64,000 nucleotides of DNA from an uncultured Candidatus Rokubacteria bacterium (GTDB taxonomy: Bacteria > Methylomirabilota > Methylomirabilia > Rokubacteriales > DASRDR01): NCBI GenBank assembly GCA_963826115.1, contig CAWGVS010000006.1, positions 256,001 to 320,000 of the forward strand, read 5' to 3'. The translations under genes were made by a program, and so were the position numbers. Under the pieces are notes generated by a model, which was given only the letters and a program-made list of their open reading frames with translations, was not told the DNA's origin and made no database searches. Below, piece by piece: positions 1 through 64,000 of the stretch (positions within the stretch are counted from its first letter, which is position 1; every line of letters starts with the position of its first letter).

Positions 1-243
1 TTCGAGATCACGACCGCGCCGCAGGACCTCGAGGACGTGAAGCGCGCGCTCGAAGGACGCGGCGTGCCGATCCAGTCGGCCGAGGTGACCTACGTGCCGC
101 AGTCGACGATCCGCCTCGAGGGCAAGGATGCGCAGCAGGTGCTGCGGCTGGTCGAGGGGCTGGAGGAACTCGACGACGTGCAGCACGTCTACGCGAACTT
201 CGACATCCCCGACGAGGTGCTGGAGGCCCAGGGCGCCGCTTGA
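1..243 (+). CDS. yebC: YebC/PmpR family protein, C-terminal part (runs off the window start)
   Basis: C-terminus ...LEELDDVQHVYANFD; lies directly upstream of ruvC as in the conserved yebC-ruvCAB order. Confidence 0.9.
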   Translation, partial: FEITTAPQDLEDVKRALEGRGVPIQSAEVTYVPQSTIRLEGKDAQQVLRLVEGLEELDDVQHVYANFDIPDEVLEAQGAA

Positions 244-770
244 GGGGGCTCGACGCGGCCTCCATCCCGCTCCGCGCCGCGCCGCGCGCCGTCGGGTTCG
301 ATCCGGGCCTGGCCGACACGGGGTACGCGGCGCTCGAGGGCGGGCGCCGGGTGCCCACCGTGCTGGGCACCGGCGTCATCCGGACGAGCGCCCGGGACCC
401 GCTGGAGGTGCGGCTCGAGGCCCTGTTCGACGGGTGCCGCGAGGTCCTCGAGCGGTTCACGCCCGACGTCGTGATCATCGAGGACGTCTTCAGCGCCCCG
501 TCGATCCCACGCACCGCCATCCTCATGGGCCATGCGCGGGCGGCGGTGTGCCTCGCGGGCCGGCGGCAGCGGGTCGCGCTCCTGTCGGTGGCGCCGACCG
601 AGGTCAAGCGCGCGGTCACCGCCTCGGGCGCCGCGCCCAAGGCGCAGGTCGCCCGGGCGATGCAGGTCCTCCTGGCCCTGGCGGCCCTGCCGCGGCCGAG
701 CCACGTGGCGGACGCGCTTGCTCTCGCCTACACGGGCCTGTCGCGGACTCGGGGGCTCGGCCGCCAGTGA
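240..770 (+). CDS. ruvC: Holliday junction resolvase RuvC
   Basis: GFDPGLADTGY, IIEDVF, EVKRAVT, HVADALALA motifs. Confidence 0.93.
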   Translation: MRGLDAASIPLRAAPRAVGFDPGLADTGYAALEGGRRVPTVLGTGVIRTSARDPLEVRLEALFDGCREVLERFTPDVVIIEDVFSAPSIPRTAILMGHARAAVCLAGRRQRVALLSVAPTEVKRAVTASGAAPKAQVARAMQVLLALAALPRPSHVADALALAYTGLSRTRGLGRQ

Positions 771-1414
771 TCGCCTCGCTCCGCGGTCGGCTGCGCCGTC
801 GGCTGGAAGGGCGCGTGATCCTCGAGTCGGCCGGGGTCGGGTACGAGGTCGTGCTCCCGCCCGTCGTCGCCCGCGGGCTCGAGGCCCTCGAGGCGGGCGA
901 CGGCGCCGGGGCGGCCGAGCTCGAGCTCGTGATCTACTACCACGCCACGCGCGACCAGCCGCGGCCCGTCCTGATCGGCTTCGCGCGCGACCTGGAGCGG
1001 GAGTTCTTCGAGCGGCTCATCACGGTCAAGGACGTGGGCCCGCTCGTCGCCGCGCGCGCGCTGGTCCAGCCCATCGCGGAGATCGCGGACGCGATCGTCC
1101 GGAAGGACGAGCGCTTCCTCCGTCGGCTGCCGGGGATCGGGCCCCAGAAGTGCCGCAACATCGTCGCCCAGCTCGAGGGCAAGGTGGCCAAGTACGCGCT
1201 GCTCCCGCGCGAGGAGGCGGCGCCGACGCCACCGCCGCGCGAGGAGGGCGACGACCTCCGCGTGCTGGTGCGCGACGTGCTGGTCCGGCAGATGGGGCTC
1301 CGGCCCGGTGAGGCGGACCAGGCGATCCGCGACGCCCTGGCGCGCAACCCGGGCATCGACGCGCCCGAGGCGCTCTTCGAGGAGATCTACCGCGCGCGGC
1401 GAGGGTCCACGTGA
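767..1414 (+). CDS. ruvA: Holliday junction branch migration protein RuvA
   Basis: GTG start overlaps the ruvC stop; IASLRG, GVGYEV, LITVKDVGP, LPGIGPQK (HhH); 3' part of ORF 128..1414. Confidence 0.92.
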   Translation: MIASLRGRLRRRLEGRVILESAGVGYEVVLPPVVARGLEALEAGDGAGAAELELVIYYHATRDQPRPVLIGFARDLEREFFERLITVKDVGPLVAARALVQPIAEIADAIVRKDERFLRRLPGIGPQKCRNIVAQLEGKVAKYALLPREEAAPTPPPREEGDDLRVLVRDVLVRQMGLRPGEADQAIRDALARNPGIDAPEALFEEIYRARRGST

Positions 1415-2433
1415 GCGACAACCTCCTGAGCCGGACGGCCCTCGCCGACGAGGCGCCGTTCGAGCGCGCGCTACGTCCCCAGCGGCTCGACGAGTACATC
1501 GGCCAGCAGGCGACGGTTGAGAGCCTGCGCGTCTCGGTGGAGGCCGCCCGGCAGCGCGGGGAGTGCCTCGACCACGTGCTGCTCTACGGGCCGCCGGGGC
1601 TCGGCAAGACGACGCTCGCGATCATCCTCGCCAACGAGATGGCCAGCGGGCTCAAGAGCACGTCGGGCCCGGCGCTCGAGCGCGGCGACGACCTCATGGG
1701 GGTCCTGACGAGCCTCGAGCCGCGGGACGTACTCTTCGTCGACGAGATCCACCGGCTGCCGCGCGTCGTGGAGGAGCTCTTCTACCCGGCGATGGAGGAC
1801 TTCGAGGTCAACTTCGTAATCGAGCGCGGCATGCACGCGCGGACCATGCGGATCCCGCTCAAGCCGTTCACGCTGGTCGGGGCCACCACCCGTCCCGGCA
1901 TGCTGAGCGCGCCCCTCCGGGAGCGGTTCGGGATCTTCCACCACCTCGATTTCTACGCGGACGACGAGCTCGAGCAGATCGTCGGCCGGTCGGCGGGAAT
2001 CCTCGGCCTGCCGATCGAGCCCGGCGGGGCGGCCGAGATCGCGCGCCGGGCGCGCGGGACTCCCCGGATCGCCAACCGCCTTCTCCGCCGCGTGCGGGAC
2101 TTCGCCCAGGTGAAGGGCGATGGCCGGATCGGCGCCGAGGTGGCCGCCGCCGCGCTCACGCTGGAGGGTGTCGACACCCGCGGGCTCGACCGCCTGGACC
2201 GGCGGTTCCTCCAGGCGATCGTCGAGCACTACGGGGGGGGGCCGGTCGGGCTCGACGCGATCGCCGCGACGATCAACGACGACGCCGAGACGCTGGCGGA
2301 GCTGGTGGAGCCATACCTGCTCAAGATCGGCCTGGTGGTCCGCACGCCGAACGGCCGCCGCGCGACGCCCGCGGCCTACCGGCACCTCGGTCTCCGCGGG
2401 GGCGACGGCCCCCGCCAGCTCTCCCTCGAGTAG
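1411..2433 (+). CDS. ruvB: Holliday junction helicase RuvB
   Basis: LRPQRLDEYIGQ, GPPGLGKTT, DEIHRL, GTPRIANRLL. Confidence 0.97.
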   Translation: MSDNLLSRTALADEAPFERALRPQRLDEYIGQQATVESLRVSVEAARQRGECLDHVLLYGPPGLGKTTLAIILANEMASGLKSTSGPALERGDDLMGVLTSLEPRDVLFVDEIHRLPRVVEELFYPAMEDFEVNFVIERGMHARTMRIPLKPFTLVGATTRPGMLSAPLRERFGIFHHLDFYADDELEQIVGRSAGILGLPIEPGGAAEIARRARGTPRIANRLLRRVRDFAQVKGDGRIGAEVAAAALTLEGVDTRGLDRLDRRFLQAIVEHYGGGPVGLDAIAATINDDAETLAELVEPYLLKIGLVVRTPNGRRATPAAYRHLGLRGGDGPRQLSLE

Positions 2434-2441
2434 GCGCGGCG

Positions 2442-2669
2442 ATGGCGGAAGCGGGCCGCGTGCTGGTGGTCCTGGGGATCGTGCTGGTCGTCGTGGGCGG
2501 ACTCATCTGGCTCGGCGGCGCCATGGGCGCCAAGGTCCCGTTCCTCGGCCGCCTGCCGGGGGACATTCACGTCCAGCGAGGCAACTGGTCCTTCTACTTC
2601 CCCCTCACGACCTCGATCGTTCTGAGCCTCGTGCTCACGCTGGTCCTGGCGCTCCTCTCTCGCCGATGA
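2442..2669 (+). CDS. DUF2905 family small membrane protein
   Basis: LGRLPGDI...FYFPLTTSIVLS signature; this family usually follows ruvB. Confidence 0.85.
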   Translation: MAEAGRVLVVLGIVLVVVGGLIWLGGAMGAKVPFLGRLPGDIHVQRGNWSFYFPLTTSIVLSLVLTLVLALLSRR

Positions 2670-3835
2670 TCGGCCGCGCGAGAGGGGAGGCGCGCCGCCC
2701 GATCGCGGGGCGGGCGGTCGCGGTCGCCGTGGGGCTCGCCTGCCTGGTCGGCCTCGCCGCGCCGGCGCGCGCGCTGGAGCCCATCCGGCTCGCGCTCGCG
2801 GACGGGGTGCGGCACGTGGAGGTCGGCGTGGCCGACACGGTCACCGTGCTCGACCCGGCGACCGGCCGCGCGCTCTTCAGCCTGTCGGGGCCGCGCATCG
2901 TGCGCGTCGTGCCGTCCGGGGCGGGCCTGGACGTGGTCGGCGCCCGACGAGTCGACCTGCCCCGCCTCCGTGTCGAGGTCCGGCGCGGTCCCCTGCGCGT
3001 GGGGACGCGCGACCACGTGGGCGCGCTCGAGATCTGGCGGCAGGGCGACGGGCTCCTGCTGGTGAACGAGCTTCCCATGGAGGAGTACATCGCGGGGACC
3101 GTGCGGGGTGAGGCCTCCGAGCGCTGGCCCGCCGAGGCCCTCCGCGCGCTCGCGGTGGTCGCACGCACCTACGCCGTTTTCCAGCAGGCGCGCGCCACCG
3201 GCAAGGCCTATCACGTGGTCGCGGGCAACCAGGATCAGAACTTCGCCGGCTGGGCGATGGAGGGCTCGCCCGCGCGGGAAGCGGCGCGCACGACCGCGGG
3301 GCAGGTGCTGACGTGGCAGGGACGGGTCTTCCCCACGTTCTACCACTCGGATTCCGGCGGCTTCACCGAGGCCGCGCAGAGCGTCTTCTCGGGGGACGGC
3401 GTGCCGCCCCTCGAGGGGGTCCGCGACGAGTACTCCATGGAGTCGCCGAACTACACCTGGACGGTGACGCTCCCCCTCACCGTGATCGGGGAGCGGCTCC
3501 GCCGCGGCGGGCTGGAAGTCGGCCAGGTAACCCGCCTGACGGTCCTCGAGCGGAGCCCCTCCTTCCGCGTGGCCCGCCTCGCCGTCGAGCACTCACGGGG
3601 GACCACGACCATCCGGGGGGCCGACTTCCGGCGGCTGATCGGGTACGATGCCTTGAAGAGCACGCTCTTCGTCCCGGTTGCCCAGGACGGCCAGGTGCGG
3701 TTCGAGGGGCGCGGCTGGGGACACGGCGTGGGCCTGTCCCAGTTCGGCGCCAAGGGCATGGCCGACCGCGGTTACACGTATCCGCAGATCCTCGAACACT
3801 ACTATCCGGGCACCGCCCTGACGACCCTGCGCTGA
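2666..3835 (+). CDS. SpoIID/LytB domain peptidoglycan hydrolase
   Basis: Signal peptide; VNELPMEEYI, EALRALAVVARTYA, GWGHGVGLSQFGA, ILEHYYPG. Confidence 0.9.
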   Translation: MIGRARGEARRPIAGRAVAVAVGLACLVGLAAPARALEPIRLALADGVRHVEVGVADTVTVLDPATGRALFSLSGPRIVRVVPSGAGLDVVGARRVDLPRLRVEVRRGPLRVGTRDHVGALEIWRQGDGLLLVNELPMEEYIAGTVRGEASERWPAEALRALAVVARTYAVFQQARATGKAYHVVAGNQDQNFAGWAMEGSPAREAARTTAGQVLTWQGRVFPTFYHSDSGGFTEAAQSVFSGDGVPPLEGVRDEYSMESPNYTWTVTLPLTVIGERLRRGGLEVGQVTRLTVLERSPSFRVARLAVEHSRGTTTIRGADFRRLIGYDALKSTLFVPVAQDGQVRFEGRGWGHGVGLSQFGAKGMADRGYTYPQILEHYYPGTALTTLR

Positions 3836-3868
3836 AGGGGCCGGACGGTCCCGACGAGCCCGAGAGCC

Positions 3869-4204
3869 ATGAGCGAGATCAGCTGGAGCGACTTCGAGCG
3901 GGTGGACATGCGCGTCGGCACCGTCGTGCGGGCCGAGGTGTTTCCGGAGGCGCGGAAGCCGGCGTACAAGCTGTGGATCGACCTGGGCGCCCTCGGAGAG
4001 CGACGCTCGAGCGTCCAGATCACCGATCGCTACCGGCCGGACGAGCTCCTGGGGCGCCAGGTGGTCTGCGTGGTCAACTTCCCGCCGAAGCGGATCGGTC
4101 CCTTCGTCTCCGAGGTGCTCGTGCTCGGCGCGTACGCCGCCGACCACACGGTCGTGCTGCTCCACCCCGACCAGACCGTGGAGCGGGGGAGTCGCATTGG
4201 CTAG
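3869..4204 (+). CDS. csaA: CsaA tRNA-binding/secretion chaperone
   Basis: DFERVDMRVG, ARKPAYKL, VVNFPPKRIG, SEVLVLG. Confidence 0.9.
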   Translation: MSEISWSDFERVDMRVGTVVRAEVFPEARKPAYKLWIDLGALGERRSSVQITDRYRPDELLGRQVVCVVNFPPKRIGPFVSEVLVLGAYAADHTVVLLHPDQTVERGSRIG

Positions 4205-5267
4205 CGTCGTCCAAGCCGCGGGCGAGCTCGCCCAGTACGACTTCGCGCTGCCGCCGGACCGGATCGCGCAGGAGCCGGCCGAGCCCCGCGATGCCGCGCG
4301 GCTGCTCGTGGTGGAGGGGTCGACGCTCGTCGACGCGCGGGTGGCCGACCTCGAGCGCCACCTCCGCCCGGGCGACTGCCTCGTCGTGAACGACACCCGC
4401 GTCCTGCCGGCGCGGCTCCTCGGCCGGATCGACGGGACCGAGCGCGACGTCGAGGTCCTGCTGCTCCACCCGGTCGGAGACGAGTGGGCGGCGCTCCTCC
4501 GGCCGGCGCGGCGCTGTCCGGTCGGGACGCCGATCGTCGTCGCCGACGGCGGGGCGCGGCTGACCGTCACCGCCCGGGAGGAGCTGGGACGAGCGCGCGT
4601 CCGGCTCGACGGCGCGGGCTCCGTCGAGGCCCTGCTCGAGGCCCACGGGCTTCCGCCGCTTCCGCCCTACATCCGCCGCTACCGGAAGCCCGGCGGCGAG
4701 GACTGGGCGCGCTACCAGACCGTCTACGCCGAGCGCCCGGGCGCGGTGGCCGCGCCGACGGCGGGCCTCCACTTCACGCCCGAGCTCCTGGCGGCGCTCG
4801 AGGCCCGGGGGATCGAATGCCACCGGATCACGCTCCACGTCGGACCGGGGACCTTCCGGCCGGTCCGCGCGGACCGCGTGGCCGACCACCGCGTGGAGGC
4901 CGAGCGGTTCGAGGTTCGCGACGCCACGGCCGCGGCCCTCGGACGGGCCCGGCGTGAGGGGCGGCGCGTGGTGGCCGTGGGGACGACGACGGTCCGCGCG
5001 CTCGAGTCGGTCGCCCACCCCGACGGCGGCATCGCGCCCGGCGCGGGCTGGACCGACCTCACGATCGTGCCGGGCCACCGGTTCCGCGCCGTGGACGCGC
5101 TCCTGACCAACTTCCACCTGCCGCGCTCGTCCCTGCTTCTCCTGGTCGCCGCCTTTGCCGGCCGCGCGCGGGTGCTCCGGGCCTACGCGCACGCCGTGGC
5201 GGCGGGCTACCGGTTCTACAGCTACGGGGACGCGATGCTGATCTCGGCCGAGGGTCCGACGTGCTGA
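4197..5267 (+). CDS. queA: S-adenosylmethionine:tRNA ribosyltransferase-isomerase
   Basis: IAQEP, NDTRVLPARL, LPPYI, AAPTAGLHF, TNFHLP, FYSYGDAM. Confidence 0.97.
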   Translation: MASVVQAAGELAQYDFALPPDRIAQEPAEPRDAARLLVVEGSTLVDARVADLERHLRPGDCLVVNDTRVLPARLLGRIDGTERDVEVLLLHPVGDEWAALLRPARRCPVGTPIVVADGGARLTVTAREELGRARVRLDGAGSVEALLEAHGLPPLPPYIRRYRKPGGEDWARYQTVYAERPGAVAAPTAGLHFTPELLAALEARGIECHRITLHVGPGTFRPVRADRVADHRVEAERFEVRDATAAALGRARREGRRVVAVGTTTVRALESVAHPDGGIAPGAGWTDLTIVPGHRFRAVDALLTNFHLPRSSLLLLVAAFAGRARVLRAYAHAVAAGYRFYSYGDAMLISAEGPTC

Positions 5268-6439
5268 GCCCGGCCTTCGAGGTGCTCGCGCGGGATGGCG
5301 ACGCGCGGCGCGGCCGGCTCACGACGCCGCACGGCGCCGTCGAGACGCCGGCCTTCATGCCCGTGGGGACGCTCGGCACGGTGAAGAGCCTCACCCCCGC
5401 CGACCTCCGGGAGATCGGCGCCGAGATCGTCCTCGCCAACACGTACCACCTCTTCCTGCGTCCCGGCGCCCCGCTGATCCGGGAGCTCGGCGGGCTCCAT
5501 CGCTTCATGGCGTGGGACGGCCCCATCCTCACGGACTCCGGCGGCTACCAGGTGTGGAGCCTCGCCGCGCTCCGGACGATCCGCGAAGAGGGGGTACGCT
5601 TCCGCTCGCACCTCGACGGGGGCGCCGAGCACCTCCTGACGCCGGAGCTCGTCGTCGAGGTGCAACACACCCTCGGCGTCGACGTCCTCCACCCCCTCGA
5701 CGAGTGCCTGCCGCATCCGGCCACGCGGGAGGCCGCGGAGACGTCCCTCGCGCGCACCGTCCGGTGGGCGCGGCGGTCCTGGGCGGCGCACGTGGCCGGA
5801 CGCCGTCCGGGTCAGGCGTGCTTCGGGATCGTGCAGGGCGGGATGTACGGCGACCTCCGGCGGGCGGCGGTGGCCGAGACGTGCGCGCTCGGGTTCGACG
5901 GCTACGCCCTCGGCGGCTTCGCGGTCGGCGAGCCGCGGGGACTCATGCGGGAGCTGGTCGCGCTGACCGCGGCGGCCCTCCCGGCGGACCAGCCCCGGTA
6001 CCTGATGGGGGTCGGGCGCCCCCCCGACCTGGTCGACGCGGTGGCCGGGGGGGTCGACATGTTCGACTGCGTTCTGCCCACCCGCCACGCGCGAACCGGC
6101 CAGGCGTTCACGAGCCGGGGCCTCGTGGTCATCCGCCATTCGGCGCACGCGCGCGCCGCCGAGCCGCTCGACGCGGCGTGCCCCTGCTACGCCTGCCGCA
6201 ACTTCTCGCGGGCCTACCTGCGGCACCTGTTCCTCGCGCGGGAGCTGACCGTCTACCGGCTCCTCACACTCCACAACCTGACTTACTATCTCGGCTTGAT
6301 GGCCGGCGTCCGCGCCGCCGTCTCGACCGGCACCTTCGCCGCGCTCCGGCAGGCGGTGCTGGACGCCTACGGCTCGGACGACGCCGAGCCGGTGACCGCG
6401 CCGGGCGGCGAGCCGCCCGGGCAAGAGGAGGCATCGTGA
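5261..6439 (+). CDS. tgt: tRNA-guanine transglycosylase
   Basis: TPAFMPVGT, NTYHL, TDSGGYQ, DMFDCVLPTR, CxCxxC zinc site. Confidence 0.97.
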   Translation: MLSPAFEVLARDGDARRGRLTTPHGAVETPAFMPVGTLGTVKSLTPADLREIGAEIVLANTYHLFLRPGAPLIRELGGLHRFMAWDGPILTDSGGYQVWSLAALRTIREEGVRFRSHLDGGAEHLLTPELVVEVQHTLGVDVLHPLDECLPHPATREAAETSLARTVRWARRSWAAHVAGRRPGQACFGIVQGGMYGDLRRAAVAETCALGFDGYALGGFAVGEPRGLMRELVALTAAALPADQPRYLMGVGRPPDLVDAVAGGVDMFDCVLPTRHARTGQAFTSRGLVVIRHSAHARAAEPLDAACPCYACRNFSRAYLRHLFLARELTVYRLLTLHNLTYYLGLMAGVRAAVSTGTFAALRQAVLDAYGSDDAEPVTAPGGEPPGQEEAS

Positions 6440-6774
6440 TCGATCTCGCATACGCCATGGGCGCGCCGCCGCCGGGGGGCAGCGGCCCTGGATCCATGCT
6501 CATCCAGCTCGTGCCGATCGCGCTGGTGCTGGGTATCTTCTTCTTCCTGGTGATCCGTCCCCAGCAGCGCGAGAAACGGCGGCGCGAGGAGATGCTCGCC
6601 GCCATCAAGAAGGGCGACCGGGTCATCACGTCCGGGGGGCTGATCGGCACCGTGGTCGGCGTCACGGAGCGGAGGGTGACCCTGAAGTTCGGGGACTCGG
6701 TCCGTGTGGAGTGCCTCCGGAGCGCCATCACGGGGCTCGAGTCCGACGGCAAGGCCGACGCGGACACGGCCTGA
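6436..6774 (+). CDS. yajC: Preprotein translocase subunit YajC
   Basis: FFFLVIRPQQ, KKGDRVITSGGLIG; lies between tgt and secD. Confidence 0.93.
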   Translation: MIDLAYAMGAPPPGGSGPGSMLIQLVPIALVLGIFFFLVIRPQQREKRRREEMLAAIKKGDRVITSGGLIGTVVGVTERRVTLKFGDSVRVECLRSAITGLESDGKADADTA

Positions 6775-6786
6775 CGGGAGCCGCAC

Positions 6787-8355
6787 ATGCCTCGCTACCT
6801 CTGGCTTCGCATCGCCGTCGTGCTGGCGGTGATCGTGGGATCCCTCGCCCTGGTCTCACCCCGCGACTGGCGAGGTCAGCCCCGCCAGCCGATCAACCTG
6901 GGCCTGGACCTCCAGGGCGGCATTCACCTCGTCCTCGGCGTCGACCTCGAGAAGGGGATCGAGAACGTGCTCGACCGGATGGCCGTCGACGTCCGCGCGG
7001 CGCTCCAGAAGAAGAGCATCGGCGCCCAGGTCACGCGCCAGGGACGCACCGGCGTCATGGTCCAGCTGTCCTCGCCGACGGCATTCCAGGAGGCGCAGTC
7101 GGCGCTGGCGGCCTTCGTCGAGTTCGACACGCGGACCCAGGACCCCGCGGCGGGGCGCATCGAGCTCGCGCTGAAGGAGAAGGTGATCACCGAGCGCCGG
7201 AACTCCTTCGTGGACCAGGGGCTCAAGGTCATCCGGAACCGCGTCGACCAGTTCGGCGTCGCGGAGCCGACGATCCAGAAGCAGGGCGAGAACCGCATCC
7301 TGGTGCAGCTGCCGGGCGTCCAGGACCCCGCCCGGGCGAAGGCGCTCATCGGGAAGACCGCGGTGCTCGAGTTCAAGCTGGTCGACGACCAGGCCGACGC
7401 GGCCCGGGCCGTCCAGGAAGGGCCGCCGGCGGGGGACGAGCTCCTCTACCAGCGCCGCGTGGACCGGACGACCAAGGCCGAGACGCGGGTCCCCTTCGTG
7501 GTCCGGAAGGAGGTCCTCCTCACCGGCGACGTCATCTCGGACGCCACGGTGCGGGTCTCGGAGGTCGGCGAGCCGTACGTCTCCGTGTCGTTCGACAGCG
7601 TTGGCGCGCGCCTCTTCGGGGAGGCGACGGAGAAGAACGTCGGGAAGGCGCTGGCCATCGTCCTCGACGGCAACATTCACTCCGCGCCGGTCATCCGCGA
7701 GCGCATCCCGTCGGGCCAGGCGCAGATCTCCGGCGGCTTCACCTTCGAGGAGGCCAGCGACCTCGCCATCGTGCTCCGGACGGGCGCCCTGCAGGCGCCG
7801 GTCCAGGTCCTCGAGGAGCGAACGGTCGGGCCCTCGCTCGGCGCGGACTCGATCCGCAAGGGCATCGTCTCCACGGCTGCCGGCGTGCTGGCCGTCTTCG
7901 TGTTCATGCTGATCTACTACCGGCTGTCGGGCCTGATCGCCGACCTGGCGCTCCTGCTCAACCTGGCCATTCTCCTCGCGGCGATGGCGTGGTTCCAGGC
8001 GACGCTCACCCTGCCGGGCATCGCCGGCATCGTCCTCACGATCGGCATGGCGGTGGACACGAACATCCTCATCTTCGAGCGCATCCGGGAGGAGTTCCGG
8101 CTCGGCAAGACCGTCCGGGCGGCGATCGACGCGGGCTTCCAGCGCGCGTTCACGACGGTCATCGACACCCACGTGACGGTCGTGGTGTCCGGCATCATCC
8201 TCTACCAGTTCGGCACGGGTCCGGTGAAGGGCTTCGCGGTCACGCTGATGATCGGCATCGTGGCGAGCCTGTTCACGGCGGTCTTCTTCACGCGCCTCGT
8301 CTTCGACCTGGTCTACAAGGGCCGCCGCCGGCGCCTGCAGACCCTTTCCATCTGA
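6787..8355 (+). CDS. secD: Protein translocase subunit SecD
   Basis: LGLDLQGG, RVDQFGVAEP, VGPSLG, GMAVDTNILIFERIREE. Confidence 0.97.
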   Translation: MPRYLWLRIAVVLAVIVGSLALVSPRDWRGQPRQPINLGLDLQGGIHLVLGVDLEKGIENVLDRMAVDVRAALQKKSIGAQVTRQGRTGVMVQLSSPTAFQEAQSALAAFVEFDTRTQDPAAGRIELALKEKVITERRNSFVDQGLKVIRNRVDQFGVAEPTIQKQGENRILVQLPGVQDPARAKALIGKTAVLEFKLVDDQADAARAVQEGPPAGDELLYQRRVDRTTKAETRVPFVVRKEVLLTGDVISDATVRVSEVGEPYVSVSFDSVGARLFGEATEKNVGKALAIVLDGNIHSAPVIRERIPSGQAQISGGFTFEEASDLAIVLRTGALQAPVQVLEERTVGPSLGADSIRKGIVSTAAGVLAVFVFMLIYYRLSGLIADLALLLNLAILLAAMAWFQATLTLPGIAGIVLTIGMAVDTNILIFERIREEFRLGKTVRAAIDAGFQRAFTTVIDTHVTVVVSGIILYQFGTGPVKGFAVTLMIGIVASLFTAVFFTRLVFDLVYKGRRRRLQTLSI

Positions 8356-8368
8356 GGGGGCCGACGCG

Positions 8369-9316
8369 ATGCTCCAGATCTTCACCAACGCGAAGTACGA
8401 CTTCATCGGCAAGCGTCGCTGGGCGTACGCGATCTCCCTGATCGTGACCCTCGTCGGGCTGGGCCACATCGCCTGGCAGGGGGGGCTCCGGTACGGCATC
8501 GACTTCTCGGGCGGCACGCTGGTGCAGGTGCGCTTCGAGCAGCCGACGACGGTCGACGCCGTGCGGAGCGCGCTCGACCGGGTCCGCCTCGGGGACAGCG
8601 TCATCCAGCAGTTCGGCGACCCCCAGGAGTACCTGGTCCGCGTTCCCGCCTCGAGCGGCGCCCTCGACGAGACCTCCGAGAAGGTCAAGCTGGGGCTGCG
8701 CGAGGCGAAGCTGCCCAACTTCGAGGTGCGCCGCCTCGAGTTCGTCGGGCCGCAGGTGGGGCGCGACCTCCAGGTGCAGGCGCTCTACGCCGTACTCGCG
8801 GGCATGGTGGGGATCCTCATCTACACCGCGTTCCGCTTCGACTTCCGGGGGGGAGTGGCCGCGATCATCGCGCTCCTGCACGACGTGCTCGTGGCCCTGT
8901 CCGCCCTGTCCATCGCCAACCGCGAGATGTCGCTCCCCGTGCTCGCGGCGCTCCTCACGATCGTCGGCTTCTCGATCAACGACACGATCGTGGTCTTCGA
9001 CCGGATCCGCGAGACGCGCGGCCGGGGGCTCCGCAAGGGCGAGACGCTGGCGGACGTCATCAACGGGGCCATCAACCAGACCCTGTCCCGGACGATCCTC
9101 ACCTCGCTGACGGTGTTCCTGGTCGTGTCCATCCTCTTCGTCGCCGGGGGCGAGGTGCTGCGGGACTTCGCGTTCGCCCTGCTCGTCGGGGTGGTGACGG
9201 GCACCTACTCCTCGGTCTTCGTGGCCGCCCCGATCATCGTGGACTGGGAGGGCTGGAGCCAGTCGCGCCAGCGGGGGGGCAAAAAGGCCGTGGTGAAGGC
9301 CGCCGCCGGGCGGTAG
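8369..9316 (+). CDS. secF: Protein translocase subunit SecF
   Basis: GIDFSGG, VGPQVG, HDV, GFSINDTIVVFDRIRE. Confidence 0.97.
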   Translation: MLQIFTNAKYDFIGKRRWAYAISLIVTLVGLGHIAWQGGLRYGIDFSGGTLVQVRFEQPTTVDAVRSALDRVRLGDSVIQQFGDPQEYLVRVPASSGALDETSEKVKLGLREAKLPNFEVRRLEFVGPQVGRDLQVQALYAVLAGMVGILIYTAFRFDFRGGVAAIIALLHDVLVALSALSIANREMSLPVLAALLTIVGFSINDTIVVFDRIRETRGRGLRKGETLADVINGAINQTLSRTILTSLTVFLVVSILFVAGGEVLRDFAFALLVGVVTGTYSSVFVAAPIIVDWEGWSQSRQRGGKKAVVKAAAGR

Positions 9317-9412
9317 ACTACTAGGCCACACCCGGCGGCCGTCGGGCCGTCTAGCCGGGCCGGGGCGCGGTGCCCCGGCCAGTGCCCGCGGGGCGCGCCG
9401 GGAAGCGCCACC

Positions 9413-11557
9413 ATGCGGACGCTCAGCGACCTCCTCACCGAGATTCCCCGCTACCAGGCGAGCGGGGACGTCGACGTTGTCCGGCGCGCCTACGAGTTCA
9501 CCGAGGAGGTCCACCGCGGCCAGCGCCGGGTCTCGGGCGAGCCATACCACGTCCACCCGCTGGCGGTCGCCGGCCTCCTGGTCGAGTTCAAGATGGACGC
9601 CACGACCGTTGCCGCCGGCCTCCTCCACGACGTCCTGGAGGACACCGCGACCAGCAAGGACGTCCTCGTCGAGCGCTTCGGCGGCGACATCGCGGAACTC
9701 GTGGACGGGGTCACGAAGATCGGCAAGCTCGCCTTCGCGAGCCGCGAGGAGCGGCAGGCCGAGAACTTCCGCAAGATGCTGGTCGCCATGGCCCGGGACA
9801 TCCGGGTCCTCATGATCAAGCTCGCCGACCGGCTCCACAACATGCGCACGCTGCACTACCTCCCCTCCGACAAGCAGCGCGCCATCGGGCAGGAGACGCT
9901 CGACATCTACGCGCCGCTCGCCCACCGGCTCGGCATGGCGAAGGTCAAGGGCGAGCTGGAGGACCTGGCGCTCAAGGCGCTCCAGCCGGAGGCCTACGAC
10001 GACCTGCAGCGGCGGGTGGCCAAGCGTCGCCTCGAGCGCGAGGCCGAGATCAACCAGGTGATCACGATCCTCTCGGCGAAGCTGTCCGAGGTCGGGATCT
10101 CCGGCCAGATCACGGGCCGGCCGAAGCACTTCTACTCCATCTACAAGAAGATGCAGGCCGGACGCGAGTTCGACGAGATCTACGATCTCACCGCGGTCCG
10201 CATCCTCACGCCGACGGTCCGGGAGTGCTACGGCATCCTGGGGCTCGTCCACTCGCTGTGGAAGCCGGTGCCCGGCCGGTTCAAGGACTTCATCGCGATC
10301 CCGAAGTCGAACATGTACCAGTCGCTCCACACGACCGTGATCGGCCCGAAGGGCGACCCCGTCGAGATCCAGATCCGCACGCCGGACATGCACCGGATCG
10401 CCGAGGAAGGTATCGCCGCGCACTGGCTCTACAAGGAGAAGAAGGATCGGTCCGGGCTCGACCAGGCGTTCGTCTGGCTGCGGCAGCTGCTGGAGTGGCA
10501 GAAGGAGATGAAGGACCCGCGGGAGTTCATGGAGACCGTCAAGGTCGACCTGTTCCCCGACGAGGTCTACGTCTTCACGCCGAAGGGGGACGTCAAGGCG
10601 CTGCCGGAGGGCTCGACGCCCATCGACTTCGCCTACGCGGTCCACACCGAGGTCGGCAACCACTGCGCCGGGGCCCGCGTCAACGGGAAGCTCGTCCCGC
10701 TGCGGCACGTGCTCCGCCAGGGCGACATCGTGGAAGTGGTCACGTCGCCCACCCAGAGGCCCTCGCGCGACTGGCTCAAGACGGTCAAGTCCACGCGGGC
10801 GCGGTCGAAGGTCAAGCAGTGGCTCCGGATCGAGGAGCGGTCCCGCTCGGTCGCGCTGGGCCGCGAGCTCCTCGACCGCGAGGCCCGGAAGTACCGGGTC
10901 GCGCTGGCGACGATCCTCGAGGCGGAGGAGCTCCGGAAGCTCGCCGTCGAGCACGGGTACACCACCGTCGACGACCTCCTCGTGGGGCTCGGCTACGGCA
11001 AGCTGGCGGCCTCGACGGTGGTCGCCCGGTTCGTTCCCGCCGACGCGACCGCCGAGCCGCGCTCCGAGGTGAAGCCCGCGAAGCCGGCGCGCCCCCGGAC
11101 CGACACCGGAGGCGTCACCGTCAAGGGCGTGGACGACGTGCTCATCCGGTTCGCGAAGTGCTGCGGCCCCGTGCCGGGCGACCCCATCGTCGGCTTCATC
11201 ACTCGGGGCCGCGGCATCACCGTGCACGCGTCCGACTGCCCGAATCTCGCGGCCGGCGCGTTCGACAACGAGCGGACCGTGGCGGTCGAGTGGGCGGTGG
11301 CCGACCAGCAGGCGCTGCCCGTGAAGATCGCCGTGCACATCGGCCGGGACCGCCCGGGCCTGCTGGCCGACATCTCCACGGCCATCTCCTCGCGCCACGC
11401 CAACATCGTGAAGGCCGAGGTGACGGTGACCGAGGACCGCAAGGGGCTGAACCACTTCACCGTGGAGGTCAAGGATCTCGACCAGCTCCAGGGCGTCATG
11501 GGGGCGATCTCGGCCGTCAAGGACGTCATCGGGGTCGAGCGGGTCCGCGGCCTCTAG
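9413..11557 (+). CDS. relA: Bifunctional (p)ppGpp synthetase/hydrolase (long RSH)
   Basis: Intact HD motif (LLHDVLED), KLADRLHN, YQSLHT, TGS domain (FTPKG, DFAYAVHT), AKCC, C-terminal ACT. Confidence 0.95.
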   Translation: MRTLSDLLTEIPRYQASGDVDVVRRAYEFTEEVHRGQRRVSGEPYHVHPLAVAGLLVEFKMDATTVAAGLLHDVLEDTATSKDVLVERFGGDIAELVDGVTKIGKLAFASREERQAENFRKMLVAMARDIRVLMIKLADRLHNMRTLHYLPSDKQRAIGQETLDIYAPLAHRLGMAKVKGELEDLALKALQPEAYDDLQRRVAKRRLEREAEINQVITILSAKLSEVGISGQITGRPKHFYSIYKKMQAGREFDEIYDLTAVRILTPTVRECYGILGLVHSLWKPVPGRFKDFIAIPKSNMYQSLHTTVIGPKGDPVEIQIRTPDMHRIAEEGIAAHWLYKEKKDRSGLDQAFVWLRQLLEWQKEMKDPREFMETVKVDLFPDEVYVFTPKGDVKALPEGSTPIDFAYAVHTEVGNHCAGARVNGKLVPLRHVLRQGDIVEVVTSPTQRPSRDWLKTVKSTRARSKVKQWLRIEERSRSVALGRELLDREARKYRVALATILEAEELRKLAVEHGYTTVDDLLVGLGYGKLAASTVVARFVPADATAEPRSEVKPAKPARPRTDTGGVTVKGVDDVLIRFAKCCGPVPGDPIVGFITRGRGITVHASDCPNLAAGAFDNERTVAVEWAVADQQALPVKIAVHIGRDRPGLLADISTAISSRHANIVKAEVTVTEDRKGLNHFTVEVKDLDQLQGVMGAISAVKDVIGVERVRGL

Positions 11558-11585
11558 GGCGGGCCGGCTCCCGGCCGTCCGCCGC

Positions 11586-11969
11586 ATGGTCGAGATCAAC
11601 CGCAAGGAGTTCGAGGCCCTCGTGGCCCGCGCGCTCCGCCTCCTCCCGCGGCGCTTCCGCGACCGCCTCCGGAACATCGCCGTCGTCGTCGAGGATTGGG
11701 CGGACGACGACATCCTGGACGAGATGGGCATCGAGCCGCCGGACACGCTCTATGGCCTCTACCGGGGGACCGACCTCACGCGCCGCGACACCAACTACGG
11801 CAACGTGCTGCCGGACGTGATCACGATCTACCAGGGGCCGATCCAGGAAGACTGCGAGACCGTCGAGGAGATGGAGGAGCTCGTCCGGGACACGGTCGTC
11901 CACGAGGTGGGCCACTACTTCGGGCTGGACGACGAGCGGCTCGCCGAGCTGGAGGACGGGCAAGACTAG
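11586..11969 (+). CDS. Zincin-like metallopeptidase (DUF1025 type)
   Basis: LYGLYRG, PDVITIYQ, TVVHEVGHYFG (HExxH). Confidence 0.85.
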   Translation: MVEINRKEFEALVARALRLLPRRFRDRLRNIAVVVEDWADDDILDEMGIEPPDTLYGLYRGTDLTRRDTNYGNVLPDVITIYQGPIQEDCETVEEMEELVRDTVVHEVGHYFGLDDERLAELEDGQD

Positions 11970-12021
11970 TGTCCCGCCGCCGGATGCCCCGCCGCCGGAT
12001 CCCCGGGTCTCGCCGGGGCCC

Positions 12022-13881
12022 ATGACCGCGTATCCGCTCGCCGTCCGTCAGCGGGCGCTGCTGACGTTCGTCGCGCTCAACGCGGCGGCGGCCGGGCTCC
12101 ACGCGCAGCGCTTCCTCTTCGCGGGGGACGCGATGCCGTCCGGGCTGGGGCTCGAGTTCGCCGCGACGGCGCTCCTGGCCCAGGTCGGTCTCGCGGCGCT
12201 GGTGCTCCACGCGGCGCTCGGGGCGATCGCCTTCCTGGACTCGCGGGCGATCGTCACCCGTGTCCTGGCCGCGCTCGCCTTCACGCTGGTCCACACGTTC
12301 ATCTACGTCGACGCGCGGATCTACGGCTTCTTCCGGTTCCACTTCAACGCCCTCGCGCTGAACGTGCTCCTGACGCCCGGCGGCTTCGAGTCGATGCAGC
12401 TGCCGGAGGGCGACGTGGCCATGGCGGTCGTGGGCATCGCGGTGCTGCTCGGGTTGCAGCTCCTCGGCTATTCGGCGCTCCTCCGCTGGCTCCGGACCGC
12501 GGAGTGGGGGGTCGGGCGGCGCTGGCTCGCGCTGGTCGCCACGGTGCTGGCGCTCGTTCTGGTGGAGCGGGCGACGTATGCCGCGGGGGACCTCCTCGAC
12601 ATCCCGGGCATCGCTCGCCAGACGCGCCTCATCCCGCTCTACGAGCCGCTCCGGCTCCGGGAAGTCCGGCAGCGCCTCCGGCTCCCGAGCGACCCGGCGG
12701 CGCGGGCCCGCGAGCCGGGGGAGAGCGCCCTCGACTATCCGCGCGAGCCCGTCCGGGGCGCGGTGAAGGCCGACCACCGCTGGAATGTCGTGTGGATCAT
12801 GGTCGAGTCCTGGCGCGCCGACACGTTCAGCGCGGAGAACACCCCGAACATCTGGCGCTTCTCCCGGCGCGGACAGGTCTTCCAGCAGCATCTGAGCGGC
12901 GGGCACTCGACCCGCTTCGGGATCTTCTCGGCGCTCTACGGGCTCCACGGCACTTACTGGTGGCCCTTCCTCGCCGAGGGGCGGGAGCCCGTCCTCATCG
13001 CGAAGCTGATCGAGGCCGGCTACCGGTTCCGCATCCTGTCGAGCACCTCGCTCGGCTACCCAGAGTTCCGCCAGACCGCCTTCCACTCCGTGCGGTCTGC
13101 GGTGAGCGACCGCCTGCCCGCCGCGTCGGTGGCGGAGCGGGACGTGCTCCAGGCGCAGGCGTTCGACGAGTTCCTGGAGGCGACTCCCCGGGACCAGGCC
13201 TTCTTCGCGTTCCTCTTCCTGGGGGCGCCCCACTTTCCGTTCCTCTTCACGCCGGAGCATGCGAAGTTCCTCCCCGTTCTCGAGCACCCGACGATCGCCC
13301 AGGCGCAGACCCCCGAGGGCAGCCGCCAGATGTACAACCGCTACCGGAACTCGATCCACTCCGTGGACGCGGTGGTGGGCTCGATCGTGGGCGCGCTGGA
13401 TCGGCGGGGACTCCTGGATCGATCGATCGTGGTCGTGACGGGGGACCACGGCCAGGAGTTCTACGAGCACGGGTTCTTCGGCCACGGCAGCGCCTTCACC
13501 CCGGAGCAGACGCACGTCCCGCTCGTGATGCTCGTGCCCGGGCTGCCGTTCCGCGAGCACGGGCACCTCACCCAGCACCAGGACCTGCCCGCCACGATGC
13601 TGGCGCTCCTCGGGATCGACGATCCCCCCGACCGCTACAGTCTGGGCCGGAATATGCTCGAGGGCCGGGGACGACCCTACGCCGTCGTGTGCGGCTTCCG
13701 GGAGTGCGCGCTGCAGGACGCGGACGGGTGGGTCGTCTTTGGCGTGGAAGGGAAGACCGCGCTCTCCCTCGAGGCGCGGGACCGTGACTACGTTGAGGTC
13801 CCGGACCTGGCGGCGGCGGTGGGCCGGCGCCGCGACCGGCTCCTCGCGACGATGCAGGAGATGCGCACCTTCCTGCGCTGA
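12022..13881 (+). CDS. Membrane-anchored sulfatase/alkaline-phosphatase-fold protein (YejM/PbgA-like)
   Basis: About 5 N-terminal TM segments; NVVWIMVESWRAD, HLSGGHSTRFGIFS, VTGDHGQEF. Confidence 0.75.
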   Translation: MTAYPLAVRQRALLTFVALNAAAAGLHAQRFLFAGDAMPSGLGLEFAATALLAQVGLAALVLHAALGAIAFLDSRAIVTRVLAALAFTLVHTFIYVDARIYGFFRFHFNALALNVLLTPGGFESMQLPEGDVAMAVVGIAVLLGLQLLGYSALLRWLRTAEWGVGRRWLALVATVLALVLVERATYAAGDLLDIPGIARQTRLIPLYEPLRLREVRQRLRLPSDPAARAREPGESALDYPREPVRGAVKADHRWNVVWIMVESWRADTFSAENTPNIWRFSRRGQVFQQHLSGGHSTRFGIFSALYGLHGTYWWPFLAEGREPVLIAKLIEAGYRFRILSSTSLGYPEFRQTAFHSVRSAVSDRLPAASVAERDVLQAQAFDEFLEATPRDQAFFAFLFLGAPHFPFLFTPEHAKFLPVLEHPTIAQAQTPEGSRQMYNRYRNSIHSVDAVVGSIVGALDRRGLLDRSIVVVTGDHGQEFYEHGFFGHGSAFTPEQTHVPLVMLVPGLPFREHGHLTQHQDLPATMLALLGIDDPPDRYSLGRNMLEGRGRPYAVVCGFRECALQDADGWVVFGVEGKTALSLEARDRDYVEVPDLAAAVGRRRDRLLATMQEMRTFLR

Positions 13882-13982
13882 GCCGCGGCGGCCCGGGCTG
13901 CCTGCCTCGTTCCACGGGCCGAAGGGCCAGGACATCCTTGCCCGAAGTGTCACTCCGTTGACATGCCTTCCATGTTTTGCTC

Positions 13983-14011
13983 TTGACACAACTTTCAGTG
14001 ACGGATAGGCT
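13983..14011 (+). promoter_or_regulatory. sigma70-type promoter of the AbiEi-like gene
   Basis: TTGACA (13983-88), 17-nt spacer, TAGGCT (14006-11) in an AT-enriched intergenic stretch. Confidence 0.7.
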
Positions 14012-14048
14012 TTCAGCGCACGTTGAAAATGACCGGACAAGTGAAAGT
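13992..14048. promoter_or_regulatory. Symmetric four-half-site operator (TTTCA x2 / TGAAA x2)
   Basis: TTTCA at 13993 and 14011, TGAAA at 14024 and 14042; 18-bp period on each side and a shared symmetry centre at 14019.5. Confidence 0.6.
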
Positions 14049-15101
14049 ATGGTTCGGATTGCAGAATTCAAGAAGGACGCCGCGGAGCGGCTTCGCGCCC
14101 TCTTTCCGCAAGTGGCTGAATGGCAAGAGTCTCTAGATGCGACCGTCGGCGACCAGACGGTGGATGTGCTCGTCCGGTTCCGGATGGGGCCCGGCCAGGA
14201 GACCAAGACACTGATCTGTGAGGCTCGTACCCGGGGTGAGCCCCGGCACCTCCGCGAGGCCGTAACCCGACTTCGAGAGCTCCGGGGCCATGTCCCGGGG
14301 GCCTACCCCCTGGTGGCGGCGCCCTACGTGACCGCCCAGTCCTCGGCCCTCCTGCGCCGGAATGGCTGCGGCTACCTCGACCTGGCCGGCAACTGCTACC
14401 TCGCCTTCGACAACGTCCTCATCCAGAAGGAAGGGCGCCCCAACGCGGGACTGGTCCGCCGTCCCCTCAAGGCCCTGTTCGCGCCGCGGGCGACGCGGAT
14501 CGTCCGCGCCCTCCTGGTGGAGCGGGACCGCGCCTGGCGCCTCGACGAGCTGGGCCGGGCGGTCGGCGTCAGCCTCGGCCACGCCCACAACGTGGTGAAG
14601 CGCCTCGAGGAGCTCGACTGGGTGGAGCGGGGGCGGGACGGGCTCTACCGGCTGCCGCGGCCCGGGGACCTGCTCGACGCCTGGCGCGACGGGTATCGCT
14701 ACCGCGTCAACGGGCTGAGCGCCTTCGTCTCCCCGGCGGGAGACAAGCGCCGGATCATGGAGGCCCTTGCGCGGCACGCGACCGAGCTGGGCGTGACCTA
14801 CGCGTTCACGCTCCACGCGGGCGCGTCCCTCATCGGCCCGCACACGCGTGTCTCCACGGTGCACTGCTACGTGAGCGGCGACACCGAGGCGCTCATCCGG
14901 GCCCTCGGGCTCCAGCCGGTCGAGGGCGAGGGCGCGGTCTACCTGATGGCTCCGTACGACCCGGGCGTGTTCTACGCGCCGGTGGTCAAGGGCGGGTTCC
15001 GGGTGGTCAGTCTCCCGCAGCTCTACGTGGACCTCTACGGCCACGAGCGGCGCGGGCGCGAGCAGGCCGAGAAGCTCCGTCGCGACGCGATGGGGTTCTA
15101 G
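14049..15101 (+). CDS. AbiEi-like type IV TA antitoxin family regulator (DUF2186/AbiEi_2-like; degenerate PD-(D/E)xK N-domain plus wHTH)
   Basis: PLVAAPYV...GYLDLAGNCYL; HTH segment LDELGRAVGVSLGHAHNVVKRL; DLLDAWR; VVSLPQLYVDL..RGREQAE; ATG at 14049 lies downstream of the promoter. Confidence 0.75.
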   Translation: MVRIAEFKKDAAERLRALFPQVAEWQESLDATVGDQTVDVLVRFRMGPGQETKTLICEARTRGEPRHLREAVTRLRELRGHVPGAYPLVAAPYVTAQSSALLRRNGCGYLDLAGNCYLAFDNVLIQKEGRPNAGLVRRPLKALFAPRATRIVRALLVERDRAWRLDELGRAVGVSLGHAHNVVKRLEELDWVERGRDGLYRLPRPGDLLDAWRDGYRYRVNGLSAFVSPAGDKRRIMEALARHATELGVTYAFTLHAGASLIGPHTRVSTVHCYVSGDTEALIRALGLQPVEGEGAVYLMAPYDPGVFYAPVVKGGFRVVSLPQLYVDLYGHERRGREQAEKLRRDAMGF

Positions 15102-15134
15102 CCGCGCTCACGCGAGCGGAAGGAGGTGAGCACG

Positions 15135-15170
15135 ATGGCGAAGAAGAAGGCGGCGAAGAAGAAGAAGTAA
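15135..15170 (+). CDS. 11-aa lysine-rich micropeptide MAKKKAAKKKK (copy 1)
   Basis: SD AAGGAGGTGA (15120-29); ATG GCG AAG AAG AAG GCG GCG AAG AAG AAG AAG TAA. Confidence 0.75.
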   Translation: MAKKKAAKKKK

Positions 15171-15246
15171 CGTCGTCAGCGGTGTCGCTCGAAGGGGGTG
15201 CAGCCCCTTCGCGGAACCCAGACGTCACGAGGGGAGGTGATGATCG

Positions 15247-15282
15247 ATGGCGAAGAAGAAGGCGGCCAAGAAGAAGAAGTAG
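15247..15282 (+). CDS. 11-aa lysine-rich micropeptide MAKKKAAKKKK (copy 2)
   Basis: SD GGAGGTGAT (15233-41); differs from copy 1 only by GCG/GCC and TAA/TAG, both synonymous. Confidence 0.75.
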   Translation: MAKKKAAKKKK

Positions 15283-15342
15283 GGTGCTGTGACGGGGTCA
15301 GGGGACGAGGCCAGCCCTGACCCTTCTGGTACTGTCAGCGCA

Positions 15343-15375
15343 GGCCGCCGGGGGCGACTGGCACCCCCGGCGGCC
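15343..15375. terminator. 12-bp GC hairpin between the convergent micropeptide unit and rpmB
   Basis: GGCCGCCGGGGG-N9-CCCCCGGCGGCC; no clear U-tract on either strand. Confidence 0.45.
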
Positions 15376-15379
15376 GGTC

Positions 15380-15571
15380 CTAGACGGCCTTGGTGACCTT
15401 GCCGCCCCGCAGGCAGCGTGTGCAGACGCGGACCCGCTTGGCTCGGCCCTTCACGACCGCCCGCATCGATACCAGGTTCGGCAGCCATCGGCGCGAGGAC
15501 ACGTTGTGCGCGTGGCTGATCTGGTTGCCCACGACGGGACCCTTCCCACACACATCACAGCGTTGGGCCAT
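15380..15571 (-). CDS. rpmB: 50S ribosomal protein bL28
   Basis: MAQRCDVCGKGPVVGNQISHAHNVSSRRWLPNL...VCTRCLR; commonly found next to recG. Confidence 0.95.
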   Translation of the reverse strand: MAQRCDVCGKGPVVGNQISHAHNVSSRRWLPNLVSMRAVVKGRAKRVRVCTRCLRGGKVTKAV

Positions 15572-15721
15572 GCCTCTGGACTCCTCGGGAGAGATGACGC
15601 TCCGGCCGGCTTTCCCGGGCCCGGAACGGGCCGGCTTGCCGCCGAGCAAGACACTTCTATACCATGGGGGCCGAGGTGAGACAAGCCTGACACCTCGTCT
15701 GCTCCCGCGGCCGTCTCGCCC

Positions 15722-17815
15722 GTGAACCCGGTCGCCAAGCCGCCCGTCGGCCTGGACACCCCCCTCCAGTACCTGAAGGGTGTGGGACCCCACCGGGCCG
15801 GGCTTCTCGAGCGCCTGGGTCTCCTGACGGTCGGGGACGCCCTGAATCACTTCCCCCGGGACTACCAGGACCGCCGAGCATTCGTGCCCTTCCACAAGCT
15901 CGCCCTCGGGGAGTCGGCCGTGGTGCAGGGGACCGTGTTCGGCGTGGCGCCGCCCCGGCGCGGATCCAAGGGGCCCCTCCTCGTGACCTTCCGGGACCAG
16001 ATGGGGTACTTCTCGGCGATCTGGTTCGGCAAGGGCTTCCTCGTGCACACGTTCAAGCGCGACCAGCGCGTGGTCCTCTACGGGAAGAAGATCGTCGGCA
16101 AGGACCGCAAGGTCGTCCTCGAGAACCCCGACTTCGAGATCGTCGAGGCCGACGATCTGGCGTCGATCCACATGGGTCGCGTGGTGCCCGTCTACCCGCT
16201 CACCGAGGGCGTGCTCCAGCGCTTCTTGCGGGGACTCCTCCACGACGTGGTCGTGGCGCATGCGAGCGAGGCCCCGGACATCCTGCCGGATGATCTCCGT
16301 CGCCGACGGAATCTCCTGCCGGTCTCCGCGGCGTACCGCACCGTGCACTTTCCGGAGCGTCTGGAAGACGTGGAGGAGGCGCGCCGGCGCTTCGCCTTCG
16401 AGGACTTCTTCGTGCTGCAGGTGGGTCTCGCGCTCAAGCGCCGCCGGCAGGCGCGCGAGCACGGCCGGCCGCTCGCCCCCGCGGGCGACCTCGTGGCGCG
16501 GCTCCTCCGCGGGCTGCCGTTCGCGCTGACGGCCGCGCAGGAGCGCGTCTGGTCGGAGATCCGAGGGGATCTCGGGCGCCCGGTGCCCATGAACCGCCTC
16601 CTCCAGGGCGACGTGGGGTCCGGCAAGACGATCGTCGCCGTCATGGGGCTCCTGACGGCGGTGGAGGCCGGGTGCCAGGCCGTCTTGATGGCGCCGACCG
16701 AGATCCTCGCCGAGCAGCACTTCCGGACGGTCCGCGGGCTCGTCGAGCCGCTCGGACTCACGGTGGCGTGGCTTTCCGCCGGCCTGCGGAGCCGGGAGCG
16801 TCAGGCTGCCCTGGAGGCGCTCCGGAGCGGCGCCGCCGCCATCGGGATCGGGACCCATGCCCTGATCCAGGAGGCCGTGGAGCTCCAGCGATTGGGGCTC
16901 GCCGTCGTCGACGAGCAGCACCGCTTCGGCGTGCTCCAGCGCGCGTCGCTCCGCGGCAAGGGCGAGCACCCGCACGTGCTCGTCATGACGGCGACGCCCA
17001 TCCCGCGGACGCTCGCCCTCACGCTCTACGGAGACCTCGACGTGTCCGTGCTCGACGAGCTGCCGCCCGGGCGGACACCCATCGTGACCAGGGTCCGCCG
17101 CGAGCCCGACCGAGAGCGGATCTACGGCTTCATCCGCGACGAGCTCCGCGCGGGCCGCCAGGCCTACGTGGTCTGCCCGCTCGTCGAGGAGACCGAGGCC
17201 AGCGACCTCAAGGCCGCGACCGAGATGGCGGAGCGTCTCACGGCCGGCCCGTTCCGGGACGTCCGGGTGGGCCTGATCCACGGGCGGCTCGGCTTCGACG
17301 CGAAGGAAGCGATCATGCGGGCGTTCAAGGCCCGGGAGATCGACCTCCTGGTGGCGACGACGGTGATCGAGGTCGGGATCGACGTGCCGAACGCGTCGGT
17401 GATGCTGATCGAGCACGCCGAGCGCTTCGGTCTGGCCCAGCTCCACCAGCTGCGCGGCCGCGTCGGCCGCGGGGCCGCCAAGTCCTTCTGCATCCTGCTC
17501 GCGAGCGGCCCCGCGTCCGACGAGGGTCAGCGGCGCCTCGCGGCCATGGAAGCCACGCAGGACGGGTTCCGGCTCTCGGAGGTCGATCTCGAGATCCGGG
17601 GCCCCGGCGAGTTCTTCGGGACCCGCCAGTCGGGTCTGCCCGAGTTCCGCACCGCGAGCCTCGTGACCCACGTGCGGCTCCTCGAGGAGGCGCGCCAGGA
17701 CGCCGCGCAGCTGATCCACAAGGACCCCGGGCTGCGCCTGCCCGAGCACCGGGCGCTCCGCGAGGCTCTCGTCGCCCGCTGGCGCGAGCGTCTCGAGCTG
17801 GCGTCGATCGGATAG
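15722..17815 (+). CDS. recG: ATP-dependent DNA helicase RecG
   Basis: RLLQGDVGSGKT, DEQHRFG, MTATPIPRTL, QLHQLRGRVGRG. Confidence 0.97.
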   Translation: MNPVAKPPVGLDTPLQYLKGVGPHRAGLLERLGLLTVGDALNHFPRDYQDRRAFVPFHKLALGESAVVQGTVFGVAPPRRGSKGPLLVTFRDQMGYFSAIWFGKGFLVHTFKRDQRVVLYGKKIVGKDRKVVLENPDFEIVEADDLASIHMGRVVPVYPLTEGVLQRFLRGLLHDVVVAHASEAPDILPDDLRRRRNLLPVSAAYRTVHFPERLEDVEEARRRFAFEDFFVLQVGLALKRRRQAREHGRPLAPAGDLVARLLRGLPFALTAAQERVWSEIRGDLGRPVPMNRLLQGDVGSGKTIVAVMGLLTAVEAGCQAVLMAPTEILAEQHFRTVRGLVEPLGLTVAWLSAGLRSRERQAALEALRSGAAAIGIGTHALIQEAVELQRLGLAVVDEQHRFGVLQRASLRGKGEHPHVLVMTATPIPRTLALTLYGDLDVSVLDELPPGRTPIVTRVRREPDRERIYGFIRDELRAGRQAYVVCPLVEETEASDLKAATEMAERLTAGPFRDVRVGLIHGRLGFDAKEAIMRAFKAREIDLLVATTVIEVGIDVPNASVMLIEHAERFGLAQLHQLRGRVGRGAAKSFCILLASGPASDEGQRRLAAMEATQDGFRLSEVDLEIRGPGEFFGTRQSGLPEFRTASLVTHVRLLEEARQDAAQLIHKDPGLRLPEHRALREALVARWRERLELASIG

Positions 17816-17823
17816 GAGGACGC

Positions 17824-18405
17824 GTGCGCGTCATCGGTGGCCACGACCGAGGCCGGCGCCTCCGGGCGCCGCGAGGGCTCGCGACCCGGCCCACGGCCGA
17901 CCGCGTCCGCGTGACCCTGTTCGATGTCCTCGGGCCCGCGGTGGCCGGCGCGCGCCTCCTCGACCTCTTCGCCGGCACCGGCGCCGTCGGGATCGAGGCC
18001 CTGTCCCGGGGCGCGGCGCGCGCCGTCCTGGTGGAACGGGACCAGTCGGCCCTGCGGGCCCTGCGGGCGAACCTCGCCGCGCTCGACGCGTCACGGGCGG
18101 CGGCGCGCGTCCTGGCGGGCGACGTCCTCCGTCTTCTGCCGGAGATCGGGGCGCAGGAAGGACCGTTCGACCTCGTGTTCCTCGATCCCCCGTATGCGAC
18201 CAGCCTGGCCGTCCGGACGCTGGAGGCGCTCCGCGGCGCGGGCGTCTGTCGCGAGGGGACCGAGGTGGTCGTGCAGCACTCCACGCGGACCGTGCTGCCG
18301 TCCGTGCCGGGCCTCGTCGAGCACCGTCGCACGCGTCGTTTTGGCGACACTGCCTTGACTTTCCTTCGAGCCGAGGGGTACACTCCCGACGGCTCGAGGC
18401 CCTGA
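17824..18405 (+). CDS. rsmD: 16S rRNA m2G966 methyltransferase RsmD
   Basis: GGAGG SD then GTG; TRPTADRVR, LDLFAGTGAVGIEALSRGA, FLDPPY. Confidence 0.92.
   Translation: MRVIGGHDRGRRLRAPRGLATRPTADRVRVTLFDVLGPAVAGARLLDLFAGTGAVGIEALSRGAARAVLVERDQSALRALRANLAALDASRAAARVLAGDVLRLLPEIGAQEGPFDLVFLDPPYATSLAVRTLEALRGAGVCREGTEVVVQHSTRTVLPSVPGLVEHRRTRRFGDTALTFLRAEGYTPDGSRP
18355..18384 (+). promoter_or_regulatory. Putative internal promoter for coaD within the rsmD 3' end
   Basis: TTGACT-N18-TACACT. Confidence 0.45.
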
Positions 18406-18501
18406 GTGCGCGACTTCGTTGGCGCCGCGCGGCCCGATCAGGAGCTCGACGTGAGCCGCGGCCGCCAGCTCACCTAAGCGCCGACACAGCAGGAGCGATC
18501 C

Positions 18502-18987
18502 GTGGCTGTCCGCGCCGTCTATCCGGGCTCGTTCGACCCGCTGACCAACGGGCACCTCGATCTCATCGAGCGGAGCCTCCGGCTGTTCGACGAGCTGGTG
18601 GTCGCGGTCGTGACGAATCCGGCGAAGACCGCGCTGTTCACGGACGAGGAACGCATCGACATGATCCGCGAGGCGACGCGGCACCTGGGCGAGCTCGAGG
18701 TCGTCGTGTTCGACGGGCTCCTGGTGGATCTCACCGCCCGACTCGGCGCGCGCGCGATCATCCGCGGCCTGCGGGCCGTGTCCGACTTCGAGTACGAGTT
18801 CCAGATGGCCCTGATGAACCGGAAGCTCCGCGAGGAGGTCGAGACGGTCTTCCTGATGCCGCACGAGGCGTACTCGTACATTTCCTCGCGCCTGATCAAG
18901 GAGGTCGCCGGCCACGGAGGCTCCGTCAAGGGCCTGGTCCCGGTCGGCGTCGAGAAGCGGCTCCGGGAGAAGCTGCGCCGCAGCTGA
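18502..18987 (+). CDS. coaD: Phosphopantetheine adenylyltransferase
   Basis: YPGSFDPLTNGHLD, RGLRAVSDFEYE, ISSRLIKE. Confidence 0.97.
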   Translation: MAVRAVYPGSFDPLTNGHLDLIERSLRLFDELVVAVVTNPAKTALFTDEERIDMIREATRHLGELEVVVFDGLLVDLTARLGARAIIRGLRAVSDFEYEFQMALMNRKLREEVETVFLMPHEAYSYISSRLIKEVAGHGGSVKGLVPVGVEKRLREKLRRS

Positions 18988-19026
18988 TCCCGGCCCGCGA
19001 GACCACCAAGAGGAGTGACGCAACCC

Positions 19027-20217
19027 ATGCTGGCCGCGCGCGCCCGTCGCCTGACCCCGTCCCCGACCCTGGCCCTCTCCGCCCGGGCCCGCGCCCTGCG
19101 GGCGCAGGGCATCGACGTCCTGTCCTTCACCGCCGGGGAGCCCGACTTCGACACGCCCGAGCGCGTGAAGGAGGCCGCGATCCGCGCGCTTCGCGAGGGC
19201 AAGACCAAGTACACGGACGCGGGGGGGATCCCCGAGCTCAAGGCGGCCATCTGCGCCAAGTTGAAGCGTGACAACGGGCTTTCGTACGAGCCTGCGGAGG
19301 TCATCGCCTCCGTCGGCGCCAAGCACACGCTCTACAACATCTGCGCGGTCCTGGTCGATCCCGGCGACGAGGTGATCGTGCCGTCGCCGTACTGGGTGAG
19401 CTACACGGAGCAGGTGCGTCTCTTCGACGGCGTGCCCGTGGTGGTGCCTACCGACGAGGCGCGGGGCTTCCAGCTCGACCTGTCCGCGCTCCGCCGCGCG
19501 GTCACGCCGCGGACCAAGCTCCTGCTGCTCAACAGCCCGAACAATCCGACCGGAGCCGTGTATCCGCGGGCCGACCTCGAGCGGGTCGCCGCGCTCGCGC
19601 TGGAGCACGGGTTCCACGTCGTGTCCGACGAGTGCTACGACGCGCTGGCCTACGACGGGCGCGTGCCGAGCATCGCGGAGCTGGGTCCGGAGATCAAGGC
19701 GCGCACGCTCCTCGTCAACACGTGCTCCAAGGCCTACGCGATGACCGGCTGGCGGCTCGGCTTCGCCGCCGGGTCGCGCGAGATCGTGAAGGCGATGGGG
19801 GACTTCCAGGGCCAGTGCACGTCGAACCCGACCTCGATCGCTCAGTGGGCCGCGGTTGAGGCGCTCGGGGGATTGCAGGACGAGGTGGCGAAGATGGCCG
19901 GCGAGTTCGACCAGCGTCGGCGGGTGATCGTCGCGGGCCTGAACCGCATCCCGGGCTGGCGCTGTCCCATGCCACCGGGCGCCTTCTACGCCTTCCCCGA
20001 CGTGTCCGGGCTGTTCGGTCGCCGCTACAAGGGCCAGCCGCTCCGGGGCTCGGCGGACGTGACGGCGTTCCTGCTCGAGGCGGCGCGGGTGGCCGTCGTG
20101 CCGGGCGTCGACTTCGGCTCCGACCGGCACCTCCGTATTTCCTACGCGTGCGGCCTCGAGCAGATCCGCGAGGGTCTCGCGCGGATCGAGATGGCCTGCG
20201 CCGGCCTGGAGGGCTGA
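19027..20217 (+). CDS. PLP-dependent class I/II (aspartate-type) aminotransferase
   Basis: GEPDF, NSPNNPTG, SDECY, SKAYAMTGWRLG; alternative start at 19015. Confidence 0.92.
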   Translation: MLAARARRLTPSPTLALSARARALRAQGIDVLSFTAGEPDFDTPERVKEAAIRALREGKTKYTDAGGIPELKAAICAKLKRDNGLSYEPAEVIASVGAKHTLYNICAVLVDPGDEVIVPSPYWVSYTEQVRLFDGVPVVVPTDEARGFQLDLSALRRAVTPRTKLLLLNSPNNPTGAVYPRADLERVAALALEHGFHVVSDECYDALAYDGRVPSIAELGPEIKARTLLVNTCSKAYAMTGWRLGFAAGSREIVKAMGDFQGQCTSNPTSIAQWAAVEALGGLQDEVAKMAGEFDQRRRVIVAGLNRIPGWRCPMPPGAFYAFPDVSGLFGRRYKGQPLRGSADVTAFLLEAARVAVVPGVDFGSDRHLRISYACGLEQIREGLARIEMACAGLEG

Positions 20218-20236
20218 GCCCCCGGAGGCGCCGCGC

Positions 20237-21274
20237 GTGAGCCCGGACCCGCGGTCGCCGGTCGTCGCCTCGTGGGCGGCGGCACTCGCCGCGGTGCGGG
20301 CAGCGCGAGTCACGCTCCTCCTGGGCGCGAGCGACACCGGCAAGACCAGCCTGGTGGCCTCCCTGGCAACCGCGCTCCTGGAGGCGGGCGACTCCGTCGC
20401 GGTCGTCGACGCGGACCTCGGGCAGTCCGAGATCGGGCCGCCCACCACCGTGGGGCTCGGCCGGCCGCGGGCGGGCTTCGCCTGCCTCGGCGACGCGGAG
20501 GTCGTCGGTCTCTGCTTCGTCGGGGACACCTCACCCCGCGACCACGTCGTCGAGACGGTGCTCGCCACCCACCGCATGACCGCCCGGGCCCGCGCGCTCG
20601 GCGTCGACCGCGTCATCGTGGACACCTCCGGGCTCGTCCAGGGAGAGGGCGGTCGGACCCTCAAGCAGGCGAAGATCGACCTGGTCGCGCCCGACCTGGT
20701 CGTCTGCCTCCAGCGCGCCGGCGAGTGCGAGGCGATCCTGCGGCCCTACGCGGGGAACCGGGCGCCGGCGATTCTCCGGCTGACCCCGGCGCCCGCGGTC
20801 CGGCGGCGGACGCCCGAGGAGCGGCGCCTTCACCGAGAGCACGCGCTCGCCGCCTACTTCGCGGGCGCGCGCGCGGTCACCCTCGATCTCGGCCGGGTCG
20901 CCCTCCGGGCCCCGGCCCTCTACGCGGGCCCGGCCCTGTCGGCGGGCGAGACCGAAGCGCTCGCGGCGCGGCTCGACGATGCCGTGCTGTGGGCGGAGCG
21001 GCGCGGACCGGAGGTCGCGGTCGTGACGCCCGGGCGACTGCGCGAGTCGCAGCTCCAGGCGTTCGCCGCCGCACAGCCGGCGGCGTCGCTCGTCCACTGC
21101 TCGCTCGACGACTTCCAGGACGCGCTCGCGGGGCTCGACGACCGGGAGCGCGAGACGGTGGGGCTCGGCGTCGTGCGCGCGGTCGACTTCGTCAAGCGGA
21201 CCATGGTCGTCGAGACGCCGGTCCCCGAGCCCGCGATCGCCGCCGTCCGGCTGGGCCGGCTCCGGCCCCGCTGA
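20237..21274 (+). CDS. Clp1/Nol9/Grc3 family polynucleotide kinase
   Basis: GASDTGKTS (Walker A), DADLGQSEIGPP, VDTSG, RRRTPEERR lid-like segment. Confidence 0.8.
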   Translation: MSPDPRSPVVASWAAALAAVRAARVTLLLGASDTGKTSLVASLATALLEAGDSVAVVDADLGQSEIGPPTTVGLGRPRAGFACLGDAEVVGLCFVGDTSPRDHVVETVLATHRMTARARALGVDRVIVDTSGLVQGEGGRTLKQAKIDLVAPDLVVCLQRAGECEAILRPYAGNRAPAILRLTPAPAVRRRTPEERRLHREHALAAYFAGARAVTLDLGRVALRAPALYAGPALSAGETEALAARLDDAVLWAERRGPEVAVVTPGRLRESQLQAFAAAQPAASLVHCSLDDFQDALAGLDDRERETVGLGVVRAVDFVKRTMVVETPVPEPAIAAVRLGRLRPR

Positions 21275-21290
21275 CCCGGCGGCGCGCTCG

Positions 21291-22205
21291 ATGAGCAAGG
21301 TCCTGCCGCTCGGGGAGGCCCTGCGGCGCCACGTGCCCGACGGGGCCTCGGTGGCCATGGGCACGGCGCTCGAGTGCCTCATCCCCTTCGCCGCTGCGCA
21401 CGAGCTGATCCGCCAGGGGCGACGCGACCTCACGCTGGTGGGGCCGATCTCGGACATCTGCTTCGAGCAGCTCATCGCCGCCGGCTGCGTGCGGCAGGTC
21501 GTTGCCGCGTGGGTCGGGAACGTGCAGCACGGCGCGGCCTACGCCTTCCGCCGCGCCCTCGAGCAGGGGATCCCGCGTCCGCTCGACATCGAGGACCACT
21601 CGAACTTCTCGATCGCGCTTGCGCTGGAGGCGGCCGCGCAGGGCGTGCCCTACCTGCCGACGCGGAGCCTGCTGGGCTCGGACCTCCTCGTCCGCAATCC
21701 CCGGCTGCGCGTGGCGCCGTGTCCCTTCACGGGCATGCCGCTGGTCCTGGTGCCGGCCCTCGCTCCGGATGTGGCGATCCTCCACGTCCAGCGCGCGGAC
21801 CCGGACGGGAGCTGCCACGCGTGGGGCCCGACCGGTGTCAGCGCCGCGGCCGGCAAGGCCAGCCGGGCGGTCATCCTGCTGACCGAGGAGCTCGTCGAGC
21901 CCGCCGTCATCCGGAGCGACCCGAACCGCACGCTCCTGCCGGGGTTCCTGGTGACCGCCGTCGTCCACCTGCCGCGGGGCGCCCACCCGTCGCCCGTCCA
22001 GGGGCACTACAACCGGGACCACGCGTCTTACGCGGACTGGCACGCGCGCTCGTCGACGGCGGAGGGCGCCGAAGCGTGGCTCGACGAGTGGGTACGGGAT
22101 CCCGGAAGCCACGCCGGCTATCTCGCCAAGCTCGGGTCGGCCCGCCTCGAGCAGCTTCGGCCCCGCGCCGCACAGCTCGCGGCGGCGGTCGACTACGGCT
22201 GCTGA
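21291..22205 (+). CDS. CoA-transferase subunit A (glutaconate/3-oxoadipate type)
   Basis: IPFAAAHELIRQG, PDVAILHVQRAD, GAHPSP. Confidence 0.88.
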   Translation: MSKVLPLGEALRRHVPDGASVAMGTALECLIPFAAAHELIRQGRRDLTLVGPISDICFEQLIAAGCVRQVVAAWVGNVQHGAAYAFRRALEQGIPRPLDIEDHSNFSIALALEAAAQGVPYLPTRSLLGSDLLVRNPRLRVAPCPFTGMPLVLVPALAPDVAILHVQRADPDGSCHAWGPTGVSAAAGKASRAVILLTEELVEPAVIRSDPNRTLLPGFLVTAVVHLPRGAHPSPVQGHYNRDHASYADWHARSSTAEGAEAWLDEWVRDPGSHAGYLAKLGSARLEQLRPRAAQLAAAVDYGC

Positions 22206-22215
22206 GGTCCGCCCC

Positions 22216-23001
22216 GTGACCCCCGACTACACGCCGGCCGAGCTGATGGTCGCCGCGGCGGCGCGCGAGATCCAGGACGGCGAGGTCGTCTTCGTGGGCA
22301 TGCGGCTCCCGCTGCTCGCGTTCTGCCTCGCGCGGTCGACCCACGCGCCGACCGCGGTCGGGCTGTTCGAGAACGGCGTCGTGCGGGACTCGGCGGCGCT
22401 CGCGTTCCTGGTGACGATGTCGGACGGTCCCAACGTGACCGGCGCCGTCTGGTGCACCGAGATGCGCGAGGTCATGGGCCTGATGCAGTCGGGCCGGGTG
22501 ACGCTCGGGTTCATCGGTGGCGCCCAGGTGGACCGCTTCGGCAACCTCAACACCACGTACGTCGGCGCGCTGGGCCGGCGCGTCCGCCTGCCGGGGTCCG
22601 GCGGCGCGCCTGACATCGCGTCGCTCGCGCGCCGGCACGTCGTGATCATGGCGCACGAGCGGCGCCGTTTCGTGGAGCGGGTCGATTACGTGACCTCGCC
22701 GGGCCACGGCACCGGCGGGGACTGGCGGGCTCGGACGGGGCTTCCCGGCAGCGGCCCGTCCGCCGTGATCACCACGCTCGGGCTGTTCCGGTTCGACGCC
22801 GCGACCCGCGAGATGGTCCTGGCGAGCGTGCACCCCGGCGCGACGGTCGAGGGGATCCAGGCGGAGACGGGCTGGCCCCTGCGCTTCGCCGATCGCGTGA
22901 CGGAGACGGCGCCGCCGACGGCGGACGAGCTGGCGATGATCCGGCGGTTCGATCCCGAGGGCTTCTGGACCGGCGCCCGGCGCCGAGCCCTCGGCGGATG
23001 A
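22216..23001 (+). CDS. CoA-transferase subunit B
   Basis: LFENG, GAQVDRFGNLNTT, LPGSGGA, VDYVTSPG. Confidence 0.88.
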   Translation: MTPDYTPAELMVAAAAREIQDGEVVFVGMRLPLLAFCLARSTHAPTAVGLFENGVVRDSAALAFLVTMSDGPNVTGAVWCTEMREVMGLMQSGRVTLGFIGGAQVDRFGNLNTTYVGALGRRVRLPGSGGAPDIASLARRHVVIMAHERRRFVERVDYVTSPGHGTGGDWRARTGLPGSGPSAVITTLGLFRFDAATREMVLASVHPGATVEGIQAETGWPLRFADRVTETAPPTADELAMIRRFDPEGFWTGARRRALGG

Positions 23002-24248
23002 GCGACGGGAGGGACCGGATGGTTCGAGACACGGACGTGGTGGTGATCGGATCGGGCGGCCTCGGGGCGGCCACCGCCTACTTCCTGATGCGCCGCGGCG
23101 GCCGGCGCGTGGCGCTGCTCGACCGCCACGACCTCGCGTCGCAGACCTCGCCGCGCGCCGCGGGGAACGCCGCGCTGCTCCGCTCGACGGACGTGATGTG
23201 CCGGCTCGCGGGCCGCGCGGTGGACTGGCTCCTCCGGTTCACCGAGGACACGGGCGAGCCGCTCGACATCGTCCGGTCGGGGAGCCTGAAGGCCGCGCGG
23301 ACCGACGCGGACGCCGCCATCCTCGCGAAGGAGGCGGCGCGGGGACAGGCCCTCGGGCTCGGCACCACCCTCGTCTCGCCCGAGTCGGCCCACCGGATGC
23401 ATCCCTTCTTCCACCCGGGCGGCGTGCGGTCCGTCGTGCACACCCCGGGCGACGTCTACTTCGAGCCGTCCCACGTCGCGGCCGGCTACGCGGCGGCGGC
23501 CGGCAAGCTGGGCGCGACGCTCCTGCCGCGCACGACGGTGACCGGCGTCCACGTGCGGGCCGGCGTGGTCGAGGGCGTCGAGACGGACCGGGGCCGCATC
23601 GACAGTCCGGTCGTGGTCGATGCGGCCGGGGCGTGGGCGCGCCAGGTCGCGGCGGGGGCGGGCATCCACGTGCCGATGATCCCCACGCGCCACCAGGTCC
23701 TGATCACCGAGCCGGTCGAAGGCGTGCGGCCGGAGCTGCCGATCGTCCGGATCATGGACGCCGCGGTGTACGTCCGGCCCTGCTGGGGCGGGTTCCTCGC
23801 GGGCGGCTACGAGACGACGCCCACGCAGTTCGACATGGACGCGCTCCCGCGGGGGTTCTCGATCGCGGACACGCCGCTGGACCTCGCGGTGCTCCGCCGG
23901 CTGATGGACGGGGTGCGGGAGCAGTTGCCGGTGCTGTCGACCGCGCCGCTCCGCCTCCACCGCGGCGGCATCCCCACGATGACGCCCGACGGCCAGCACA
24001 TCGTCGGCCCGGTGCCGGGCGCGGCCGGCTTCTTCGTCGCGAGCGGCTGCAACGTCGCGGGCCTGTCGATCTCGCCCGCGATCGGCGAGGAGCTGGCCCG
24101 GTGGATCGTGGACGGGCGCTCCTCCGAGGACCTCAGCGACATGTCGATCGCGCGCTTCGGGCCCGAGTGGCGCGACGAGGCGCGCCTCCGGCGGGCCGCG
24201 GCCTGGGAGTACTGGCACTTCTACTCCTACGACGCCCCGCACGCCTGA
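22998..24248 (+). CDS. FAD-dependent oxidoreductase (DadA/sarcosine/dimethylglycine oxidase family)
   Basis: VVIGSGGLG, VVDAAGAWA, MTPDG. Confidence 0.85.
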   Translation: MSDGRDRMVRDTDVVVIGSGGLGAATAYFLMRRGGRRVALLDRHDLASQTSPRAAGNAALLRSTDVMCRLAGRAVDWLLRFTEDTGEPLDIVRSGSLKAARTDADAAILAKEAARGQALGLGTTLVSPESAHRMHPFFHPGGVRSVVHTPGDVYFEPSHVAAGYAAAAGKLGATLLPRTTVTGVHVRAGVVEGVETDRGRIDSPVVVDAAGAWARQVAAGAGIHVPMIPTRHQVLITEPVEGVRPELPIVRIMDAAVYVRPCWGGFLAGGYETTPTQFDMDALPRGFSIADTPLDLAVLRRLMDGVREQLPVLSTAPLRLHRGGIPTMTPDGQHIVGPVPGAAGFFVASGCNVAGLSISPAIGEELARWIVDGRSSEDLSDMSIARFGPEWRDEARLRRAAAWEYWHFYSYDAPHA

Positions 24249-24266
24249 GCGAGGCGGACGGCCCGG

Positions 24267-24628
24267 ATGGTCTCGATCACGAACCTGGCCCAGGCCCCGG
24301 GACCCCGATGCGAGACCGGGGCGAGCAGATGCTGCTCATCAACCCAGACATGGGCGCGCGGTCCCTGGACGTTCACGTCAGCATCCTGCGACCGTCCGGC
24401 CCCGACGGGCGGTACCACTTCCATCCGGACAGCGAGAACGTGTACATCGTCCTGAGCGGCACCGGTCGCTTTCGTCGCGGAGGGCGCCGAGTACGCGCTC
24501 ACGAAGGACGATGGGGTCCTTCCCGCGGAGGTGAAGCACTCGCTCGCCGCGCGGGGCGCCGAAGACCTCGTCATCGTCGAGATCTACACGCCGGCCCGGC
24601 GCAGTTCGTCCCGGTCGAGTCGTCCTGA
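24267..24628 (+). pseudogene. Frameshifted cupin-domain gene
   Basis: Cupin motifs HFHPDSENVYIVLSG and VKHSL lie in different frames; shifts near 24300, 24471 and 24597. Confidence 0.7.
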
Positions 24629-24714
24629 CGACGCGCCGGACCTCGTCCTAGTGACGGGTCCGTCCCGCCGCGGCCCGGGGGGCCAGATCGGTCTGGGGAG
24701 GCGCCCGACGAGGG

Positions 24715-24770
24715 TTGACAGTCGGCGCCAGTATTCAGTATGTATTAACTAGATTTCATCCACTCTGAAT
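24715..24770 (+). promoter_or_regulatory. Promoter/operator of the hcr-box cluster
   Basis: TTGACA at 24715-20; AT-rich block with TTCA-N7-TTAA (24734-48) and TTCA-N7-TGAA (24755-69). Confidence 0.55.
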
Positions 24771-24792
24771 GTCGGCATCCGGGGGGCGCGCC

Positions 24793-25284
24793 ATGCGGAG
24801 CCTCATGTCCCTCAGCGTGAACGGGGAGCGCCGGGAGGTGGCCGTTCCGGTCCACCGGACGCTCCTCGAGGTGCTGCGCGAGGACCTCGGCCTGCCGGGG
24901 ACCAAGCACGGCTGCGAGCTCGGCGAGTGCGGGACGTGCACGGTGCTCCTGGACGGCCAGCCCGTCCTCTCCTGCCTGGCGCTGGCCGTGGAATGCCAGA
25001 CGGCCGCCATTCTGACCGTGGAGGGCCTGGCGCGAGGTAGCCAGCTGGACCCGCTCCAGCAGGCCTTCGCGGAGCTCGGCGCCGCGCAGTGCGGGTACTG
25101 CACGCCCGGGATCCTGCTCACCGCCCGGGCGCTGCTCGACGCGACGCCCCGGCCCGACCGCGACGAGATCCGTGCCGCGCTCGCCGGGAACCTCTGCCGC
25201 TGCACGGGGTACACGAAGATCCTCGACGCGGTCGAGCTGGCCGCCGACCGGACCGCGGGTCAGGCCGCGGGGAGCCGGCCATGA
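24793..25284 (+). CDS. hcrC: [2Fe-2S] small subunit of a xanthine-oxidase-family enzyme (4-hydroxybenzoyl-CoA reductase gamma-like)
   Basis: GTKHGCELGECGTCTV, QCGYCTPG, GNLCRCTGY. Confidence 0.75.
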   Translation: MRSLMSLSVNGERREVAVPVHRTLLEVLREDLGLPGTKHGCELGECGTCTVLLDGQPVLSCLALAVECQTAAILTVEGLARGSQLDPLQQAFAELGAAQCGYCTPGILLTARALLDATPRPDRDEIRAALAGNLCRCTGYTKILDAVELAADRTAGQAAGSRP

Positions 25285-27716
25285 GCGGGCGCCGCGAGCG
25301 GCCCTGGTCCGTCATCGGGCAGCGGCTCCCGAAGGTCGACGCCTGGGCGAAGGTCACCGGCGAGACGCGCTTCGCCGACGACCTGGTCCTCCCGCGCATG
25401 GCGTACGCGAAGCTCCTCCGGGCCCAGCACCCGCACGCCCTGATCAAGCGGATCGACACCACGCGCGCGGTGGCGCTCCCGGGCGTGTACGCGGTCATCA
25501 CCGGGCGCGACTTTCCGCCGGTCCGGTTCGGGATCATGCCGGTGAGCCAGGACGAGGAGCCGCTCTGCGTCGAGAAGGTGCGGTTCGTGGGCGACCCCGT
25601 GGCGGCGGTGGCCGCCGTCGACGAGGAGACCGCCGAGGCGGCCGCGCGGATGATCGCCGTCGAGTACGAGCCGCTCGACTCGCTGATGTCCATCGACGCG
25701 GCGCTCCGCGAGGGCACGCACCGGATCCACGAGTACGGCGACGGGCACAACATCCACAAGCTGGTGTCGCTCGAGTTCGGGGACGTCGAGGAGGGGTTCC
25801 GCGAGGCGGACCTCGTGCGCGAGGACGTCTTCTTCTTCGAGGGCAACACGCACCTGCCGATGGAGCAGCACGCCGCCGTCGCCCAGTGGACCCCGGACGG
25901 GAAGCTCACGCTCTGGTCGTCGACCCAGACCCCGCACTACGTCCACCGGGCGCTCGGCAAGGTGCTCGCGCTGCCGATGAGCCACGTCCGGGTGATCGCC
26001 ACGCCGAACGGCGGGGGCTTCGGCGGGAAGTCCGATCCCTTCAGCCACGAGATGGCCGTGGCGCGGCTGGCGCAGCTCACCGGCCGCCCGGTGAAGACGA
26101 CCCTCACGCGCGAGGAGGTGTTCTACACGCACCGTGGCCGCCACCCCGTCCTCATGTGGGTGCGCTCGGGCGTGCGGAAGGACGGCGAGATCCTGGCGCT
26201 CCACTTCCGGACCTGGCTCGACGGCGGCGCGTACGGCTCGTACGGGGTCGCGTCCACCTTCTACACGGGCGCGCTCCAGACGGTGACGTACCGGATCGCC
26301 CGGTACAAGTTCGAGGGCTGCCGGGTCTTCACGAACAAGCCGCCCTGCGGCCCCAAGCGCGGCCACGGGACGCCCCAGCCTCGGTTCGCCCTCGAGGTCC
26401 ACCTCGACCGGATCGCGGAGGAGCTGGGCCTCGATCCCGCCGACATGCGCCGCCGCACCGTCGTGCCCGAGCATCAGAAGACGGTCAACCACCTGACCGT
26501 GACGACGTGCGGTCTCCCCGAGTGTCTCGACCGGGTCGTGGAGGCGTCGGGGTGGCGGGAGAAGTTCGGAAAGCTGCCGCCGGGCCGCGGCATCGGTATC
26601 GCCGCGTCGTCGTACCTCACCGGCGCGGGCCTGCCCATCTACTGGAACGACATGCCCCATTCCGGCGCGATGGTGAAGGTCGACCGCGGCGGCGGCGTGA
26701 CGGTGTTCTGCGGCTCCATCGATATCGGGCAGGGCTCGGACTCCGTGCTCGCCTACGTCGTCGCCGAGGTGCTGGGAATCCGGCCGGAGGACGTGCGCGT
26801 GGTCACCGCCGACACGGATCTCACGCCGGTGGACCTCGGCTCGTACTCTTCGCGGGTGACGCTCATGACCGGCAACGCGGCCCGCGAGGCGGCCGAGAAG
26901 GTCCGGCTGGCGATCCTCGCCGCGGCCGCGCGGAAGCTCGGGGTGGCGCCCGACGAGCTCGAGGCCCGGGACCGGCGGGTCTTCCGGCGGGACGACCCGG
27001 CGCGCGGGCTCGCCTTCGACGAGGCGGTGCGGCTGGCGGAGGCGGCCGGCGGGACGCTGGTCGCCGCGGGTTCCTACACGCCGCCCCGGCGGGCCGCCAA
27101 GTTCAAGGGCTCGGGGGTCGGCCCGACGCCCGCGTACTCCTACTCGGCCTGCGTGGTCGAGCTCGAGGTCGACCCGGAGACCGGCGACATCCGCGTCGAT
27201 CACGTGTGGATCGCCCACGACGGGGGGACGGCGATCAACCCGCTCCTGGTCGAGGGCCAGGTCGAGGGCTCGATCTACATGGGGCTCGGCGAGGCCCTGA
27301 TGGAGGAGTCGGCCTTCCGGCCCCACGGCCTCCACAAGATCCCGTCGCTCCTCGAGTACAAGAGCCCGACGACGCTCGAGACGCCGGAGATCACGACGCT
27401 CCTGGTCGAGACCCACGACGCCGAGGGGCCGTTCGGCGCGAAGGAGGCGGGGCAGGGCCCGCTCCTCCCGGTGATCCCGGCGGTCGCCAACGCCGTCTAC
27501 AACGCGGTCGGCGTCCGGATCGACGAGGTGCCGATCACTCCCGAGAAGATCTTGAAGGCGCTCGATCTCAAGGCCCAGGGGAAGACGCCGCGCGTTGGCC
27601 CCGAGCGCCTGCCGCACGTGACGTTCCCGGAGCCGACCCGCGTGCCGCCGCCCTGGATCGACCCGGAGGGCCGCCCGATCGACGCGGCGGCCGGGGCGGT
27701 GGGGTCCCGCACATGA
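25281..27716 (+). CDS. hcrA: Molybdopterin subunit, 4-hydroxybenzoyl-CoA reductase alpha-like
   Basis: GGGFGGK, PPCGPKRGHG, DIGQGS, DLGSYSSRVT, GPFGAKEAG. Confidence 0.75.
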   Translation: MSGRRERPWSVIGQRLPKVDAWAKVTGETRFADDLVLPRMAYAKLLRAQHPHALIKRIDTTRAVALPGVYAVITGRDFPPVRFGIMPVSQDEEPLCVEKVRFVGDPVAAVAAVDEETAEAAARMIAVEYEPLDSLMSIDAALREGTHRIHEYGDGHNIHKLVSLEFGDVEEGFREADLVREDVFFFEGNTHLPMEQHAAVAQWTPDGKLTLWSSTQTPHYVHRALGKVLALPMSHVRVIATPNGGGFGGKSDPFSHEMAVARLAQLTGRPVKTTLTREEVFYTHRGRHPVLMWVRSGVRKDGEILALHFRTWLDGGAYGSYGVASTFYTGALQTVTYRIARYKFEGCRVFTNKPPCGPKRGHGTPQPRFALEVHLDRIAEELGLDPADMRRRTVVPEHQKTVNHLTVTTCGLPECLDRVVEASGWREKFGKLPPGRGIGIAASSYLTGAGLPIYWNDMPHSGAMVKVDRGGGVTVFCGSIDIGQGSDSVLAYVVAEVLGIRPEDVRVVTADTDLTPVDLGSYSSRVTLMTGNAAREAAEKVRLAILAAAARKLGVAPDELEARDRRVFRRDDPARGLAFDEAVRLAEAAGGTLVAAGSYTPPRRAAKFKGSGVGPTPAYSYSACVVELEVDPETGDIRVDHVWIAHDGGTAINPLLVEGQVEGSIYMGLGEALMEESAFRPHGLHKIPSLLEYKSPTTLETPEITTLLVETHDAEGPFGAKEAGQGPLLPVIPAVANAVYNAVGVRIDEVPITPEKILKALDLKAQGKTPRVGPERLPHVTFPEPTRVPPPWIDPEGRPIDAAAGAVGSRT

Positions 27717-28750
27717 TGCGGTTGCCGCCGTTCCGGTACTTCGCCCCGGCGAGCGTGGCCGAGGCGGTGGGTCTTCTGGCCGAGCACGGGGGCGCGGCCA
27801 CGGTCGTCGCCGGCGGCACCGACCTCTACCCCAACATGAAGCGCCTCCAGATGGAGCCGCGCGTGCTGGTCGGCCTCCGCGGGATCCGCGAGCTGGGCGG
27901 GATCCACGGGAGCGCCCGCAGCGGTCTGGTCGTGGGGGCGGGCGCCACGCTCACCCGGGTCTCGGAGCATCCCGAGATCGCCGCCCACTATCCGGCGCTC
28001 GCGCGCGCGGCCGGCGTGGTCTCGACGCCGCAGCTCCGCAACATGGGGACGCTCGGCGGCAACGTCTGCGTGGACACCCGCTGCAACTACTACAACCAGT
28101 CGTACGAGTGGCGCCGCGCGATCGGCTTCTGCATGAAGAAGGACGGCGACATCTGCCTGGTCGCCCCCGGGAGTCGGCGTTGCTGGGCCGTGTCCTCGTC
28201 GGACACCGCGCCGGTCCTGTGGGCGCTCGGCGCCGAGGTCACCCTGGTCGGCCCGGCGGGGGAGCGGCGGATCCCGGTCTCGGGCCTGTTCCGGGACGAC
28301 GGCATCGAGTACCTCGGCAAGGCGCCCGGGGAGATCCTCACCGCGCTCCACCTGCCGCCGGTCGACGGGTGGCGCGCCACGTACTGGAAGCTCCGGCGGC
28401 GGGGCGCGTTCGACTTTCCGGTGCTGGGCGTGGCGGCGGCGGTGCGGCTCGAGGATGGGGTGTGCCGCGACGCGCGGATCGTGCTGGGCGCCGTGGCCTC
28501 GATGCCGCGCGAAGCGCCCGAGGCGGCGCGCACGCTGGTCGGTCAGCCGTTCGGCGCCGAGGCGATCGCGCGCGCCGCGGAGGCCGCGGCCCGACCGGCC
28601 AAGCCGCTCGACAACACGGATCTCGTCTATCACTATCGAAAGCGGATGACGCGGGTCTACGTCGCCCGCGCGCTCCGGGAGCTGGCCGGATTGCCGATAG
28701 TTGGGCTCTGGCCGTCCGGCATGGCGGCGCGGGCCGTCGAGGAGAACTGA
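27713..28750 (+). CDS. hcrB: FAD subunit with [4Fe-4S] insert, 4-hydroxybenzoyl-CoA reductase beta-like
   Basis: AGGTDL, RNMGTLGGN followed by Cys insert RCNYYNQSYEWR...CMKKDGDIC...CWA. Confidence 0.75.
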   Translation: MMRLPPFRYFAPASVAEAVGLLAEHGGAATVVAGGTDLYPNMKRLQMEPRVLVGLRGIRELGGIHGSARSGLVVGAGATLTRVSEHPEIAAHYPALARAAGVVSTPQLRNMGTLGGNVCVDTRCNYYNQSYEWRRAIGFCMKKDGDICLVAPGSRRCWAVSSSDTAPVLWALGAEVTLVGPAGERRIPVSGLFRDDGIEYLGKAPGEILTALHLPPVDGWRATYWKLRRRGAFDFPVLGVAAAVRLEDGVCRDARIVLGAVASMPREAPEAARTLVGQPFGAEAIARAAEAAARPAKPLDNTDLVYHYRKRMTRVYVARALRELAGLPIVGLWPSGMAARAVEEN

Positions 28751-28757
28751 GGCGCGC

Positions 28758-29222
28758 ATGGGGTCGATGTCGGTCGTCGGGACGTGGCGGCTCGTGTCGT
28801 CGGAGGGGCGGAGCTCGAGCGGCGACGTATCCCGGCCCTACGGCGACGCGCCGACGGGACTCCTGATCTACGGCGCCGACGGTCACATGTCGGCCACGCT
28901 GATGCGGCCCGACCGCCCGCCCTTCACGAGCGGCGACCGGCTCCGCGGCACGACCGAGGAGGTGCGCGTGGCCAGCGAGGGGTTCCTCGCCTACTGCGGC
29001 ACCTACCACCTGGACGAAGCGGGCGGGGTCATCGTGCACCACGTGACCACGGCGGACTTTCCCAACATCGTCGGCACCGACCTCGTCCGGCGCTTCGCGA
29101 TGGAGAACGGGCATCTCGTGCTCGAGACCCAGCCCGTCCTGCGGGCCGGCAAGACGTGGGTGTTCCGGCTCACCTGGGCGCCGGCGCCGCCGGTCCGGGC
29201 CGCCGCTCGGGGGACCGCATGA
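28758..29222 (+). CDS. Lipocalin-like domain protein
   Basis: VGTWRLVS, PYGDAPTGLLIY..DGHMS, AYCGTY. Confidence 0.8.
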   Translation: MGSMSVVGTWRLVSSEGRSSSGDVSRPYGDAPTGLLIYGADGHMSATLMRPDRPPFTSGDRLRGTTEEVRVASEGFLAYCGTYHLDEAGGVIVHHVTTADFPNIVGTDLVRRFAMENGHLVLETQPVLRAGKTWVFRLTWAPAPPVRAAARGTA

Positions 29223-30901
29223 CGGAGCGCGCCCCGGGCGACGCCGCGCTTCCCGTCGACTTCCGGACGGAGCCGTCCCGCTATCGGCACTGGAAGCTCA
29301 CGGTGGACGGCCGCGTGGCCACGCTCGCGATGGACGTCCGCGAGGACGGGGGCCTCCGGCCCGGCTACGAGCTCAAGCTCAACTCGTACGACCTCGGCGT
29401 CGACATCGAACTCGCCGACGCGATCCAGCGCCTCCGGTTCGAGCACCCCGAGGTGCGCGCGGTGGTGCTCACCTCGCTCAAGGAGCGGGTGTTCTGCGCC
29501 GGTGCCAACATTCGCATGCTGAGCCAGTCCGGCCACGGCTGGAAGGTGAACTTCTGCAAGTTCACGAACGAGACGCGGAACGCGATGGAGGAGGCGAGCG
29601 CGGTGTCCGGCCAGCGCTATCTCGCCGTCGTGAACGGACCCTGCGCGGGCGGCGGCTACGAGCTCGCCCTGGCGACCGACTGGATCCTGATGGCGGACGA
29701 CGGCAACACGGCGGTGTCTCTCCCCGAGGTGCCGCTCCTCGCGGTGCTCCCGGGGACCGGCGGTCTGACGCGCCTGGTCGACAAGCGCCACGTCCGGCGG
29801 GACCGGGCGGACGTCTTCTGCACGCTGGAGGAGGGCGTCAAGGGGCAGCGCGCGGTCGAGTGGGGCCTGGTCGACGAGGTCGTCCCGCGCTCCCAGCTCG
29901 CGGAGGCCGCGCGGTCGCGGGCCGCCCAGCTCGCGGAGCGGAGTGACCGGCCGGCGGCCGCCGAGGGCCTCGCGCTGCCCCCGCTCGCCCGCACCGTCGA
30001 CGGCGACCGGATCGCCTACGGCCACGTCGCGTGCGCGATCGACCGGGAGCGGGGAGTGGCCGAGATCCGCGTCACGGGGCCGACCGCGCCGCCGCCCGCC
30101 GATCTGGCCGGCCTCCGCGCCCAGGGCGCCGCGTTCTGGTCGCTCGCGGTCGCGCGCGAGCTGGACGACCTGGTCCTGTACCTCCGGACCAACGAGCAGG
30201 AGGCGGGCGTCTGGGTGTTCCGCACGGAGGGGACGGCGGACCTCGTGACCGCCCACGACCAGCTCCTCGCCGCCCACCAGGCGGACTGGCTCGTCCGCGA
30301 GATCCGGCTCTTCTGGAAGCGCGTGCTCAAGCGCCTCGACGTATCCTCCCGGTCCGTGTTCGCGCTGGTCGAGTCCGGCTCGTGCTTCGCGGGGAGCCTC
30401 CTCGAGCTCGTGCTCGCCGCCGACCGCTCCTACATGCTCGACGGCACGCGCGAGGGCGACGCCGACGCGCCGCCCTCGATCCGGCTGGGGGAGCCGAGCT
30501 TCGGCGCCTGCCCGATGGTGAACGGGCTCACGCGCCTCGAGAGCCGCTTCCTCGGCGAGCCGCACCGCGTCGACGAGCTGAAGCGGCGGATCGGCGAGGA
30601 TCTCGACGCGCGCGCCGCGGCGACGGCGGGCCTGGTGACGTTCACCCCCGACGACATCGACTGGGACGACGAGGTGCGGATTGCCATCGAGGAGCGGGCC
30701 GCGTTCTCGCCGGACGCCCTCACGGGCATGGAGGCCTCGCTCCGCTTCGGCGGGCCGGAGACGGTCGAGAGCAAGATCTTCGCGCGGCTCTCGGCGTGGC
30801 AGAACTGGATCTTCCAGCGCGAGAACGCGGTCGGCGAGCGGGGTGCGCTCCGCGTCTACGGAACGGGCCAGCGTCCGGAGTTCGATCGGAGGAGAGTCTG
30901 A
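29219..30901 (+). CDS. boxC: 2,3-epoxybenzoyl-CoA dihydrolase BoxC
   Basis: LKLNSYDLGVDIELADA, KVNFCKFTNETRN, SAWQNWIFQR. Confidence 0.93.
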   Translation: MTERAPGDAALPVDFRTEPSRYRHWKLTVDGRVATLAMDVREDGGLRPGYELKLNSYDLGVDIELADAIQRLRFEHPEVRAVVLTSLKERVFCAGANIRMLSQSGHGWKVNFCKFTNETRNAMEEASAVSGQRYLAVVNGPCAGGGYELALATDWILMADDGNTAVSLPEVPLLAVLPGTGGLTRLVDKRHVRRDRADVFCTLEEGVKGQRAVEWGLVDEVVPRSQLAEAARSRAAQLAERSDRPAAAEGLALPPLARTVDGDRIAYGHVACAIDRERGVAEIRVTGPTAPPPADLAGLRAQGAAFWSLAVARELDDLVLYLRTNEQEAGVWVFRTEGTADLVTAHDQLLAAHQADWLVREIRLFWKRVLKRLDVSSRSVFALVESGSCFAGSLLELVLAADRSYMLDGTREGDADAPPSIRLGEPSFGACPMVNGLTRLESRFLGEPHRVDELKRRIGEDLDARAAATAGLVTFTPDDIDWDDEVRIAIEERAAFSPDALTGMEASLRFGGPETVESKIFARLSAWQNWIFQRENAVGERGALRVYGTGQRPEFDRRRV

Positions 30902-32313
30902 TGGCGATCGACTACCAGGAGCGCATTCCGAACAACGTCGGCCTGCGCGAGAACCGCCGCCTCCTCCGGGCCCTGGAGGAGTGGCAGCCGCGCTTCCTCC
31001 AGTGGTGGCAGGACATGGGGCCGGAGGGGTTCCAGGCCCGCGACGTCTACCTCCGCACGGCCGTCAGCGTGGACGCCCAGGGGTGGGCGCACTTCGACTA
31101 CGTCCGGATGCCCGAGTACCGCTGGGGCATCTTCCTCGCCGAGCCGGACCCCGGCCGCACGATCGGCTTCGGCGCCCACCGCGGCCATCCGGCCTGGCAG
31201 GACGTGCCGGGTGAGCACCGCGGCACGCTCCGGCGCCTGATCGTGACCCAGGGCGACACCGAGCCCGCCTCGGTCGAGCAGCAGCGCCAGCTGGGACGGA
31301 CGTGCCCGTCGCTCTACGACCTCCGCAACCTCTTCCAGGTGAACGTCGAGGAGGGCCGGCATCTCTGGGCGATGGTGTACCTCCTGCACGCCCACTTCGG
31401 GCGCGACGGCCGCGAGGAGGCCGAGGCGCTCCTGCAGCGCCATTCCGGGGACCGGGACCGACCGCGCATCCTCGGAGCGTTCAACGAGCGAACGCCGGAT
31501 TGGCTCTCGTTCTTCATGTTCACCTACTTTACCGACCGCGACGGCAAGTACCAGCTGGCGAGTCTGGCCGAGAGCGGCTTCGACCCTTTGTCGCGCACCT
31601 GTCGCTTCATGCTGACCGAGGAAGCGCACCACATGTTCGTGGGCGAGGCGGGGCTGGGCCGGGTCGTCCAGCGCACCTGCGAGGTGATGCGGGAGCACCG
31701 GACCGACGACGTCCGGAAGCACGGGGTCATCGACCTCGCGACGATCCAGCGCTACCTGAACTTCCATTTCTCCGTCTCGATCGATCTCTTCGGCGGCGAG
31801 ATCTCGACCAATGCCGCCAACTTCTACACGGCGGGGCTGAAGGGGCGGTTCGAGGAGGGCAAGAAGGCCGACGACCACGTGCTTGCGGGCGCGACGTACC
31901 CGGTGAGCCAGCTCGACGGCGATCGCATCGTTACGCGGGACGAGGCCGCCCTGCCGGCGCTCAACGAGCGGCTCCGGGACGACTACATCGCGGACTGCCA
32001 GCGCGGCGTGGACCGCTGGAACCAGATCATCCGGAAGCACGGGATCGATTTCGAGCTTCGGCTACCCCACCGCGGCTTCCACCGGGCGATCGGGCTGTTC
32101 TCGGAAGCGCGCGTATCGCCCGACGGTCGGGTGATGAGCCAGGCCGAGTGGGACACGCGGCATGGCGAGTGGCTGCCGACGGAGAGCGACAAGGCCTTCG
32201 TGCAGAGCCTCATGCTTCCGGTCGTGGAACGAGGGAAGTTCGCCAGCTGGATCGCGCCGCCCGCCCGCGGGATCAACGCGCAGCCCGTCGACTTCGAGTA
32301 CGTCCGGAGCTGA
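30901..32313 (+). CDS. boxB: Benzoyl-CoA 2,3-epoxidase subunit BoxB
   Basis: IPNNV, QGDTEPASVEQ, VNVEEGRHLWAM, LTEEAHHMF (di-iron ExxH motifs). Confidence 0.95.
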   Translation: MAIDYQERIPNNVGLRENRRLLRALEEWQPRFLQWWQDMGPEGFQARDVYLRTAVSVDAQGWAHFDYVRMPEYRWGIFLAEPDPGRTIGFGAHRGHPAWQDVPGEHRGTLRRLIVTQGDTEPASVEQQRQLGRTCPSLYDLRNLFQVNVEEGRHLWAMVYLLHAHFGRDGREEAEALLQRHSGDRDRPRILGAFNERTPDWLSFFMFTYFTDRDGKYQLASLAESGFDPLSRTCRFMLTEEAHHMFVGEAGLGRVVQRTCEVMREHRTDDVRKHGVIDLATIQRYLNFHFSVSIDLFGGEISTNAANFYTAGLKGRFEEGKKADDHVLAGATYPVSQLDGDRIVTRDEAALPALNERLRDDYIADCQRGVDRWNQIIRKHGIDFELRLPHRGFHRAIGLFSEARVSPDGRVMSQAEWDTRHGEWLPTESDKAFVQSLMLPVVERGKFASWIAPPARGINAQPVDFEYVRS

Positions 32314-32316
32314 CCG

Positions 32317-32871
32317 GTGTCCCTCGGCGCGCGGATCCGGGGGCTCCGAACGGACCGGGGCATCCGCCAGAAGGCGCTCGCAGAGCAAGCCGGGCTGACG
32401 CCGAGCCTCGTCTCCCAGATCGAGTCCGACAAGCTCTCGCCCTCGCTCCACACGCTCGGCCGGCTGGCGGGCGCGCTCGGCGTCCCGATCGGCGCCTTCT
32501 TCGAGCAGGCCCCCAACGGGCAGCTCCACCTGGGCCACCGCAAGGACTACGCGGTCGTCAGCTTCGACGGCTCGACGGAGCGGTGGGAGGTGCTGGCGGC
32601 CGGCCTGTTCCGGGGCAAGGTGCGCGCGGTGGTCTCGACGCTCGGGCGCCGGGGCGCGAGCGTCCCCCCCGAGCGCGTCCTCATCGAGCCGGGGCAGATG
32701 AAGCTCATGTACGTCCTCGACGGCAAGATCGCGCTCCAGTACAACGGGGTGCGCCATCTCCTCGAGGCGGGCGACTCCGCCTATCTCGACGGCGGCGTGC
32801 CGCACACCTGGGAGAACGTCGGGTCGGGCACCGCGCGGACGCTCTGGGTGATCACGGGCAAGGACGCGTGA
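32317..32871 (+). CDS. XRE-family HTH regulator with C-terminal cupin
   Basis: LAEQAGLTPSLVSQIE..SPSLHTL; LEAGDSAYLD..PHTW. Confidence 0.88.
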   Translation: MSLGARIRGLRTDRGIRQKALAEQAGLTPSLVSQIESDKLSPSLHTLGRLAGALGVPIGAFFEQAPNGQLHLGHRKDYAVVSFDGSTERWEVLAAGLFRGKVRAVVSTLGRRGASVPPERVLIEPGQMKLMYVLDGKIALQYNGVRHLLEAGDSAYLDGGVPHTWENVGSGTARTLWVITGKDA

Positions 32872-34217
32872 GCCGAGAGGCCGGCGTCCGGACTGAGGCC
32901 GACGTCCCGTTCCTCGACCGCGAGCGGGAGACCGCGCCGCCCGAGACCCTGCGCCGGTGGCAGTGGGAGCGGCTTGCCGCGGGGCTCGGCGAGATATGGG
33001 GCACGAACGCGTTCTGGCGGGAGCGCCTCCGGGCGGCCGGCGTGCGGGACCCGGGCGACGTCGCCTCGTGGGAGGACTTCGCGCGGCTGCCACGGCTCGC
33101 CAAGGGGGAGCTGGCCACCGACCAGGCGGCGCGGCCCCCGTTCGGCACGAACCTGACGCATCCCTTGGACCGCTACGTCCGGGTGTTCCAGACCTCGGGC
33201 ACCACGGGCCCGCCGATCCGTTGGCTCGAGACGGAAGCATCGTGGGCGTGGTGGGCGCGGTGCTGGGCCTTCGTGTTTCGGAGCGCCGGTCTCGGGCCCG
33301 GCGACCGCCTGGCGTTCCCGTTTTCGTTCGGGCTCTTCGTCGGCTTCTGGGCGGGGCTGGAGGGCGCGCGCGTCATCGGCGCGATGGCGATTCCCGGCGG
33401 GGGGCAGGACTCGCCGACGCGGCTCCACGCCCTGCGACAGCTCGGCGCGACCGCGCTCGTCTGCACCCCGTCGTACGGGCTCCACCTCGCGGAGGTCGCG
33501 CAGGCGCAGGGGGTCGACCCGGCGGGGCTCGGAGTCCGCGTGACGGTTCACGCCGGCGAGCCGGGGGCGGGCATCCCCGCCGTGCGCGAGCGTCTCGAGC
33601 GACTCTGGGGTGCGCGCGCGTACGACCACGCGGGCATGACGGAGGTGGGGGCGTACGGCTTCGAGTGCCTCGTCCAGGCCGGCCTTCACGTCAACGAGCT
33701 CGAGTTCGTCGCCGAGGTGCTGGACCCCGAGAGCGGGCGGCCGGTGGCGCCCGGCGAGGTGGGCGAACTGACGCTGACCAACCTGGGCCGCTGGGGCGCC
33801 CCGGTCCTCCGTTACCGCTCGGGCGACCGGGTGCGGCTCGCTCGGCACGCGTGCGCGTGCGGCCGCACGTTCGCGCGGCTCGAGGGCGGCATCCTCGGTC
33901 GGGTCGACGACATGCTGGTCGTGCGCGGCGTCAACGTCTTCCCCTCCGCGCTCGAGGGCATCGTGCGCCGGTTCGCCGGCGTGGACGAGTTCCAGATCGA
34001 GGTCTTCCGCCGCGGCGCGCTGGACGAGGTGCGGCTCCTGCTCGAGATCGACGGGAGCGCGGGACCCGACGGCCGCGTGCGCGAGACGGTCGACGGGATC
34101 CTCGAGGCGGTGCGGCGCGACCTCGGCATCCGGATCGAGGTCGCGACCGTGCCGGCCCGATCGTTGCCGCGCTTCGAGCTGAAGGCCCGCCGCGTCGTGC
34201 GGCGGGCGGAGCCCTGA
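32868..34217 (+). CDS. Phenylacetate-CoA ligase (PaaK) family protein
   Basis: TSGTTG, CTPSY, AGEPG, GMTE, RYRSGD, GRVDDML..RGVNVFPS. Confidence 0.88.
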   Translation: MSREAGVRTEADVPFLDRERETAPPETLRRWQWERLAAGLGEIWGTNAFWRERLRAAGVRDPGDVASWEDFARLPRLAKGELATDQAARPPFGTNLTHPLDRYVRVFQTSGTTGPPIRWLETEASWAWWARCWAFVFRSAGLGPGDRLAFPFSFGLFVGFWAGLEGARVIGAMAIPGGGQDSPTRLHALRQLGATALVCTPSYGLHLAEVAQAQGVDPAGLGVRVTVHAGEPGAGIPAVRERLERLWGARAYDHAGMTEVGAYGFECLVQAGLHVNELEFVAEVLDPESGRPVAPGEVGELTLTNLGRWGAPVLRYRSGDRVRLARHACACGRTFARLEGGILGRVDDMLVVRGVNVFPSALEGIVRRFAGVDEFQIEVFRRGALDEVRLLLEIDGSAGPDGRVRETVDGILEAVRRDLGIRIEVATVPARSLPRFELKARRVVRRAEP

Positions 34218-34276
34218 CCCCGCCGGTCCGAGGGACCGGCGACGCCCTCTGCCGCCAGACCTCAAGGAGACGCCCC

Positions 34277-35278
34277 ATGCCCGCGCCGCTCAAGGTCCTC
34301 GTCGTGCCCGCGCTCCTCGCGAACCGCCCGTCCCCGTACCTCGCGGACCTCGAGGCCGCGGGCCTCGAGGTGCTGCGCTCGCCGCTGGGGCGGCCCTACG
34401 GTGAAGACGAGCTGCTCGAGGGCCTGCGCGGCGTCTTCGCGACGGTCGCCGGGATCGAGCCCTACACCGATCGGGTGCTGCGCGAGGCCCAGGACCTCGA
34501 GGTGATCGCGCGCTTCGGGGTGGGCTACGACCAGATCGACGTGCCCGCCGCGACTCGCCACGGCGTCTACGTCGCCATGGCCTTCGGCGGGAACCACGAA
34601 ACGGTCGCGGACCTCGCCCTCGCCCTGATGGGCGCCGTCGCGCGGAACATCGTCGTCTACCACCAGCGCGTGGCGAGCGGTGGCTGGGGGTGGGAGTTCC
34701 GGCAGGGACTCTGGCGGGCCACGGTCGGCATCGTGGGACTCGGGCGGATCGGACGGGCCGTGGCCCGGCGCTGTCGCGGCTACGAGATGCGCATCCTGGC
34801 CCACGACGTCGCGCCGGACACGGCGTACGCGCGGAGCCACGGCATCGAGCTGACGTCCCTCGAGCAGCTGCTCGAGCAGTCCGACTTCGTGACCCTGCAC
34901 GCGCCGCACAGTCCCGAGACCGACAAGCTGATGAACGCCGCGCGGCTCCGGCTCATGAAGCCGAGCGCCGTCCTCATCAACACCGCGCGCGGCGGGCTCG
35001 TGGACGAGGAGGCCCTCTACGAGGCGCTCGTGTCCCGACGTCTCGCCGCCGCCGGGCTCGACGTCTTCCGCCGCGAGCCGCCCGCGGGCTCGCCGCTCCT
35101 CTCGCTCGACAACGTGGTGCTGACCCCGCACGCGGCCGGATCGGACCTGGCGTCCGAGGCGCTGACCGGGCAGTGCTGCGTGGAATCGATCCTCGCCGTG
35201 GCACGCGGCGGCGCGCCGCGCCCCGAGCTCCTGCTGAACCCGGCGGCGACGTCCGTGCCGCGGGGGCGGCGCCGATAG
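34277..35278 (+). CDS. D-2-hydroxyacid dehydrogenase (phosphoglycerate dehydrogenase-like)
   Basis: GVGYD, GLGRIG, INTARG, LDVF, TPH. Confidence 0.9.
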   Translation: MPAPLKVLVVPALLANRPSPYLADLEAAGLEVLRSPLGRPYGEDELLEGLRGVFATVAGIEPYTDRVLREAQDLEVIARFGVGYDQIDVPAATRHGVYVAMAFGGNHETVADLALALMGAVARNIVVYHQRVASGGWGWEFRQGLWRATVGIVGLGRIGRAVARRCRGYEMRILAHDVAPDTAYARSHGIELTSLEQLLEQSDFVTLHAPHSPETDKLMNAARLRLMKPSAVLINTARGGLVDEEALYEALVSRRLAAAGLDVFRREPPAGSPLLSLDNVVLTPHAAGSDLASEALTGQCCVESILAVARGGAPRPELLLNPAATSVPRGRRR

Positions 35279-36873
35279 ACGCCGCCGCCCCGCCGGGCGC
35301 CGGGCGCCTGACCGCCGCCAGCCACGACCTTCTCGCGGGCGCGCGCCTGCTCGCGCGGCTCCCCGCGTTCGTGCGCCATCCGGTCGCCCTCGGCGCCGCG
35401 CGCCGCGAGCTCGCCCGCCGTCTCCGGACGCGCGGGGAGACGTTCCTCGCCCTCGTGCGGGACACGGTCTACGGGCGCCCCGAGACCCCGTACGCCCGCC
35501 TCCTGCGGCACGCGGGTTGCGAGGCCAGCGATCTCGAGCGGCTGGTCCGCCGGGACGGAGTGGAGGGCGCGCTCGGGACGCTACGGGCGGCGGGTGTCTA
35601 CCTCACGAGCGACGAGCTCCGGGGTCGGCGGCCGGTTCGGCGCGGCGGTCTCACGCTCGCGGTGGAGCCGTCCCAGCTCTGGAACCCGCGTGTGGCGTGG
35701 GACCTGCCGATCCGGAGCGGCGGCAGCCGGAGCGCGGGGCTGCCCTTTGGCTGGAACCTCGACTTCGTCCGCGATCGCGCGGTGAACCTCTCGTTGTGGG
35801 CGGCGGCGCTCGGCCCGGCGCCCCGCCGGCATGCGATCTGGGAGCCTCTCGGGAGCGGCGCGATCGTGCACCTCCTCGATCTGCTCGCGGAGGGGCGCGG
35901 GGCGTCGCGCTGGTTCTCTCCGGTGGACCCGGCCGCGACCGACGTCTCGGCGCGGTACCGATGGAGCGCGCGACTCGCCCGCGCCGGAAGCTGGCTGGGC
36001 GGCCGCGTGCTGCCCGCCCCCGCCCCCGCGCCGCTGCTCGCCCCGGGGCCGGTCGTGGAGTGGCTGGCCAGCGTGCTCGCCGCCGGAGAGCGGCCGGCCG
36101 TGCACGCTCGACCGAGCGCGGTCCTCCGGATGTGCGAGGCGGCGGCCGCGCGGGGAGTCGATCTGCGCGGCACCGAGGTGGCGATCGGGGGTGAGCCGAT
36201 CACCAGGAGCCGGGCCGCCGCGCTGCGCAGCGCGGGACTCCGAGTCCTGCCGCGGTACGCGGCCAGCGAGACCGGCCTCATCGGGAACGCCTGCCTCGAG
36301 CCGCGCGGCGCCGACGACGTTCACGTCTTCCACGACCTCGTCGCGGTGATCCCGGACGACTGCGCCGCGAACGGCCGACATTCCGGCCGCGGCATCCTCG
36401 TCTCGTCGCTCCGTCCGGCCGCGCCGCTCGTGCTCCTCAACGCCTCGATGGGCGACGTGGCGGTCCTCGACGACACGCCGTGCGGCTGTCCCGTCGCGGC
36501 CGAGGGCTGGCCCGCGCGCCTCCGCGGGATCGAGCGTCTCGACGATTCCGCGCTCGACGTCGCGGCGCCGCCGTTCGCCGACATCGCGCGTGCCCTGGAC
36601 GAGACGCTGCCGGGCCGGTTCGGCGGCGGTCCCGGCGACTACCAGCTGGTGGAGGACGCGCTCGCCACCGGGGCGACGCACTGGCGCCTCCTGGTCCACC
36701 CGGCGGTCGGACCGATCGATCCGCGCGCGGTCGCCGCCGCGTTCGTCGCGGTCCTCGACGGCTGGCCGGGCCACGCCCCGTTCGCGGTGGAGCGACACGT
36801 TCCCCTCGTCACCGCGGTGGGCAAGGTCCTCCACGTCCACCGGACCCCGAGCGAGGTCGAGCGGGCGACGTGA
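35275..36873 (+). CDS. Divergent PaaK-like adenylate-forming protein (start uncertain)
   Basis: RSGGSRS, GGEPIT, RYAASETGLIG, LLNASMGD, GGGPGDYQLVE; no ATG at the apparent 5' end. Confidence 0.6.
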   Translation: MDAAAPPGAGRLTAASHDLLAGARLLARLPAFVRHPVALGAARRELARRLRTRGETFLALVRDTVYGRPETPYARLLRHAGCEASDLERLVRRDGVEGALGTLRAAGVYLTSDELRGRRPVRRGGLTLAVEPSQLWNPRVAWDLPIRSGGSRSAGLPFGWNLDFVRDRAVNLSLWAAALGPAPRRHAIWEPLGSGAIVHLLDLLAEGRGASRWFSPVDPAATDVSARYRWSARLARAGSWLGGRVLPAPAPAPLLAPGPVVEWLASVLAAGERPAVHARPSAVLRMCEAAAARGVDLRGTEVAIGGEPITRSRAAALRSAGLRVLPRYAASETGLIGNACLEPRGADDVHVFHDLVAVIPDDCAANGRHSGRGILVSSLRPAAPLVLLNASMGDVAVLDDTPCGCPVAAEGWPARLRGIERLDDSALDVAAPPFADIARALDETLPGRFGGGPGDYQLVEDALATGATHWRLLVHPAVGPIDPRAVAAAFVAVLDGWPGHAPFAVERHVPLVTAVGKVLHVHRTPSEVERAT

Positions 36874-36971
36874 CCTGAGCGCGCCTCGGGAACAGCGCGG
36901 GCCAGCGCGCGTCGTGGGAGACCCGGACCGGAATGGCTCCGACCGCGGGTGTATAGTGGGTGGTCACCGCC

Positions 36972-37172
36972 ATGAAGGTCGTGTTTCGCAACCAGGGTCG
37001 TGAGGTGGAGCTCACCGGTCGCCGCCGCGTGCGCGAGCTCCTGGCTGAGCTCGGCGTGCTCCCGGAGACCGTTCTCGTGATCCGCGGCCGCGACCTCCTC
37101 ACGGTCGATGAGGTCGTCGCCGAGAACGACGTCGTCGAGCTCCGCCCGGTGATCTCGGGAGGCCGCGCGTGA
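36972..37172 (+). CDS. ThiS/MoaD-type sulfur carrier (TtuB-like)
   Basis: Small beta-grasp-like protein ending RPVISGG-RA; overlaps the ttuA start; TATAGT upstream at 36952. Confidence 0.85.
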   Translation: MKVVFRNQGREVELTGRRRVRELLAELGVLPETVLVIRGRDLLTVDEVVAENDVVELRPVISGGRA

Positions 37173-38191
37173 AGTGCCGGAAGTGCGGCGGGCGGGCGAC
37201 GCTGGAGCTCCGGCGCCACAACACGGCCTTCTGCGGGCCCGACTACCTGGACTTCTTCCGGCACCACGTGCTGGAGGTGGTGCGCCGGTGGCGCATGTTC
37301 GAGCGCGACGAGTCCGTTCTCGTCGCGGTGTCGGGCGGCAAGGACTCGCTGGCCCTGTGGGACGTTCTCCACGGGGCGGGCTACCGGACCACGGGCCTCT
37401 ACATCGACCTCGGGATCTTCGAGTACTCGCACGCCTCCAAGGCGCGGTGCGAGGCGTTCGCCGCCGAGCGGGGGCTCGACCTCCGCGTCGTCGCGGTGGC
37501 CGACGAGGTCGGCGCGGCGATTCCGGCGGTAAAAGACGCGACGCGGCGGCCCACGTGCTCCGCGTGCGGGCTGTCCAAGCGCTACATCATGAACCGCGCC
37601 GCCCTCGAGGGCGGGTTCCCGGTGGTCGCGACCGGGCACAACCTCGATGACGAGGCCGCGACGCTGTTCGGCTCCACGCTGCGCTGGGACGAGTCCGCGC
37701 TGTCGCGGCAGACGCCGGTGCTCGCGGCGACGCACCCGCGGCTCGCCCGTCGGGTGAAGCCGCTCTTCCGGATGAGCGAGCGTGAGACCGCCGCCTACGC
37801 CTTCCTCCGAGGGATCGACTACATCGTGGAGGAGTGCCCCTTCTCCCGGGGGGCGACGTCGATCGCGCACAAGGAGCTGCTCAACCGCCTCGAAGACACC
37901 TCGCCCGGCTCGAAGGCGATGTTCCTCCAGGGGTTCCTCGAGAAGGCGCGCGAGCGCTTCCAGGAGCCCGCGGCCGTCGTGCTCGTCGAGTGCGTCCGGT
38001 GCGGCCAGACCACGACCGGCGAGGTCTGCGCCTTCTGCAAGCTCCGGGACCAGGTGAAGCGGGGCGCCCGGCCTGCGCGCGTGGCCGGCCCGCTCGCGGA
38101 CGCCCCCCAGCCCTCCGACCCCTCCGATCCTCCGGCCGCGCGCGGGTTGATCTCGGACCTCCACGCCGCATCCGAGATCCACGCGCCCTGA
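37169..38191 (+). CDS. ttuA: tRNA 2-thiolation protein TtuA/Ncs6 family
   Basis: N-terminal CxxC, AVSGGKDS (PP-loop), CSACG, TGHNLDDEA, ECP, C-terminal CxxC..CxxC. Confidence 0.85.
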   Translation: MKCRKCGGRATLELRRHNTAFCGPDYLDFFRHHVLEVVRRWRMFERDESVLVAVSGGKDSLALWDVLHGAGYRTTGLYIDLGIFEYSHASKARCEAFAAERGLDLRVVAVADEVGAAIPAVKDATRRPTCSACGLSKRYIMNRAALEGGFPVVATGHNLDDEAATLFGSTLRWDESALSRQTPVLAATHPRLARRVKPLFRMSERETAAYAFLRGIDYIVEECPFSRGATSIAHKELLNRLEDTSPGSKAMFLQGFLEKARERFQEPAAVVLVECVRCGQTTTGEVCAFCKLRDQVKRGARPARVAGPLADAPQPSDPSDPPAARGLISDLHAASEIHAP

Positions 38192-38205
38192 GGGGCGCGC
38201 CAACC

Positions 38206-39021
38206 GTGCCGCCGACGCCTCGTCCCGACAGCGACCAGGTCGTGTTCGTCGGCACCGGCGGCGGCCGCATGACCACGGCCTTCCAGGCGCGGGCAACGGG
38301 CGGCCTCTGGATCTGCCTCGACGGCGTCTGGGCCTGCGTGGACCCCGGGCCCGGCGCCCTGTCGCACGCGCGCAGCCGCGCGCTCGGCCTCGACCCGGGC
38401 GTGCTCGACGCCGTGGTGCTGACCCACAAGCACCTCGACCACTCCGGCGACGTCAACGCCATGATCGAGGCGATGACGCAGGGCGGGACCAAGAAGCGAG
38501 GCGTCGTCTACGCGCCGCGCGACGCGTACGACGAGGACCCGGTGATCCTGCGCTACGTCCGGAGCTACCCGGCGGCGACGGAGACCCTCACGGAGGGCGG
38601 CCGCTACCCGATCGGCGGGGCCGGCGGGCCGGTGCTCGAGACCCCGCTCCGGCTCAAGCACCCGGTCGAGACGTACGGGCTCCGGTTCGTCGGGAGCCGC
38701 TTCACCGTCGGGCTCGTGTCCTGCACCGGGTACATCCCCGAGATCGAGCAGGCCCTCGCGGCGGACCTCCTGATCCTCAACGTCGTCTATCGCGATCCGC
38801 GGGACGAGATCCACCTGGCCGTGCCGGACGCCCGCCGGCTCATCGAGGCGATGCGGCCCCGGCTCGCGGTCCTGACGCACTTCGGGCTCACGATGCTGCG
38901 CGCTCGCCCGTGGGAGCTGGCCGAGACGCTGTCGCGCGAGACGGGCGTGCGCGTGCTCGCCGCGCGCGACCGCTGGCGCATCGACCTGGACACCGAGCTG
39001 GACGGCCAGCCGGATTCGTAA
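38206..39021 (+). CDS. MBL-fold metallo-hydrolase
   Basis: FVGTGGGR, DPGPG, THKHLDH, LTHFG. Confidence 0.85.
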   Translation: MPPTPRPDSDQVVFVGTGGGRMTTAFQARATGGLWICLDGVWACVDPGPGALSHARSRALGLDPGVLDAVVLTHKHLDHSGDVNAMIEAMTQGGTKKRGVVYAPRDAYDEDPVILRYVRSYPAATETLTEGGRYPIGGAGGPVLETPLRLKHPVETYGLRFVGSRFTVGLVSCTGYIPEIEQALAADLLILNVVYRDPRDEIHLAVPDARRLIEAMRPRLAVLTHFGLTMLRARPWELAETLSRETGVRVLAARDRWRIDLDTELDGQPDS

Positions 39022-39040
39022 GGGGGCGGGCCGCGGGGAG

Positions 39041-39091
39041 ATGACGTTCTGGCTCGCGGCGGCGGAGCGCGAGCTGGCGGCGCTGCGCTGA
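39041..39091 (+). other. 16-codon ORF MTFWLAAAERELAALR (gene remnant or microprotein)
   Basis: GGGGAG immediately before the ATG; amphipathic helix resembling the C-termini of TPR-containing ATPase/cyclase proteins. Confidence 0.3.
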
Positions 39092-39092
39092 C

Positions 39093-39740
39093 TCAGGGGC
39101 GAACGGCGAGGTCGGCGAGGCGCGCGGCGAGATCGTCGCCGCGATCCACGCGGTACACGATGCCCCGCATGCCCAGCGCCTCGGCCGCCCGCACGTTGAC
39201 CTCGGCGTCGTCCACGAAGACGCATGCCTCGGGGGGCACGCCGATGCGCGACGCCGCCCGCCGGTAGATCTCGGCCTCCGGCTTGGCGACGCCTTCCTCG
39301 GCCGACGAGACCACCGTGTCGAAGTGATCGTGGATGCCGAGCTCCCGCAGGCGGCCGCGGAGGCTCTCGTCGGCGTTCGACAGGATCGCCGTCCGGAACG
39401 CCGGCCGCAGGCGCCGCGCCAAGCGCACGTTCGCGTCGATCAGCTGGCGGGCGGCCACCCAGGCATCGTGGAGCCGCGGCAACGGGTGGCCAGCCTGCCG
39501 CTCGAGGAGACGGTGGGCCTCCTCGCGCCAGGCGAGGATGTCGCCGCGCCCGCGCTCGATCCCGCGCCACGTCTCGGTCCGGTACAGGGTCTCGAGGAGG
39601 GCGTGCCGGGGCAGCCCGTGTGCCGTCTCGAGCCCGGCGGACACGTCCCACCGCATGTCGATCAGTACGCCGCCGAAGTCGAAGAGGACGCCGCGGATGG
39701 GCGGGTCTGGCGCCAGGGAAGTTTTGGTCGAGCCGTGCAC
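39093..39740 (-). CDS. HAD family phosphatase
   Basis: LFDFGGVL, LSN, GVAKP, FVDD; TTGACC-N17-TAGCGT just upstream. Confidence 0.88.
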   Translation of the reverse strand: MHGSTKTSLAPDPPIRGVLFDFGGVLIDMRWDVSAGLETAHGLPRHALLETLYRTETWRGIERGRGDILAWREEAHRLLERQAGHPLPRLHDAWVAARQLIDANVRLARRLRPAFRTAILSNADESLRGRLRELGIHDHFDTVVSSAEEGVAKPEAEIYRRAASRIGVPPEACVFVDDAEVNVRAAEALGMRGIVYRVDRGDDLAARLADLAVRP

Positions 39741-39816
39741 GACGCGGTACGCTAGCCCGCGGCGTGGTCGGGGTCAAGCGAGCCTCGCGCCACCTCGGAG
39801 CCGCACGACAGGAGCC

Positions 39817-42123
39817 ATGCCGCCAAAGCCGCCGCGCCCGTCCCTCCGTCCGGGTCTCGCTCGCCTCCGCGCCCGCGTCGCGGAGCTCGAGCAGGAGGTC
39901 GCGCGCCGCCAGCGCGAGGCCGCGGCGCTGGCCGTGGAGAACGCGGACCTCGCGCGCCAGACGGCCGAGAAGCTGGACGAGATGGAACGCCTGCTCGGCC
40001 TGAGCCGGGCGCTGACGTCCACCATCGAGCTCGGGCCGCTCATGCGGACCCTGCTCCAGCAGGTGGCGCGGACCGCCGGCGCCGATTCCGCCGGGATGTG
40101 GCTCGCCAACGGCGCCACCGGCGAGCTCGAGCCGTTCGCGGGCTACCACGTTCCCCCGGCCATCCTCGAGCGTCTGCGCGAGCACCGGATCGACCCCGCC
40201 CGGAGCCCGCTCTACGCCGAGGCGATCGCCCGCCGCTCGGTGGTGACCTGGCGGAGCGAGTCCGGGGCGCCGCCGCCCGGCTTCGCCGGCCTGGTCCCGC
40301 ACCGCGCCCAGCTCTTCGCCCCCATCGTCGCCAACGAGCGGCTGATCGGCGCGATCATCGTCGTCTGGTGGGAGCGCCCGTCGACCTGCGGCGACCGGGA
40401 GGCCGGCCTGGTGGACGCGATGGCCAGTCAGGCGGGCATCGCGCTCGAGCACGCGCGTCTGTTCGAGGACGACCGGCGAAAGCTGGCGGAGCTGTCCGCG
40501 CTCCACGAGCTGTCGCGGGCGGTGACCGGTCAGCTGGACACGGCGCAGCTGGTCGAGGCCGTCCATCGCGAGGTGGCGCGGGTGCTGGACGTGCGCAATC
40601 TGGCGATCTTCCTCTACGACCAGGACCGGCGCGAGCTCGAGATCGCGCTGCGGGAGTGGGAGGGCACGCGAGAGGCCGACCTCCCGCGCCGGCGCCCGCT
40701 CGGCGTCGGCCTCGCCACGGCCGTCGTGACGCGGCGGGTCGCGATCCGCACGGCCGACTACGCGGCGACGTGCGCGCGGGAGGGGGTCGCGCCCGTGCCC
40801 GAGGCCCTGCTGATGCCCCACTGGCTCGGGGTGCCGATGATCGCGGGAGACGACGTGCAGGGGGCGCTGACCCTGTCCGCCGCCCGCCCGTTCACCGCGG
40901 CCGACGAGCGCCTGCTGAGCAACATCGCGAGCCTCGCGGCGCTCGCGCTCCGGAGCGCTCGACTCTTCGAGGAGCGCTCGGCCACCTACCGGGAGCTCGC
41001 GCTGGCCCAGGACCACCTGGTCCGCACCGAGAAGCTCCGGGCGCTCGGGGAGATGGCCGCGGGCGTCGCCCACGACTTCAACAACCTCCTCGCCGTCATC
41101 GTCGGGCGCGCCGAGCTCTTGCTCCGCCGCGCCAAGGGGACCGACCTCGCGCGCGGGCTCGAAACGATCCACCAGGCCGCCCTGGACGGCGCCCAGACCG
41201 TGCGGCGCATCCAGGAGTTCACGCGCACGCGCCGCACCCGGCCGTTCCGGCGCGTGGACCTGCTGGACGTCGTGCGCGAGGTCGTGGAGATGACGCGTCC
41301 GCGCTGGAAGGACGAGGCGCAGAGCCGGGGCGTCACGTACGAGGTGGAGATCGAGCATGCCGCGCTCCCGTGGGTCGCCGGGCGCCCCGAGGAGCTGCGC
41401 GAGGTCTTCACCAACCTCCTCACCAACGCGCTCGAGGCGATGCCGCGGGGCGGCCGTCTCGTCTGCGGGCTCGGCGCGGAGGCGGGCGCCGCGGTGGTGA
41501 CGGTGCGCGACACCGGCGTCGGCATGCGACCCGAGACCGCGCGCCGCGTGTTCGAGCCCTTCTTCACGACGAAGGGGCCGCAGGGGAGCGGGCTCGGCCT
41601 CGCCGTCGTCTGGGGCATCGTGACGCGGCACGGCGGCACCGTGGAGGTCGCGAGCCGACCCGGCGAGGGGACCACCTTCACGGTGCGCCTGCCCGGGGCG
41701 CGCGCGGTCGCCGAGCCGCCGGCCGGCGCCGCGCCCGCGCGGCCTGCGCGGCCGGCGCGCGTTCTCGTCGTCGACGACGAGCCCGGCGTGCGCGAGGTGC
41801 TCCGCGAGCTCCTGGGCAGCGAGGGCTACACGGTCGTGGACGCGCCGGACGGGCCCGCGGGCCTTGCGCTCTGCGAGACGGCGCCGGTGGACGTCGTCCT
41901 GAGCGACGTGTCGATGCCCGGCATGTCGGGCTGGGAATTGGCCGAGGCGTGCCACGCCCGTTTCCCGGACGTGCCCGTCGGGCTCATCACGGGCTGGGGC
42001 GATCGTCTCGATCCGGCCGAGCTCGCGCGGCACGGCGTCCGGTTCGTCGTCGCGAAGCCGTTCGAGGCCGCCGAGGTCCTCCATCGGGTCGGTGACGCCC
42101 TCGCGGCTGCCGAGACGGACTGA
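39817..42123 (+). CDS. Hybrid sensor histidine kinase (2 GAF, HisKA/HATPase, receiver)
   Basis: GVAHDFNNLL, NLLTNA, DTGVG, FEPFFTTK, GSGLGL, VLVVDDE, SDVSMP. Confidence 0.92.
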   Translation: MPPKPPRPSLRPGLARLRARVAELEQEVARRQREAAALAVENADLARQTAEKLDEMERLLGLSRALTSTIELGPLMRTLLQQVARTAGADSAGMWLANGATGELEPFAGYHVPPAILERLREHRIDPARSPLYAEAIARRSVVTWRSESGAPPPGFAGLVPHRAQLFAPIVANERLIGAIIVVWWERPSTCGDREAGLVDAMASQAGIALEHARLFEDDRRKLAELSALHELSRAVTGQLDTAQLVEAVHREVARVLDVRNLAIFLYDQDRRELEIALREWEGTREADLPRRRPLGVGLATAVVTRRVAIRTADYAATCAREGVAPVPEALLMPHWLGVPMIAGDDVQGALTLSAARPFTAADERLLSNIASLAALALRSARLFEERSATYRELALAQDHLVRTEKLRALGEMAAGVAHDFNNLLAVIVGRAELLLRRAKGTDLARGLETIHQAALDGAQTVRRIQEFTRTRRTRPFRRVDLLDVVREVVEMTRPRWKDEAQSRGVTYEVEIEHAALPWVAGRPEELREVFTNLLTNALEAMPRGGRLVCGLGAEAGAAVVTVRDTGVGMRPETARRVFEPFFTTKGPQGSGLGLAVVWGIVTRHGGTVEVASRPGEGTTFTVRLPGARAVAEPPAGAAPARPARPARVLVVDDEPGVREVLRELLGSEGYTVVDAPDGPAGLALCETAPVDVVLSDVSMPGMSGWELAEACHARFPDVPVGLITGWGDRLDPAELARHGVRFVVAKPFEAAEVLHRVGDALAAAETD

Positions 42124-42159
42124 CGCCGCCGTCTGAGTGGCGGCGCGGGCCTGCGCCCG

Positions 42160-42188
42160 TTGCGGGGCCTGACGGCCGCCGGTATGAT
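42160..42188 (+). promoter_or_regulatory. sigma70-type promoter, probably giving a leaderless mRNA
   Basis: TTGCGG-N17-TATGAT, with 6 nt before ATG 42195. Confidence 0.6.
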
Positions 42189-42194
42189 GACGTG

Positions 42195-42278
42195 ATGGCA
42201 GGGTTCTACTGTCCGAAGTGCTTCAAGACGGCTCCGGTGCAGAAGATGTGCTGCGGCCGGCCGATGAAGCGCGGCTAG
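42195..42278 (+). CDS. 27-aa desulforedoxin-like Cys4 microprotein
   Basis: MAGFYCPKCFKTAPVQKMCCGRPMKRG: CxxC-x9-CC-GxPM. Confidence 0.65.
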   Translation: MAGFYCPKCFKTAPVQKMCCGRPMKRG

Positions 42279-42329
42279 CGCCGGCCGGCATGATCGTCTC
42301 GCGCCCCATTCCTTGAGCCTCCCGCCTGC

Positions 42330-43334
42330 ATGACCGCTGCCCCGCCCGACGCGCCGCTCGTCGTCATCTGCGGCCTCGACCACGCCAACATCTCGGAGGA
42401 GCAGGACGTCTTCGCGAAGGCGGGCGTCCGGCACCAGACCGTGGTGGCGCGCACCGAGGCCGAGTACCTCGAGCGGTGCCACGAGGCCGACGGCCTCCTG
42501 ATCCAGTACGGAGACGTCACGCGGCGCATGTTCGAGGGGCTGCCGCGGATCCGCGTGGTCGTCCGCTACGGCGTCGGCGTGGACGGCATCGACCTCGCGG
42601 CGGCGACCGAGCACGGCGTCCCGGTCGTCAACATCCCGGACTACGGGACCGACGAGGTGGCGAACCACGCCGTCGCCCTCCTCCTGGCCCTGGCCCGCAA
42701 GCTCCCCCGGCTCGACCGGCAGACGCGCGCCGGCGCGTGGGACGTGTTCCGGGTCGGCCCCATGACGCGGCTGGCCGGGCAGACCGTGGGCATCATGGGC
42801 TGCGGGCGGATCGGCTCCGCCGTCGCCCGGAAGCTTGGCGGGTTCGACGTGCGGCTTCTCGGCTGCGACCCCTACGTCCAGACCTTTCCGCCCGGCGTCC
42901 AGCCGGTCGCCTTCGAGCGGCTCCTCGCCGAGTCCGACTACGTCACGATTCACTGCCCGCTGACCGAGGAGACCCATCACGCGTTCGACGCCGAATCCCT
43001 CGGCTGGATGCGCCACTCGGCCATGCTCATCAACACGGCGCGCGGCGGGATCGTCGACACCGCCGCCCTCGTCGAGGCGCTCCAGCAGGGATTCCTCGCG
43101 GGGGCGGGGCTCGACGTCCTCGAGCAGGAGCCGATCGATCCGGCCAGCCCGCTCCTCCGGATGGAGCAGGTGATCGTGACCCCGCACGCCGCCTGGTACT
43201 CGGAGGAGGGGCGCTCGGACCTCAAGCGCCGCGCCGCCGAGGAGGCCGTCCGGGTGCTGCGGGGCGAGCGGCCACGGAACTGCGTCAACCCCGAGGTGCT
43301 CGGGCGCATGCGCCGGGCGCCGACGGCCGGTTGA
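42330..43334 (+). CDS. D-2-hydroxyacid dehydrogenase (CtBP-like)
   Basis: RYGVGVD, PDYGTDEVA, GCGRIG, INTARG, TPHAAWYS. Confidence 0.9.
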   Translation: MTAAPPDAPLVVICGLDHANISEEQDVFAKAGVRHQTVVARTEAEYLERCHEADGLLIQYGDVTRRMFEGLPRIRVVVRYGVGVDGIDLAAATEHGVPVVNIPDYGTDEVANHAVALLLALARKLPRLDRQTRAGAWDVFRVGPMTRLAGQTVGIMGCGRIGSAVARKLGGFDVRLLGCDPYVQTFPPGVQPVAFERLLAESDYVTIHCPLTEETHHAFDAESLGWMRHSAMLINTARGGIVDTAALVEALQQGFLAGAGLDVLEQEPIDPASPLLRMEQVIVTPHAAWYSEEGRSDLKRRAAEEAVRVLRGERPRNCVNPEVLGRMRRAPTAG

Positions 43335-43336
43335 CC

Positions 43337-44308
43337 GTGTCCGGGCCCGCCTTCGACGTCGTCGCGCCGGGCGAGGTGATGCTGCGCCTCGCCTCGCGGC
43401 CGCCCACCCGGCTCGAGCAGGCGCGCGAGCTCGACGTCTCCTACGGGGGGACCGAGGCGAACGTGCTGTGCGCGCTGGCGCGCCTCGGGCACCGCACGGC
43501 GTGGATCTCCGCGCTGCCGACGAACGTCTGGGGCGAGCGGCTGGCCCGGGAGCTCCGCGGCCACGGTGTCGACGTCCAGCACGTGGCGTGGCGCGAGGGC
43601 GGCCGGATCGGCACGTACTTCATCGAGTACGCCGTGGCGCCGCGCCCCATCCGTGTCGTGTACGACCGGAAGGACTCCGCGTTCGCGTCGCTCGAGGCGA
43701 CGGAGGTCGACTGGGACGCGGTCTCGCGCACCCGAGTCGTCCACGTCACGGGGATCACCGCGGCGCTCGGCGACAGGCCGCGGCGCGTCTTCGAGCGGGC
43801 GGTCGAGGCGGCGCGCGCGGGAGGGGCCCTCCTGTCGCTCGACGTCAACCACCGCACGGCGCTCTGGACGCACGAGGCGGCGCGGGCGTACCTCGAGCCG
43901 CTGCTGTCGCGCGTCGGTCTCCTGTTCGTGGGGCTGGAGGACGCGCGCCGCGTCTTCGGGCTCGCGGGCGACCCCGAGGCGGTGGCGGCGGGGCTCCGCC
44001 GGCTCGCGCCCGACGCCATCGTCGCCCTGACGCTCGGGGACCAGGGCTCGATCGTCCTGACCGACCGGCCGCACCGCCCGACGCGCCTCTACAGCCTGGA
44101 CCTCGTCGCCGACCGGGTCGGGGCGGGGGACGCGTTCGCCGCGGGCTTCCTGCACGGCTGGCTGACGTCCCGCGACGTCCAGCGGGCGCAGGATCTCGGC
44201 ACCGCGCTGGCGGCCCTAAAATGCACCATGTGGGGTGACATCGCGGTAATCCGGCCCGGCGAGCTCGAGGAGCTCCTGGCCCAGCCGGACCCGCGCATCC
44301 GACGTTGA
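43337..44308 (+). CDS. PfkB sugar kinase (2-keto-3-deoxygluconate kinase-like)
   Basis: GEVMLRL, GGTEANV, YDRKDSA, DRVGAGDAF. Confidence 0.88.
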   Translation: MSGPAFDVVAPGEVMLRLASRPPTRLEQARELDVSYGGTEANVLCALARLGHRTAWISALPTNVWGERLARELRGHGVDVQHVAWREGGRIGTYFIEYAVAPRPIRVVYDRKDSAFASLEATEVDWDAVSRTRVVHVTGITAALGDRPRRVFERAVEAARAGGALLSLDVNHRTALWTHEAARAYLEPLLSRVGLLFVGLEDARRVFGLAGDPEAVAAGLRRLAPDAIVALTLGDQGSIVLTDRPHRPTRLYSLDLVADRVGAGDAFAAGFLHGWLTSRDVQRAQDLGTALAALKCTMWGDIAVIRPGELEELLAQPDPRIRR

Positions 44309-44345
44309 GACCCGCCACGCGGCGGGCCCCGGAGGGAGGATCTCG

Positions 44346-45266
44346 ATGACGACGCCGAACCGCTACCTATATCTAGACGGGAAGCTCGTGCCCTACGCCG
44401 ATGCCCGGATCCACGTGCAGTCGACGGCAGTGAAGTACGGTGGGTCGGTCTTCGAGGGTCTCCGGGCCTACTGGAACCCGGCGCACGAGGAGCTGTACGT
44501 GTTCCGGCTGAAGGAGCACGTCGATCGTCTGCTCGGCTCGATGCGGCTCATGCGCATGAAGCACTCGCTGACGCGCGAGGAGATCGAGCGGTCGATCCTC
44601 GACGTCCTCCGCAAGAACGAGGCGCGGGAGGACGTGCACATCCGGCAGACCGCCTACCTCGCCGGCGACGGCGACATGGACGACACGGGCCCGGTGGGGC
44701 TCTCGGTCGACGCACGGCCCCGGAAGGCGACGCAGAAGCCGGGCATCACGGTCGGTGTCTCGTCGTGGACGCGGATCGCCGACGGCTCGATGCCGCCGCG
44801 CATCAAGTGCTCCGCGAACTACCAGAATGGGCGGCTGGCCGTGCTCGAGGCGAAGGCCAACGGCTACGACGGCGCGCTCCTCCTGAACACGCGCGGAAAG
44901 CTCGCCGAGGCGCCCGGGGCCTGCTGCTTTCTCCTGCGGGGCGGCGTGCCGATCACCCCGCCCGTCACGGCCGACATCCTGGAGTCGGTGACGCGAACGA
45001 CGCTCCTCGAGCTCCTGCGCACGGAGCTCGGCCAGACCCCGGTCGAGCGGGACGTCGACCGGACGGAGCTCTACCTCGCCGACGAGGTCTTCCTCTGCGG
45101 CAGCGGCTGGGAGATCACCCCGGTGGTGTCGATCGACCGGATGCCGCTCGGGGACGGGACCCAGCCGGGCCCGGTGACGCGGGCGATCCAGGCCTGCTAC
45201 TTCGCGGTGGTCCGGGGCGAGAAGCCCGCGTACCGGCACTGGCTGACACCGGTCTACGGCCGGTGA
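44346..45266 (+). CDS. ilvE: Branched-chain amino acid aminotransferase (class IV)
   Basis: YGGSVFEG, FRLKEH..RL, KCSANY, ILESVTR. Confidence 0.85.
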   Translation: MTTPNRYLYLDGKLVPYADARIHVQSTAVKYGGSVFEGLRAYWNPAHEELYVFRLKEHVDRLLGSMRLMRMKHSLTREEIERSILDVLRKNEAREDVHIRQTAYLAGDGDMDDTGPVGLSVDARPRKATQKPGITVGVSSWTRIADGSMPPRIKCSANYQNGRLAVLEAKANGYDGALLLNTRGKLAEAPGACCFLLRGGVPITPPVTADILESVTRTTLLELLRTELGQTPVERDVDRTELYLADEVFLCGSGWEITPVVSIDRMPLGDGTQPGPVTRAIQACYFAVVRGEKPAYRHWLTPVYGR

Positions 45267-45438
45267 CGCGTGCCGGGACGCGGCCCGTGGTGACCTCGGC
45301 CTGACGGCTCGCGGCCGGCCGCGCCCGTCGTGACGCCGCCGCCCGACGGGATGCGCCTGCTCCCAACGGGTGGCTAACCGCACCGGGCCCGGCGGGGGCT
45401 CGCCTTGTCGGGCGCGAGGCCGAGGGCTAAGATCGGGC

Positions 45439-48400
45439 GTGTCCTCCCCTCGCTCGCCGGAGCCGATCGCTGCCGCCCCTGAAGGGCAGGATCTCGCCGC
45501 GCAGCGCATCCTCGACGGCCTCAATCCCGCTCAGGTCGAGGCGGTCACCCACGATCAGGGGCCGCTCCTCATCGTGGCGGGGGCCGGCACGGGCAAGACG
45601 ACCGTCCTCACGCGCCGCATCGCCCATCTGATCGCCACGCGCCGGGCGCGCCCGGAGGAGATCCTCGCCCTCACGTTCACCGACAAGGCGGCGCTCGAGA
45701 TGGAGGAGCGCGTCGACGTCCTCGTCCCCTACGGGTATGCGGACGTGCGCATCGCGACGTTCCACGCCTTCGGGGACTGGCTCCTCCGCGAGCACGCGCT
45801 CGAGCTCGGCATGACCCCGGCGTTCCGGGTGCTCAATCGCGCCGAGCAGGTTCTGTTCCTCCGCACGCACCTGTTCGAGCTGCCCCTCGACCACTTCCGG
45901 CCGCTCGGCAATCCGACCCGCCATCTCCAGGCCCTCGCGGGGCTGTTCGGGCGGGCCAAGGACGAGGACGTCACGCCCGAGGCCTACCTGGCCCACGCGG
46001 AAGCGCTGGCGGCGGAATCCCGGGCCCAACCGGACGACGCCGAGCGCCGGGACCTCGCGGCCCGCACGCTCGAGCTGGCGCGGACCTACGCGGCGTACCG
46101 GGATCTCATGACCCGTGAGGGCTTCGTCGACTTCGGCGATCAGATCTTCCTGGCGCTCCGGCTGTTCCGGGAGCGGCCGTACGTCCTGGCGCACTACCAG
46201 CGGCGGTTCCGCTACGTCCTGGTCGACGAGTTCCAGGACACGAACCACGCCCAGTTCGAGATGGTGAAGCTCCTGGCGGCCCGGCACCGGAACATCACCG
46301 TCGTCGGCGACGACGACCAGGCGATCTTCCGGTTCCGCGGCGCGTCCATGAGCAACATCCTGGGCTTCGAGGCGGCCTACCGGGATGCCCGGAGCGTCGT
46401 GCTAACCCGGAACTACCGCTCGGGCCAGTGTCTTCTGAACGCCGCCTACCGGCTCATCCAGCACAACTCCGACCGGCTCGAGAACAAGCGGCGCCCCTCC
46501 GAGGCGGAGCAATTCAACAAGCGACTGGTGGCGGAGGGCGGCCCTGGCGTGGAACCAGACTTCCACTCCTACGAGACCGTCACCCAAGAGGCGGACGCGG
46601 TCGCCCGGACGATCGAGGAGGCCGTGCAGAGCGGGCGGCGGGCCTACCGGGACTTCGCCGTCCTGGTCCGCGCCAACGCCGACGCCGACCCGTTCCTCCG
46701 CTCGCTGAACCTGCGCGGGATCCCGTGGACGTTCTCGGGGAACCAGGGGCTCTACGGGCGCCGGGAGGTGCGGTTCTGCATCGCGTTCCTCCGGGTTCTC
46801 GCGCGGCCGGACGACTCGGTGAGCCTCTACGAGCTGGCCTCGCAGCTGTTCTCGGTGCCGGCGATGGACCTCGCGCGCTGCGGCGCCCACGCCGACCGAC
46901 GCAGCCGATGGTTGTTCGACGTTCTCCGCGGGCTCGACGAGACGCCGGACCTCCGCGCGGCGCTGTCGGTGGAGGGCGCGGCGGCGATCGCGCGCATGGT
47001 GAAGGAGCTGGAGCGATACTTCGGGCTGGCCGCCGAGCTCGGGACGGGGGAGCTCCTCTACCAGTTCCTCGCCGACAGCGGCTGGCTCGGGCGGATGTCC
47101 CGGGCGAGCACGGCCCGCGAGGAGGCCGAGGTCCAGAACGTTGCCCGGTTCTTTCGCCGGATCCAGGACGCGACGCCGATCCTGCCCCGGGACCACGTCC
47201 GCGAGTTCGTGGGGCACCTCGACGCGCTGATCGACGCCGGCGAGGACCCGGCGGTGGCGGAGGCGGACATCGACACGCCGGCGGTGCGGGTCCTGACGGT
47301 CCACAAGGCCAAGGGGCTCGAGTTCCCGATTGTGTTCGTCGTCGGCCTCGTCCAGGGTCGCTTCCCCTGGCCGAGCCGCGGCGACGTTCTCGAGCTGCCG
47401 GACGCGCTCCTCCGGGACCGCCCGTCGTCGGATGACTTCCGGCTCCAGGAGGAGCGGCGGCTCTTCTACGTCGCGATGACGCGCGCGAAGGAGATGCTCC
47501 ACCTCACATCGGCGCGTGACTACGGCGGCCGCCGCGTACGGAAGGTGAGCCAATTCGTGCGGGAGGCGCTCGATCTCCCCGTGGACGCGGTGGTCCCCCT
47601 GAAGATGACACCGCTCGAGAGCCTGAAAGGGTTCGCGCCGCCTGTCGAGGTTGGCGGTGAGGTCGAGACGCCCCTCGGACCCGACGTGGTGCTCGACCTG
47701 AGCCACCGTCAGGTCGACGACTACGAGACCTGCCCGCTGAAGTACCGCTACGTGCACGTCCTGCGCGTGCCGATCCGTCGTCACCACAGCGTGGTCTACG
47801 GCGAGACGCTCCACCGCGTGGTGGAGCACTACTTGCGCCGGCGGGTCGCCCGCCTCTACACGCCGCTCGAGGACCTGCTCGCGACCTACGACCGCGAGTG
47901 GCGGAACGAGGGCTTCCTCACGTGGGCCCACGAGGCGGCGCGCCGCGACGCCGGGCGCGAGGCGATCCGGCGCTTCTGGCACGAAGAGGAAGCCGCGGGC
48001 ACGCGGCCCGCATCCGTCGAGCGCGAGTTCGGCGTGAGCCTGTCCTTTCCGTCGGGGCCCGTGCGGGTCCGCGGGCGATGGGACCGTGTCGACGGCTCGG
48101 ACGCCGAGGCCGTTATCGTCGACTACAAGTCGTCCGATGTCCGAGACCCCGAGCGCGCGGCGGAGCGGGCATCGGAGAGCCTCCAGCTCCAGATCTACGC
48201 GCTGGCGTGGCGGGAGATGCATCGTCGCCACCGCCCGGATGGCTCCCCGGACGAAGAGGACCGGCCTCCGCTCCCCGCGCGGGTCGAGCTGCGGTTCCTC
48301 GAGTCCGGTGTCGTGGGCGGACATGTCCCGACGGACGAGGACGCCGAGACCGCCCTGGCGGCGGTGCGCGCGGCCGCCGAGGGGATCCGCGCCCGGCGCT

Positions 48401-48483
48401 TCGCGGCGACGCCGTCGTACCGGGCCTGCCGGTACTGCGCCTACAACCAGATCTGTCCGGACACGGCCAGCCGGGACGTCTGA
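45439..48483 (+). CDS. UvrD/PcrA-like SF1 helicase fused to a C-terminal PD-(D/E)xK nuclease with an Fe-S Cys staple
   Basis: AGAGTGKT, DEFQDTN, GDDDQ, TVHKAKGLEF, EERRLFYVAMTRA; CPLKY...RWDR..IVDYK...CRYC.....C; TTGTCG-N17-TAAGAT upstream of the GTG. Confidence 0.9.
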   Translation: MSSPRSPEPIAAAPEGQDLAAQRILDGLNPAQVEAVTHDQGPLLIVAGAGTGKTTVLTRRIAHLIATRRARPEEILALTFTDKAALEMEERVDVLVPYGYADVRIATFHAFGDWLLREHALELGMTPAFRVLNRAEQVLFLRTHLFELPLDHFRPLGNPTRHLQALAGLFGRAKDEDVTPEAYLAHAEALAAESRAQPDDAERRDLAARTLELARTYAAYRDLMTREGFVDFGDQIFLALRLFRERPYVLAHYQRRFRYVLVDEFQDTNHAQFEMVKLLAARHRNITVVGDDDQAIFRFRGASMSNILGFEAAYRDARSVVLTRNYRSGQCLLNAAYRLIQHNSDRLENKRRPSEAEQFNKRLVAEGGPGVEPDFHSYETVTQEADAVARTIEEAVQSGRRAYRDFAVLVRANADADPFLRSLNLRGIPWTFSGNQGLYGRREVRFCIAFLRVLARPDDSVSLYELASQLFSVPAMDLARCGAHADRRSRWLFDVLRGLDETPDLRAALSVEGAAAIARMVKELERYFGLAAELGTGELLYQFLADSGWLGRMSRASTAREEAEVQNVARFFRRIQDATPILPRDHVREFVGHLDALIDAGEDPAVAEADIDTPAVRVLTVHKAKGLEFPIVFVVGLVQGRFPWPSRGDVLELPDALLRDRPSSDDFRLQEERRLFYVAMTRAKEMLHLTSARDYGGRRVRKVSQFVREALDLPVDAVVPLKMTPLESLKGFAPPVEVGGEVETPLGPDVVLDLSHRQVDDYETCPLKYRYVHVLRVPIRRHHSVVYGETLHRVVEHYLRRRVARLYTPLEDLLATYDREWRNEGFLTWAHEAARRDAGREAIRRFWHEEEAAGTRPASVEREFGVSLSFPSGPVRVRGRWDRVDGSDAEAVIVDYKSSDVRDPERAAERASESLQLQIYALAWREMHRRHRPDGSPDEEDRPPLPARVELRFLESGVVGGHVPTDEDAETALAAVRAAAEGIRARRFAATPSYRACRYCAYNQICPDTASRDV

Positions 48484-48503
48484 GCCACGCGGGGGGGCGG
48501 GGG

Positions 48504-49415
48504 ATGAAGCGGGCGGGCAAGTCGAGACCCACCGGGCGGCGGTCGGCGCGCGCCCGATCGGGCCGGCGCGCGCGGGTCAAGCCGCTCCGCCTGCGCACCT
48601 ACCTGACGCCGAGCGTCCCCCGGCCCCTGTTCGCCTATCTCGCGGATTATCTCGGCGAGCGGCTGGGGATGCCGACCGAGCTCCAGATCGAGACGCACCA
48701 CTCCGGGCCGCCGCGCGGCCAGCTCGACCCTTTCACCGAGGGCACGCTCGACATCGGCTTCTTCTGCGCCCCTCCGTACATCTGGCTGCTGGAGCGTCCC
48801 ACGCCGCCGGTGGAGCTGCTTCCGTTCGGGCTCGTGTTCGAGGATCCCCGCGGGGCCGGGCGGCCCGTGTACTTCTCGGATATCGTCGTGCGAAAGGACC
48901 ATCCCGCGCGCTCGTTTGCGGACCTCGTGAACGCGCGCTGGGGCTACAACGACCGCGAGTCCCTGAGCGGCTACTACTCGGTGGTCCAGACGGCGGCCGA
49001 GCACGGCGCCGACGCCACGTTCCTCGGGCGCCTCCGCGACATGGGGAGCCACCTGGCCTCGCTCCGCGCCCTTCGCCGGGGCGCCATCGACGCGGCGGCG
49101 ATCGACTCCACGGTGCTCGCCCTCCGCAGGCGACGCGATCCCGGGCTGCGCGCCGACCTCCGTGTGGTCCACGGCCTGGGGCCCTGGCCCATACAGCCCA
49201 TCGTGATGCGCCGGAGCCTGCCGGCCCGACTCAAGACCCGGCTGACCGCCGCGATCGGCGCGCTCGGGGAGACGGCCGAGCGGCGGCGCGCGCTCCGCCG
49301 CTGGCTCGTCTCCGGGGTGGCGCCGATGACCGACGCCGACTTCGACGTCGAGCGCGCGGCGCTCGCGCGCGCCCAGGCCCTCGAACGCGCGCTCGGAGCG
49401 CCGTCGCCCCGCTAG
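48504..49415 (+). CDS. PhnD/SsuA-type substrate-binding-fold protein
   Basis: PVYFSDIVV, YNDRESLSG, GSHLASL, DAAAIDS. Confidence 0.75.
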   Translation: MKRAGKSRPTGRRSARARSGRRARVKPLRLRTYLTPSVPRPLFAYLADYLGERLGMPTELQIETHHSGPPRGQLDPFTEGTLDIGFFCAPPYIWLLERPTPPVELLPFGLVFEDPRGAGRPVYFSDIVVRKDHPARSFADLVNARWGYNDRESLSGYYSVVQTAAEHGADATFLGRLRDMGSHLASLRALRRGAIDAAAIDSTVLALRRRRDPGLRADLRVVHGLGPWPIQPIVMRRSLPARLKTRLTAAIGALGETAERRRALRRWLVSGVAPMTDADFDVERAALARAQALERALGAPSPR

Positions 49416-49858
49416 CCCGCGAGCGGGGCCGAGCGGTGGAGCCGCATCGGCCGGAGCGTGCGCAGCTTGTCTCGCTGCTCCGGAGTGAGCACGCGCGCGA
49501 CCTCCTGGAGGGTGCGCGCCCGCGCCTCGAGGACCTGGCCGGACAGGTCCCGGACCTCGGCGGCCTTCGTGGCGAAGGTGGCCTCGTCCGTGTCGGCCAG
49601 GACCAGCTCGCGCAGCGCGCGCCGCGCCTCGCGGAGGGCACGCACCGTCTCGCGCATCGACTGCCAGTTGCGGGCGCGGATCTCCTTGATCGACTTGACC
49701 TGATCCTCGGTCAAGCCGAGCTCCTCGCGGAGCGCCGAGCGCTCGATCGGCGTCACCCGGCGCGCGACCTGGGCCTCGGCCGGCATCGTCCCGCTGACCA
49801 GGATGACCAGACCGCTCAGGACTCCCGCGACCGGCCACTTCGTGGAGAGCTTCGCCAT
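49412..49858 (-). CDS. Spy/CpxP family periplasmic protein
   Basis: Signal peptide; LGLTEDQ...VLTPEQR (LTxxQ motifs). Confidence 0.8.
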   Translation of the reverse strand: MAKLSTKWPVAGVLSGLVILVSGTMPAEAQVARRVTPIERSALREELGLTEDQVKSIKEIRARNWQSMRETVRALREARRALRELVLADTDEATFATKAAEVRDLSGQVLEARARTLQEVARVLTPEQRDKLRTLRPMRLHRSAPLAG

Positions 49859-49915
49859 GATCTCATCCTCCCCGAGCGGGGCTGGCCCGCTCCGTCCGTT
49901 GGCATCGTTGCCGGG

Positions 49916-49944
49916 TTGGACGGAGGGCGACGGCCCGGCGTTCA
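49916..49944 (-). promoter_or_regulatory. Possible ECF-sigma promoter upstream of the Spy/CpxP gene
   Basis: TGAAC-N17-CGTCCAA on the minus strand. Confidence 0.35.
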
Positions 49945-49971
49945 ACCCCCCGGGGGGCTGCGGAACCTTCC

Positions 49972-50652
49972 TTACGGGGGCAGGGAGGCCCCGGCCGGGA
50001 CCCACGCGGGGGGCTCCCCGCGGCGGAACACCTTGACCCGGGCCGTCCCGCGGACCCGGCGGACCCCGTCCTCGACCCTGACCATCGCGCCCTCCTCGAT
50101 CCCGACGACCGGGTTGTCCCGGACCACGTGATACTCCGCGATCCGCTGGTCTCGGGTCTCGCTGCCGGGCGCCATCGCGGGGTCCGTCTCGAGGTAGTGC
50201 GGATTCACGTTGAACGGGACCAGACCGAGCGCCTCGAAGGCCGTCAGCCCCACCACGTTCCAGTCGTTCGTCGTGAGGATGTTGGGTCCGGCGACGTTCG
50301 AGCCCGCGCTCGTGCCCATGTACGGGAGCCCCGCGCGGACGCGCTCCCGGATCGGGTCGAGGAGGCCGGCCTGGCGCAGGCGCCGGAGGAGCGCGTACGT
50401 GTTCCCGCCGCCGACGAAGAGCGCCTCGATGCGGGCGAGCGCCGGGAAGGGGTCGTGGTCCCACCGCACGTGCTCGACGACGAGGTCCGGCGCGAGCGCG
50501 TCGCGGGCGGTCTCGTAGTAGGCCTGCTCGTCGCCGAGCGACGCCGCCGTGACGAACCCCAGGCGCCGCACCGCGCCCAGAAAGTCGAGGACCTCTGCCC
50601 GCGCGTGGGCGAGATAAGGCCGGCCCGTGTTGCTCAGCAGCAAGACACGCAC
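49972..50652 (-). CDS. pepE: Dipeptidase E (peptidase S51)
   Basis: LLLSN, VGGGNT, GTSAG, TTND, NPHY, ETRDQRIAE. Confidence 0.9.
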   Translation of the reverse strand: MRVLLLSNTGRPYLAHARAEVLDFLGAVRRLGFVTAASLGDEQAYYETARDALAPDLVVEHVRWDHDPFPALARIEALFVGGGNTYALLRRLRQAGLLDPIRERVRAGLPYMGTSAGSNVAGPNILTTNDWNVVGLTAFEALGLVPFNVNPHYLETDPAMAPGSETRDQRIAEYHVVRDNPVVGIEEGAMVRVEDGVRRVRGTARVKVFRRGEPPAWVPAGASLPP

Positions 50653-50789
50653 GCGCGCGAGCGTAGCATGGGAGCGCATCCTGCGATCCCGCGCCTTGAC
50701 GCGCTCGCGGGGCGTCGGTAGGGTGACCCGCGTTCTCGCGGTACCGGCCACGCACGACGGCGCCGCCCGAGCGCGGCGAGGAGGGCACG

Positions 50790-51203
50790 ATGGCGGTGAA
50801 CATCCGGCGGGTTCAGTACTTCTACGTGATGGCAGCCGATACGCCTGGCGAGGGCGCCCGGGCCCTCCGCGCGCTGAAGGAGGCAGGGGTCAACCTGCTG
50901 GCCTTCTCCGGCTTCCCGGCGGGCAAGCGCGCCCAGCTCGACTTCGTCCCGGAGGATCCCGCGGCCTTCCGGGCGGTCGCGCGGAAAGCCAAGTGGAAGG
51001 TGACCGGCCCCAAGATGGGCTTCCTGATCGAGGGCGACGACCGGACTGGCGTGATGGCGGACATCTACGACCAGCTGGCCGCCGCCCGGATCAACATCAC
51101 GGCCAGCGACGCCGTGTGCGCCGGCGCGGGCCGCTTCGGGGCCATCCTGTGGGTCAAGGCGCGCGACGTCAGCCGGACGGCCAAGGCGCTGGGCGCCTCC
51201 TGA
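50790..51203 (+). CDS. ACT-domain-like protein
   Basis: DTPGEGARAL..L..AGVNL; DRTGVMA...INI; TTGACG-N17-TAGGGT upstream. Confidence 0.7.
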   Translation: MAVNIRRVQYFYVMAADTPGEGARALRALKEAGVNLLAFSGFPAGKRAQLDFVPEDPAAFRAVARKAKWKVTGPKMGFLIEGDDRTGVMADIYDQLAAARINITASDAVCAGAGRFGAILWVKARDVSRTAKALGAS

Positions 51204-51290
51204 CTGTCAACCATGTGACGCTTGCCAGCTCGGGGGTCGAATAGGCCCCCGGGGGGTGGCGTCGAAGTGGGCAACAGGAGGAGGACGACG

Positions 51291-51644
51291 ATGAAGCGCG
51301 CGAACAAGGTCATCGCAGCGGTGCTGATCGCAGGGGTCCTGGGGATGTTCCTGGTCCTGCCGCCGGCGGCCGAGGCGGGAGGCCGCCACTGGAACCACGG
51401 CCACTATCACCACTCCGGGGTGAACCCCTTCTGGGGCGGCCTCGCGGTGGGCGCGGTGACCGGGCTCGTCGTGGGGAGCGTCATTGCGGCGCCGCGCGTC
51501 TACGCCGCGCCTCCGCCCGTGGTCTACCAGCCGGCGCCCGTGGTGGTGATGCAGCCGGTGCCGGTGTGCTCGAACTACTGGGTGAACACCTACTGGAACG
51601 GTTACCAGTGGGTGCCGGGGTACTGGGCGCAGGCCTGCCGGTAG
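51291..51644 (+). CDS. Secreted Gly/Pro/Trp-rich hypothetical protein
   Basis: AGGAGGAGG SD; signal peptide; glycine zipper; YW/WVPGYW repeats. Confidence 0.7.
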   Translation: MKRANKVIAAVLIAGVLGMFLVLPPAAEAGGRHWNHGHYHHSGVNPFWGGLAVGAVTGLVVGSVIAAPRVYAAPPPVVYQPAPVVVMQPVPVCSNYWVNTYWNGYQWVPGYWAQACR

Positions 51645-51666
51645 CACGTCTCGACCGCGCTTCCAC

Positions 51667-51706
51667 GCCGGGCCCGGGCGACGACCCCCGGGCCCGGTGT
51701 CTTTTT
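51667..51706 (+). terminator. Intrinsic terminator
   Basis: GCCGGGCCCGGG-N8-CCCGGGCCCGGT followed by GTCTTTTT. Confidence 0.7.
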
Positions 51707-51741
51707 GCGGGACGGCGGGCCCGCGCTCCCGGTAGGCTGAT

Positions 51742-52776
51742 TTGGTGACCCCGATGCTCCCCGGTCGCCTCGCCCTGGCCGCGTCGCCCACGCCCATCCA
51801 GCCACTGCCGCGCCTGAGCGACGCGCTCGGGCTCGAGCTCTCCGTCAAGCGGGACGACCTCACCGGGTTCGCGGAGAGCGGGAACAAGATCCGGAAGCTC
51901 GAGTTCCTCGCGCACGACGCGCTCCAGCAGGGCGCGGACACGTTGATCACCGTCGGCGCGCTCCAGTCGAACTGCGCGCGGGCCACCGCCGTCGTCGCGG
52001 CGCGGCTCGGGCTCGGCTGCGTGCTGGGGCTCCGGGGCGCGGCGCCGGAGGCGCCGGACGGCAACCTGCTCCTGGCCGAGCTCTGCGGCGCGCGCCCGGT
52101 CTTCGTCGCGCCCGAGGCGGTCGACAGCCCCGACGCGCTCTTCGCACGGCTCTCCGACGACGTGCGCCGGGAGGGCGGCCGCCCGTACGTCATCCCGGAA
52201 TCGGGCTCGAACGACCTCGGGGCGTTCGGATACGCGGCGGCGGTCGAGGAGCTCCAGGCCCAGATCGCCGACGGCCGGCTGGCCCCGCCGGACGCGATCG
52301 TGGTCGCGGCCTGGAGCGGCGGCACCCTGGCGGGCCTCTACCTCGGCAAGGCGCTGTTCGGCCTCCGCGCGGAGATCTGGGGCGTGCCGGTCCAGTTCGA
52401 CGCCGAGACCATCCGGGCCTCCGTGTGGGCGACCGTGCGAAAGGCGGCCGCGCGCATCGGGGCGGAGGTCCACGTCGAGCGGACCGCGATCCGGCTCCTC
52501 GACGGCTACCAGGGCGACGGGCGCGCGGGGGTGCGGCCGGAGGAGCTCCAGGCGGTGGCCCGCGCGGCGCGCCACGGCCTCCTGCTGGATCCGGTATACA
52601 CGGCCAAGGCGTTCCTCGCGCTCGAGGACACGGCGCGCCGCGCGCCCGGCCTCCTCGGACGGCGCGTCCTCTTCGTTCACACCGGCGGCGGCTTCGGAGT
52701 CTTCCCGTTCCGGGCGGCGCTCGCGGAGCTCCTGGATTCGGCGGTGGCAGGCCGCCCGGAGGGACATGCGTCGTGA
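51742..52776 (+). CDS. D-cysteine desulfhydrase/ACC deaminase family PLP enzyme
   Basis: PTPI, KRDDLTG..SGNKIRKLE, QSNCAR, LDPVYTAK, HTGG. Confidence 0.88.
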   Translation: MVTPMLPGRLALAASPTPIQPLPRLSDALGLELSVKRDDLTGFAESGNKIRKLEFLAHDALQQGADTLITVGALQSNCARATAVVAARLGLGCVLGLRGAAPEAPDGNLLLAELCGARPVFVAPEAVDSPDALFARLSDDVRREGGRPYVIPESGSNDLGAFGYAAAVEELQAQIADGRLAPPDAIVVAAWSGGTLAGLYLGKALFGLRAEIWGVPVQFDAETIRASVWATVRKAAARIGAEVHVERTAIRLLDGYQGDGRAGVRPEELQAVARAARHGLLLDPVYTAKAFLALEDTARRAPGLLGRRVLFVHTGGGFGVFPFRAALAELLDSAVAGRPEGHAS

Positions 52777-53822
52777 CGGGTGAGCCACGGGTTCCGGCGG
52801 CCGAACTGCAGGAGTTCACGAAGGGCGTCTTCGTCGCCGCCGGGGTGCCGTCGGAGGACGCGGCCCTCGAAGCCGAGGTCCTCGTGTGGGCGAACCTCCG
52901 TGGCGTCGATTCCCACGGGGTGCTCCGCATCCCGTGGTACCTGGAGCTGATCGACCGGGGGGACATGAACCCGCGGCCGAACATCCGGGTCGAGCGCGAG
53001 ACGCCGGCGACGGTGCTGATCGACGGCGACCACGCGCTCGGTCCCGTGGTCACCACCATGGCGATGCGCCGCGCGATCGAGAAGGCCCGCGCCGTCGGCA
53101 TCGGCTGGGCGGTGATCCGGAACACGACGCACCAGGGCGCGATGGCGTACTACGCTCTCATGGCGGCGGAGGCCGGCATGGCCGGGCTCGCCATCGTCTG
53201 CAGCCCGCCGAACATGGCGCCGTTCGGCGCGCGGGTCGCCGGTCTCCACAACAGCCCGATCTCGATTGCGGTGCCCGCGGGCCGGCACCGCCCGCTCTGT
53301 CTCGACATGGCCACCAGCGTGGCCGCGGGCGGCAAGCTCAGCCTGGCGAAGGACAAGGGGATCCCGCTGCCGCCCGGGTGGGCGCTCGACGAGACCGGGG
53401 CGCCGACGACCGACGCGGACCGCGCGAAGATCCTGCTGCCGTTCGGCGGCTACAAGGGCTCGGGGCTCGCCATGATGTTCGAGACGCTCACGAGCCTCAT
53501 GGTCGGCAACCCGCTCGTGGGACCCTTTCTGTCCCGCGAGGCCGGCGCGAGCCGACACCGCCAGAACAGCGTGGTGGCGGCGATCGACATCGGCGCCTTC
53601 ACCGACCTCGCCGCCTACCGCACGGAGGTGGACCGGCTGATCGACGGGCTCCGGACGCTGCCGCGCGCGGACGGCTCGTCGGAGGTCCTGGTCCCGGGCG
53701 AGCCGGAAGACCGCACGACCGCCGAGCGGCGCCATCACGGGATCCCGCTCCCGCCGGGGACCGTCGAGAACCTCCGTGCCGCCGCCGCGCGCTTCCGGGT
53801 GCCGCTGCCCCCGGGCGTCTGA
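52773..53822 (+). CDS. Ldh_2 (AllD/ComC-type) oxidoreductase
   Basis: GVDSHG, DMATS, GYKGSGL, PGEPE. Confidence 0.88.
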   Translation: MTGEPRVPAAELQEFTKGVFVAAGVPSEDAALEAEVLVWANLRGVDSHGVLRIPWYLELIDRGDMNPRPNIRVERETPATVLIDGDHALGPVVTTMAMRRAIEKARAVGIGWAVIRNTTHQGAMAYYALMAAEAGMAGLAIVCSPPNMAPFGARVAGLHNSPISIAVPAGRHRPLCLDMATSVAAGGKLSLAKDKGIPLPPGWALDETGAPTTDADRAKILLPFGGYKGSGLAMMFETLTSLMVGNPLVGPFLSREAGASRHRQNSVVAAIDIGAFTDLAAYRTEVDRLIDGLRTLPRADGSSEVLVPGEPEDRTTAERRHHGIPLPPGTVENLRAAAARFRVPLPPGV

Positions 53823-53904
53823 GCCGCGCCGCGGGTTCGAGCCCGAGACGCGGGCGCCGGGGTCGGCTTGGCGCTCGTCGAGTCAAGGGGTACACTCCGG
53901 CCTC

Positions 53905-54228
53905 GTGGAACCGTTCGCCGAGATCTCGCCCTCCGAGCTGAAGCGCCGGGTCGACGCCGGCGAGCGCATCGCGATCCTGGACGTCCGCGAGCCGTGGGAG
54001 CGCGAGATCTGCTCGATCGCCGGGTCCACGCTGATCCCGATGGACGAGCTGCCCCGTCGGGTCGGCGAGCTCGACCGGGCGCGGGAGATCGTCGTCCACT
54101 GCCACCACGGCCAGCGCTCCGCCGCCGTCGTCGGGTGGCTTCGCCGCCAGGGCATCCCCGCCGTGAACCTCGGGGGCGGGATCGACGCCTGGTCCGTCGA
54201 GGTCGACCCGGCGGTGGGCCGCTACTAG
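53905..54228 (+). CDS. Rhodanese-domain protein
   Basis: LDVREPWE, CHHGQRS, NLGGGIDAW; TTGGCG-N17-TACACT upstream. Confidence 0.88.
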   Translation: MEPFAEISPSELKRRVDAGERIAILDVREPWEREICSIAGSTLIPMDELPRRVGELDRAREIVVHCHHGQRSAAVVGWLRRQGIPAVNLGGGIDAWSVEVDPAVGRY

Positions 54229-54234
54229 CCCCGC

Positions 54235-54978
54235 GTGTCTGAGCTCCGCGTCACCCGCGACGGAGGCGTCGCGCGCCTCACGCTGGATCGCTCGCCCCTC
54301 AACGTCCTCACGCCGGTCCTCATCGACGCGCTGGGCGCCACCCTCCGGGAGCTCGGCGCCGACCCGACCCTCCGCGTCCTCGTGCTGGCGGGCGCCGGCC
54401 GCGCGTTCTCGGCGGGCGTGGACGTGGCCGCGATGCGCGACCTCGACGCCGCGGGTGCCCGGGCCCTGATCGGCCGGCTCCGGGCGACGGTGCGGGCCCT
54501 CGAGGAGGTTCCGGTCCCCACCATCGCCCGGCTCCACGGTCACGTGCTCGGCGGCGCGCTCGAGCTCACGCTCGGCTGCGACCTCCGGCTCGCCGCCGCC
54601 TCGTGCCGCCTCGGCATGCCCGAGATCACGGTGGGCATCCCGTCGGTCATCCAGGCGGCGCTCCTGCCCGGGCTGGTCGGCTGGGGGCGCACGGCCGAGC
54701 TCCTGCTCGGCGGCCGGCCCATCGACGCCCGGGAAGCCGAGCGCTGGGGTCTCGTCAATCACGCGGTGGAGGACGACGCTCTCGACCGGGAGGTGGAGGG
54801 CTGGGTCGAGCGATTCCTCGCGCTGCCGCCCGACGCGCTCCGGCTCCAGAAGGCGCTGCTCGCGCGCTGGCGGCGCGTGGACCTGGACACGGCCGTCGCC
54901 CTCTCGATGGACGTCTTCGCGCGCGCGTACGCCACCGGGGAGCCCCGGCGCGCGATGCAGGCCTTTCTCGAGCGCTGA
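54235..54978 (+). CDS. Enoyl-CoA hydratase/isomerase family protein
   Basis: FSAGVD, GGALEL, GMPE. Confidence 0.88.
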   Translation: MSELRVTRDGGVARLTLDRSPLNVLTPVLIDALGATLRELGADPTLRVLVLAGAGRAFSAGVDVAAMRDLDAAGARALIGRLRATVRALEEVPVPTIARLHGHVLGGALELTLGCDLRLAAASCRLGMPEITVGIPSVIQAALLPGLVGWGRTAELLLGGRPIDAREAERWGLVNHAVEDDALDREVEGWVERFLALPPDALRLQKALLARWRRVDLDTAVALSMDVFARAYATGEPRRAMQAFLER

Positions 54979-54980
54979 GC

Positions 54981-56177
54981 GTGGATGCGCGTCCCCCGCT
55001 CGCCGTCCTGTCGGGGGTCCGCGTGCTGAGCTTCACGCAGTTCCTCCTCGGCCCGTCCGGCGTCCAGTTCATCGCGGATTTGGGCGCCGACGTGATCAAG
55101 ATCGAGCCCCCGGGCGGGACGCTCTGGGAGCGCAACTGGGCCGGCTGCGATCTCTACCTGAACGGCGTCAGCACCTTCTTCCTCTCTACGCACCGGAACC
55201 AGCGGAGCCTCACGCTGGATCTCAAGCACCCCGAGGGCTTCGCGATCGCGCGCCGCCTGGTCGAGCAGGCCGACGTGCTCGTGCAGAACTTCCGGCCGGG
55301 CGTGATGGACCGTCTCGGTCTCGGATGGGAGACGGTGCGCGCCTGGAATCCCCGGCTCGTCTACGTCTCCGCGTCCGGATACGGAGAATCGAGCCCGTAC
55401 CGGGACCGCCCCGGGCAGGACCTCCTCCTCCAGGCGCTCTCGGGGCTCGCCAGCATCTCCGGCCGCGCCGGCCAGCCGCCGACCCCCGTCGGCACCGCTG
55501 TCGTCGACCAGCACGGCGCGACCCTCCTGGCGATGGGGGTCCTGGCCGCGCTGCTCGAGCGGGGGCGCACGGGTCAGGGCGTGCACGTCGAGGTGAGCAT
55601 GCTACGGGCGGCGTTCGACCTCCAGCTCGAGATCGTCACGTACTTCCTGAACGGCGCCCGGCTCGCGAAAAGCCCGACCAGCCTGGCGAGCATGTTCCAC
55701 CCCGGCCCCTACGGCTGCTACGAGACGCGGGACGGCTGGCTCGTGCTGTCGATGTCGCCGCTCAAGGTGCTCCAGGAGGCGCTGGACCTGCCCGCGCTCG
55801 CGCCGTACGCGACGGTCCCGTACAACTTCAAGGCGCGCGAGGAGATCGCGCGCCTGCTCGAGCCCGTGATGCGGACCCGCTCGACCGGGGAGTGGATCGA
55901 CTTCCTGGTGCCGCGCGGGGTCTGGGTGGCCCCGATCCGCACCCACGAGGAGGCCTTCGCCGACCCTGCCGTCCAGGCGGCGGACGCGATCGAGGAGATC
56001 GACCACCCCGTGGCCGGCCGTGTGCGGCTGCTCCGCTTCCCCGTGGAGCTCTCGTCCGGTCGCGCGACGGTCCGCCGGCCGCCGCCCATGCCGGGCGAGC
56101 ACGCCGAGGAGATCCTGCGGGAGCTCGGCTACCCGGACGCGGAGGCGCGGCGCCTCCGGGAGCAGCGGGTCATCTGA
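54981..56177 (+). CDS. CaiB/BaiF class III CoA-transferase
   Basis: DLGADVIKIE, DVLVQNFRPG, SGYG, GQDL. Confidence 0.9.
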   Translation: MDARPPLAVLSGVRVLSFTQFLLGPSGVQFIADLGADVIKIEPPGGTLWERNWAGCDLYLNGVSTFFLSTHRNQRSLTLDLKHPEGFAIARRLVEQADVLVQNFRPGVMDRLGLGWETVRAWNPRLVYVSASGYGESSPYRDRPGQDLLLQALSGLASISGRAGQPPTPVGTAVVDQHGATLLAMGVLAALLERGRTGQGVHVEVSMLRAAFDLQLEIVTYFLNGARLAKSPTSLASMFHPGPYGCYETRDGWLVLSMSPLKVLQEALDLPALAPYATVPYNFKAREEIARLLEPVMRTRSTGEWIDFLVPRGVWVAPIRTHEEAFADPAVQAADAIEEIDHPVAGRVRLLRFPVELSSGRATVRRPPPMPGEHAEEILRELGYPDAEARRLREQRVI

Positions 56178-56190
56178 CGGACGGGCAGGG

Positions 56191-56973
56191 ATGAGCGTGC
56201 CGGGCCCGCCCGCGGCTCCGCGAACGGCGCTGATCACTGGCGCAGGGTCGGGTATCGGCCGGGCGATCGCGCTTCGCCTGGCCCGGGATGGCTGGGCGGT
56301 CGCGGTGAACGACGTCGAGCCGGGGCGCGCCGCGCAGGTGACGCGGGAAGTGGATGCGGCGGGTGGCCGCGGCGTCGCGGTGGTCGCCGACGTCGGGGAC
56401 CGCCCGGCGGTCCGGCGCATGGTGGCCGAGACGCTCGCGGCGCTCGGCGCGGTCGACCTCCTGGTGAACAACGCGGGCCTGTGCCGGCTCGGCGCGATCG
56501 CCGAGTTCCCGGAGGCCGACTGGCACGCCACCTTCCGCGTCAACGTGGACGGCGTCTTCTTCTGCTGCCAGGCGGTGCTCCCGCACATGCTCGCGCGCGG
56601 GCGGGGGAACATCGTCAACCTGGCGTCGTGGAGCGGCAAGGCGGGCGCGCCGTTCTTCGGGGCCTACTGCGCCTCGAAGTTCGCGGTGATCGGCCTCACG
56701 CAGTCCCTCGCGAAGGAGGTCGCCGGGCAGGGGATTCGCGTCAACGCGGTCTGCCCGGGCATCGTCGCCGGCACCGACATGCGGGCCCAGGTCGACGCGG
56801 AATCCCGCGCCCTCGGCCGTCCGACCTCGACCGATCGCGTGAGCTGGATCCCGCTGGGCCGGCTGGGCGAGGCGGAGGACGTCGCCGGCGTGGTCGCGTT
56901 CCTCGTCTCCGACGACGCGCGCTACATGACCGGCCAGGCCATCAACGTCACCGGCGGGCTCTGGATGCACTGA
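56191..56973 (+). CDS. SDR family oxidoreductase
   Basis: TGAGSGIG, NNAG, YCASK. Confidence 0.9.
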   Translation: MSVPGPPAAPRTALITGAGSGIGRAIALRLARDGWAVAVNDVEPGRAAQVTREVDAAGGRGVAVVADVGDRPAVRRMVAETLAALGAVDLLVNNAGLCRLGAIAEFPEADWHATFRVNVDGVFFCCQAVLPHMLARGRGNIVNLASWSGKAGAPFFGAYCASKFAVIGLTQSLAKEVAGQGIRVNAVCPGIVAGTDMRAQVDAESRALGRPTSTDRVSWIPLGRLGEAEDVAGVVAFLVSDDARYMTGQAINVTGGLWMH

Positions 56974-57070
56974 CCACGGTCGCGCCCGGATCCGGACAGC
57001 TTGCGCCGCTATCCGGACCTATTGCAGAATCGGCGCGCGCGCCAGGTTCCAGGCGCCCACGGGAGGGCGG

Positions 57071-58666
57071 ATGACCCGTCCCAGTCGCCGTCAGGTTCTC
57101 CGAGGCGCGGCCGCGACGGCCGCCGCCGCGACGCTCGGCGCGCCGGCCGTCCACGCCCAGAAGGGCCGTCGGACGTTGCGGTTCGTGGCGCAGGCGGACC
57201 TGAAGATCCTGGATCCCATCTGGACGACCGCCTACATCACGCGCAACCACGGATACCTCGTATACGACACCCTCTTCGGCACCGACGAGCAACTCCAGAT
57301 CAGGCCGCAGATGGTCGATCGCGTCAGCGTGTCACCGGACGGGATGAAGTACACGTTCACGCTCCGTGGGGGTCTCCGGTGGCACGATGGGCAGCCCGTG
57401 CGGTCGGAAGACTGCGTGGAGTCCGTCAAGCGCTGGGGCAAGAGGGATCGCTTCGGCCGGCTCCTCATGGCGCACACGGGGAAGATCCTCCCCGTCGATC
57501 AGAAGACGTTCAGGCTCGAGCTGGCCGAGCCTTTCGGACCGGTGCTGGAGGCGCTGGGCAAGCCGTCGAACAACGTGCCCTTCATGATGCCGGCGCGGAT
57601 TGCGGCCACCTCGGCGGACGAGCAGATCAAGGAGGTCGTGGGCTCCGGGCCGTTCAGGTTCGCGAGGGACGAATGGCAGCCGGGCAAGCAGGTCGTGTAC
57701 CTGCGGAACCCTGACTACGTCCCGCGCGACGAGGAGCCGAGCGGCTCGACGGGCGGCAAGAAGGCGTACCTGGACAAGGTCATCTGGCGATACATCCCCG
57801 ATCCCGCGACCGCGGCGGATGCTCTCGCGCGTGGCGACGTCGACTGGTATGAGCAGCCCCCCCTCGACTTCATCCCGAAGATCGAGCAGAACCCCGCCCT
57901 GCGGACGTTCCTGGTCGATCCCCTCGGGATGCAGGGCTGGCTGCGGCCGAACTTCCTCCACCCGCCGTTCAACAACAAGAAGGCGCGCCAGGCACTGCTC
58001 CACATGATGGATCAGGTGACGTATCTGGCCTGGGCTCACGGACAGTCGAAGTACTACCGGTCCTGCTATTCGGTCTTCGCCTGCGGCAGCCCCTACGTGA
58101 CGCAGGCTGGCGCTGGGCCGATGATGACGCACGACCTCGACCGGGCGAGGCAGCTCGTGAAGGAGTCGGGTTACGACGGCCGGCCGGTCGTGGTGATCCA
58201 CGTCACCGACGTCTCGTTCATCAACGCGGCGACGATCGTCACGCGCCAGCGGCTCGAGTCCATCGGTTTCAACGTGGTCCTCAGACGGATGGACTGGTCA
58301 TCGCACCTCGCCGTGCGCGCCAACAAGGAGCCGCCCGATAAGGGCGGCTGGAACATCGTGCATACCTGGTGGGCGGCGGCCGACGTGTTCAGCCCCGTTG
58401 TCCACTTCGGCCTCTCGGGGGCGGGTCCGGGCGCGTGGTTCGGGTGGCCCGACGTTCCCCCGCTCGAAAAGCTCCTGACCGACTGGATGCGCACGACCGA
58501 TCAGGGACGCCGCCGGCAGCTCGCCGAGGAAATCCAGAAGGTCGCGCTCGACGAGGTGATGTACGTGCCGTGGGGCGAGTGGTTCCAGCCGACGGCCTTC
58601 CGCAAGGAGGTCCAGGGCCTCCTCAGGTTCACCGCGCCGGTCTTCTGGAACGTGAGAATCGCCTAG
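57071..58666 (+). CDS. ABC substrate-binding protein, family 5 (Tat signal)
   Basis: SRRQVL Tat signal; LDPIWTTA, YDTL, GSGPF. Confidence 0.9.
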   Translation: MTRPSRRQVLRGAAATAAAATLGAPAVHAQKGRRTLRFVAQADLKILDPIWTTAYITRNHGYLVYDTLFGTDEQLQIRPQMVDRVSVSPDGMKYTFTLRGGLRWHDGQPVRSEDCVESVKRWGKRDRFGRLLMAHTGKILPVDQKTFRLELAEPFGPVLEALGKPSNNVPFMMPARIAATSADEQIKEVVGSGPFRFARDEWQPGKQVVYLRNPDYVPRDEEPSGSTGGKKAYLDKVIWRYIPDPATAADALARGDVDWYEQPPLDFIPKIEQNPALRTFLVDPLGMQGWLRPNFLHPPFNNKKARQALLHMMDQVTYLAWAHGQSKYYRSCYSVFACGSPYVTQAGAGPMMTHDLDRARQLVKESGYDGRPVVVIHVTDVSFINAATIVTRQRLESIGFNVVLRRMDWSSHLAVRANKEPPDKGGWNIVHTWWAAADVFSPVVHFGLSGAGPGAWFGWPDVPPLEKLLTDWMRTTDQGRRRQLAEEIQKVALDEVMYVPWGEWFQPTAFRKEVQGLLRFTAPVFWNVRIA

Positions 58667-58704
58667 GACGAGCCTGAGCGTCTTTCGTCGCCCGGGTACC
58701 CCCG

Positions 58705-58734
58705 TTGACAAGGCGCGAAAGCGTCCCCTAGAGT
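58705..58734 (+). promoter_or_regulatory. sigma70-type promoter of the sugar ABC operon
   Basis: TTGACA-N18-TAGAGT. Confidence 0.5.
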
Positions 58735-58837
58735 CCGCTCAGATCACTCCGAGCACCGACGGGCCTCTCCCCTTGACGCGTCCGTCGTCGAGGCCCGTCG
58801 TGACGATGTCCACCAAAGACCGAGAGGAGGGTGCCGC

Positions 58838-60157
58838 ATGACGAGGCTCCGAGCGAATGCGTTCCGGGCGCTCGCGGCGCTGGCCGCGGGGGCGTGGCTC
58901 CTGGTCCTGGCGGGACCGGCCGCCGCCGCCGGCAAGCTCTCGATCGCCTACATGCCCCATCCGATCCACGAGCAGCAGCTCAAGTGGATGAAGAAGTGGG
59001 GCGAGATGAAGGGCGTCGAGATCAAGCCCACCCCGGTCTCGTACGAGGTGTACGTCGAGAAGCTGACCGCCAGCTTCCTGGCGAAGTCCCAGGAGTACGA
59101 CATCCTCTGGCACAACGACGACTGGGGCCAGCTCTGGGGCGCCTTCCTGGAGCCCGTCGAGGACATGAAGGTCCTGACCCTGATGGATCGGAAGCTCCTC
59201 GTGGACAAAGCGATGCTCTGGAAGCAGCCCGACGGCAAGCGCGCCGCGACGGCCGTCCCGTTCAGCGAGACCAACGGGGTCTTCTTCTACCGGAAGGATC
59301 TCATCAACGAGGCGGAGTACCCGAAGACGTGGGCGGACCTCGTCCGCGTGTCGCAGAAGCTCCAGAAGGAAGGCAAGGTGAAGTGGGGCTTCGTGGGTGG
59401 GTTGAAGTACCCGCACACGTGGTTCACGCTCCTCTGGTCCCTGTGGACGAACGACTGCGACATCTTCTCGCCGTACAACGAGCGCGACAACGAGGTCCTC
59501 GCGAAGAACGACTGGAAGAGCATGCTCACCGAGAAGTGCGCCCGCGAGGCCATCGAGTTCTGGTGGGACAACATCAACGTGCACAAGATCTCGCCGCCGG
59601 CGCTCGTCAGCTACACGCGGACCGAGTCGGACGCGATCTTCATGGCCGGCGATTCGTTCATGACGATGAACGACACTCCGCTGTACGGCAAGTACAACGA
59701 CCCCGCCGCGTCCAAGGTCGCCGGGAAGGTGGCGATGGGCACGTTCCCCATGGGGCCCAGCTCGACCAAGAAGGGCGTCGCCTGGCGCGCCGCCTGGTTC
59801 TGGGCGATCCCCAAGGCGATCGCGCCGGAGCAGAAGAAGCTCGCGAAGGAGCTGCTCGAGTGGATGGGAGAGAGCGAGGAGGTCCAGCGGGACATCTTCA
59901 AGGCGACCGCGGGGATCCCCCCGATCTCCAGGATCCAGGAGGCGCTCGCCAAGGAAGAGCCGCTGTTCCAGCAGATCAAGGCGAAGCTCCTCGACGCGCC
60001 GTTCCACGTCGTCCCGGCGTACTACTTCAAGCAGTGGCCCGAGGTGCATGCGACCTTCTCGGACATCGCGTCGAAGGCGCTCATCGGGAAGCGCGAGGAC
60101 ATCGGAAAGGTCCTCTCCGAGGGCGCCCAGAAGCTCTCGGAGATCATGCGGAAGTAG
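58838..60157 (+). CDS. Carbohydrate ABC substrate-binding protein
   Basis: Signal peptide; FFYRKDL, PKTW; precedes two permeases. Confidence 0.88.
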   Translation: MTRLRANAFRALAALAAGAWLLVLAGPAAAAGKLSIAYMPHPIHEQQLKWMKKWGEMKGVEIKPTPVSYEVYVEKLTASFLAKSQEYDILWHNDDWGQLWGAFLEPVEDMKVLTLMDRKLLVDKAMLWKQPDGKRAATAVPFSETNGVFFYRKDLINEAEYPKTWADLVRVSQKLQKEGKVKWGFVGGLKYPHTWFTLLWSLWTNDCDIFSPYNERDNEVLAKNDWKSMLTEKCAREAIEFWWDNINVHKISPPALVSYTRTESDAIFMAGDSFMTMNDTPLYGKYNDPAASKVAGKVAMGTFPMGPSSTKKGVAWRAAWFWAIPKAIAPEQKKLAKELLEWMGESEEVQRDIFKATAGIPPISRIQEALAKEEPLFQQIKAKLLDAPFHVVPAYYFKQWPEVHATFSDIASKALIGKREDIGKVLSEGAQKLSEIMRK

Positions 60158-60194
60158 GTGGGCGTGGGCCCAGCGCTCCGGCCCTGACGGACGC

Positions 60195-61139
60195 GTGACC
60201 GAGGTCCACGACGGCACCCTGAAGCGCGGCGGCCCGCCGACCGGCGGGGCCGCCGCGTCCTTGTTCCGGCAGCGCCGCTACTTCGCGCTGACGCTCATCG
60301 CGCCGGCCGCGCTCATCCTGCTCCTGTTCCAGGTCCTGCCCATCCTGATGGGCGTGGACGCGAGTCTCCGGCGGTTCTCGCTGACCGACGAGGAGCACCC
60401 CTTCATCGGGCTGCGCAATTTCCAGCGCATCCTCTCCGACTCCCAGTTCCTGTGGGTCGCGCTCCCGAACACCTTCTTCTTCATGCTCGCCTCGGTCGCC
60501 GGCGGCGTGGTGCTCGGCCTGACGATCGCCATGCTGCTGAAGCAGCCCTTTCCGGGCCGTCTCCTGGTGCGCACGCTCATCGTCTTCCCGCTCATGGTGG
60601 CGCCCGTGGTCGCGTCGATCATGATCGCGTGGATCTTCAACGACCAGTTCGGCGTCGCGAACGCGATCGTCACGACGCTCGGCTTTCCCCCGGTCGCGTG
60701 GCTCGTCAAGCCGTGGCTCAGCCTCTGCATCGTCGTCCTCACGGACGTGTGGCTCCAGACTCCGTTCTACGTGATCATCATCCTGGCCGCGCTCGAGACG
60801 CTGCCGCGGGAGCCGTTCGAGGCGGCCCGCGTCGACGGCGCCAACGCCTGGCAGATCTTCCGGAACGTGACCCTGCCGCTCCTCCGGCCCGTGCTGCTCG
60901 TGGCGATCGTGATCCGCTCGATCGACGCCTTCCGCGTGTTCGACACGGTGTGGACCATCACGAAGGGCGAGCCGGGCCGGGCGACCGAGGTGTTCAGCAT
61001 CTACGCGTACAAGGAAGCGTTCGTCTTCCTGAACCTGGACCGGGGGGCGGCCGCCTCCCTGATCGGCGCGGTGATCATCATGGCCGTGGGGCTCGTGCTC
61101 TACTGGGGCCTCCGCCGGGTCACGGAGGTGTCACGGTGA
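60195..61139 (+). CDS. Carbohydrate ABC permease (MalF/UgpA-like)
   Basis: EAARVDGA (EAA loop), FIGLRNF. Confidence 0.9.
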   Translation: MTEVHDGTLKRGGPPTGGAAASLFRQRRYFALTLIAPAALILLLFQVLPILMGVDASLRRFSLTDEEHPFIGLRNFQRILSDSQFLWVALPNTFFFMLASVAGGVVLGLTIAMLLKQPFPGRLLVRTLIVFPLMVAPVVASIMIAWIFNDQFGVANAIVTTLGFPPVAWLVKPWLSLCIVVLTDVWLQTPFYVIIILAALETLPREPFEAARVDGANAWQIFRNVTLPLLRPVLLVAIVIRSIDAFRVFDTVWTITKGEPGRATEVFSIYAYKEAFVFLNLDRGAAASLIGAVIIMAVGLVLYWGLRRVTEVSR

Positions 61140-61966
61140 CCGCCCGGCCGGGCGCGGGCGGGGTCCTGAGGAAGGGCTGGCGAACGGCCTTCGTGGGCCT
61201 CGCCCTGGTCGGCGTGCTGGGCCTGTTCCTGTTCCCGGTCTTCTGGCTGACGCTCACGGCCCTCCGGCCGGAATCCGAGGTGTTCTACGTCCATCGGGGG
61301 ACCCACCTCACGCTGGCCAACTTCGCCAAGGCCTGGCGGGCGCCGAAAATCCAGGAGTCATTTCTCAACAGCGCCATTCTCGCCGTGCTGGCGACGTTCT
61401 TCTCGCTCCAGGTGACCGTGATGAGCGGCTACATGCTGTCCCGCTTCAAGGGCGCGACGAACAAGATCTGGTTCACGGCCATCTATCTCTTCCGGACGGT
61501 GCCGTACATCACCTGGGTGATGCCGCTCTATCTGCTCACCCAGTCCCTCGGCCTCTACGACACGTACCTCGGGCTCCTCCTGCCCCACGTCGCCGTGCAC
61601 GTCTGCTTCTTCAGCTGGGTGATGAAGGGCTTCTTCGACGGCGTGGAACCGGAGCTCGAGCAGGCGGCCTATCTCGACGGATGCTCCCACTGGGGGGCGT
61701 TCCTGCGCATCATCCTGCCGCAGGCCCGCCCGGGTATCATGGCCCTCGGGATCCTGTGCTGGCTGTTCACGTGGAACGAGTTCCTGTTCGCGCTGATCCT
61801 GACGGGGAGCCGCACGCCCTTGCTCACGGTGACCATGGCGCAGTTCGTCCACGAGCTCGGAGTGGAATGGCACCTCATGAGCGCCACGGCGGTGATGGCG
61901 ATGGTCCCCGCGCTGGTGGTGACCCTCTTCGCCCAGCGCTACGTGGTGTCGGGGCTCCGGCTGTGA
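61136..61966 (+). CDS. Carbohydrate ABC permease (MalG/UgpE-like)
   Basis: ELEQAAYLDG, WNEFL, QRYVVSGL. Confidence 0.9.
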   Translation: MTARPGAGGVLRKGWRTAFVGLALVGVLGLFLFPVFWLTLTALRPESEVFYVHRGTHLTLANFAKAWRAPKIQESFLNSAILAVLATFFSLQVTVMSGYMLSRFKGATNKIWFTAIYLFRTVPYITWVMPLYLLTQSLGLYDTYLGLLLPHVAVHVCFFSWVMKGFFDGVEPELEQAAYLDGCSHWGAFLRIILPQARPGIMALGILCWLFTWNEFLFALILTGSRTPLLTVTMAQFVHELGVEWHLMSATAVMAMVPALVVTLFAQRYVVSGLRL

Positions 61967-61985
61967 CCGCCCGTCGGGGGCCGGC

Positions 61986-62750
61986 ATGACGCTCGCGGGC
62001 CGGACGGCGCTGGTCACCGGCGCGTCGCGCGGCCTCGGGCGCGCGATCGCCCTCCGGCTCGCCGCGGCGGGCGCCGCCGTCGCGGTGAACTACCGGGCGC
62101 AGGCGGCGGCCGCCGACCTGGTGGTGCGGGAGATCGCGGCCGCGGGCGGCCGGGCGCTCGCGGTGCGCGCGGACGTCGCCGACGCCGCCCAGGTGCGCGA
62201 GATGGCCGCCCGCGTGACGGCGTCCCTCGGTCCCGTGGACATCCTGGTGAACAACGCCGGCGTGTCCCACCGGGGCGACCTCGGCGACGCCGACGACGCG
62301 CAGATCGAGGAGATGCGCCGCATCAACGTGGACGGCGTGGTGGCGGTGACCCGGTCGGTCGTGGACGGCATGAAGGCCCGAGGCTTCGGCCGGATCGTGA
62401 ACGTGGCGTCGATCGCCGCGCTCGGGACCGCCATGGCGGGGACGACCTTCTACGCCGCCACCAAGGCCGCGGTGGTGGTGCTGACGCGGCGCTTCGCGCT
62501 GGAGCTCGGCTCCCACGGCATCACGGTCAACGCGATCGCCCCCGGATTCGTCCTCACGGACATGGCGGCGGCCGGCCGCACGGAGGCGGACTTCACGGCG
62601 ATCGCGGCCCGGACGATGGTGCGCCGGGTCGGTCGGCCCGAGGACATCGCCCACGCGGTGGCCTTTCTCGTGTCGCCGGAGTCCGGATTCCTCACGGCCC
62701 AGGTCCTGACGGTGGACGGGGGCCGCATCGACTACATCGGGCATCCCTGA
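61986..62750 (+). CDS. SDR family oxidoreductase (FabG-like)
   Basis: TGASRGLG, NNAG, YAATK. Confidence 0.9.
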   Translation: MTLAGRTALVTGASRGLGRAIALRLAAAGAAVAVNYRAQAAAADLVVREIAAAGGRALAVRADVADAAQVREMAARVTASLGPVDILVNNAGVSHRGDLGDADDAQIEEMRRINVDGVVAVTRSVVDGMKARGFGRIVNVASIAALGTAMAGTTFYAATKAAVVVLTRRFALELGSHGITVNAIAPGFVLTDMAAAGRTEADFTAIAARTMVRRVGRPEDIAHAVAFLVSPESGFLTAQVLTVDGGRIDYIGHP

Positions 62751-62801
62751 GCCAGGACGCCCCCAGACGCCACAGATGCCACAGATGGAGGACGCCGCAC
62801 G

Positions 62802-63245
62802 ATGACGACGCACGCGGGGGCCGACGCCGCGATGACCGCCCTGACCATCGGGAAGACGGTGACGGTCCGGAAGACGGTCGGCGAGACCGACGTGTATCTC
62901 TTCGCCGGGATCTCCGGCGACTTCAGCCCGAACCACGTGGACGAGGAGTACATGAAGGCGACGCGGTACGGCCGCCGGATCGCCCACGGGGCCCTCATGG
63001 TGGCCTACATGTCCCAGGCGTCGACCAAGATGTGCGCGAGCCTGCCGGGCACGATCGTGTCCTACGGCTACGATCGCATCCGGTTCCCGGGGGCCGTGTT
63101 CATCGGCGACACGGTGACCGTGACCTACGAGATCGCCGAGCGCGACGAGGCCGCCCGGAAGTCGTTCGCCAAGGTGACCGTGACCAACCAGCGCGGCGAG
63201 GTCGTTGCGGTCGCCACGCACATTCTCAAGGTCGTCGAGGCGTAG
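62802..63245 (+). CDS. MaoC family dehydratase
   Basis: FAGISGDFSPNHVD, RIAHG, VFIGDT. Confidence 0.88.
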   Translation: MTTHAGADAAMTALTIGKTVTVRKTVGETDVYLFAGISGDFSPNHVDEEYMKATRYGRRIAHGALMVAYMSQASTKMCASLPGTIVSYGYDRIRFPGAVFIGDTVTVTYEIAERDEAARKSFAKVTVTNQRGEVVAVATHILKVVEA

Positions 63246-63321
63246 GCCGGCCGCGCGCCGCAATGGAGAGCGGGCTCACCGACGAGCTGGCCCGGGACGC
63301 GCGCGCCGGCGCGGGACCTCG

Positions 63322-64000
63322 GTGATCGAGCTCGTGACGCTCGACTTCTGGCAGACGCTCTTCGCGGACACGCACGAGAGCCTCCGCCGGGCTCACGACC
63401 TCCGGCTGGTGGGGCTCCGTGAGACGCTTGGCGCGGCGGGCCACCCGTACGCGGCGACCGACCTGACCGCCGCCGACGCCCGGGCCGGTGAGGCGTTCTC
63501 CGCGGTGTGGCGCGAGCATCGCGACTTCGAGCCGGGGGAGCAGCTCCGCCTGTTCCTGGCGATCCTCGACCCGGCGCTGCCCGGGCGGCTCGACTTCCCG
63601 GCGCTCGACCGGGTCGCTCGCGCATACCAGGAGCCGGCGCTGACGCACCGGCCGGAGATCACGCCCGCGGCCGCCGAGGCCGTGCGCGACCTCCGGGCCC
63701 GCGGGATCGCGCTCGCCGTGATCTCGAACACCGGCCGCACCCCCGGACGGGTGCTGCGCCACCTCCTCCGGGACGCGGGCCTCCTCGAGTGCTTCGACGT
63801 CCTCGCCTTCTCCGACGAGCAGGGCGTCCGGAAGCCGGCCGCCCCGATCTTCCGCCGGGTGCTGGAGCAGGCGGGGATCGCGCCGGCGCGGGCGGCGCAC
63901 GTCGGCGACGACGCGTCGACCGACGTGGCGGGCGCCCGGGGCGTCGGGATGCGGGCCATCCACTACGTTCCCGATGCGTCGCTCCCCGGGGCGCCCGCCG
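63322..64000 (+). CDS. HAD family hydrolase (runs off the window end)
   Basis: VTLDFWQTL, ISNTG, GVRKP, HVGDD...DVAGA. Confidence 0.85.
   Translation, partial: MIELVTLDFWQTLFADTHESLRRAHDLRLVGLRETLGAAGHPYAATDLTAADARAGEAFSAVWREHRDFEPGEQLRLFLAILDPALPGRLDFPALDRVARAYQEPALTHRPEITPAAAEAVRDLRARGIALAVISNTGRTPGRVLRHLLRDAGLLECFDVLAFSDEQGVRKPAAPIFRRVLEQAGIAPARAAHVGDDASTDVAGARGVGMRAIHYVPDASLPGAPA

Follow-up and report, generated by a model that had tools for sequence, protein, structure and literature searches.

The AbiE systems are type IV toxin-antitoxin (TA) pairs consisting of the antitoxin AbiEi (PF09952) and the nucleotidyltransferase toxin AbiEii (PF08843; DUF1814), in which AbiEi mediates autoregulation through inverted repeats in the promoter. 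HEPN/MNT-type pairs (PF05168) form a second TA family, and the toxins of both families act on tRNA or mRNA. Very short basic or repetitive peptides are known from other settings. Very small polybasic ribosomal proteins include the mycobacterial bL37 and bS22, Thx of Thermus and the eukaryotic and archaeal eL41; attenuator leader peptides, such as trpL and hisL, are encoded by very short open reading frames (ORFs) with a run of one codon, a Shine-Dalgarno (SD) sequence and a hairpin directly after. Here we report on a unit from an uncultured Candidatus Rokubacteria bacterium, found in a stretch of 64,000 nucleotides of its genome (the window), in which an AbiEi-type regulator gene is followed by two micro-ORFs for the peptide MAKKKAAKKKK.

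Results

Organization of the locus

Direct reading of the sequence located, at the coordinates given, every element described in the first-pass annotation; the unit spans 13983-15381, in the order promoter and palindromic operator, 350-aa winged helix-turn-helix (wHTH) gene, two SD-led micro-ORFs, hairpins and convergent rpmB (Table 1). The arrangement is non-random: 100 shuffles gave no instance of the 35-nt ORF pattern, of which the window has two. A Sulfatase/DUF3413 gene (Pfam, E 1.4e-32) flanks the unit on its other side. Of 80 related loci, 77 have the ribosomal protein gene rpmB at this place, the contigs of the other three ending before they reach it, and the regulator locus is syntenic with rpmB and recG throughout the window's order; the adjacency to rpmB, which is convergent, is lost in sister orders.

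Table 1. Features of the regulator/micro-ORF unit, in positions of the window.
Feature	Position	Strand	Basis
Promoter -35 hexamer, TTGACA	13983..13988	+	sequence read; kept in relatives
Outer inverted half-site ACTTTCA (core CTTTCA 13992..13997), inside promoter spacer	13991..13997	.	inverted-repeat search
-10-like hexamer TAGGCT, spacer of 17 nt from -35	14006..14011	+	sequence read
Putative central palindromic operator TTTCAGC-GCAC-GTTGAAA, over likely transcription start	14011..14028	.	conserved palindrome
Outer half-site TGAAAGT (core TGAAAG 14042..14047), directly before start codon	14042..14048	.	inverted-repeat search
Regulator, 350 aa: PD-(D/E)xK-fold N-domain, winged HTH, AbiEi_2-type C-domain (residues 205-350)	14049..15101	+	ORF, Pfam, AF2 model
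SD AAGGAGGTGA of micro-ORF 1, 5 nt 5' of ATG	15120..15129	+	sequence read
Micro-ORF 1, MAKKKAAKKKK, stop TAA	15135..15170	+	ORF, pattern scan, conservation
Hairpin after micro-ORF 1, core stem 15191-15210	15174..15224	+	folding
SD GGGGAGGTGA of micro-ORF 2	15232..15241	+	sequence read, SD tally
Micro-ORF 2, MAKKKAAKKKK (peptide identical to micro-ORF 1), stop TAG	15247..15282	+	ORF, pattern scan
Hairpin after micro-ORF 2, -27 kcal/mol	15283..15333	+	folding
GC-rich hairpin, -33.9 kcal/mol, common to the unit and convergent rpmB, overlapping the rpmB stop codon	15337..15381	.	folding
rpmB (ribosomal protein L28), convergent neighbour, context	15380..15571	-	Pfam Ribosomal_L28, E 2.4e-21

The -35 hexamer TTGACA follows a T-rich stretch in nearly all of 76 related upstream regions, a few having TTGACT or TTGACG instead, and the -10 position reads TAnnnT in related loci (TATGGT, TATTGT, TAAGGT). 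A simple consensus promoter scanner made no call at TTGACA-N17-TAGGCT because the -10 hexamer agrees with the consensus in only three of six positions. The symmetric operator claimed for this promoter proved to be deeply conserved: the palindrome TTTCAGC-N4-GCTGAAA is kept across the 76 regions, and in the 6.24-Mb genome the operator is the sole site at one mismatch or fewer. A regulon search with the operator gave two-mismatch matches near the rate of a reversed-pattern control. A (C/T)TTTCA motif is also present at the outer half-site position in related loci, and GTGAAA(C/G) is conserved 1-3 nt 5' of the ATG of the regulator gene, which has no canonical SD. At the level of sequence these are the promoter inverted repeats expected for the negative autoregulation of AbiE, and the regulator probably represses its own promoter via the palindrome TTTCAGC-N4-G(C/T)TGAAA.

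The regulator and the gene that follows it

The AF2 model of the regulator (pLDDT 73.7) has an N-domain that resembles AF1548 (Z 11.4) and NucS (Z 9.9) in structure comparison, and Pfam places an HTH_IclR match at residues 155-194 (E 8e-6). Among 18 aligned homologues, 17 match PF09952 (AbiEi_2; best E 1.7e-8); the sole exception is the window's own protein, which has no Pfam AbiEi_2 match at E<=1 and is 57-90% identical to the homologues that do match. Homologues from sister orders match AbiEi_2 at E 2.7e-17 and 3.1e-8, covering positions 1-142 of the 143 in the profile. The AbiEi/DUF2186-like identity proposed for the protein is borne out through these relatives and not by the window protein itself; on sequence grounds the regulator is a member of the AbiEi_2 family (formerly DUF2186), the Pfam family of AbiEi antitoxins. 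An NCBIfam scan of the regulator returned nothing. Two PADLOC matches, PDC-M05A (E 0.0027, 15.6 bits) and Csa3 (E 0.016, 13.3 bits), which span no more than the wHTH stretch at residues 140-212 or so, were discounted, and a Foldseek row linking the regulator to a nucleotidyltransferase-like protein (rmsd 11) was not relied on.

Downstream of the regulator there are only the two 11-codon ORFs and convergent rpmB. The claim that no nucleotidyltransferase toxin follows the regulator holds at the locus and in a genome-wide search: the 99%-complete genome has no match to PF08843 (AbiEii), a model for which the controls match in 3 of 14 named genomes. The pairing with a toxin that is normal for AbiEi proteins is seen in the sister orders, where all five distant homologues are directly followed by an AbiEii-like gene for 275-295 aa, with no K-rich ORF. 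PF08843 scores above cut-off in two of the four downstream genes scanned and weakly in two, the fifth contig being cut.

The distribution of the regulator differs between the orders. A regulator profile matches 175 of 182 genomes in the window's order (20/20 in f1, 152/159 in f2 and 3/3 in f3-f5), mostly once per genome, and this near-universal presence in fixed synteny is not the patchy, mobile distribution of AbiE and other TA genes. Patchiness is confined to the sister orders (6/21, 2/15, 3/6, 1/2 and 1/20 genomes), where the toxin is retained.

Conservation and coding signature of the micro-ORFs

Micro-ORF 1 reads ATG GCG (AAG)3 GCG GCG (AAG)4 TAA, and AAG makes up 7 of the 11 codons in each of the two micro-ORFs. 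SD-led ORFs of 6-45 aa with at least 40% Lys number three in the whole 6.24-Mb genome, all of them for this peptide. A degenerate SD-plus-Lys pattern matches 182 of 251 genomes of the phylum, against a single match in total for the reversed control, and none of 2.9 million viral contigs.

A scan downstream of regulator homologues for SD-led, Lys-rich ORFs, which the first-pass annotation had proposed, recovered one to three such ORFs between the regulator stop and convergent rpmB at all 80 loci (Methylomirabilota/Rokubacteria; 90-52% regulator identity), and these ORFs sit where AbiEii stands in the sister-order homologues; the window's order lacks the toxin. A stricter scan of the 77 loci with both genes gave, as lower bounds, two ORFs in 57, one in 18 and three in 2. 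Every micro-ORF in the 80 loci has an SD-like GGAGGTGA or GGGGGTGA about 4-9 nt 5' of its start, the commonest core being AAGGAGGTGA (66 of 154 micro-ORFs).

The 154 micro-ORFs begin with ATG (125), GTG (27) or TTG (2), encode 10-28 aa and differ in length by whole codons. They vary synonymously (GCG/GCC/GCA/GCT for Ala; AAG 1266 vs AAA 71 for Lys), and they end in TAG (98), TAA (55) or TGA (1), against a crude genome stop background of TGA 2358, TAG 1282 and TAA 118. The peptides consist of K (64%), A (19%), R (6%), G (5%) and T (3%), with V, P, M, S and H at about 1% or less each and F and I once each; D or E occurs in none of the 154, and the net charge is about +0.66 per residue. Second-position ORFs are almost pure Lys, and first-position ORFs exchange many Lys residues for Arg, Gly, Thr or Val. 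Because start, frame, stop, a near-perfect SD and positive charge are kept while length and codons vary, the micro-ORFs are most likely translated. The codon choice carries a second signal: AAG accounts for 95% of Lys codons vs about 84% in a neighbouring gene, and AGR for 34% of Arg codons vs 5%, the remaining Arg codons being CGN (84 of 128). This excess of AAG and AGR indicates, in addition, a constraint of some kind at the nucleotide level or recent change from K to R.

Eight of the longer peptides (20-25 aa) match no NCBIfam or Pfam family at E<=10, a search in which composition filters may hide weak matches, and one 23-aa peptide has no match among PDB sequences; the 11-aa peptides are too short for such searches. 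Full-text literature searches gave no relevant match for polylysine micro-peptides or for the regulator; small-ORF catalogues in supplements may list the peptides.

RNA structure and transcription

The micro-ORF region folds better than shuffled sequence (z = -3.0; 1 of 200 shuffles as good), with the AAG tracts unpaired in the predicted fold, and neither micro-ORF locus has a match in Rfam 15 at E<=5. The long hairpin after micro-ORF 1 is a genus-level feature that is not conserved outside the genus; in many other lineages the spacer between the ORFs is 40-50 nt and folds at only -8 to -15 kcal/mol. In each of the 77 loci folded, the spacer left after the last micro-ORF forms strong structure (-44 to -140 kcal/mol), and the GC-rich hairpin shared with rpmB is a probable bidirectional terminator.

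RNA-library contigs from four studies lie over 15020-15315. They bridge 14932-15147, 15038-15211 and 15182-15274 at 0-2 mismatches, the last of these exactly, and link micro-ORF 1 to the 3' end of the regulator gene. Being assembled metatranscriptome contigs, they do not give strand, ends or level, may include DNA and pool related organisms; word depth, when summed, is much higher at the micro-ORFs than over the regulator body or rpmB, a depth unfit for ranking expression. None lies over 15316-15374 and several begin at about 15022-15056, positions that are not firm as transcript ends in assembled contigs. A promoter scan for an embedded micro-ORF promoter in the 3' end of the regulator gene found no consensus site, and the last 50 codons of the regulator show no drop in synonymous variation that would mark one. 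The gap between the regulator stop and the first micro-ORF start is typically 19-37 nt in related loci. From these observations we infer that the regulator and micro-ORFs are co-transcribed.

Micro-ORFs outside the regulator locus

The third copy in the genome encodes MAKKKATKKKK and is flanked by a divergent B12/radical-SAM gene on one side and an EamA gene on the other, with TTGACA-N17-TAGCAT, an SD and a hairpin, and with no regulator adjoining. This singleton locus is kept in six further loci of the same genus, and all ten singleton loci that were fetched for other genera have a comparable singleton, beside a radical-SAM gene only about 25% identical; the next gene there is mostly convergent nrdR. 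MAGs named for another phylum, which we regard as mislabelled, carry both micro-ORF loci and resemble Rokubacteria.

In sister orders, tandem micro-ORFs stand directly behind a wHTH + HEPN gene pair at six of six loci, away from rpmB. The HEPN matches (PF05168) have E 1.2e-4 and 4.8e-5, just above cut-off, and the pair carries a promoter-like TTGACA site of its own, together with a GTTGA..TCAAC inverted repeat. The pair is absent from the window's genome. Its wHTH protein aligns with the window's regulator at an hhalign probability of 0.3, and the two were therefore treated as unrelated beyond a generic wHTH. In the 186-aa sister-order partner, whose C-domain was considered as a candidate minimal nucleotidyltransferase, Pfam and Foldseek show an ArsR-type wHTH only. 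The micro-ORFs are a gene family of their own, independent of the regulator. This part of the picture tells in part against the system proposed in the first-pass annotation, for which mini-ORFs with their own promoter, apart from the AbiEi-like gene, were an adverse finding: the third micro-ORF has a promoter-like site and a terminator-like hairpin at an unrelated locus.

Discussion

Like AbiE, the unit places a regulator gene of the same family first, behind a promoter with inverted repeats over the start, and sister-order homologues of that regulator keep the full pair. Unlike AbiE, it has micro-ORFs instead of AbiEii, its regulator has an extra N-terminal PD-(D/E)xK-fold domain, and that regulator is a near-universal core gene. 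The best reading of the regulator is that of an orphan antitoxin, whose toxin partner was lost and which was domesticated as a fixed chromosomal gene.

Our data suggest, tentatively and at somewhat short of even chances, that the window's order has conserved an operon of three genes, in which such a domesticated orphan antitoxin stands together with co-transcribed genes for cytoplasmic polycationic micro-peptides. We propose that an AbiEi_2-family winged-helix protein lost its AbiEii partner and became fixed in the chromosome, where it would repress its own promoter via the palindrome over the transcription start. A single transcript would carry the regulator and one to three very short ORFs, each with a near-perfect SD and with strong hairpins after them; the micro-ORFs would be translated far better than the regulator with its lack of a canonical SD. 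The products would be peptides of 10-28 residues of nearly only Lys and Ala, with some Arg, Gly and Thr, and the peptide itself would be what the operon makes: a genetically encoded cytoplasmic polycation able to bind polyanions such as rRNA and ribosomes, other RNA, or DNA. The earlier suggestion that a domesticated regulator governs peptides which bind nucleic acids or ribosomes is thus our best reading; judged by their charge, the peptides may bind RNA, ribosomes or DNA.

The small polybasic ribosomal proteins offer the nearest comparison for such peptides. The micro-peptides are of a similar size class (11-28 aa), with extreme K/R content and a strong SD, they are encoded beside a ribosomal protein gene in the window's order, and like those proteins they go unannotated because of their length. 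They differ in matching no NCBIfam or Pfam model or PDB chain (for the longer peptides searched), in being shorter and composed solely of Lys and Ala, with two or three copies per genome, and in lying convergent to rpmB, outside a ribosomal protein operon.

The micro-ORFs trail two unrelated TA-type operons, which could point to a closer functional tie than that of a regulator with its cargo. It is conceivable, though on balance unlikely, that the polylysine micro-peptides are a new effector or read-out wedded to TA-type operons, in which the peptide, or Lys-codon-dependent translation, replaces or complements a translation-targeting toxin. The micro-ORFs might, for instance, supply a polycation that holds back translation by binding ribosomes or tRNA, or act as a built-in reporter of tRNA-Lys or CCA-end integrity.

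We consider it slightly less probable again that the micro-ORFs are a translational sensor, a form of which, reporting tRNA-Lys availability, was among the first-pass proposals. Translation of the AAG run, or termination at UAG/UAA, would report Lys-tRNA supply, tRNA integrity or RF1 activity and tune the stability of the operon mRNA. The dominance of AAG among Lys codons, the nearly pure Lys of second-position ORFs, the single TGA stop in 154 though TGA is the commonest stop in the genome, and the membership of both micro-ORF-bearing operon types in TA families are consistent with this. The micro-ORFs resemble attenuator leaders in their single-codon run, SD and hairpin directly 3'. Unlike such leaders, they come last in an operon or occur singly, with no alternative folds or antiterminator pairing and no co-directional gene downstream to serve as output (rpmB is convergent at the main locus and nrdR at most singleton loci). 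As a sensor, the free-standing copy would lack an output, and in first-position ORFs many Lys codons give way to codons for Gly, Thr, Val or Arg, among them CGN codons for Arg.

Also unlikely is an active TA or defence-like module, also proposed at first, in which the polycationic peptide is a harmful effector and the AbiEi-like protein restrains its transcription. The antitoxin family of the regulator, the position of the micro-ORFs in the exact place of AbiEii, the sister-order micro-ORFs behind another TA-type operon, and the uniqueness of the operator, which implies tight and local control, all point this way. Against it, the regulator is near-universal, mostly single in each genome and syntenic with rpmB (77/80 loci) and recG, unlike mobile and patchy TA or defence genes; the third copy has a strong promoter-like site and no regulator beside it; the peptides, dominated by K, A and R, lack the hydrophobic or membrane-active character of small type I toxins; and PADLOC found nothing meaningful for the regulator, nor the pattern scan anything in viral contigs. 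Least probable of all is a non-coding role, in which the ORFs are incidental and the roughly 300 nt after the regulator act as a protein sponge or as an abundant small RNA derived from the 3' end, for the RNA-library cover, with its high summed depth unfit for ranking, and the better-than-shuffled folding are set against conserved start, frame, stop and SD spacing beside variable spacers, hairpin sequences and even inter-ORF hairpin presence, synonymous and conservative replacements with in-frame length changes, unpaired AAG tracts and the lack of Rfam matches.

Under the operon reading that we favour, the locus is a clean natural case of an antitoxin outliving its toxin and being rewired to control something else, and the presence of the same micro-ORFs behind two TA-type operons gives a testable handle on the role of domesticated regulators. 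The regulator, its 18-bp operator and synthetic 11-residue peptides are easy subjects for work in vitro that does not depend on culturing the organism, and an encoded oligolysine, as a natural peptide for condensing nucleic acids or binding ribosomes, may be of practical interest too. If the peptides are made, the micro-ORFs would be, to our knowledge, among the shortest conserved free-standing protein-coding genes of bacteria, at 10-13 codons, fixed throughout an order of soil bacteria that are abundant but uncultured, and missed by gene callers.

Conservation of the micro-ORF unit

Reading the sequence from 13700 to 15900 alongside an ORF listing recovered all the elements described in the first-pass annotation, namely a promoter and operator, a gene for a 350-aa AbiEi-like regulator and, 3' of it, two lysine-rich micro-ORFs (MAKKKAAKKKK) with Shine-Dalgarno (SD) sites and hairpins.

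Features of the regulator and micro-ORF unit and of the genes upstream, in window coordinates.
Feature	Position	Details
Zincin_1 metallopeptidase	11586-11969	upstream gene
DUF3413+Sulfatase membrane protein	12022-13881	upstream gene
Promoter-like site	13983-14011	TTGACA 13983-13988, 17-nt spacer, TAGGCT 14006-14011
Inverted half-sites around palindrome	13991-13997; 14042-14048	ACTTTCA; TGAAAGT
Palindrome	14011-14028	TTTCAGC-GCAC-GTTGAAA, immediately 3' of promoter-like site
Regulator ORF	14049-15101	350 codons
Micro-ORF 1	15135-15170	33 nt past regulator stop; AAGGAGGTGA-N5-ATG GCG AAG AAG AAG GCG GCG AAG AAG AAG AAG TAA
Micro-ORF 2	15247-15282	after hairpin; GGGGAGGTGA-N5, then the 11 codons of micro-ORF 1, stop TAG
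Second hairpin	15283-15333	-27 kcal/mol
GC-rich hairpin	15337-15381	-33.9 kcal/mol; overlaps stop of convergent rpmB

The downstream half-site abuts the ATG of the regulator ORF, and Pfam models place Sulfatase/DUF3413 upstream of the unit and Ribosomal_L28 and RecG downstream. The upstream genes (9413-13881) are ordinary; one ORF (9413-11557) looks RelA/SpoT-like on reading its translation. The promoter-like site was not called by a simple promoter scanner, because its -10 element fits the consensus at only three of six positions. A direct repeat, TTGACATGCCTTCCA, with a second TTGACA lies 25 nt upstream of the -35 element (13958-13972) and is present in some, not all, members of the genus, where it could serve as an additional promoter or binding site.

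The micro-ORF pattern occurs twice in the window and in none of 100 shuffles. Across the whole genome (6.24 Mb, 72% G+C), six ORFs of 6-45 codons have a Lys content of 40% or more, of which the only SD-bearing ones are micro-ORFs 1 and 2, an upstream GTG alternative start of micro-ORF 1, and a third copy on another contig. Regulator homologues carry the public-record names Candidatus Rokubacteria or Methylomirabilota, and a profile-guided scan with one genome per species yielded 80 regulator loci (90-52% identity). The downstream scan that had been proposed for such homologues found one to three SD-led Lys-rich ORFs between the regulator stop and the next gene at all 80 loci; this next gene is convergent rpmB in 77, the contigs of the remaining three ending earlier. 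A stricter SD filter (77 loci) gave two ORFs in 57, one in 18 and three in 2, as lower bounds. The arrangement is maintained at the level of an order. The peptide is MAKKKA(A/T)KKKK in the 14 other genomes of the genus; beyond the genus the last ORF typically encodes MAKKKKAAKKKKK, MAKKKAAKKKKK or MKKKAKKKKK, and the first is often longer, for example MPKRKKAVKKGGKKKATKKGKRK.

Coding signature

Coding tallies were made for 154 micro-ORFs at the 80 loci (L034-L113). Start codons are ATG (125), GTG (27) and TTG (2), and 143 of the micro-ORFs have 4-9 nt between ...GTGA and the start. ORF length varies in steps of whole codons, between 10 and 28. Lysine is encoded by AAG 1266 times and by AAA 71 times, alanine by GCG (231), GCC (137), GCA (26) and GCT (13); Arg replaces Lys 128 times, 84 of these by CGN codons more than one base change away from AAG. 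The peptides are composed of K (64%), A (19%), R (6%), G (5%) and T (3%), and none of the 154 contains Asp or Glu. Spacers and hairpins, unlike the ORFs, are not conserved; in many lineages the two ORFs are just 40-50 nt apart with an intervening structure of -8 to -15 kcal/mol, and the long hairpin after micro-ORF 1 is therefore a feature of the genus.

The micro-ORFs stop at TAG (98), TAA (55) and TGA (1), counts that come from related loci and are not phylogenetically independent; the window's own stops lie at 15168-15170 and 15280-15282. TAA and TAG swap among close relatives and TGA does not appear. For comparison, 3758 long ORFs of the genome, taken as a crude background, end in TGA 2358 times, in TAG 1282 times and in TAA 118 times. 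The apparent avoidance of TGA could be a matter of release-factor choice, read-through avoidance or high-expression bias. This near-total avoidance stands as an oddity of the micro-ORFs together with the strong AAG bias and an excess of AGR among Arg codons.

Micro-ORFs away from the regulator

The third copy, MAKKKATKKKK (L003 1400-1620; around 1098947 of G000:C5, in the window's own genome), has TTGACA-N17-TAGCAT, a leader of about 55 nt, GGAGGAGGTGA and a strong hairpin, and is flanked by a divergent B12-binding radical-SAM gene (radical-SAM/DUF4070) and an EamA-type transporter gene. The locus recurs at six further loci of the genus, and a comparable singleton is present in 10/10 singleton loci fetched from other genera (L114-L123). 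The hairpin stem GGCCCTGTCG...CGACAGGGCC is conserved among singletons. In the other genera the adjoining divergent radical-SAM gene is only about 25% identical and so possibly a different gene; convergent nrdR-glyA usually comes next, with an EamA gene inserted in two of the ten. These copies have neither an adjoining regulator nor a downstream gene to control. The first-pass annotation had joined regulator and mini-ORFs in one unit, a view that mini-ORFs occurring independently would contradict: the singleton, with its own promoter-like site, is independent, while the layout of the main locus holds at 80/80. The micro-ORFs form a separate gene family.

Nine MAG records publicly labelled Nitrosocosmicus, Limnocylindria, Deferrimicrobiaceae, Eisenbacteria, Dormiibacterota, Acidoferrum, Binatia or Verrucomicrobiia (L060, L062, L065, L067, L070, L074, L075, L089, L100) carry the Rokubacteria-type locus in the same synteny. 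The singleton locus is also present, on another contig, in five checked MAGs with such labels, which are therefore probably wrong.

A degenerate pattern, in which GGTGA is followed after 7-14 nt by three Lys codons and, a further 3-9 nt on, by three more, matches 182/251 genomes of the phylum, its reversed control giving one match in total. By family, the matches are 20/20, 151/159, 1/1, 0/1 and 0/1 in the window's order and 3/21, 4/15 and 2/6 in three sister-order families, with 0/26 in the other five, including 0/20 in one. Five unpublished genomes (G038, G074, G084, G113, G244) are counted in this tally and in that of the regulator profile, which become 177/246 and 185/246 without them; no locus or sequence from these genomes was used.

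An orphan AbiEi_2 antitoxin

The window's regulator matches generic winged-helix (wHTH) models only (HTH_IclR, E 8e-6) and falls short of AbiEi_2 even with the threshold relaxed to E<=1; AbiEi_2 is matched by 17 of 18 aligned homologues that are 57-90% identical to it (best E 1.7e-8). Its AlphaFold model (pLDDT 73.7, pTM 0.40) has three parts. The predicted N-terminal alpha/beta domain (window 14049-14430, residues 1-127) resembles PD-(D/E)xK nucleases (AF1548 Z 11.4, PaqCI 10.3, NucS 9.9), with EndoMS as a Foldseek match (E 2e-4) and Can2/Card1-type nuclease domains also among its matches. Here D39 is invariant and E58 nearly so, and the usual Lys is mostly Arg and not conserved; the domain may lack nuclease activity and serve in sensing or DNA binding. 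A winged helix is predicted at residues 146-200, and the C-terminal domain (205-350) is the region of the AbiEi_2 model.

In the window's order, the regulator profile is found in 20/20 and 152/159 genomes of its two large families and in 3/3 of the small ones, most of them having a single match (E about 1e-150 to 1e-200); it is patchy and weaker in sister orders of the class (6/21, 2/15, 3/6, 1/2, 1/20, 0/2, 0/1, 0/1). All five homologues fetched from sister orders have a 275-295-aa gene directly 3', within 16 nt or overlapping, and no Lys-rich ORF downstream. PF08843, the model of the nucleotidyltransferase toxin AbiEii of type IV toxin-antitoxin (TA) systems, matches two of four scanned partner genes above cut-off (E 3e-5, 5e-6) and two weakly (8e-3, 9e-3), the fifth being cut by the contig end; two sister-order regulators match AbiEi_2 at 2.7e-17 and 3.1e-8. 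AbiEii has no match in the window's 99%-complete genome, by a search positive in 3/14 control genomes. The regulators therefore form a true AbiEi_2 antitoxin family, orphaned and fixed as a core gene in the window's order, which upholds the earlier reading of an AbiEi-like gene without its toxin.

Putative operator and support for co-transcription

Among related loci the 100 nt 5' of the regulator are as conserved as the micro-ORF layout, in the order T-run, TTGACA, 17-18 nt with (C/T)TTTCA, TAnnnT, TTTCAGC-N4-GCTGAAA and GTGAAA(C/G) just 5' of the ATG. Allowing one mismatch, the central palindrome occurs nowhere else in the genome. Its invariant arms, separated by four free nucleotides over the transcription start, resemble a site that a dimeric repressor would bind. 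A related perfect palindrome, TTACAGC-N4-GCTGTAA, occurs twice elsewhere (G000:C1:59055-59072 and C1:99397-99414), and these copies may be sites of a different regulator.

The gap from the regulator stop to the first micro-ORF is typically 19-37 nt, and third-position variation is ordinary in the last 50 codons of the regulator, so that no conserved promoter is hidden in its 3' end. Small shares of the locus were found in 24 RNA-library runs; four, from four soil and sediment studies and all as assembled contigs, were aligned to it. Near-exact contigs join the regulator 3' end to micro-ORF 1 (14932-15147, one mismatch; 15038-15211, two), and an exact contig (15182-15274) joins hairpin 1 to micro-ORF 2. 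Summed word depth is far higher over 15020-15315 than over the regulator body or rpmB, as a sum over related organisms that cannot rank genes. The contigs document presence in RNA libraries, where DNA carry-over is possible, and lend support to co-transcription.

A second TA-type association

The tandem micro-ORF loci fetched from sister orders (L124-L127, L129, L130) all lie away from the regulator and rpmB, 50-100 nt 3' of two overlapping genes (6/6). The first encodes a 186-aa ArsR/HVO_A0114-type wHTH protein and the second a protein of 149 aa with a HEPN domain (E 1.2e-4 and 4.8e-5). A separate TTGACA promoter-like site and an inverted repeat, GTTGA...TCAAC, belong to the pair. The pair is absent from the window's genome, and no homology could be detected between it and the regulator of the window. 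A GxxG...IDVLV stretch in the 186-aa protein resembles a minimal nucleotidyltransferase and may be one. Two unrelated TA-type operons are trailed by the same tandem micro-ORFs, in the AbiEi_2 case at the former place of the toxin.

Discussion

Judged by their coding signature, the micro-ORFs most likely encode tiny, highly basic peptides, produced efficiently. A TA or defence island, the first option of the first-pass annotation, is disfavored by a core distribution that is fixed and syntenic, most genomes having a single match, and by the free-standing third copy. A leader or sensor, including the suggested sensor of tRNA-Lys, would be expected to act on a co-directional downstream gene, and there is none at the main or singleton loci. 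A function of the RNA only is at odds with conservation of frame and charge but not of spacers.

The remaining suggestion, a domesticated regulator controlling nucleic-acid- or ribosome-binding peptides, agrees with the orphan AbiEi_2 regulator and the basic peptides; the binding itself we infer. With 10-13 residues, at least eight positive charges, and neither a signal sequence nor a hydrophobic face, such a peptide would have little option other than to bind cytoplasmic polyanions; candidate targets are ribosomes or rRNA, other RNA, DNA and polyphosphate. The nearest analogues are presumably the tiny polybasic ribosomal proteins, although no match to a model or structure, in searches with the longer peptides, supports membership among them. 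Such peptides are not described in the portions of Rfam, Pfam, NCBIfam, PADLOC, PDB sequences, viral contigs and literature covered by our searches.

At the main locus, these peptide genes would be under the control of a probably self-repressing orphan antitoxin. Since the regulator is without a good SD of its own, we propose that the operon yields little regulator and much peptide. The two TA-type operons, together with the codon and stop oddities, keep open a tighter link to translation-targeting systems.

Follow-up and report, generated by a model that had tools for sequence, protein, structure and literature searches.

Tandem oligolysine micro-genes conserved beside rpmB in Rokubacteriales: candidate genes for a soluble polycationic peptide

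Two 11-codon open reading frames (ORFs) that lie in tandem in the genome of an uncultured Candidatus Rokubacteria bacterium are, to judge from comparison with its relatives, real protein-coding micro-genes, and they form part of a three-copy family in that genome. The window analysed here is a 64,000-nt stretch of contig CAWGVS010000006.1 (positions 256,001 to 320,000, assembly GCA_963826115.1), and positions are numbered from its first letter. Taken as a whole, we tentatively read the ORFs as efficiently translated micro-genes for a trans-acting, soluble polycation peptide, a reading that we hold to be quite possible, if short of probable. With slightly more reserve, we propose that they may be among the smallest conserved trans-acting protein genes of prokaryotes, specifying at very high output an oligolysine polycation, a gene-encoded analogue of polyamines or H1 tails that would cover or condense RNA, ribosomes, DNA or polyphosphate, and that they are fixed in a whole order and have repeatedly arisen or spread elsewhere.

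An earlier sequence-only reading had described two identical 11-residue ORFs with a period of 112 nt, preceded by near-perfect matches to the anti-Shine-Dalgarno sequence, and the sequence bears this out (Table 1). Micro-ORF 1 consists of ATG, GCG, three AAG, two GCG, four AAG and the stop TAA; micro-ORF 2, which starts 112 nt downstream, is the same ORF except for GCC at codon 7 and a TAG stop. The copies therefore differ by one third-position and one stop-codon change, both silent as had been stated, and the GCG/GCC change would be non-silent in the other frames concerned (E/Q in the +3 frame, F/L in the antisense). Lys codons make up 7 of the 11 codons in each copy, so that the result is a short ORF rich in the codons of one amino acid. 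The Shine-Dalgarno sites are perfect complements over 10 and 9 nt because the genome's own 16S rRNA terminates in GGATCACCTCCTTTCT. The spacers of the two copies are dissimilar, the Shine-Dalgarno sites excepted.

Table 1. Features at and around the micro-ORF pair, with positions in the window
Feature	Position	Strand	Basis and remarks
Winged-helix (wHTH) protein gene, 349 aa	14052-15101	+	ORF; same strand, upstream of micro-ORFs
Shine-Dalgarno site 1, AAGGAGGTGA	15120-15129	+	10-nt perfect complement of 16S 3' end; 5 nt before ATG
Micro-ORF 1, MAKKKAAKKKK, stop TAA	15135-15170	+	Sequence read; orthologues in relatives
Hairpin 1, CGAAGGGG / GTGCAG loop / CCCCTTCG	15190-15211	+	Predicted; MFE and centroid structures
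Shine-Dalgarno site 2, GGAGGTGAT	15233-15241	+	9-nt perfect complement of 16S 3' end; 5 nt before ATG
Micro-ORF 2, MAKKKAAKKKK, stop TAG	15247-15282	+	Sequence read; orthologues in relatives
Hairpin 2, GGGTCAGGG / 11-nt loop / CCCTGACCC	15295-15323	+	Predicted; followed by TTCTGGT (weak U-tract)
G+C-rich hairpin, GGCCGCCGGGGG ... CCCCCGGCGGCC	15343-15375		Between convergent units; read from sequence
rpmB, ribosomal protein L28	15380-15571	-	Ribosomal_L28 PF00830, E 2.4e-21
recG	15722-17815	+	RecG_wedge, DEAD, Helicase_C, RecG_dom3_C; divergent from rpmB; context only

Chance is excluded as the source of the micro-ORFs. The 36-nt pattern, with up to 3 mismatches allowed, matched twice in the window and never in 100 dinucleotide-preserving shuffles. 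When the whole genome (6,244,856 bases, 72% G+C) was scanned for any ORF of 6-26 codons with at least 50% Lys, the scan returned both window ORFs (the first also in a nested version that starts at GTG), one further paralogue and two ORFs of 6-7 residues; these last two lack a Shine-Dalgarno site, and no other Lys-rich short ORF with such a site was found in the whole genome. The third copy, MAKKKATKKKK, is a singleton on another contig. Perfect anti-Shine-Dalgarno complements of at least 9 nt that contain GGAGG number 177 over both strands of the genome, and the three micro-ORFs hold three of these (10, 9 and 9 nt). The sites thus rank at the top genome-wide, in line with the earlier remark that they are among the strongest in the window. 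One of the 177 complements is the 3' end of the 16S gene itself, on the opposite strand.

Gene order around the pair is fixed in Rokubacteriales, with the winged-helix gene followed by the micro-ORF or micro-ORFs and then by the convergent rpmB. A strict motif was found in 137 of the 251 genomes of the phylum (by family, 20/20, 115/159 and 1/1), and a backwards-read control pattern in none of the 251. At the syntenic site of 20 genomes picked for absence of the strict motif, intact Lys-rich ORF variants with a Shine-Dalgarno site were present in all 20, so that a synteny-anchored search recovers micro-genes that the motif undercounts. The micro-genes thus appear to be near-universal in this order of uncultured soil bacteria. 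Outside it, similar ORFs are patchy in CPR bacteria, DPANN archaea and other groups, with a gene order local to each.

The pattern of variation is that of a coding sequence. In an alignment of 13 genomes of the genus, 11 of 72 ORF columns, 0 of 14 Shine-Dalgarno columns and 88 of 144 other non-coding columns are variable; both Shine-Dalgarno sites of the window are invariant (site 1 in 13/13 rows), and the changes within the ORFs are wobble changes, ATG/GTG switches and whole-codon indels. A set of 122 distinct Rokubacteriales-type copies was then compared; since it comes from related genomes and was filtered for at least 45% Lys and a Shine-Dalgarno site, its counts overstate independence. 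All 122 copies retain the frame, with a start codon (ATG 102, GTG 18, TTG 2) and, in frame, TAA or TAG as stop, and Ala codons with every third base are in use. Lengths run from 10 to 23 residues, with 110 copies at 11-13. The 1365 residues after Met1 comprise 959 K, 315 A, 36 T, 25 R and 20 G, with rare S (3), V (3), M (2), L (1) and P (1); D, E, N, Q, H, C, F, Y, W and I are absent from them. A single transition turns AAG into GAG (Glu), and GCG is likewise one step away from it, yet the 122 copies contain no Glu. Their stops are TAG in 74 and TAA in 48, with no TGA, and those of the genome's long ORFs are TGA 1689 (65%), TAG 838 and TAA 82. What this variation shows to be selected is, as far as the residues tell, positive charge, and not a codon or an exact sequence. 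The sequence-only reading had proposed selection on the peptide, and both the coding-type variation in the 122 copies and the 20 syntenic variants support it; frameshifts, lost starts and random non-synonymous change were looked for in relatives, and none was seen.

RNA contigs cover the micro-ORFs in all four soil metatranscriptome runs searched (three studies). One contig without a single difference spans 15115-15211 and thus micro-ORF 1, and micro-ORF 2 is covered by contigs at 15182-15276 and 15244-15279. In run X15 the exact 97-nt contig over micro-ORF 1 had a depth of 16.8, the rpmB contig 3.57 and the contig of the upstream gene 2.5, contig depth being a weak measure that sums related organisms and cannot rank genes. 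A summed depth of about 190 over the ORFs includes contigs of related organisms and is no measure of level, and neither are the parts of the compared stretch that have no cover. Given that some contigs bridge the stop of the winged-helix gene and micro-ORF 1, co-transcription and an internal promoter are both possible; no sigma-70 promoter or intrinsic terminator consensus was found between 14700 and 15800. The earlier proposal of high expression finds indirect support in the top-ranked Shine-Dalgarno sites, the singleton's promoter (TTGACA-17-TAGCAT), the avoidance of TGA stops and the presence of RNA in all four runs.

Folding predicted single hairpins only, which begin 19-21 nt past the micro-ORF stops, and the overall folding z-scores were -0.84 and -0.01. 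Hairpin 1 has no U-tract after it; its upper stem and loop, GGGTGCAGCC, are invariant in all 13 rows of the genus alignment, and its lower stem varies on both sides. In hairpin 2, GCCAGCCC is kept across the genus and both sides of the stem show changes. The G+C-rich hairpin between the convergent units, in which GCAGGCCGCCGG is kept in 13/13 rows, is likely to be the rpmB terminator and may act in both directions. The sequence-only reading had pointed to the adjacent rpmB. Adjacency holds, with rpmB directly 3' of the micro-ORFs in 24 of 25 window-type loci, but the gene is convergent and not co-transcribed with them. On the other side, the winged-helix gene (longest ORF from 13977) is the same-strand upstream neighbour of the micro-ORFs in 23 loci and occurs in 174 of 183 Rokubacteriales genomes, including 77/77 of the high-quality ones. 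Its product matches HTH_IclR alone in Pfam (E 9.6e-06) and nothing in NCBIfam, and PDB sequence searches, single or with a profile, gave no meaningful match. The recG neighbourhood forms a cluster of 16 loci.

These features suggest a unit that is built for top output. A Shine-Dalgarno sequence of 9-10 nt at optimal spacing leads into a purine-rich coding stretch, predicted to be unstructured, after which come a TAA or TAG stop and a putative stabilising or terminating hairpin. Dosage would be boosted by the tandem duplication and by the singleton, whose promoter is of consensus type. Selection would act on a peptide of 10-13 residues with dense positive charge as its sole constant property. 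If it is translated and the initiator Met is cleaved before Ala, the product would be AKKKAAKKKK, of 1127.8 Da and about +7. If stable and abundant, such a peptide would attach to the polyanions of the cell irrespective of their sequence; rRNA or ribosomes would be the likeliest partners, followed by nucleoid DNA or polyphosphate. There it could neutralise charge, compact or chaperone, in the manner of polyamines, histone H1-like tails and the very smallest basic proteins of the ribosome. As the bacterial cytoplasm usually breaks down free decapeptides fast, accumulation of the peptide is uncertain.

Among known polycations, the polyamines spermidine and spermine bind RNA, ribosomes and DNA as small, soluble, multivalent cations; they are made by enzymes and carry +3 or +4, whereas the micro-peptide would be made by the ribosome and carry about +7. 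Replacement of a lost polyamine pathway was considered and rejected. The genome encodes Spermine_synth, AdoMet_dc (two matches) and Orn_Arg_deC_N (two matches) proteins, so that there is no evident gap for a polycation to fill, and with speE and speH present the micro-peptide is no polyamine replacement. Replacement of a lost small ribosomal protein fell likewise, since all four families tested, L36, L34, S21 (two copies) and L30, are present. The likeness to H1-like tails and small basic ribosomal peptides remains a resemblance. H1-like Lys/Ala-rich proteins have the Lys/Ala low complexity and the expected affinity for DNA and polyphosphate in common with the micro-peptide, but they are built of many repeats over tens to hundreds of residues and often include a folded domain, whereas the micro-peptide is a single 10-residue unit; a long Lys/Ala(/Pro) repeat array is absent from the 122 copies (10-23 residues). 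AlgP, a bacterial protein of this type, is reported to space polyphosphate granules (PMC9239181). In tarsal-less/polished rice of insects (PMC1852585), functional peptides of about 11 residues likewise come from repeated tiny ORFs on one transcript, the tandem smORFs giving 11-residue peptides; these are eukaryotic, depend on a specific conserved motif and not on charge alone, and are unrelated in sequence and biology.

A trans-acting peptide, if indeed it is made, would push the minimum size of conserved prokaryotic genes downwards, and a gene-encoded polycation would join the cell's means of handling nucleic-acid charge. Micro-genes of this size escape annotation, through the minimum gene length, and also standard proteomics, in which trypsin destroys the peptide. 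The family would make a clean test case, because it comprises three copies, has a promoter and terminator that are defined, keeps a fixed location throughout the order and would yield products of 1127.8 and 1157.8 Da that are easy to synthesise. The computed masses are 1127.79 and 1258.83 Da for the window copies and 1157.80 and 1288.84 Da for the copy MAKKKATKKKK. The oligolysine micro-genes match no described gene family, as tested with variants of at least 20 residues. When six Lys-rich ORFs of 23-75 residues were compared with Pfam and NCBIfam, no family came up at E values up to 10, and four longer variants (23, 25, 30 and 75 residues) were absent from the protein collection in an exact look-up. 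Neither the literal peptide strings nor a description of such ORFs was found in the main texts searched.

The singleton has transcription signals of its own. Across 14 aligned sequences its promoter shows an invariant TTGACA, a spacer of 17-18 nt and a -10 element that is TAGCAT in 10 of 11 own-genus rows, TAGGAT in the remaining one and TACxTT in three other genera; a T-rich element lies upstream of the promoter, and a terminator hairpin is conserved. In all nine loci, from two families, a gene for an EamA-type transporter follows 13-114 nt downstream, and a role in cis would therefore fit the singleton too. The EamA gene has a conserved -10-like element, TGGTAGGGT, 7 nt before its GTG start, which may serve as its own promoter. 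CACCTC, an anti-Shine-Dalgarno-like sequence 3' of the singleton ORF, was considered as a partner of the Shine-Dalgarno site and rejected, because it does not co-vary with the GGGGGTGA variant of three other genera.

A cis-acting translational device, in which translation of the Lys (AAG) run matters and not the peptide, is the main rival explanation, and we regard it as rather unlikely. Such a device would sense the supply of lysyl-tRNA, the wobble modification of tRNA-Lys or the polyamine level, and would thereby decide what becomes of its own transcript or of the gene after it, that is, the EamA-type exporter or, in CPR bacteria, secA or AdoMet decarboxylase. In the classical trp, his, phe and thr attenuators, leader peptides contain runs of the regulatory codon, and the micro-ORFs resemble leaders of this kind in being short and dominated by one codon, in their strong ribosome-binding site and in the hairpin downstream. 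The gene after the singleton is carboxylate/amino acid/amine transporter-like, and in CPR bacteria the distance from the ORF to secA or AdoMet decarboxylase downstream is 13-122 nt (secA follows, directly or after the AdoMet decarboxylase gene, in 13 of the loci found with the motif). There is also a published precedent, in that an AAG-containing 7-residue leader peptide tunes abrB via MnmE-dependent decoding of AAG (PMC13733827). At the window locus, however, there is no same-strand gene downstream that could be regulated, and the ORFs thus do not occupy a 5'-leader position in a same-strand operon; an EamA gene follows the singleton only, and the gene downstream of the ORF is convergent in DPANN archaea as well. 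Folds of the window locus left the ORF regions unpaired and predicted no antiterminator or alternative pairing of the ORFs with the hairpins. The singleton's own terminator-like hairpin and the putative promoter of the EamA gene also speak against such a device, and a tandem duplication with separate Shine-Dalgarno sites is unusual in leaders. Furthermore, some copies have Arg for Lys and others reach 20-25 residues and include T, S, V, G and H, changes that would dilute a codon sensor and that retain the charge. The CPR copies, despite their position upstream of secA, contain no hydrophobic residues and do not fit secretion-monitor arrest peptides, which combine a signal or transmembrane segment with an arrest motif. 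Were the cis-acting device correct after all, it would be a leader that senses Lys or AAG and has an unusually wide distribution.

A narrower form of the polycation reading, which we consider distinctly unlikely, would have the peptide act as a stoichiometric, lineage-specific ribosomal micro-protein that sits in a defined rRNA pocket. Very small, highly basic ribosomal proteins such as bTHX and eL41 are well known, and the micro-peptide is tiny and extremely basic, with expression signals at the level of ribosomal-protein genes and a place beside rpmB that is fixed across the order. The 5.6-kDa bL38 of Bacteroidia, encoded downstream of bL28 and bL33, offers a precedent (PMC11851116); like bS22 and bL37 of Actinobacteria, it is a small basic lineage-specific protein with strong expression signals that gene callers miss, and its gene, too, lies next to that of bL28. 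Of the other copies, neither the singleton nor those of other phyla lie close to a ribosomal protein gene. Against this reading, the micro-ORFs are convergent with rpmB and outside its operon. The micro-peptide has at most half the length of such proteins, is of low complexity and drifts freely in length and residues (10-25 residues), unlike a peptide in a fixed pocket. Three copies per genome, together with an RNA contig depth above that of rpmB (a weak indicator), would exceed one-to-one stoichiometry. Variants of at least 20 residues match no ribosomal family in Pfam or NCBIfam, and the small ribosomal proteins mentioned above are all encoded in the genome.

That the locus is a non-coding RNA element with an incidental ORF seems very unlikely. 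As an RNA it might soak up 30S subunits or an RNA-binding protein, stabilise a transcript at its 5' or 3' end, or act as an sRNA through a GAAGAAG seed. Conservation is as high in the Shine-Dalgarno sites and hairpins as in the ORF, changes occur on both sides of the hairpin stems, and the singleton, which spans about 150 nt and has a promoter and a terminator to itself, resembles a compact sRNA gene. No Rfam family matched, however (Rfam 15; best E values 7.7 and 9.4, on the minus strand and far under the gathering scores), and the variation follows the reading frame, with all four GCN codons, AAG and AAA, ATG, GTG and TTG, in-frame TAA and TAG, and whole-codon indels. Glu codons are excluded, though GAG would preserve a purine tract. 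The analogous ORFs of AT-rich genomes have 142 AAG and 140 AAA codons, as against 441 and 1498 in neighbouring genes (Fisher p 1.3e-20), which keeps A-runs at 9 or fewer, so that slippery runs are avoided and the frame would be read faithfully. A precursor of a modified or exported peptide, either RiPP-like via the B12-binding radical SAM enzyme whose divergent gene adjoins the singleton in 4 loci or a cationic antimicrobial released via EamA (9 loci), is extremely improbable, given that a phosphoribosyltransferase-like gene replaces the radical SAM gene as upstream neighbour in the other family, that the window locus has no such enzyme or transporter, that the peptide has no leader/core organisation, signal or hydrophobic segment, and that EamA/DMT carriers are known for small metabolites.

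With regard to other lineages, the sister orders of the same class gave no strict match in 68 genomes, and a looser motif applied to five near-complete genomes of these orders gave two matches, both with Glu codons, and a micro-ORF in none. The ORF was rejected as a universal CPR gene, given that none of 20 sampled genomes has a Lys-rich ORF in the 950 nt or so before secA, 2 of the 20 upstream stretches ending early at contig ends; five short basic ORFs seen there contain no micro-ORF-like lysine run. It was likewise rejected as a universal gene of the DPANN class, with the strict motif in just 4 of 121 genomes, a lower bound because this motif undercounts. Binatia, Verrucomicrobiota and some phages are further carriers among the matches listed. 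The phage ORFs of 21-25 residues were considered as microvirus DNA-binding proteins, which was wrong for the one contig checked (L187); an exonuclease and a small terminase subunit are encoded on it, and ORFs of at least 250 aa, hence a large capsid gene, are absent. Lys-rich ORFs of 20-75 residues were also seen in other taxa, and the micro-ORFs thus appear as part of a length continuum.

The window carries two identical MAKKKAAKKKK ORFs (ORF1 and ORF2), exactly as described in the sequence-only reading, and they differ solely at the third base of codon 7 and at the stop codon, both silently, as had been claimed. The 16S rRNA of the same genome terminates in GGATCACCTCCTTTCT, which makes both Shine-Dalgarno sites perfect complements. 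The purine-rich ORFs were unpaired in the predicted folds. The region had the strongest A-skew and the lowest G+C content of its neighborhood (0.615 vs approximately 0.70 in most flanking bins). The recG gene is divergent from rpmB. The upstream winged-helix (wHTH) gene always lies directly 5' of the micro-ORFs; many residues of its product were invariant in a 22-sequence alignment, and neither an NCBIfam family nor a PDB sequence relative was found for it.

Features of the micro-ORF locus in the window and position of the third genomic copy
Feature	Position	Strand	Description
wHTH gene	14052-15101	+	349-aa product; only a weak IclR-type winged-helix match
Shine-Dalgarno 1	15120-15129	+	AAGGAGGTGA; 10-nt perfect 16S complement, 5 nt 5' of start
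ORF1	15135-15170	+	MAKKKAAKKKK; codon 7 GCG, stop TAA
Hairpin 1	15190-15211	+	G+C-rich, 3' of ORF1; predicted, MFE and centroid folds
Shine-Dalgarno 2	15233-15241	+	GGAGGTGAT; 9-nt perfect 16S complement, 5 nt 5' of start
ORF2	15247-15282	+	MAKKKAAKKKK; codon 7 GCC, stop TAG
Hairpin 2	15295-15323	+	G+C-rich, 3' of ORF2; predicted, MFE and centroid folds
rpmB	15380-15571	-	Ribosomal_L28, E 2.4e-21; just 3' of the micro-ORFs
Third copy	G000:C5:1098947-1098982 (locus L003, 1501-1536)		MAKKKATKKKK; G000 is the genome of the window

A 36-nt pattern with up to three mismatches matched only the ORF1 and ORF2 sites in the window and had no match in 100 shuffles. A search of the whole 6.24-Mb genome (72% G+C) for ORFs of 6-26 codons in which lysine makes up at least 50% yielded ORF1, ORF2, a nested GTG-start reading of ORF1, one more paralogue, and two trivial ORFs of 6-7 residues that had no Shine-Dalgarno site. 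Perfect 16S-tail complements of at least 9 nt containing GGAGG numbered 177 on both strands of the genome: three belong to the three micro-ORFs, one is the 3' end of the 16S gene itself on the opposite strand, and in most of the remainder no start codon follows at a distance of 3-10 nt.

Close relatives in Candidatus Rokubacteria (Methylomirabilota) also carry the micro-ORFs. With up to one mismatch, the motif was found in 27 of 41 genomes, and every one of the 14 other members of the genus was among the carriers. A stop-less version, with no mismatch allowed, matched 137 of the phylum's 251 genomes (20/20, 115/159, 1/1, 0/1, and 0/1 in families f1 to f5, respectively, and 0/68 in the eight families of its other orders). 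A backwards-read control pattern had zero matches in both searches. Three unpublished genomes (G038, G113, and G244) are counted in these tallies, and no claim depends on them alone. The wHTH gene is near-universal and single-copy in the order (174/183 genomes; 77/77 high-quality ones), and the DNA 3' of it was read without any motif in 20 genomes picked for lacking the strict one. All 20 stretches held one or two Lys-rich micro-ORFs with a preceding Shine-Dalgarno site, with variants such as MKKKATKKKKKK, MAKKKKAAKKKKK, MATKKKAAKKKKK, and MKKKTKKKKK; in one genus the first micro-ORF has 20-25 residues (e.g. MAKKKAKKTSVKRRKVTKGRKRH). Each stretch had an intact ORF with start, Shine-Dalgarno site, and stop (intact copies were scored, not degraded extras), and the frameshifts and lost starts named earlier as counter-evidence were absent at this level. 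The rpmB gene was convergent and directly 3' in 24 of 25 loci, the 25th ending before rpmB could show. Given the near-universal wHTH gene, the micro-ORFs in all 20 stretches, and the convergent rpmB, the order wHTH gene, micro-ORF(s), convergent rpmB, recG is a fixed feature of Rokubacteriales. In the larger family (loci L152-L171; e.g. L152, approximately 30 nt after the ORF starting at base 135), the last micro-ORF is followed by a near-invariant hairpin, GGTGGGGGGTGGCGGCCTCCCACC, whose conservation is unusual for a terminator; its 5' arm resembles the local Shine-Dalgarno variant GGGGGTGA, and the anti-SD core, CCTCC, lies in its 3' arm.

The pattern of variation was examined in a genus alignment of 13 genomes. 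None of the 14 Shine-Dalgarno columns varied, compared with 11 of 72 ORF columns and 88 of the remaining 144 non-coding columns. The ORF changes, which the earlier reading had proposed to sort into synonymous and non-synonymous, were wobble changes, ATG/GTG and TAA/TAG switches, and insertions of whole AAG codons. Long antisense ORFs at the locus were rejected, since the spacer indels are not multiples of three.

We next compiled 122 distinct copies from high-G+C loci, filtered for at least 45% Lys and a Shine-Dalgarno site. They start with ATG (102), GTG (18), or TTG (2) and encode 10-23 residues, 11-13 in 110 copies. Lysine is encoded by AAG 906 times and AAA 53 times, and alanine by GCG (217), GCC (77), GCA (11), and GCT (10). 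After Met1 the residues are K 959, A 315, T 36, R 25, G 20, S 3, V 3, M 2, L 1, and P 1; acidic, amide, aromatic, Cys, His, and Ile residues are absent from this Lys- and Shine-Dalgarno-filtered set. The Glu codon GAG is one transition from AAG, in the direction favored by G+C pressure, and also one step from GCG. Because Glu is wholly absent, Arg replaces Lys, and length drifts freely, the comparison points to selection on net positive charge rather than on an exact sequence, a purine tract, or the Lys codons themselves. The stops are TAG in 74 copies, TAA in 48, and TGA in none, with frequent TAA/TAG switches between orthologues, against TGA 1689, TAG 838, and TAA 82 in the long ORFs of the window's genome; the probability of zero TGA is approximately 6e-56 for independent copies, a figure that overstates the case because the copies are related. 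Long A-runs promote slippage. In 36 analogous ORFs from AT-rich genomes, found with a pattern neutral as to AAA or AAG, AAG accounts for 142 of 282 Lys codons versus 441 of 1939 in neighboring genes (p 1.3e-20), and the two codons alternate so that A-runs do not exceed 9. We read this alternation as probable selection for frame keeping, i.e. for the correct peptide. Collectively, frame-keeping variation, Glu exclusion, TGA avoidance, and intact syntenic copies support the proposal of selection on the peptide, and the micro-ORFs are most probably translated genes under such selection.

For the third copy, 13 counterparts from the same family of genera were added to give an alignment of 14 sequences, of which the identical L023 and L059 are apparently one place reached twice. 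The conserved signals show what would be a self-contained transcription unit: a T-rich stretch, GTTGCATTTT, is followed by an invariant TTGACA, a 17-18-nt spacer, and a -10 element (TAGCAT in 10 of 11 own-genus rows, TAGGAT in one, and TACxTT in three other genera), a promoter that is strong-looking against the 72% G+C background. A leader of approximately 55 nt, AGGAGGTGA, and the ORF come next, the latter varying in its start (ATG or GTG), in ACG/ACC wobble, and in its stop (TAA/TAG), and then an invariant hairpin, TCGGAGGCCCCGC...GCGGGGCCTCCGCGC, with a short T-run. In most genomes of the genus, the downstream EamA-type transporter gene has its own conserved TGGTAGGGT (L003 1635-1652), whose TAGGGT hexamer ends 6 nt 5' of the GTG start, which puts the GTG at the seventh base after the hexamer. 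The arrangement is suggestive of an extended -10 promoter and a leaderless mRNA.

A small share of the region was represented in six soil metatranscriptome runs; four of these, from three studies, were examined, and all four had contigs over the micro-ORFs. Contigs 14897-15123, 14970-15158, and 15056-15164 bridge the upstream-gene stop and ORF1, and a further contig, of 97 nt, is identical to 15115-15211. Its depth in run X15 was 16.8, versus 3.57 for an rpmB contig and 2.5 for an upstream-gene contig; as depths in these assembled contigs are flat, summed over related organisms, and uninformative on strand or ends, these values give no more than a hint of abundant ORF RNA. Three contigs of one run all start at 15056, 45 nt 5' of the upstream-gene stop, which may mark a transcript start of the micro-ORF RNA, although contigs cannot show ends.

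A scan of all prokaryote species gave at least 119 matching stretches. Among the matches listed, 99 of 119 hold an ORF of up to 15 residues of the form MAKKK-x-x-KKKK(K/R), in Rokubacteria, DPANN archaea, CPR/Patescibacteria, Binatia or 'Deltaproteobacteria', Verrucomicrobiota, Brocadiales, Eisenbacteria, and others; outside CPR and Verrucomicrobiota most of these have a GAGGTGA-type Shine-Dalgarno site. The gene order around the micro-ORF is conserved and particular to each group: murB, micro-ORF, (AdoMet decarboxylase), secA in approximately 15 CPR loci (secA within the stretch in 13); M50 peptidase, micro-ORF, convergent gene in up to 9 DPANN loci; and GH77 gene, micro-ORF in three Verrucomicrobiota loci. 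The distribution is patchy. Within the sampled DPANN class, 4 of 121 genomes have the strict motif. All 20 CPR genomes sampled lack a Lys-rich ORF in the approximately 950 nt 5' of secA (two stretches shortened by contig ends), and no Lys-rich micro-ORF was found in five near-complete genomes of sister orders. Because the ORFs are short and low-complexity, homology among them cannot be established, and repeated origin is as likely as ancient descent. In some CPR (L099 1464-1955, L101, L111, L121, L128, and L129), the micro-ORF lies 13-90 nt 5' of the S-adenosylmethionine decarboxylase gene inside the murB...secA cluster, which may tie a polycationic peptide to polyamine metabolism. In seven DPANN loci (L061, L066, L069, L086, L118, L120, and L125) it follows an M50 (site-2 protease family) gene of approximately 475 residues, and in four of these it faces a convergent gene for a 117-139 residue protein, one representative of which had no Pfam or NCBIfam family.

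Given this anatomy, the locus would be a device for maximal output of a very short product, with a maximal Shine-Dalgarno site, an open initiation region, an ORF read in about one second, efficient termination, a protective hairpin, and three gene copies. The conserved property of the product, judged from the variants, is its charge density. Methionine aminopeptidase removes Met before Ala, and the peptide would thus become AKKKAAKKKK, about +7, acting in trans as a polycation that binds polyanions non-specifically. We hold this reading with slightly less than even confidence; it is favored because the window locus has nothing to regulate downstream and its predicted folds have no alternative structures. 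Ribosomal RNA, toward which the constant position next to rpmB points weakly, would be the most abundant candidate target, with nucleoid DNA and polyphosphate as alternatives. A cis-acting leader that senses Lys or AAG fails at the window locus, and it leaves Arg substitutions and length growth unexplained; it suits the third-copy EamA and CPR secA/speH contexts and has a recent precedent (PMC13733827), and we consider it unlikely. A narrower version of the polycation reading, a micro-protein at a fixed ribosomal site, is less likely still, as sequence drift and copy number speak against a fixed pocket. An element acting purely as RNA is very improbable, since variation follows the reading frame and no Rfam match was found, and a modified or exported peptide, with no constant enzyme linkage, deserves hardly any weight.

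The genome also has two ribosomal protein S21 matches (contigs C12:343459-343617 and C6:692721-692879). Products of at least 20 residues matched no Pfam or NCBIfam family, and four longer variants were absent from a collection of 15 billion proteins. In the literature covered, the literal peptide strings were absent, and neither keyword searches nor passages of one review described such ORFs. Tiny basic ribosomal proteins, H1-like Lys/Ala proteins, and codon-run leader peptides come nearest to the micro-ORF family, which differs from each of them in at least one defining feature. We rate the family as belonging with very small basic nucleic-acid-associated proteins, though itself new; a gene-encoded oligolysine polycation would be categorically new, a possibility to which we give somewhat less than even odds.

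Matches were also found in 41 viral contigs. Judged by the 25 upstream bases, many have no Shine-Dalgarno site, lie inside lysine-rich coding-like sequence, and may be the ends of longer proteins. In one group of phage fragments, a Shine-Dalgarno site (AAGGAGGT) precedes an ORF of 21-25 residues rich in Lys and Arg; this ORF was seen in L187 (2338-2406), where it is directly 5' of an exonuclease gene, and in nine similar viral contigs (L185, L191, L202, L208, L213, L214, L218, L220, and L223). Lys-rich ORFs of 30-75 residues that repeat the micro-ORF unit, e.g. MAKKKATKKKKATKKKATKKK..., were found in Phycisphaerae, Bdellovibrionales, and other groups (L037 5558-5782, L033 3315-3404, L088, and L105), and the range of lengths suggests a possible continuum from a 10-residue peptide to H1-like proteins.
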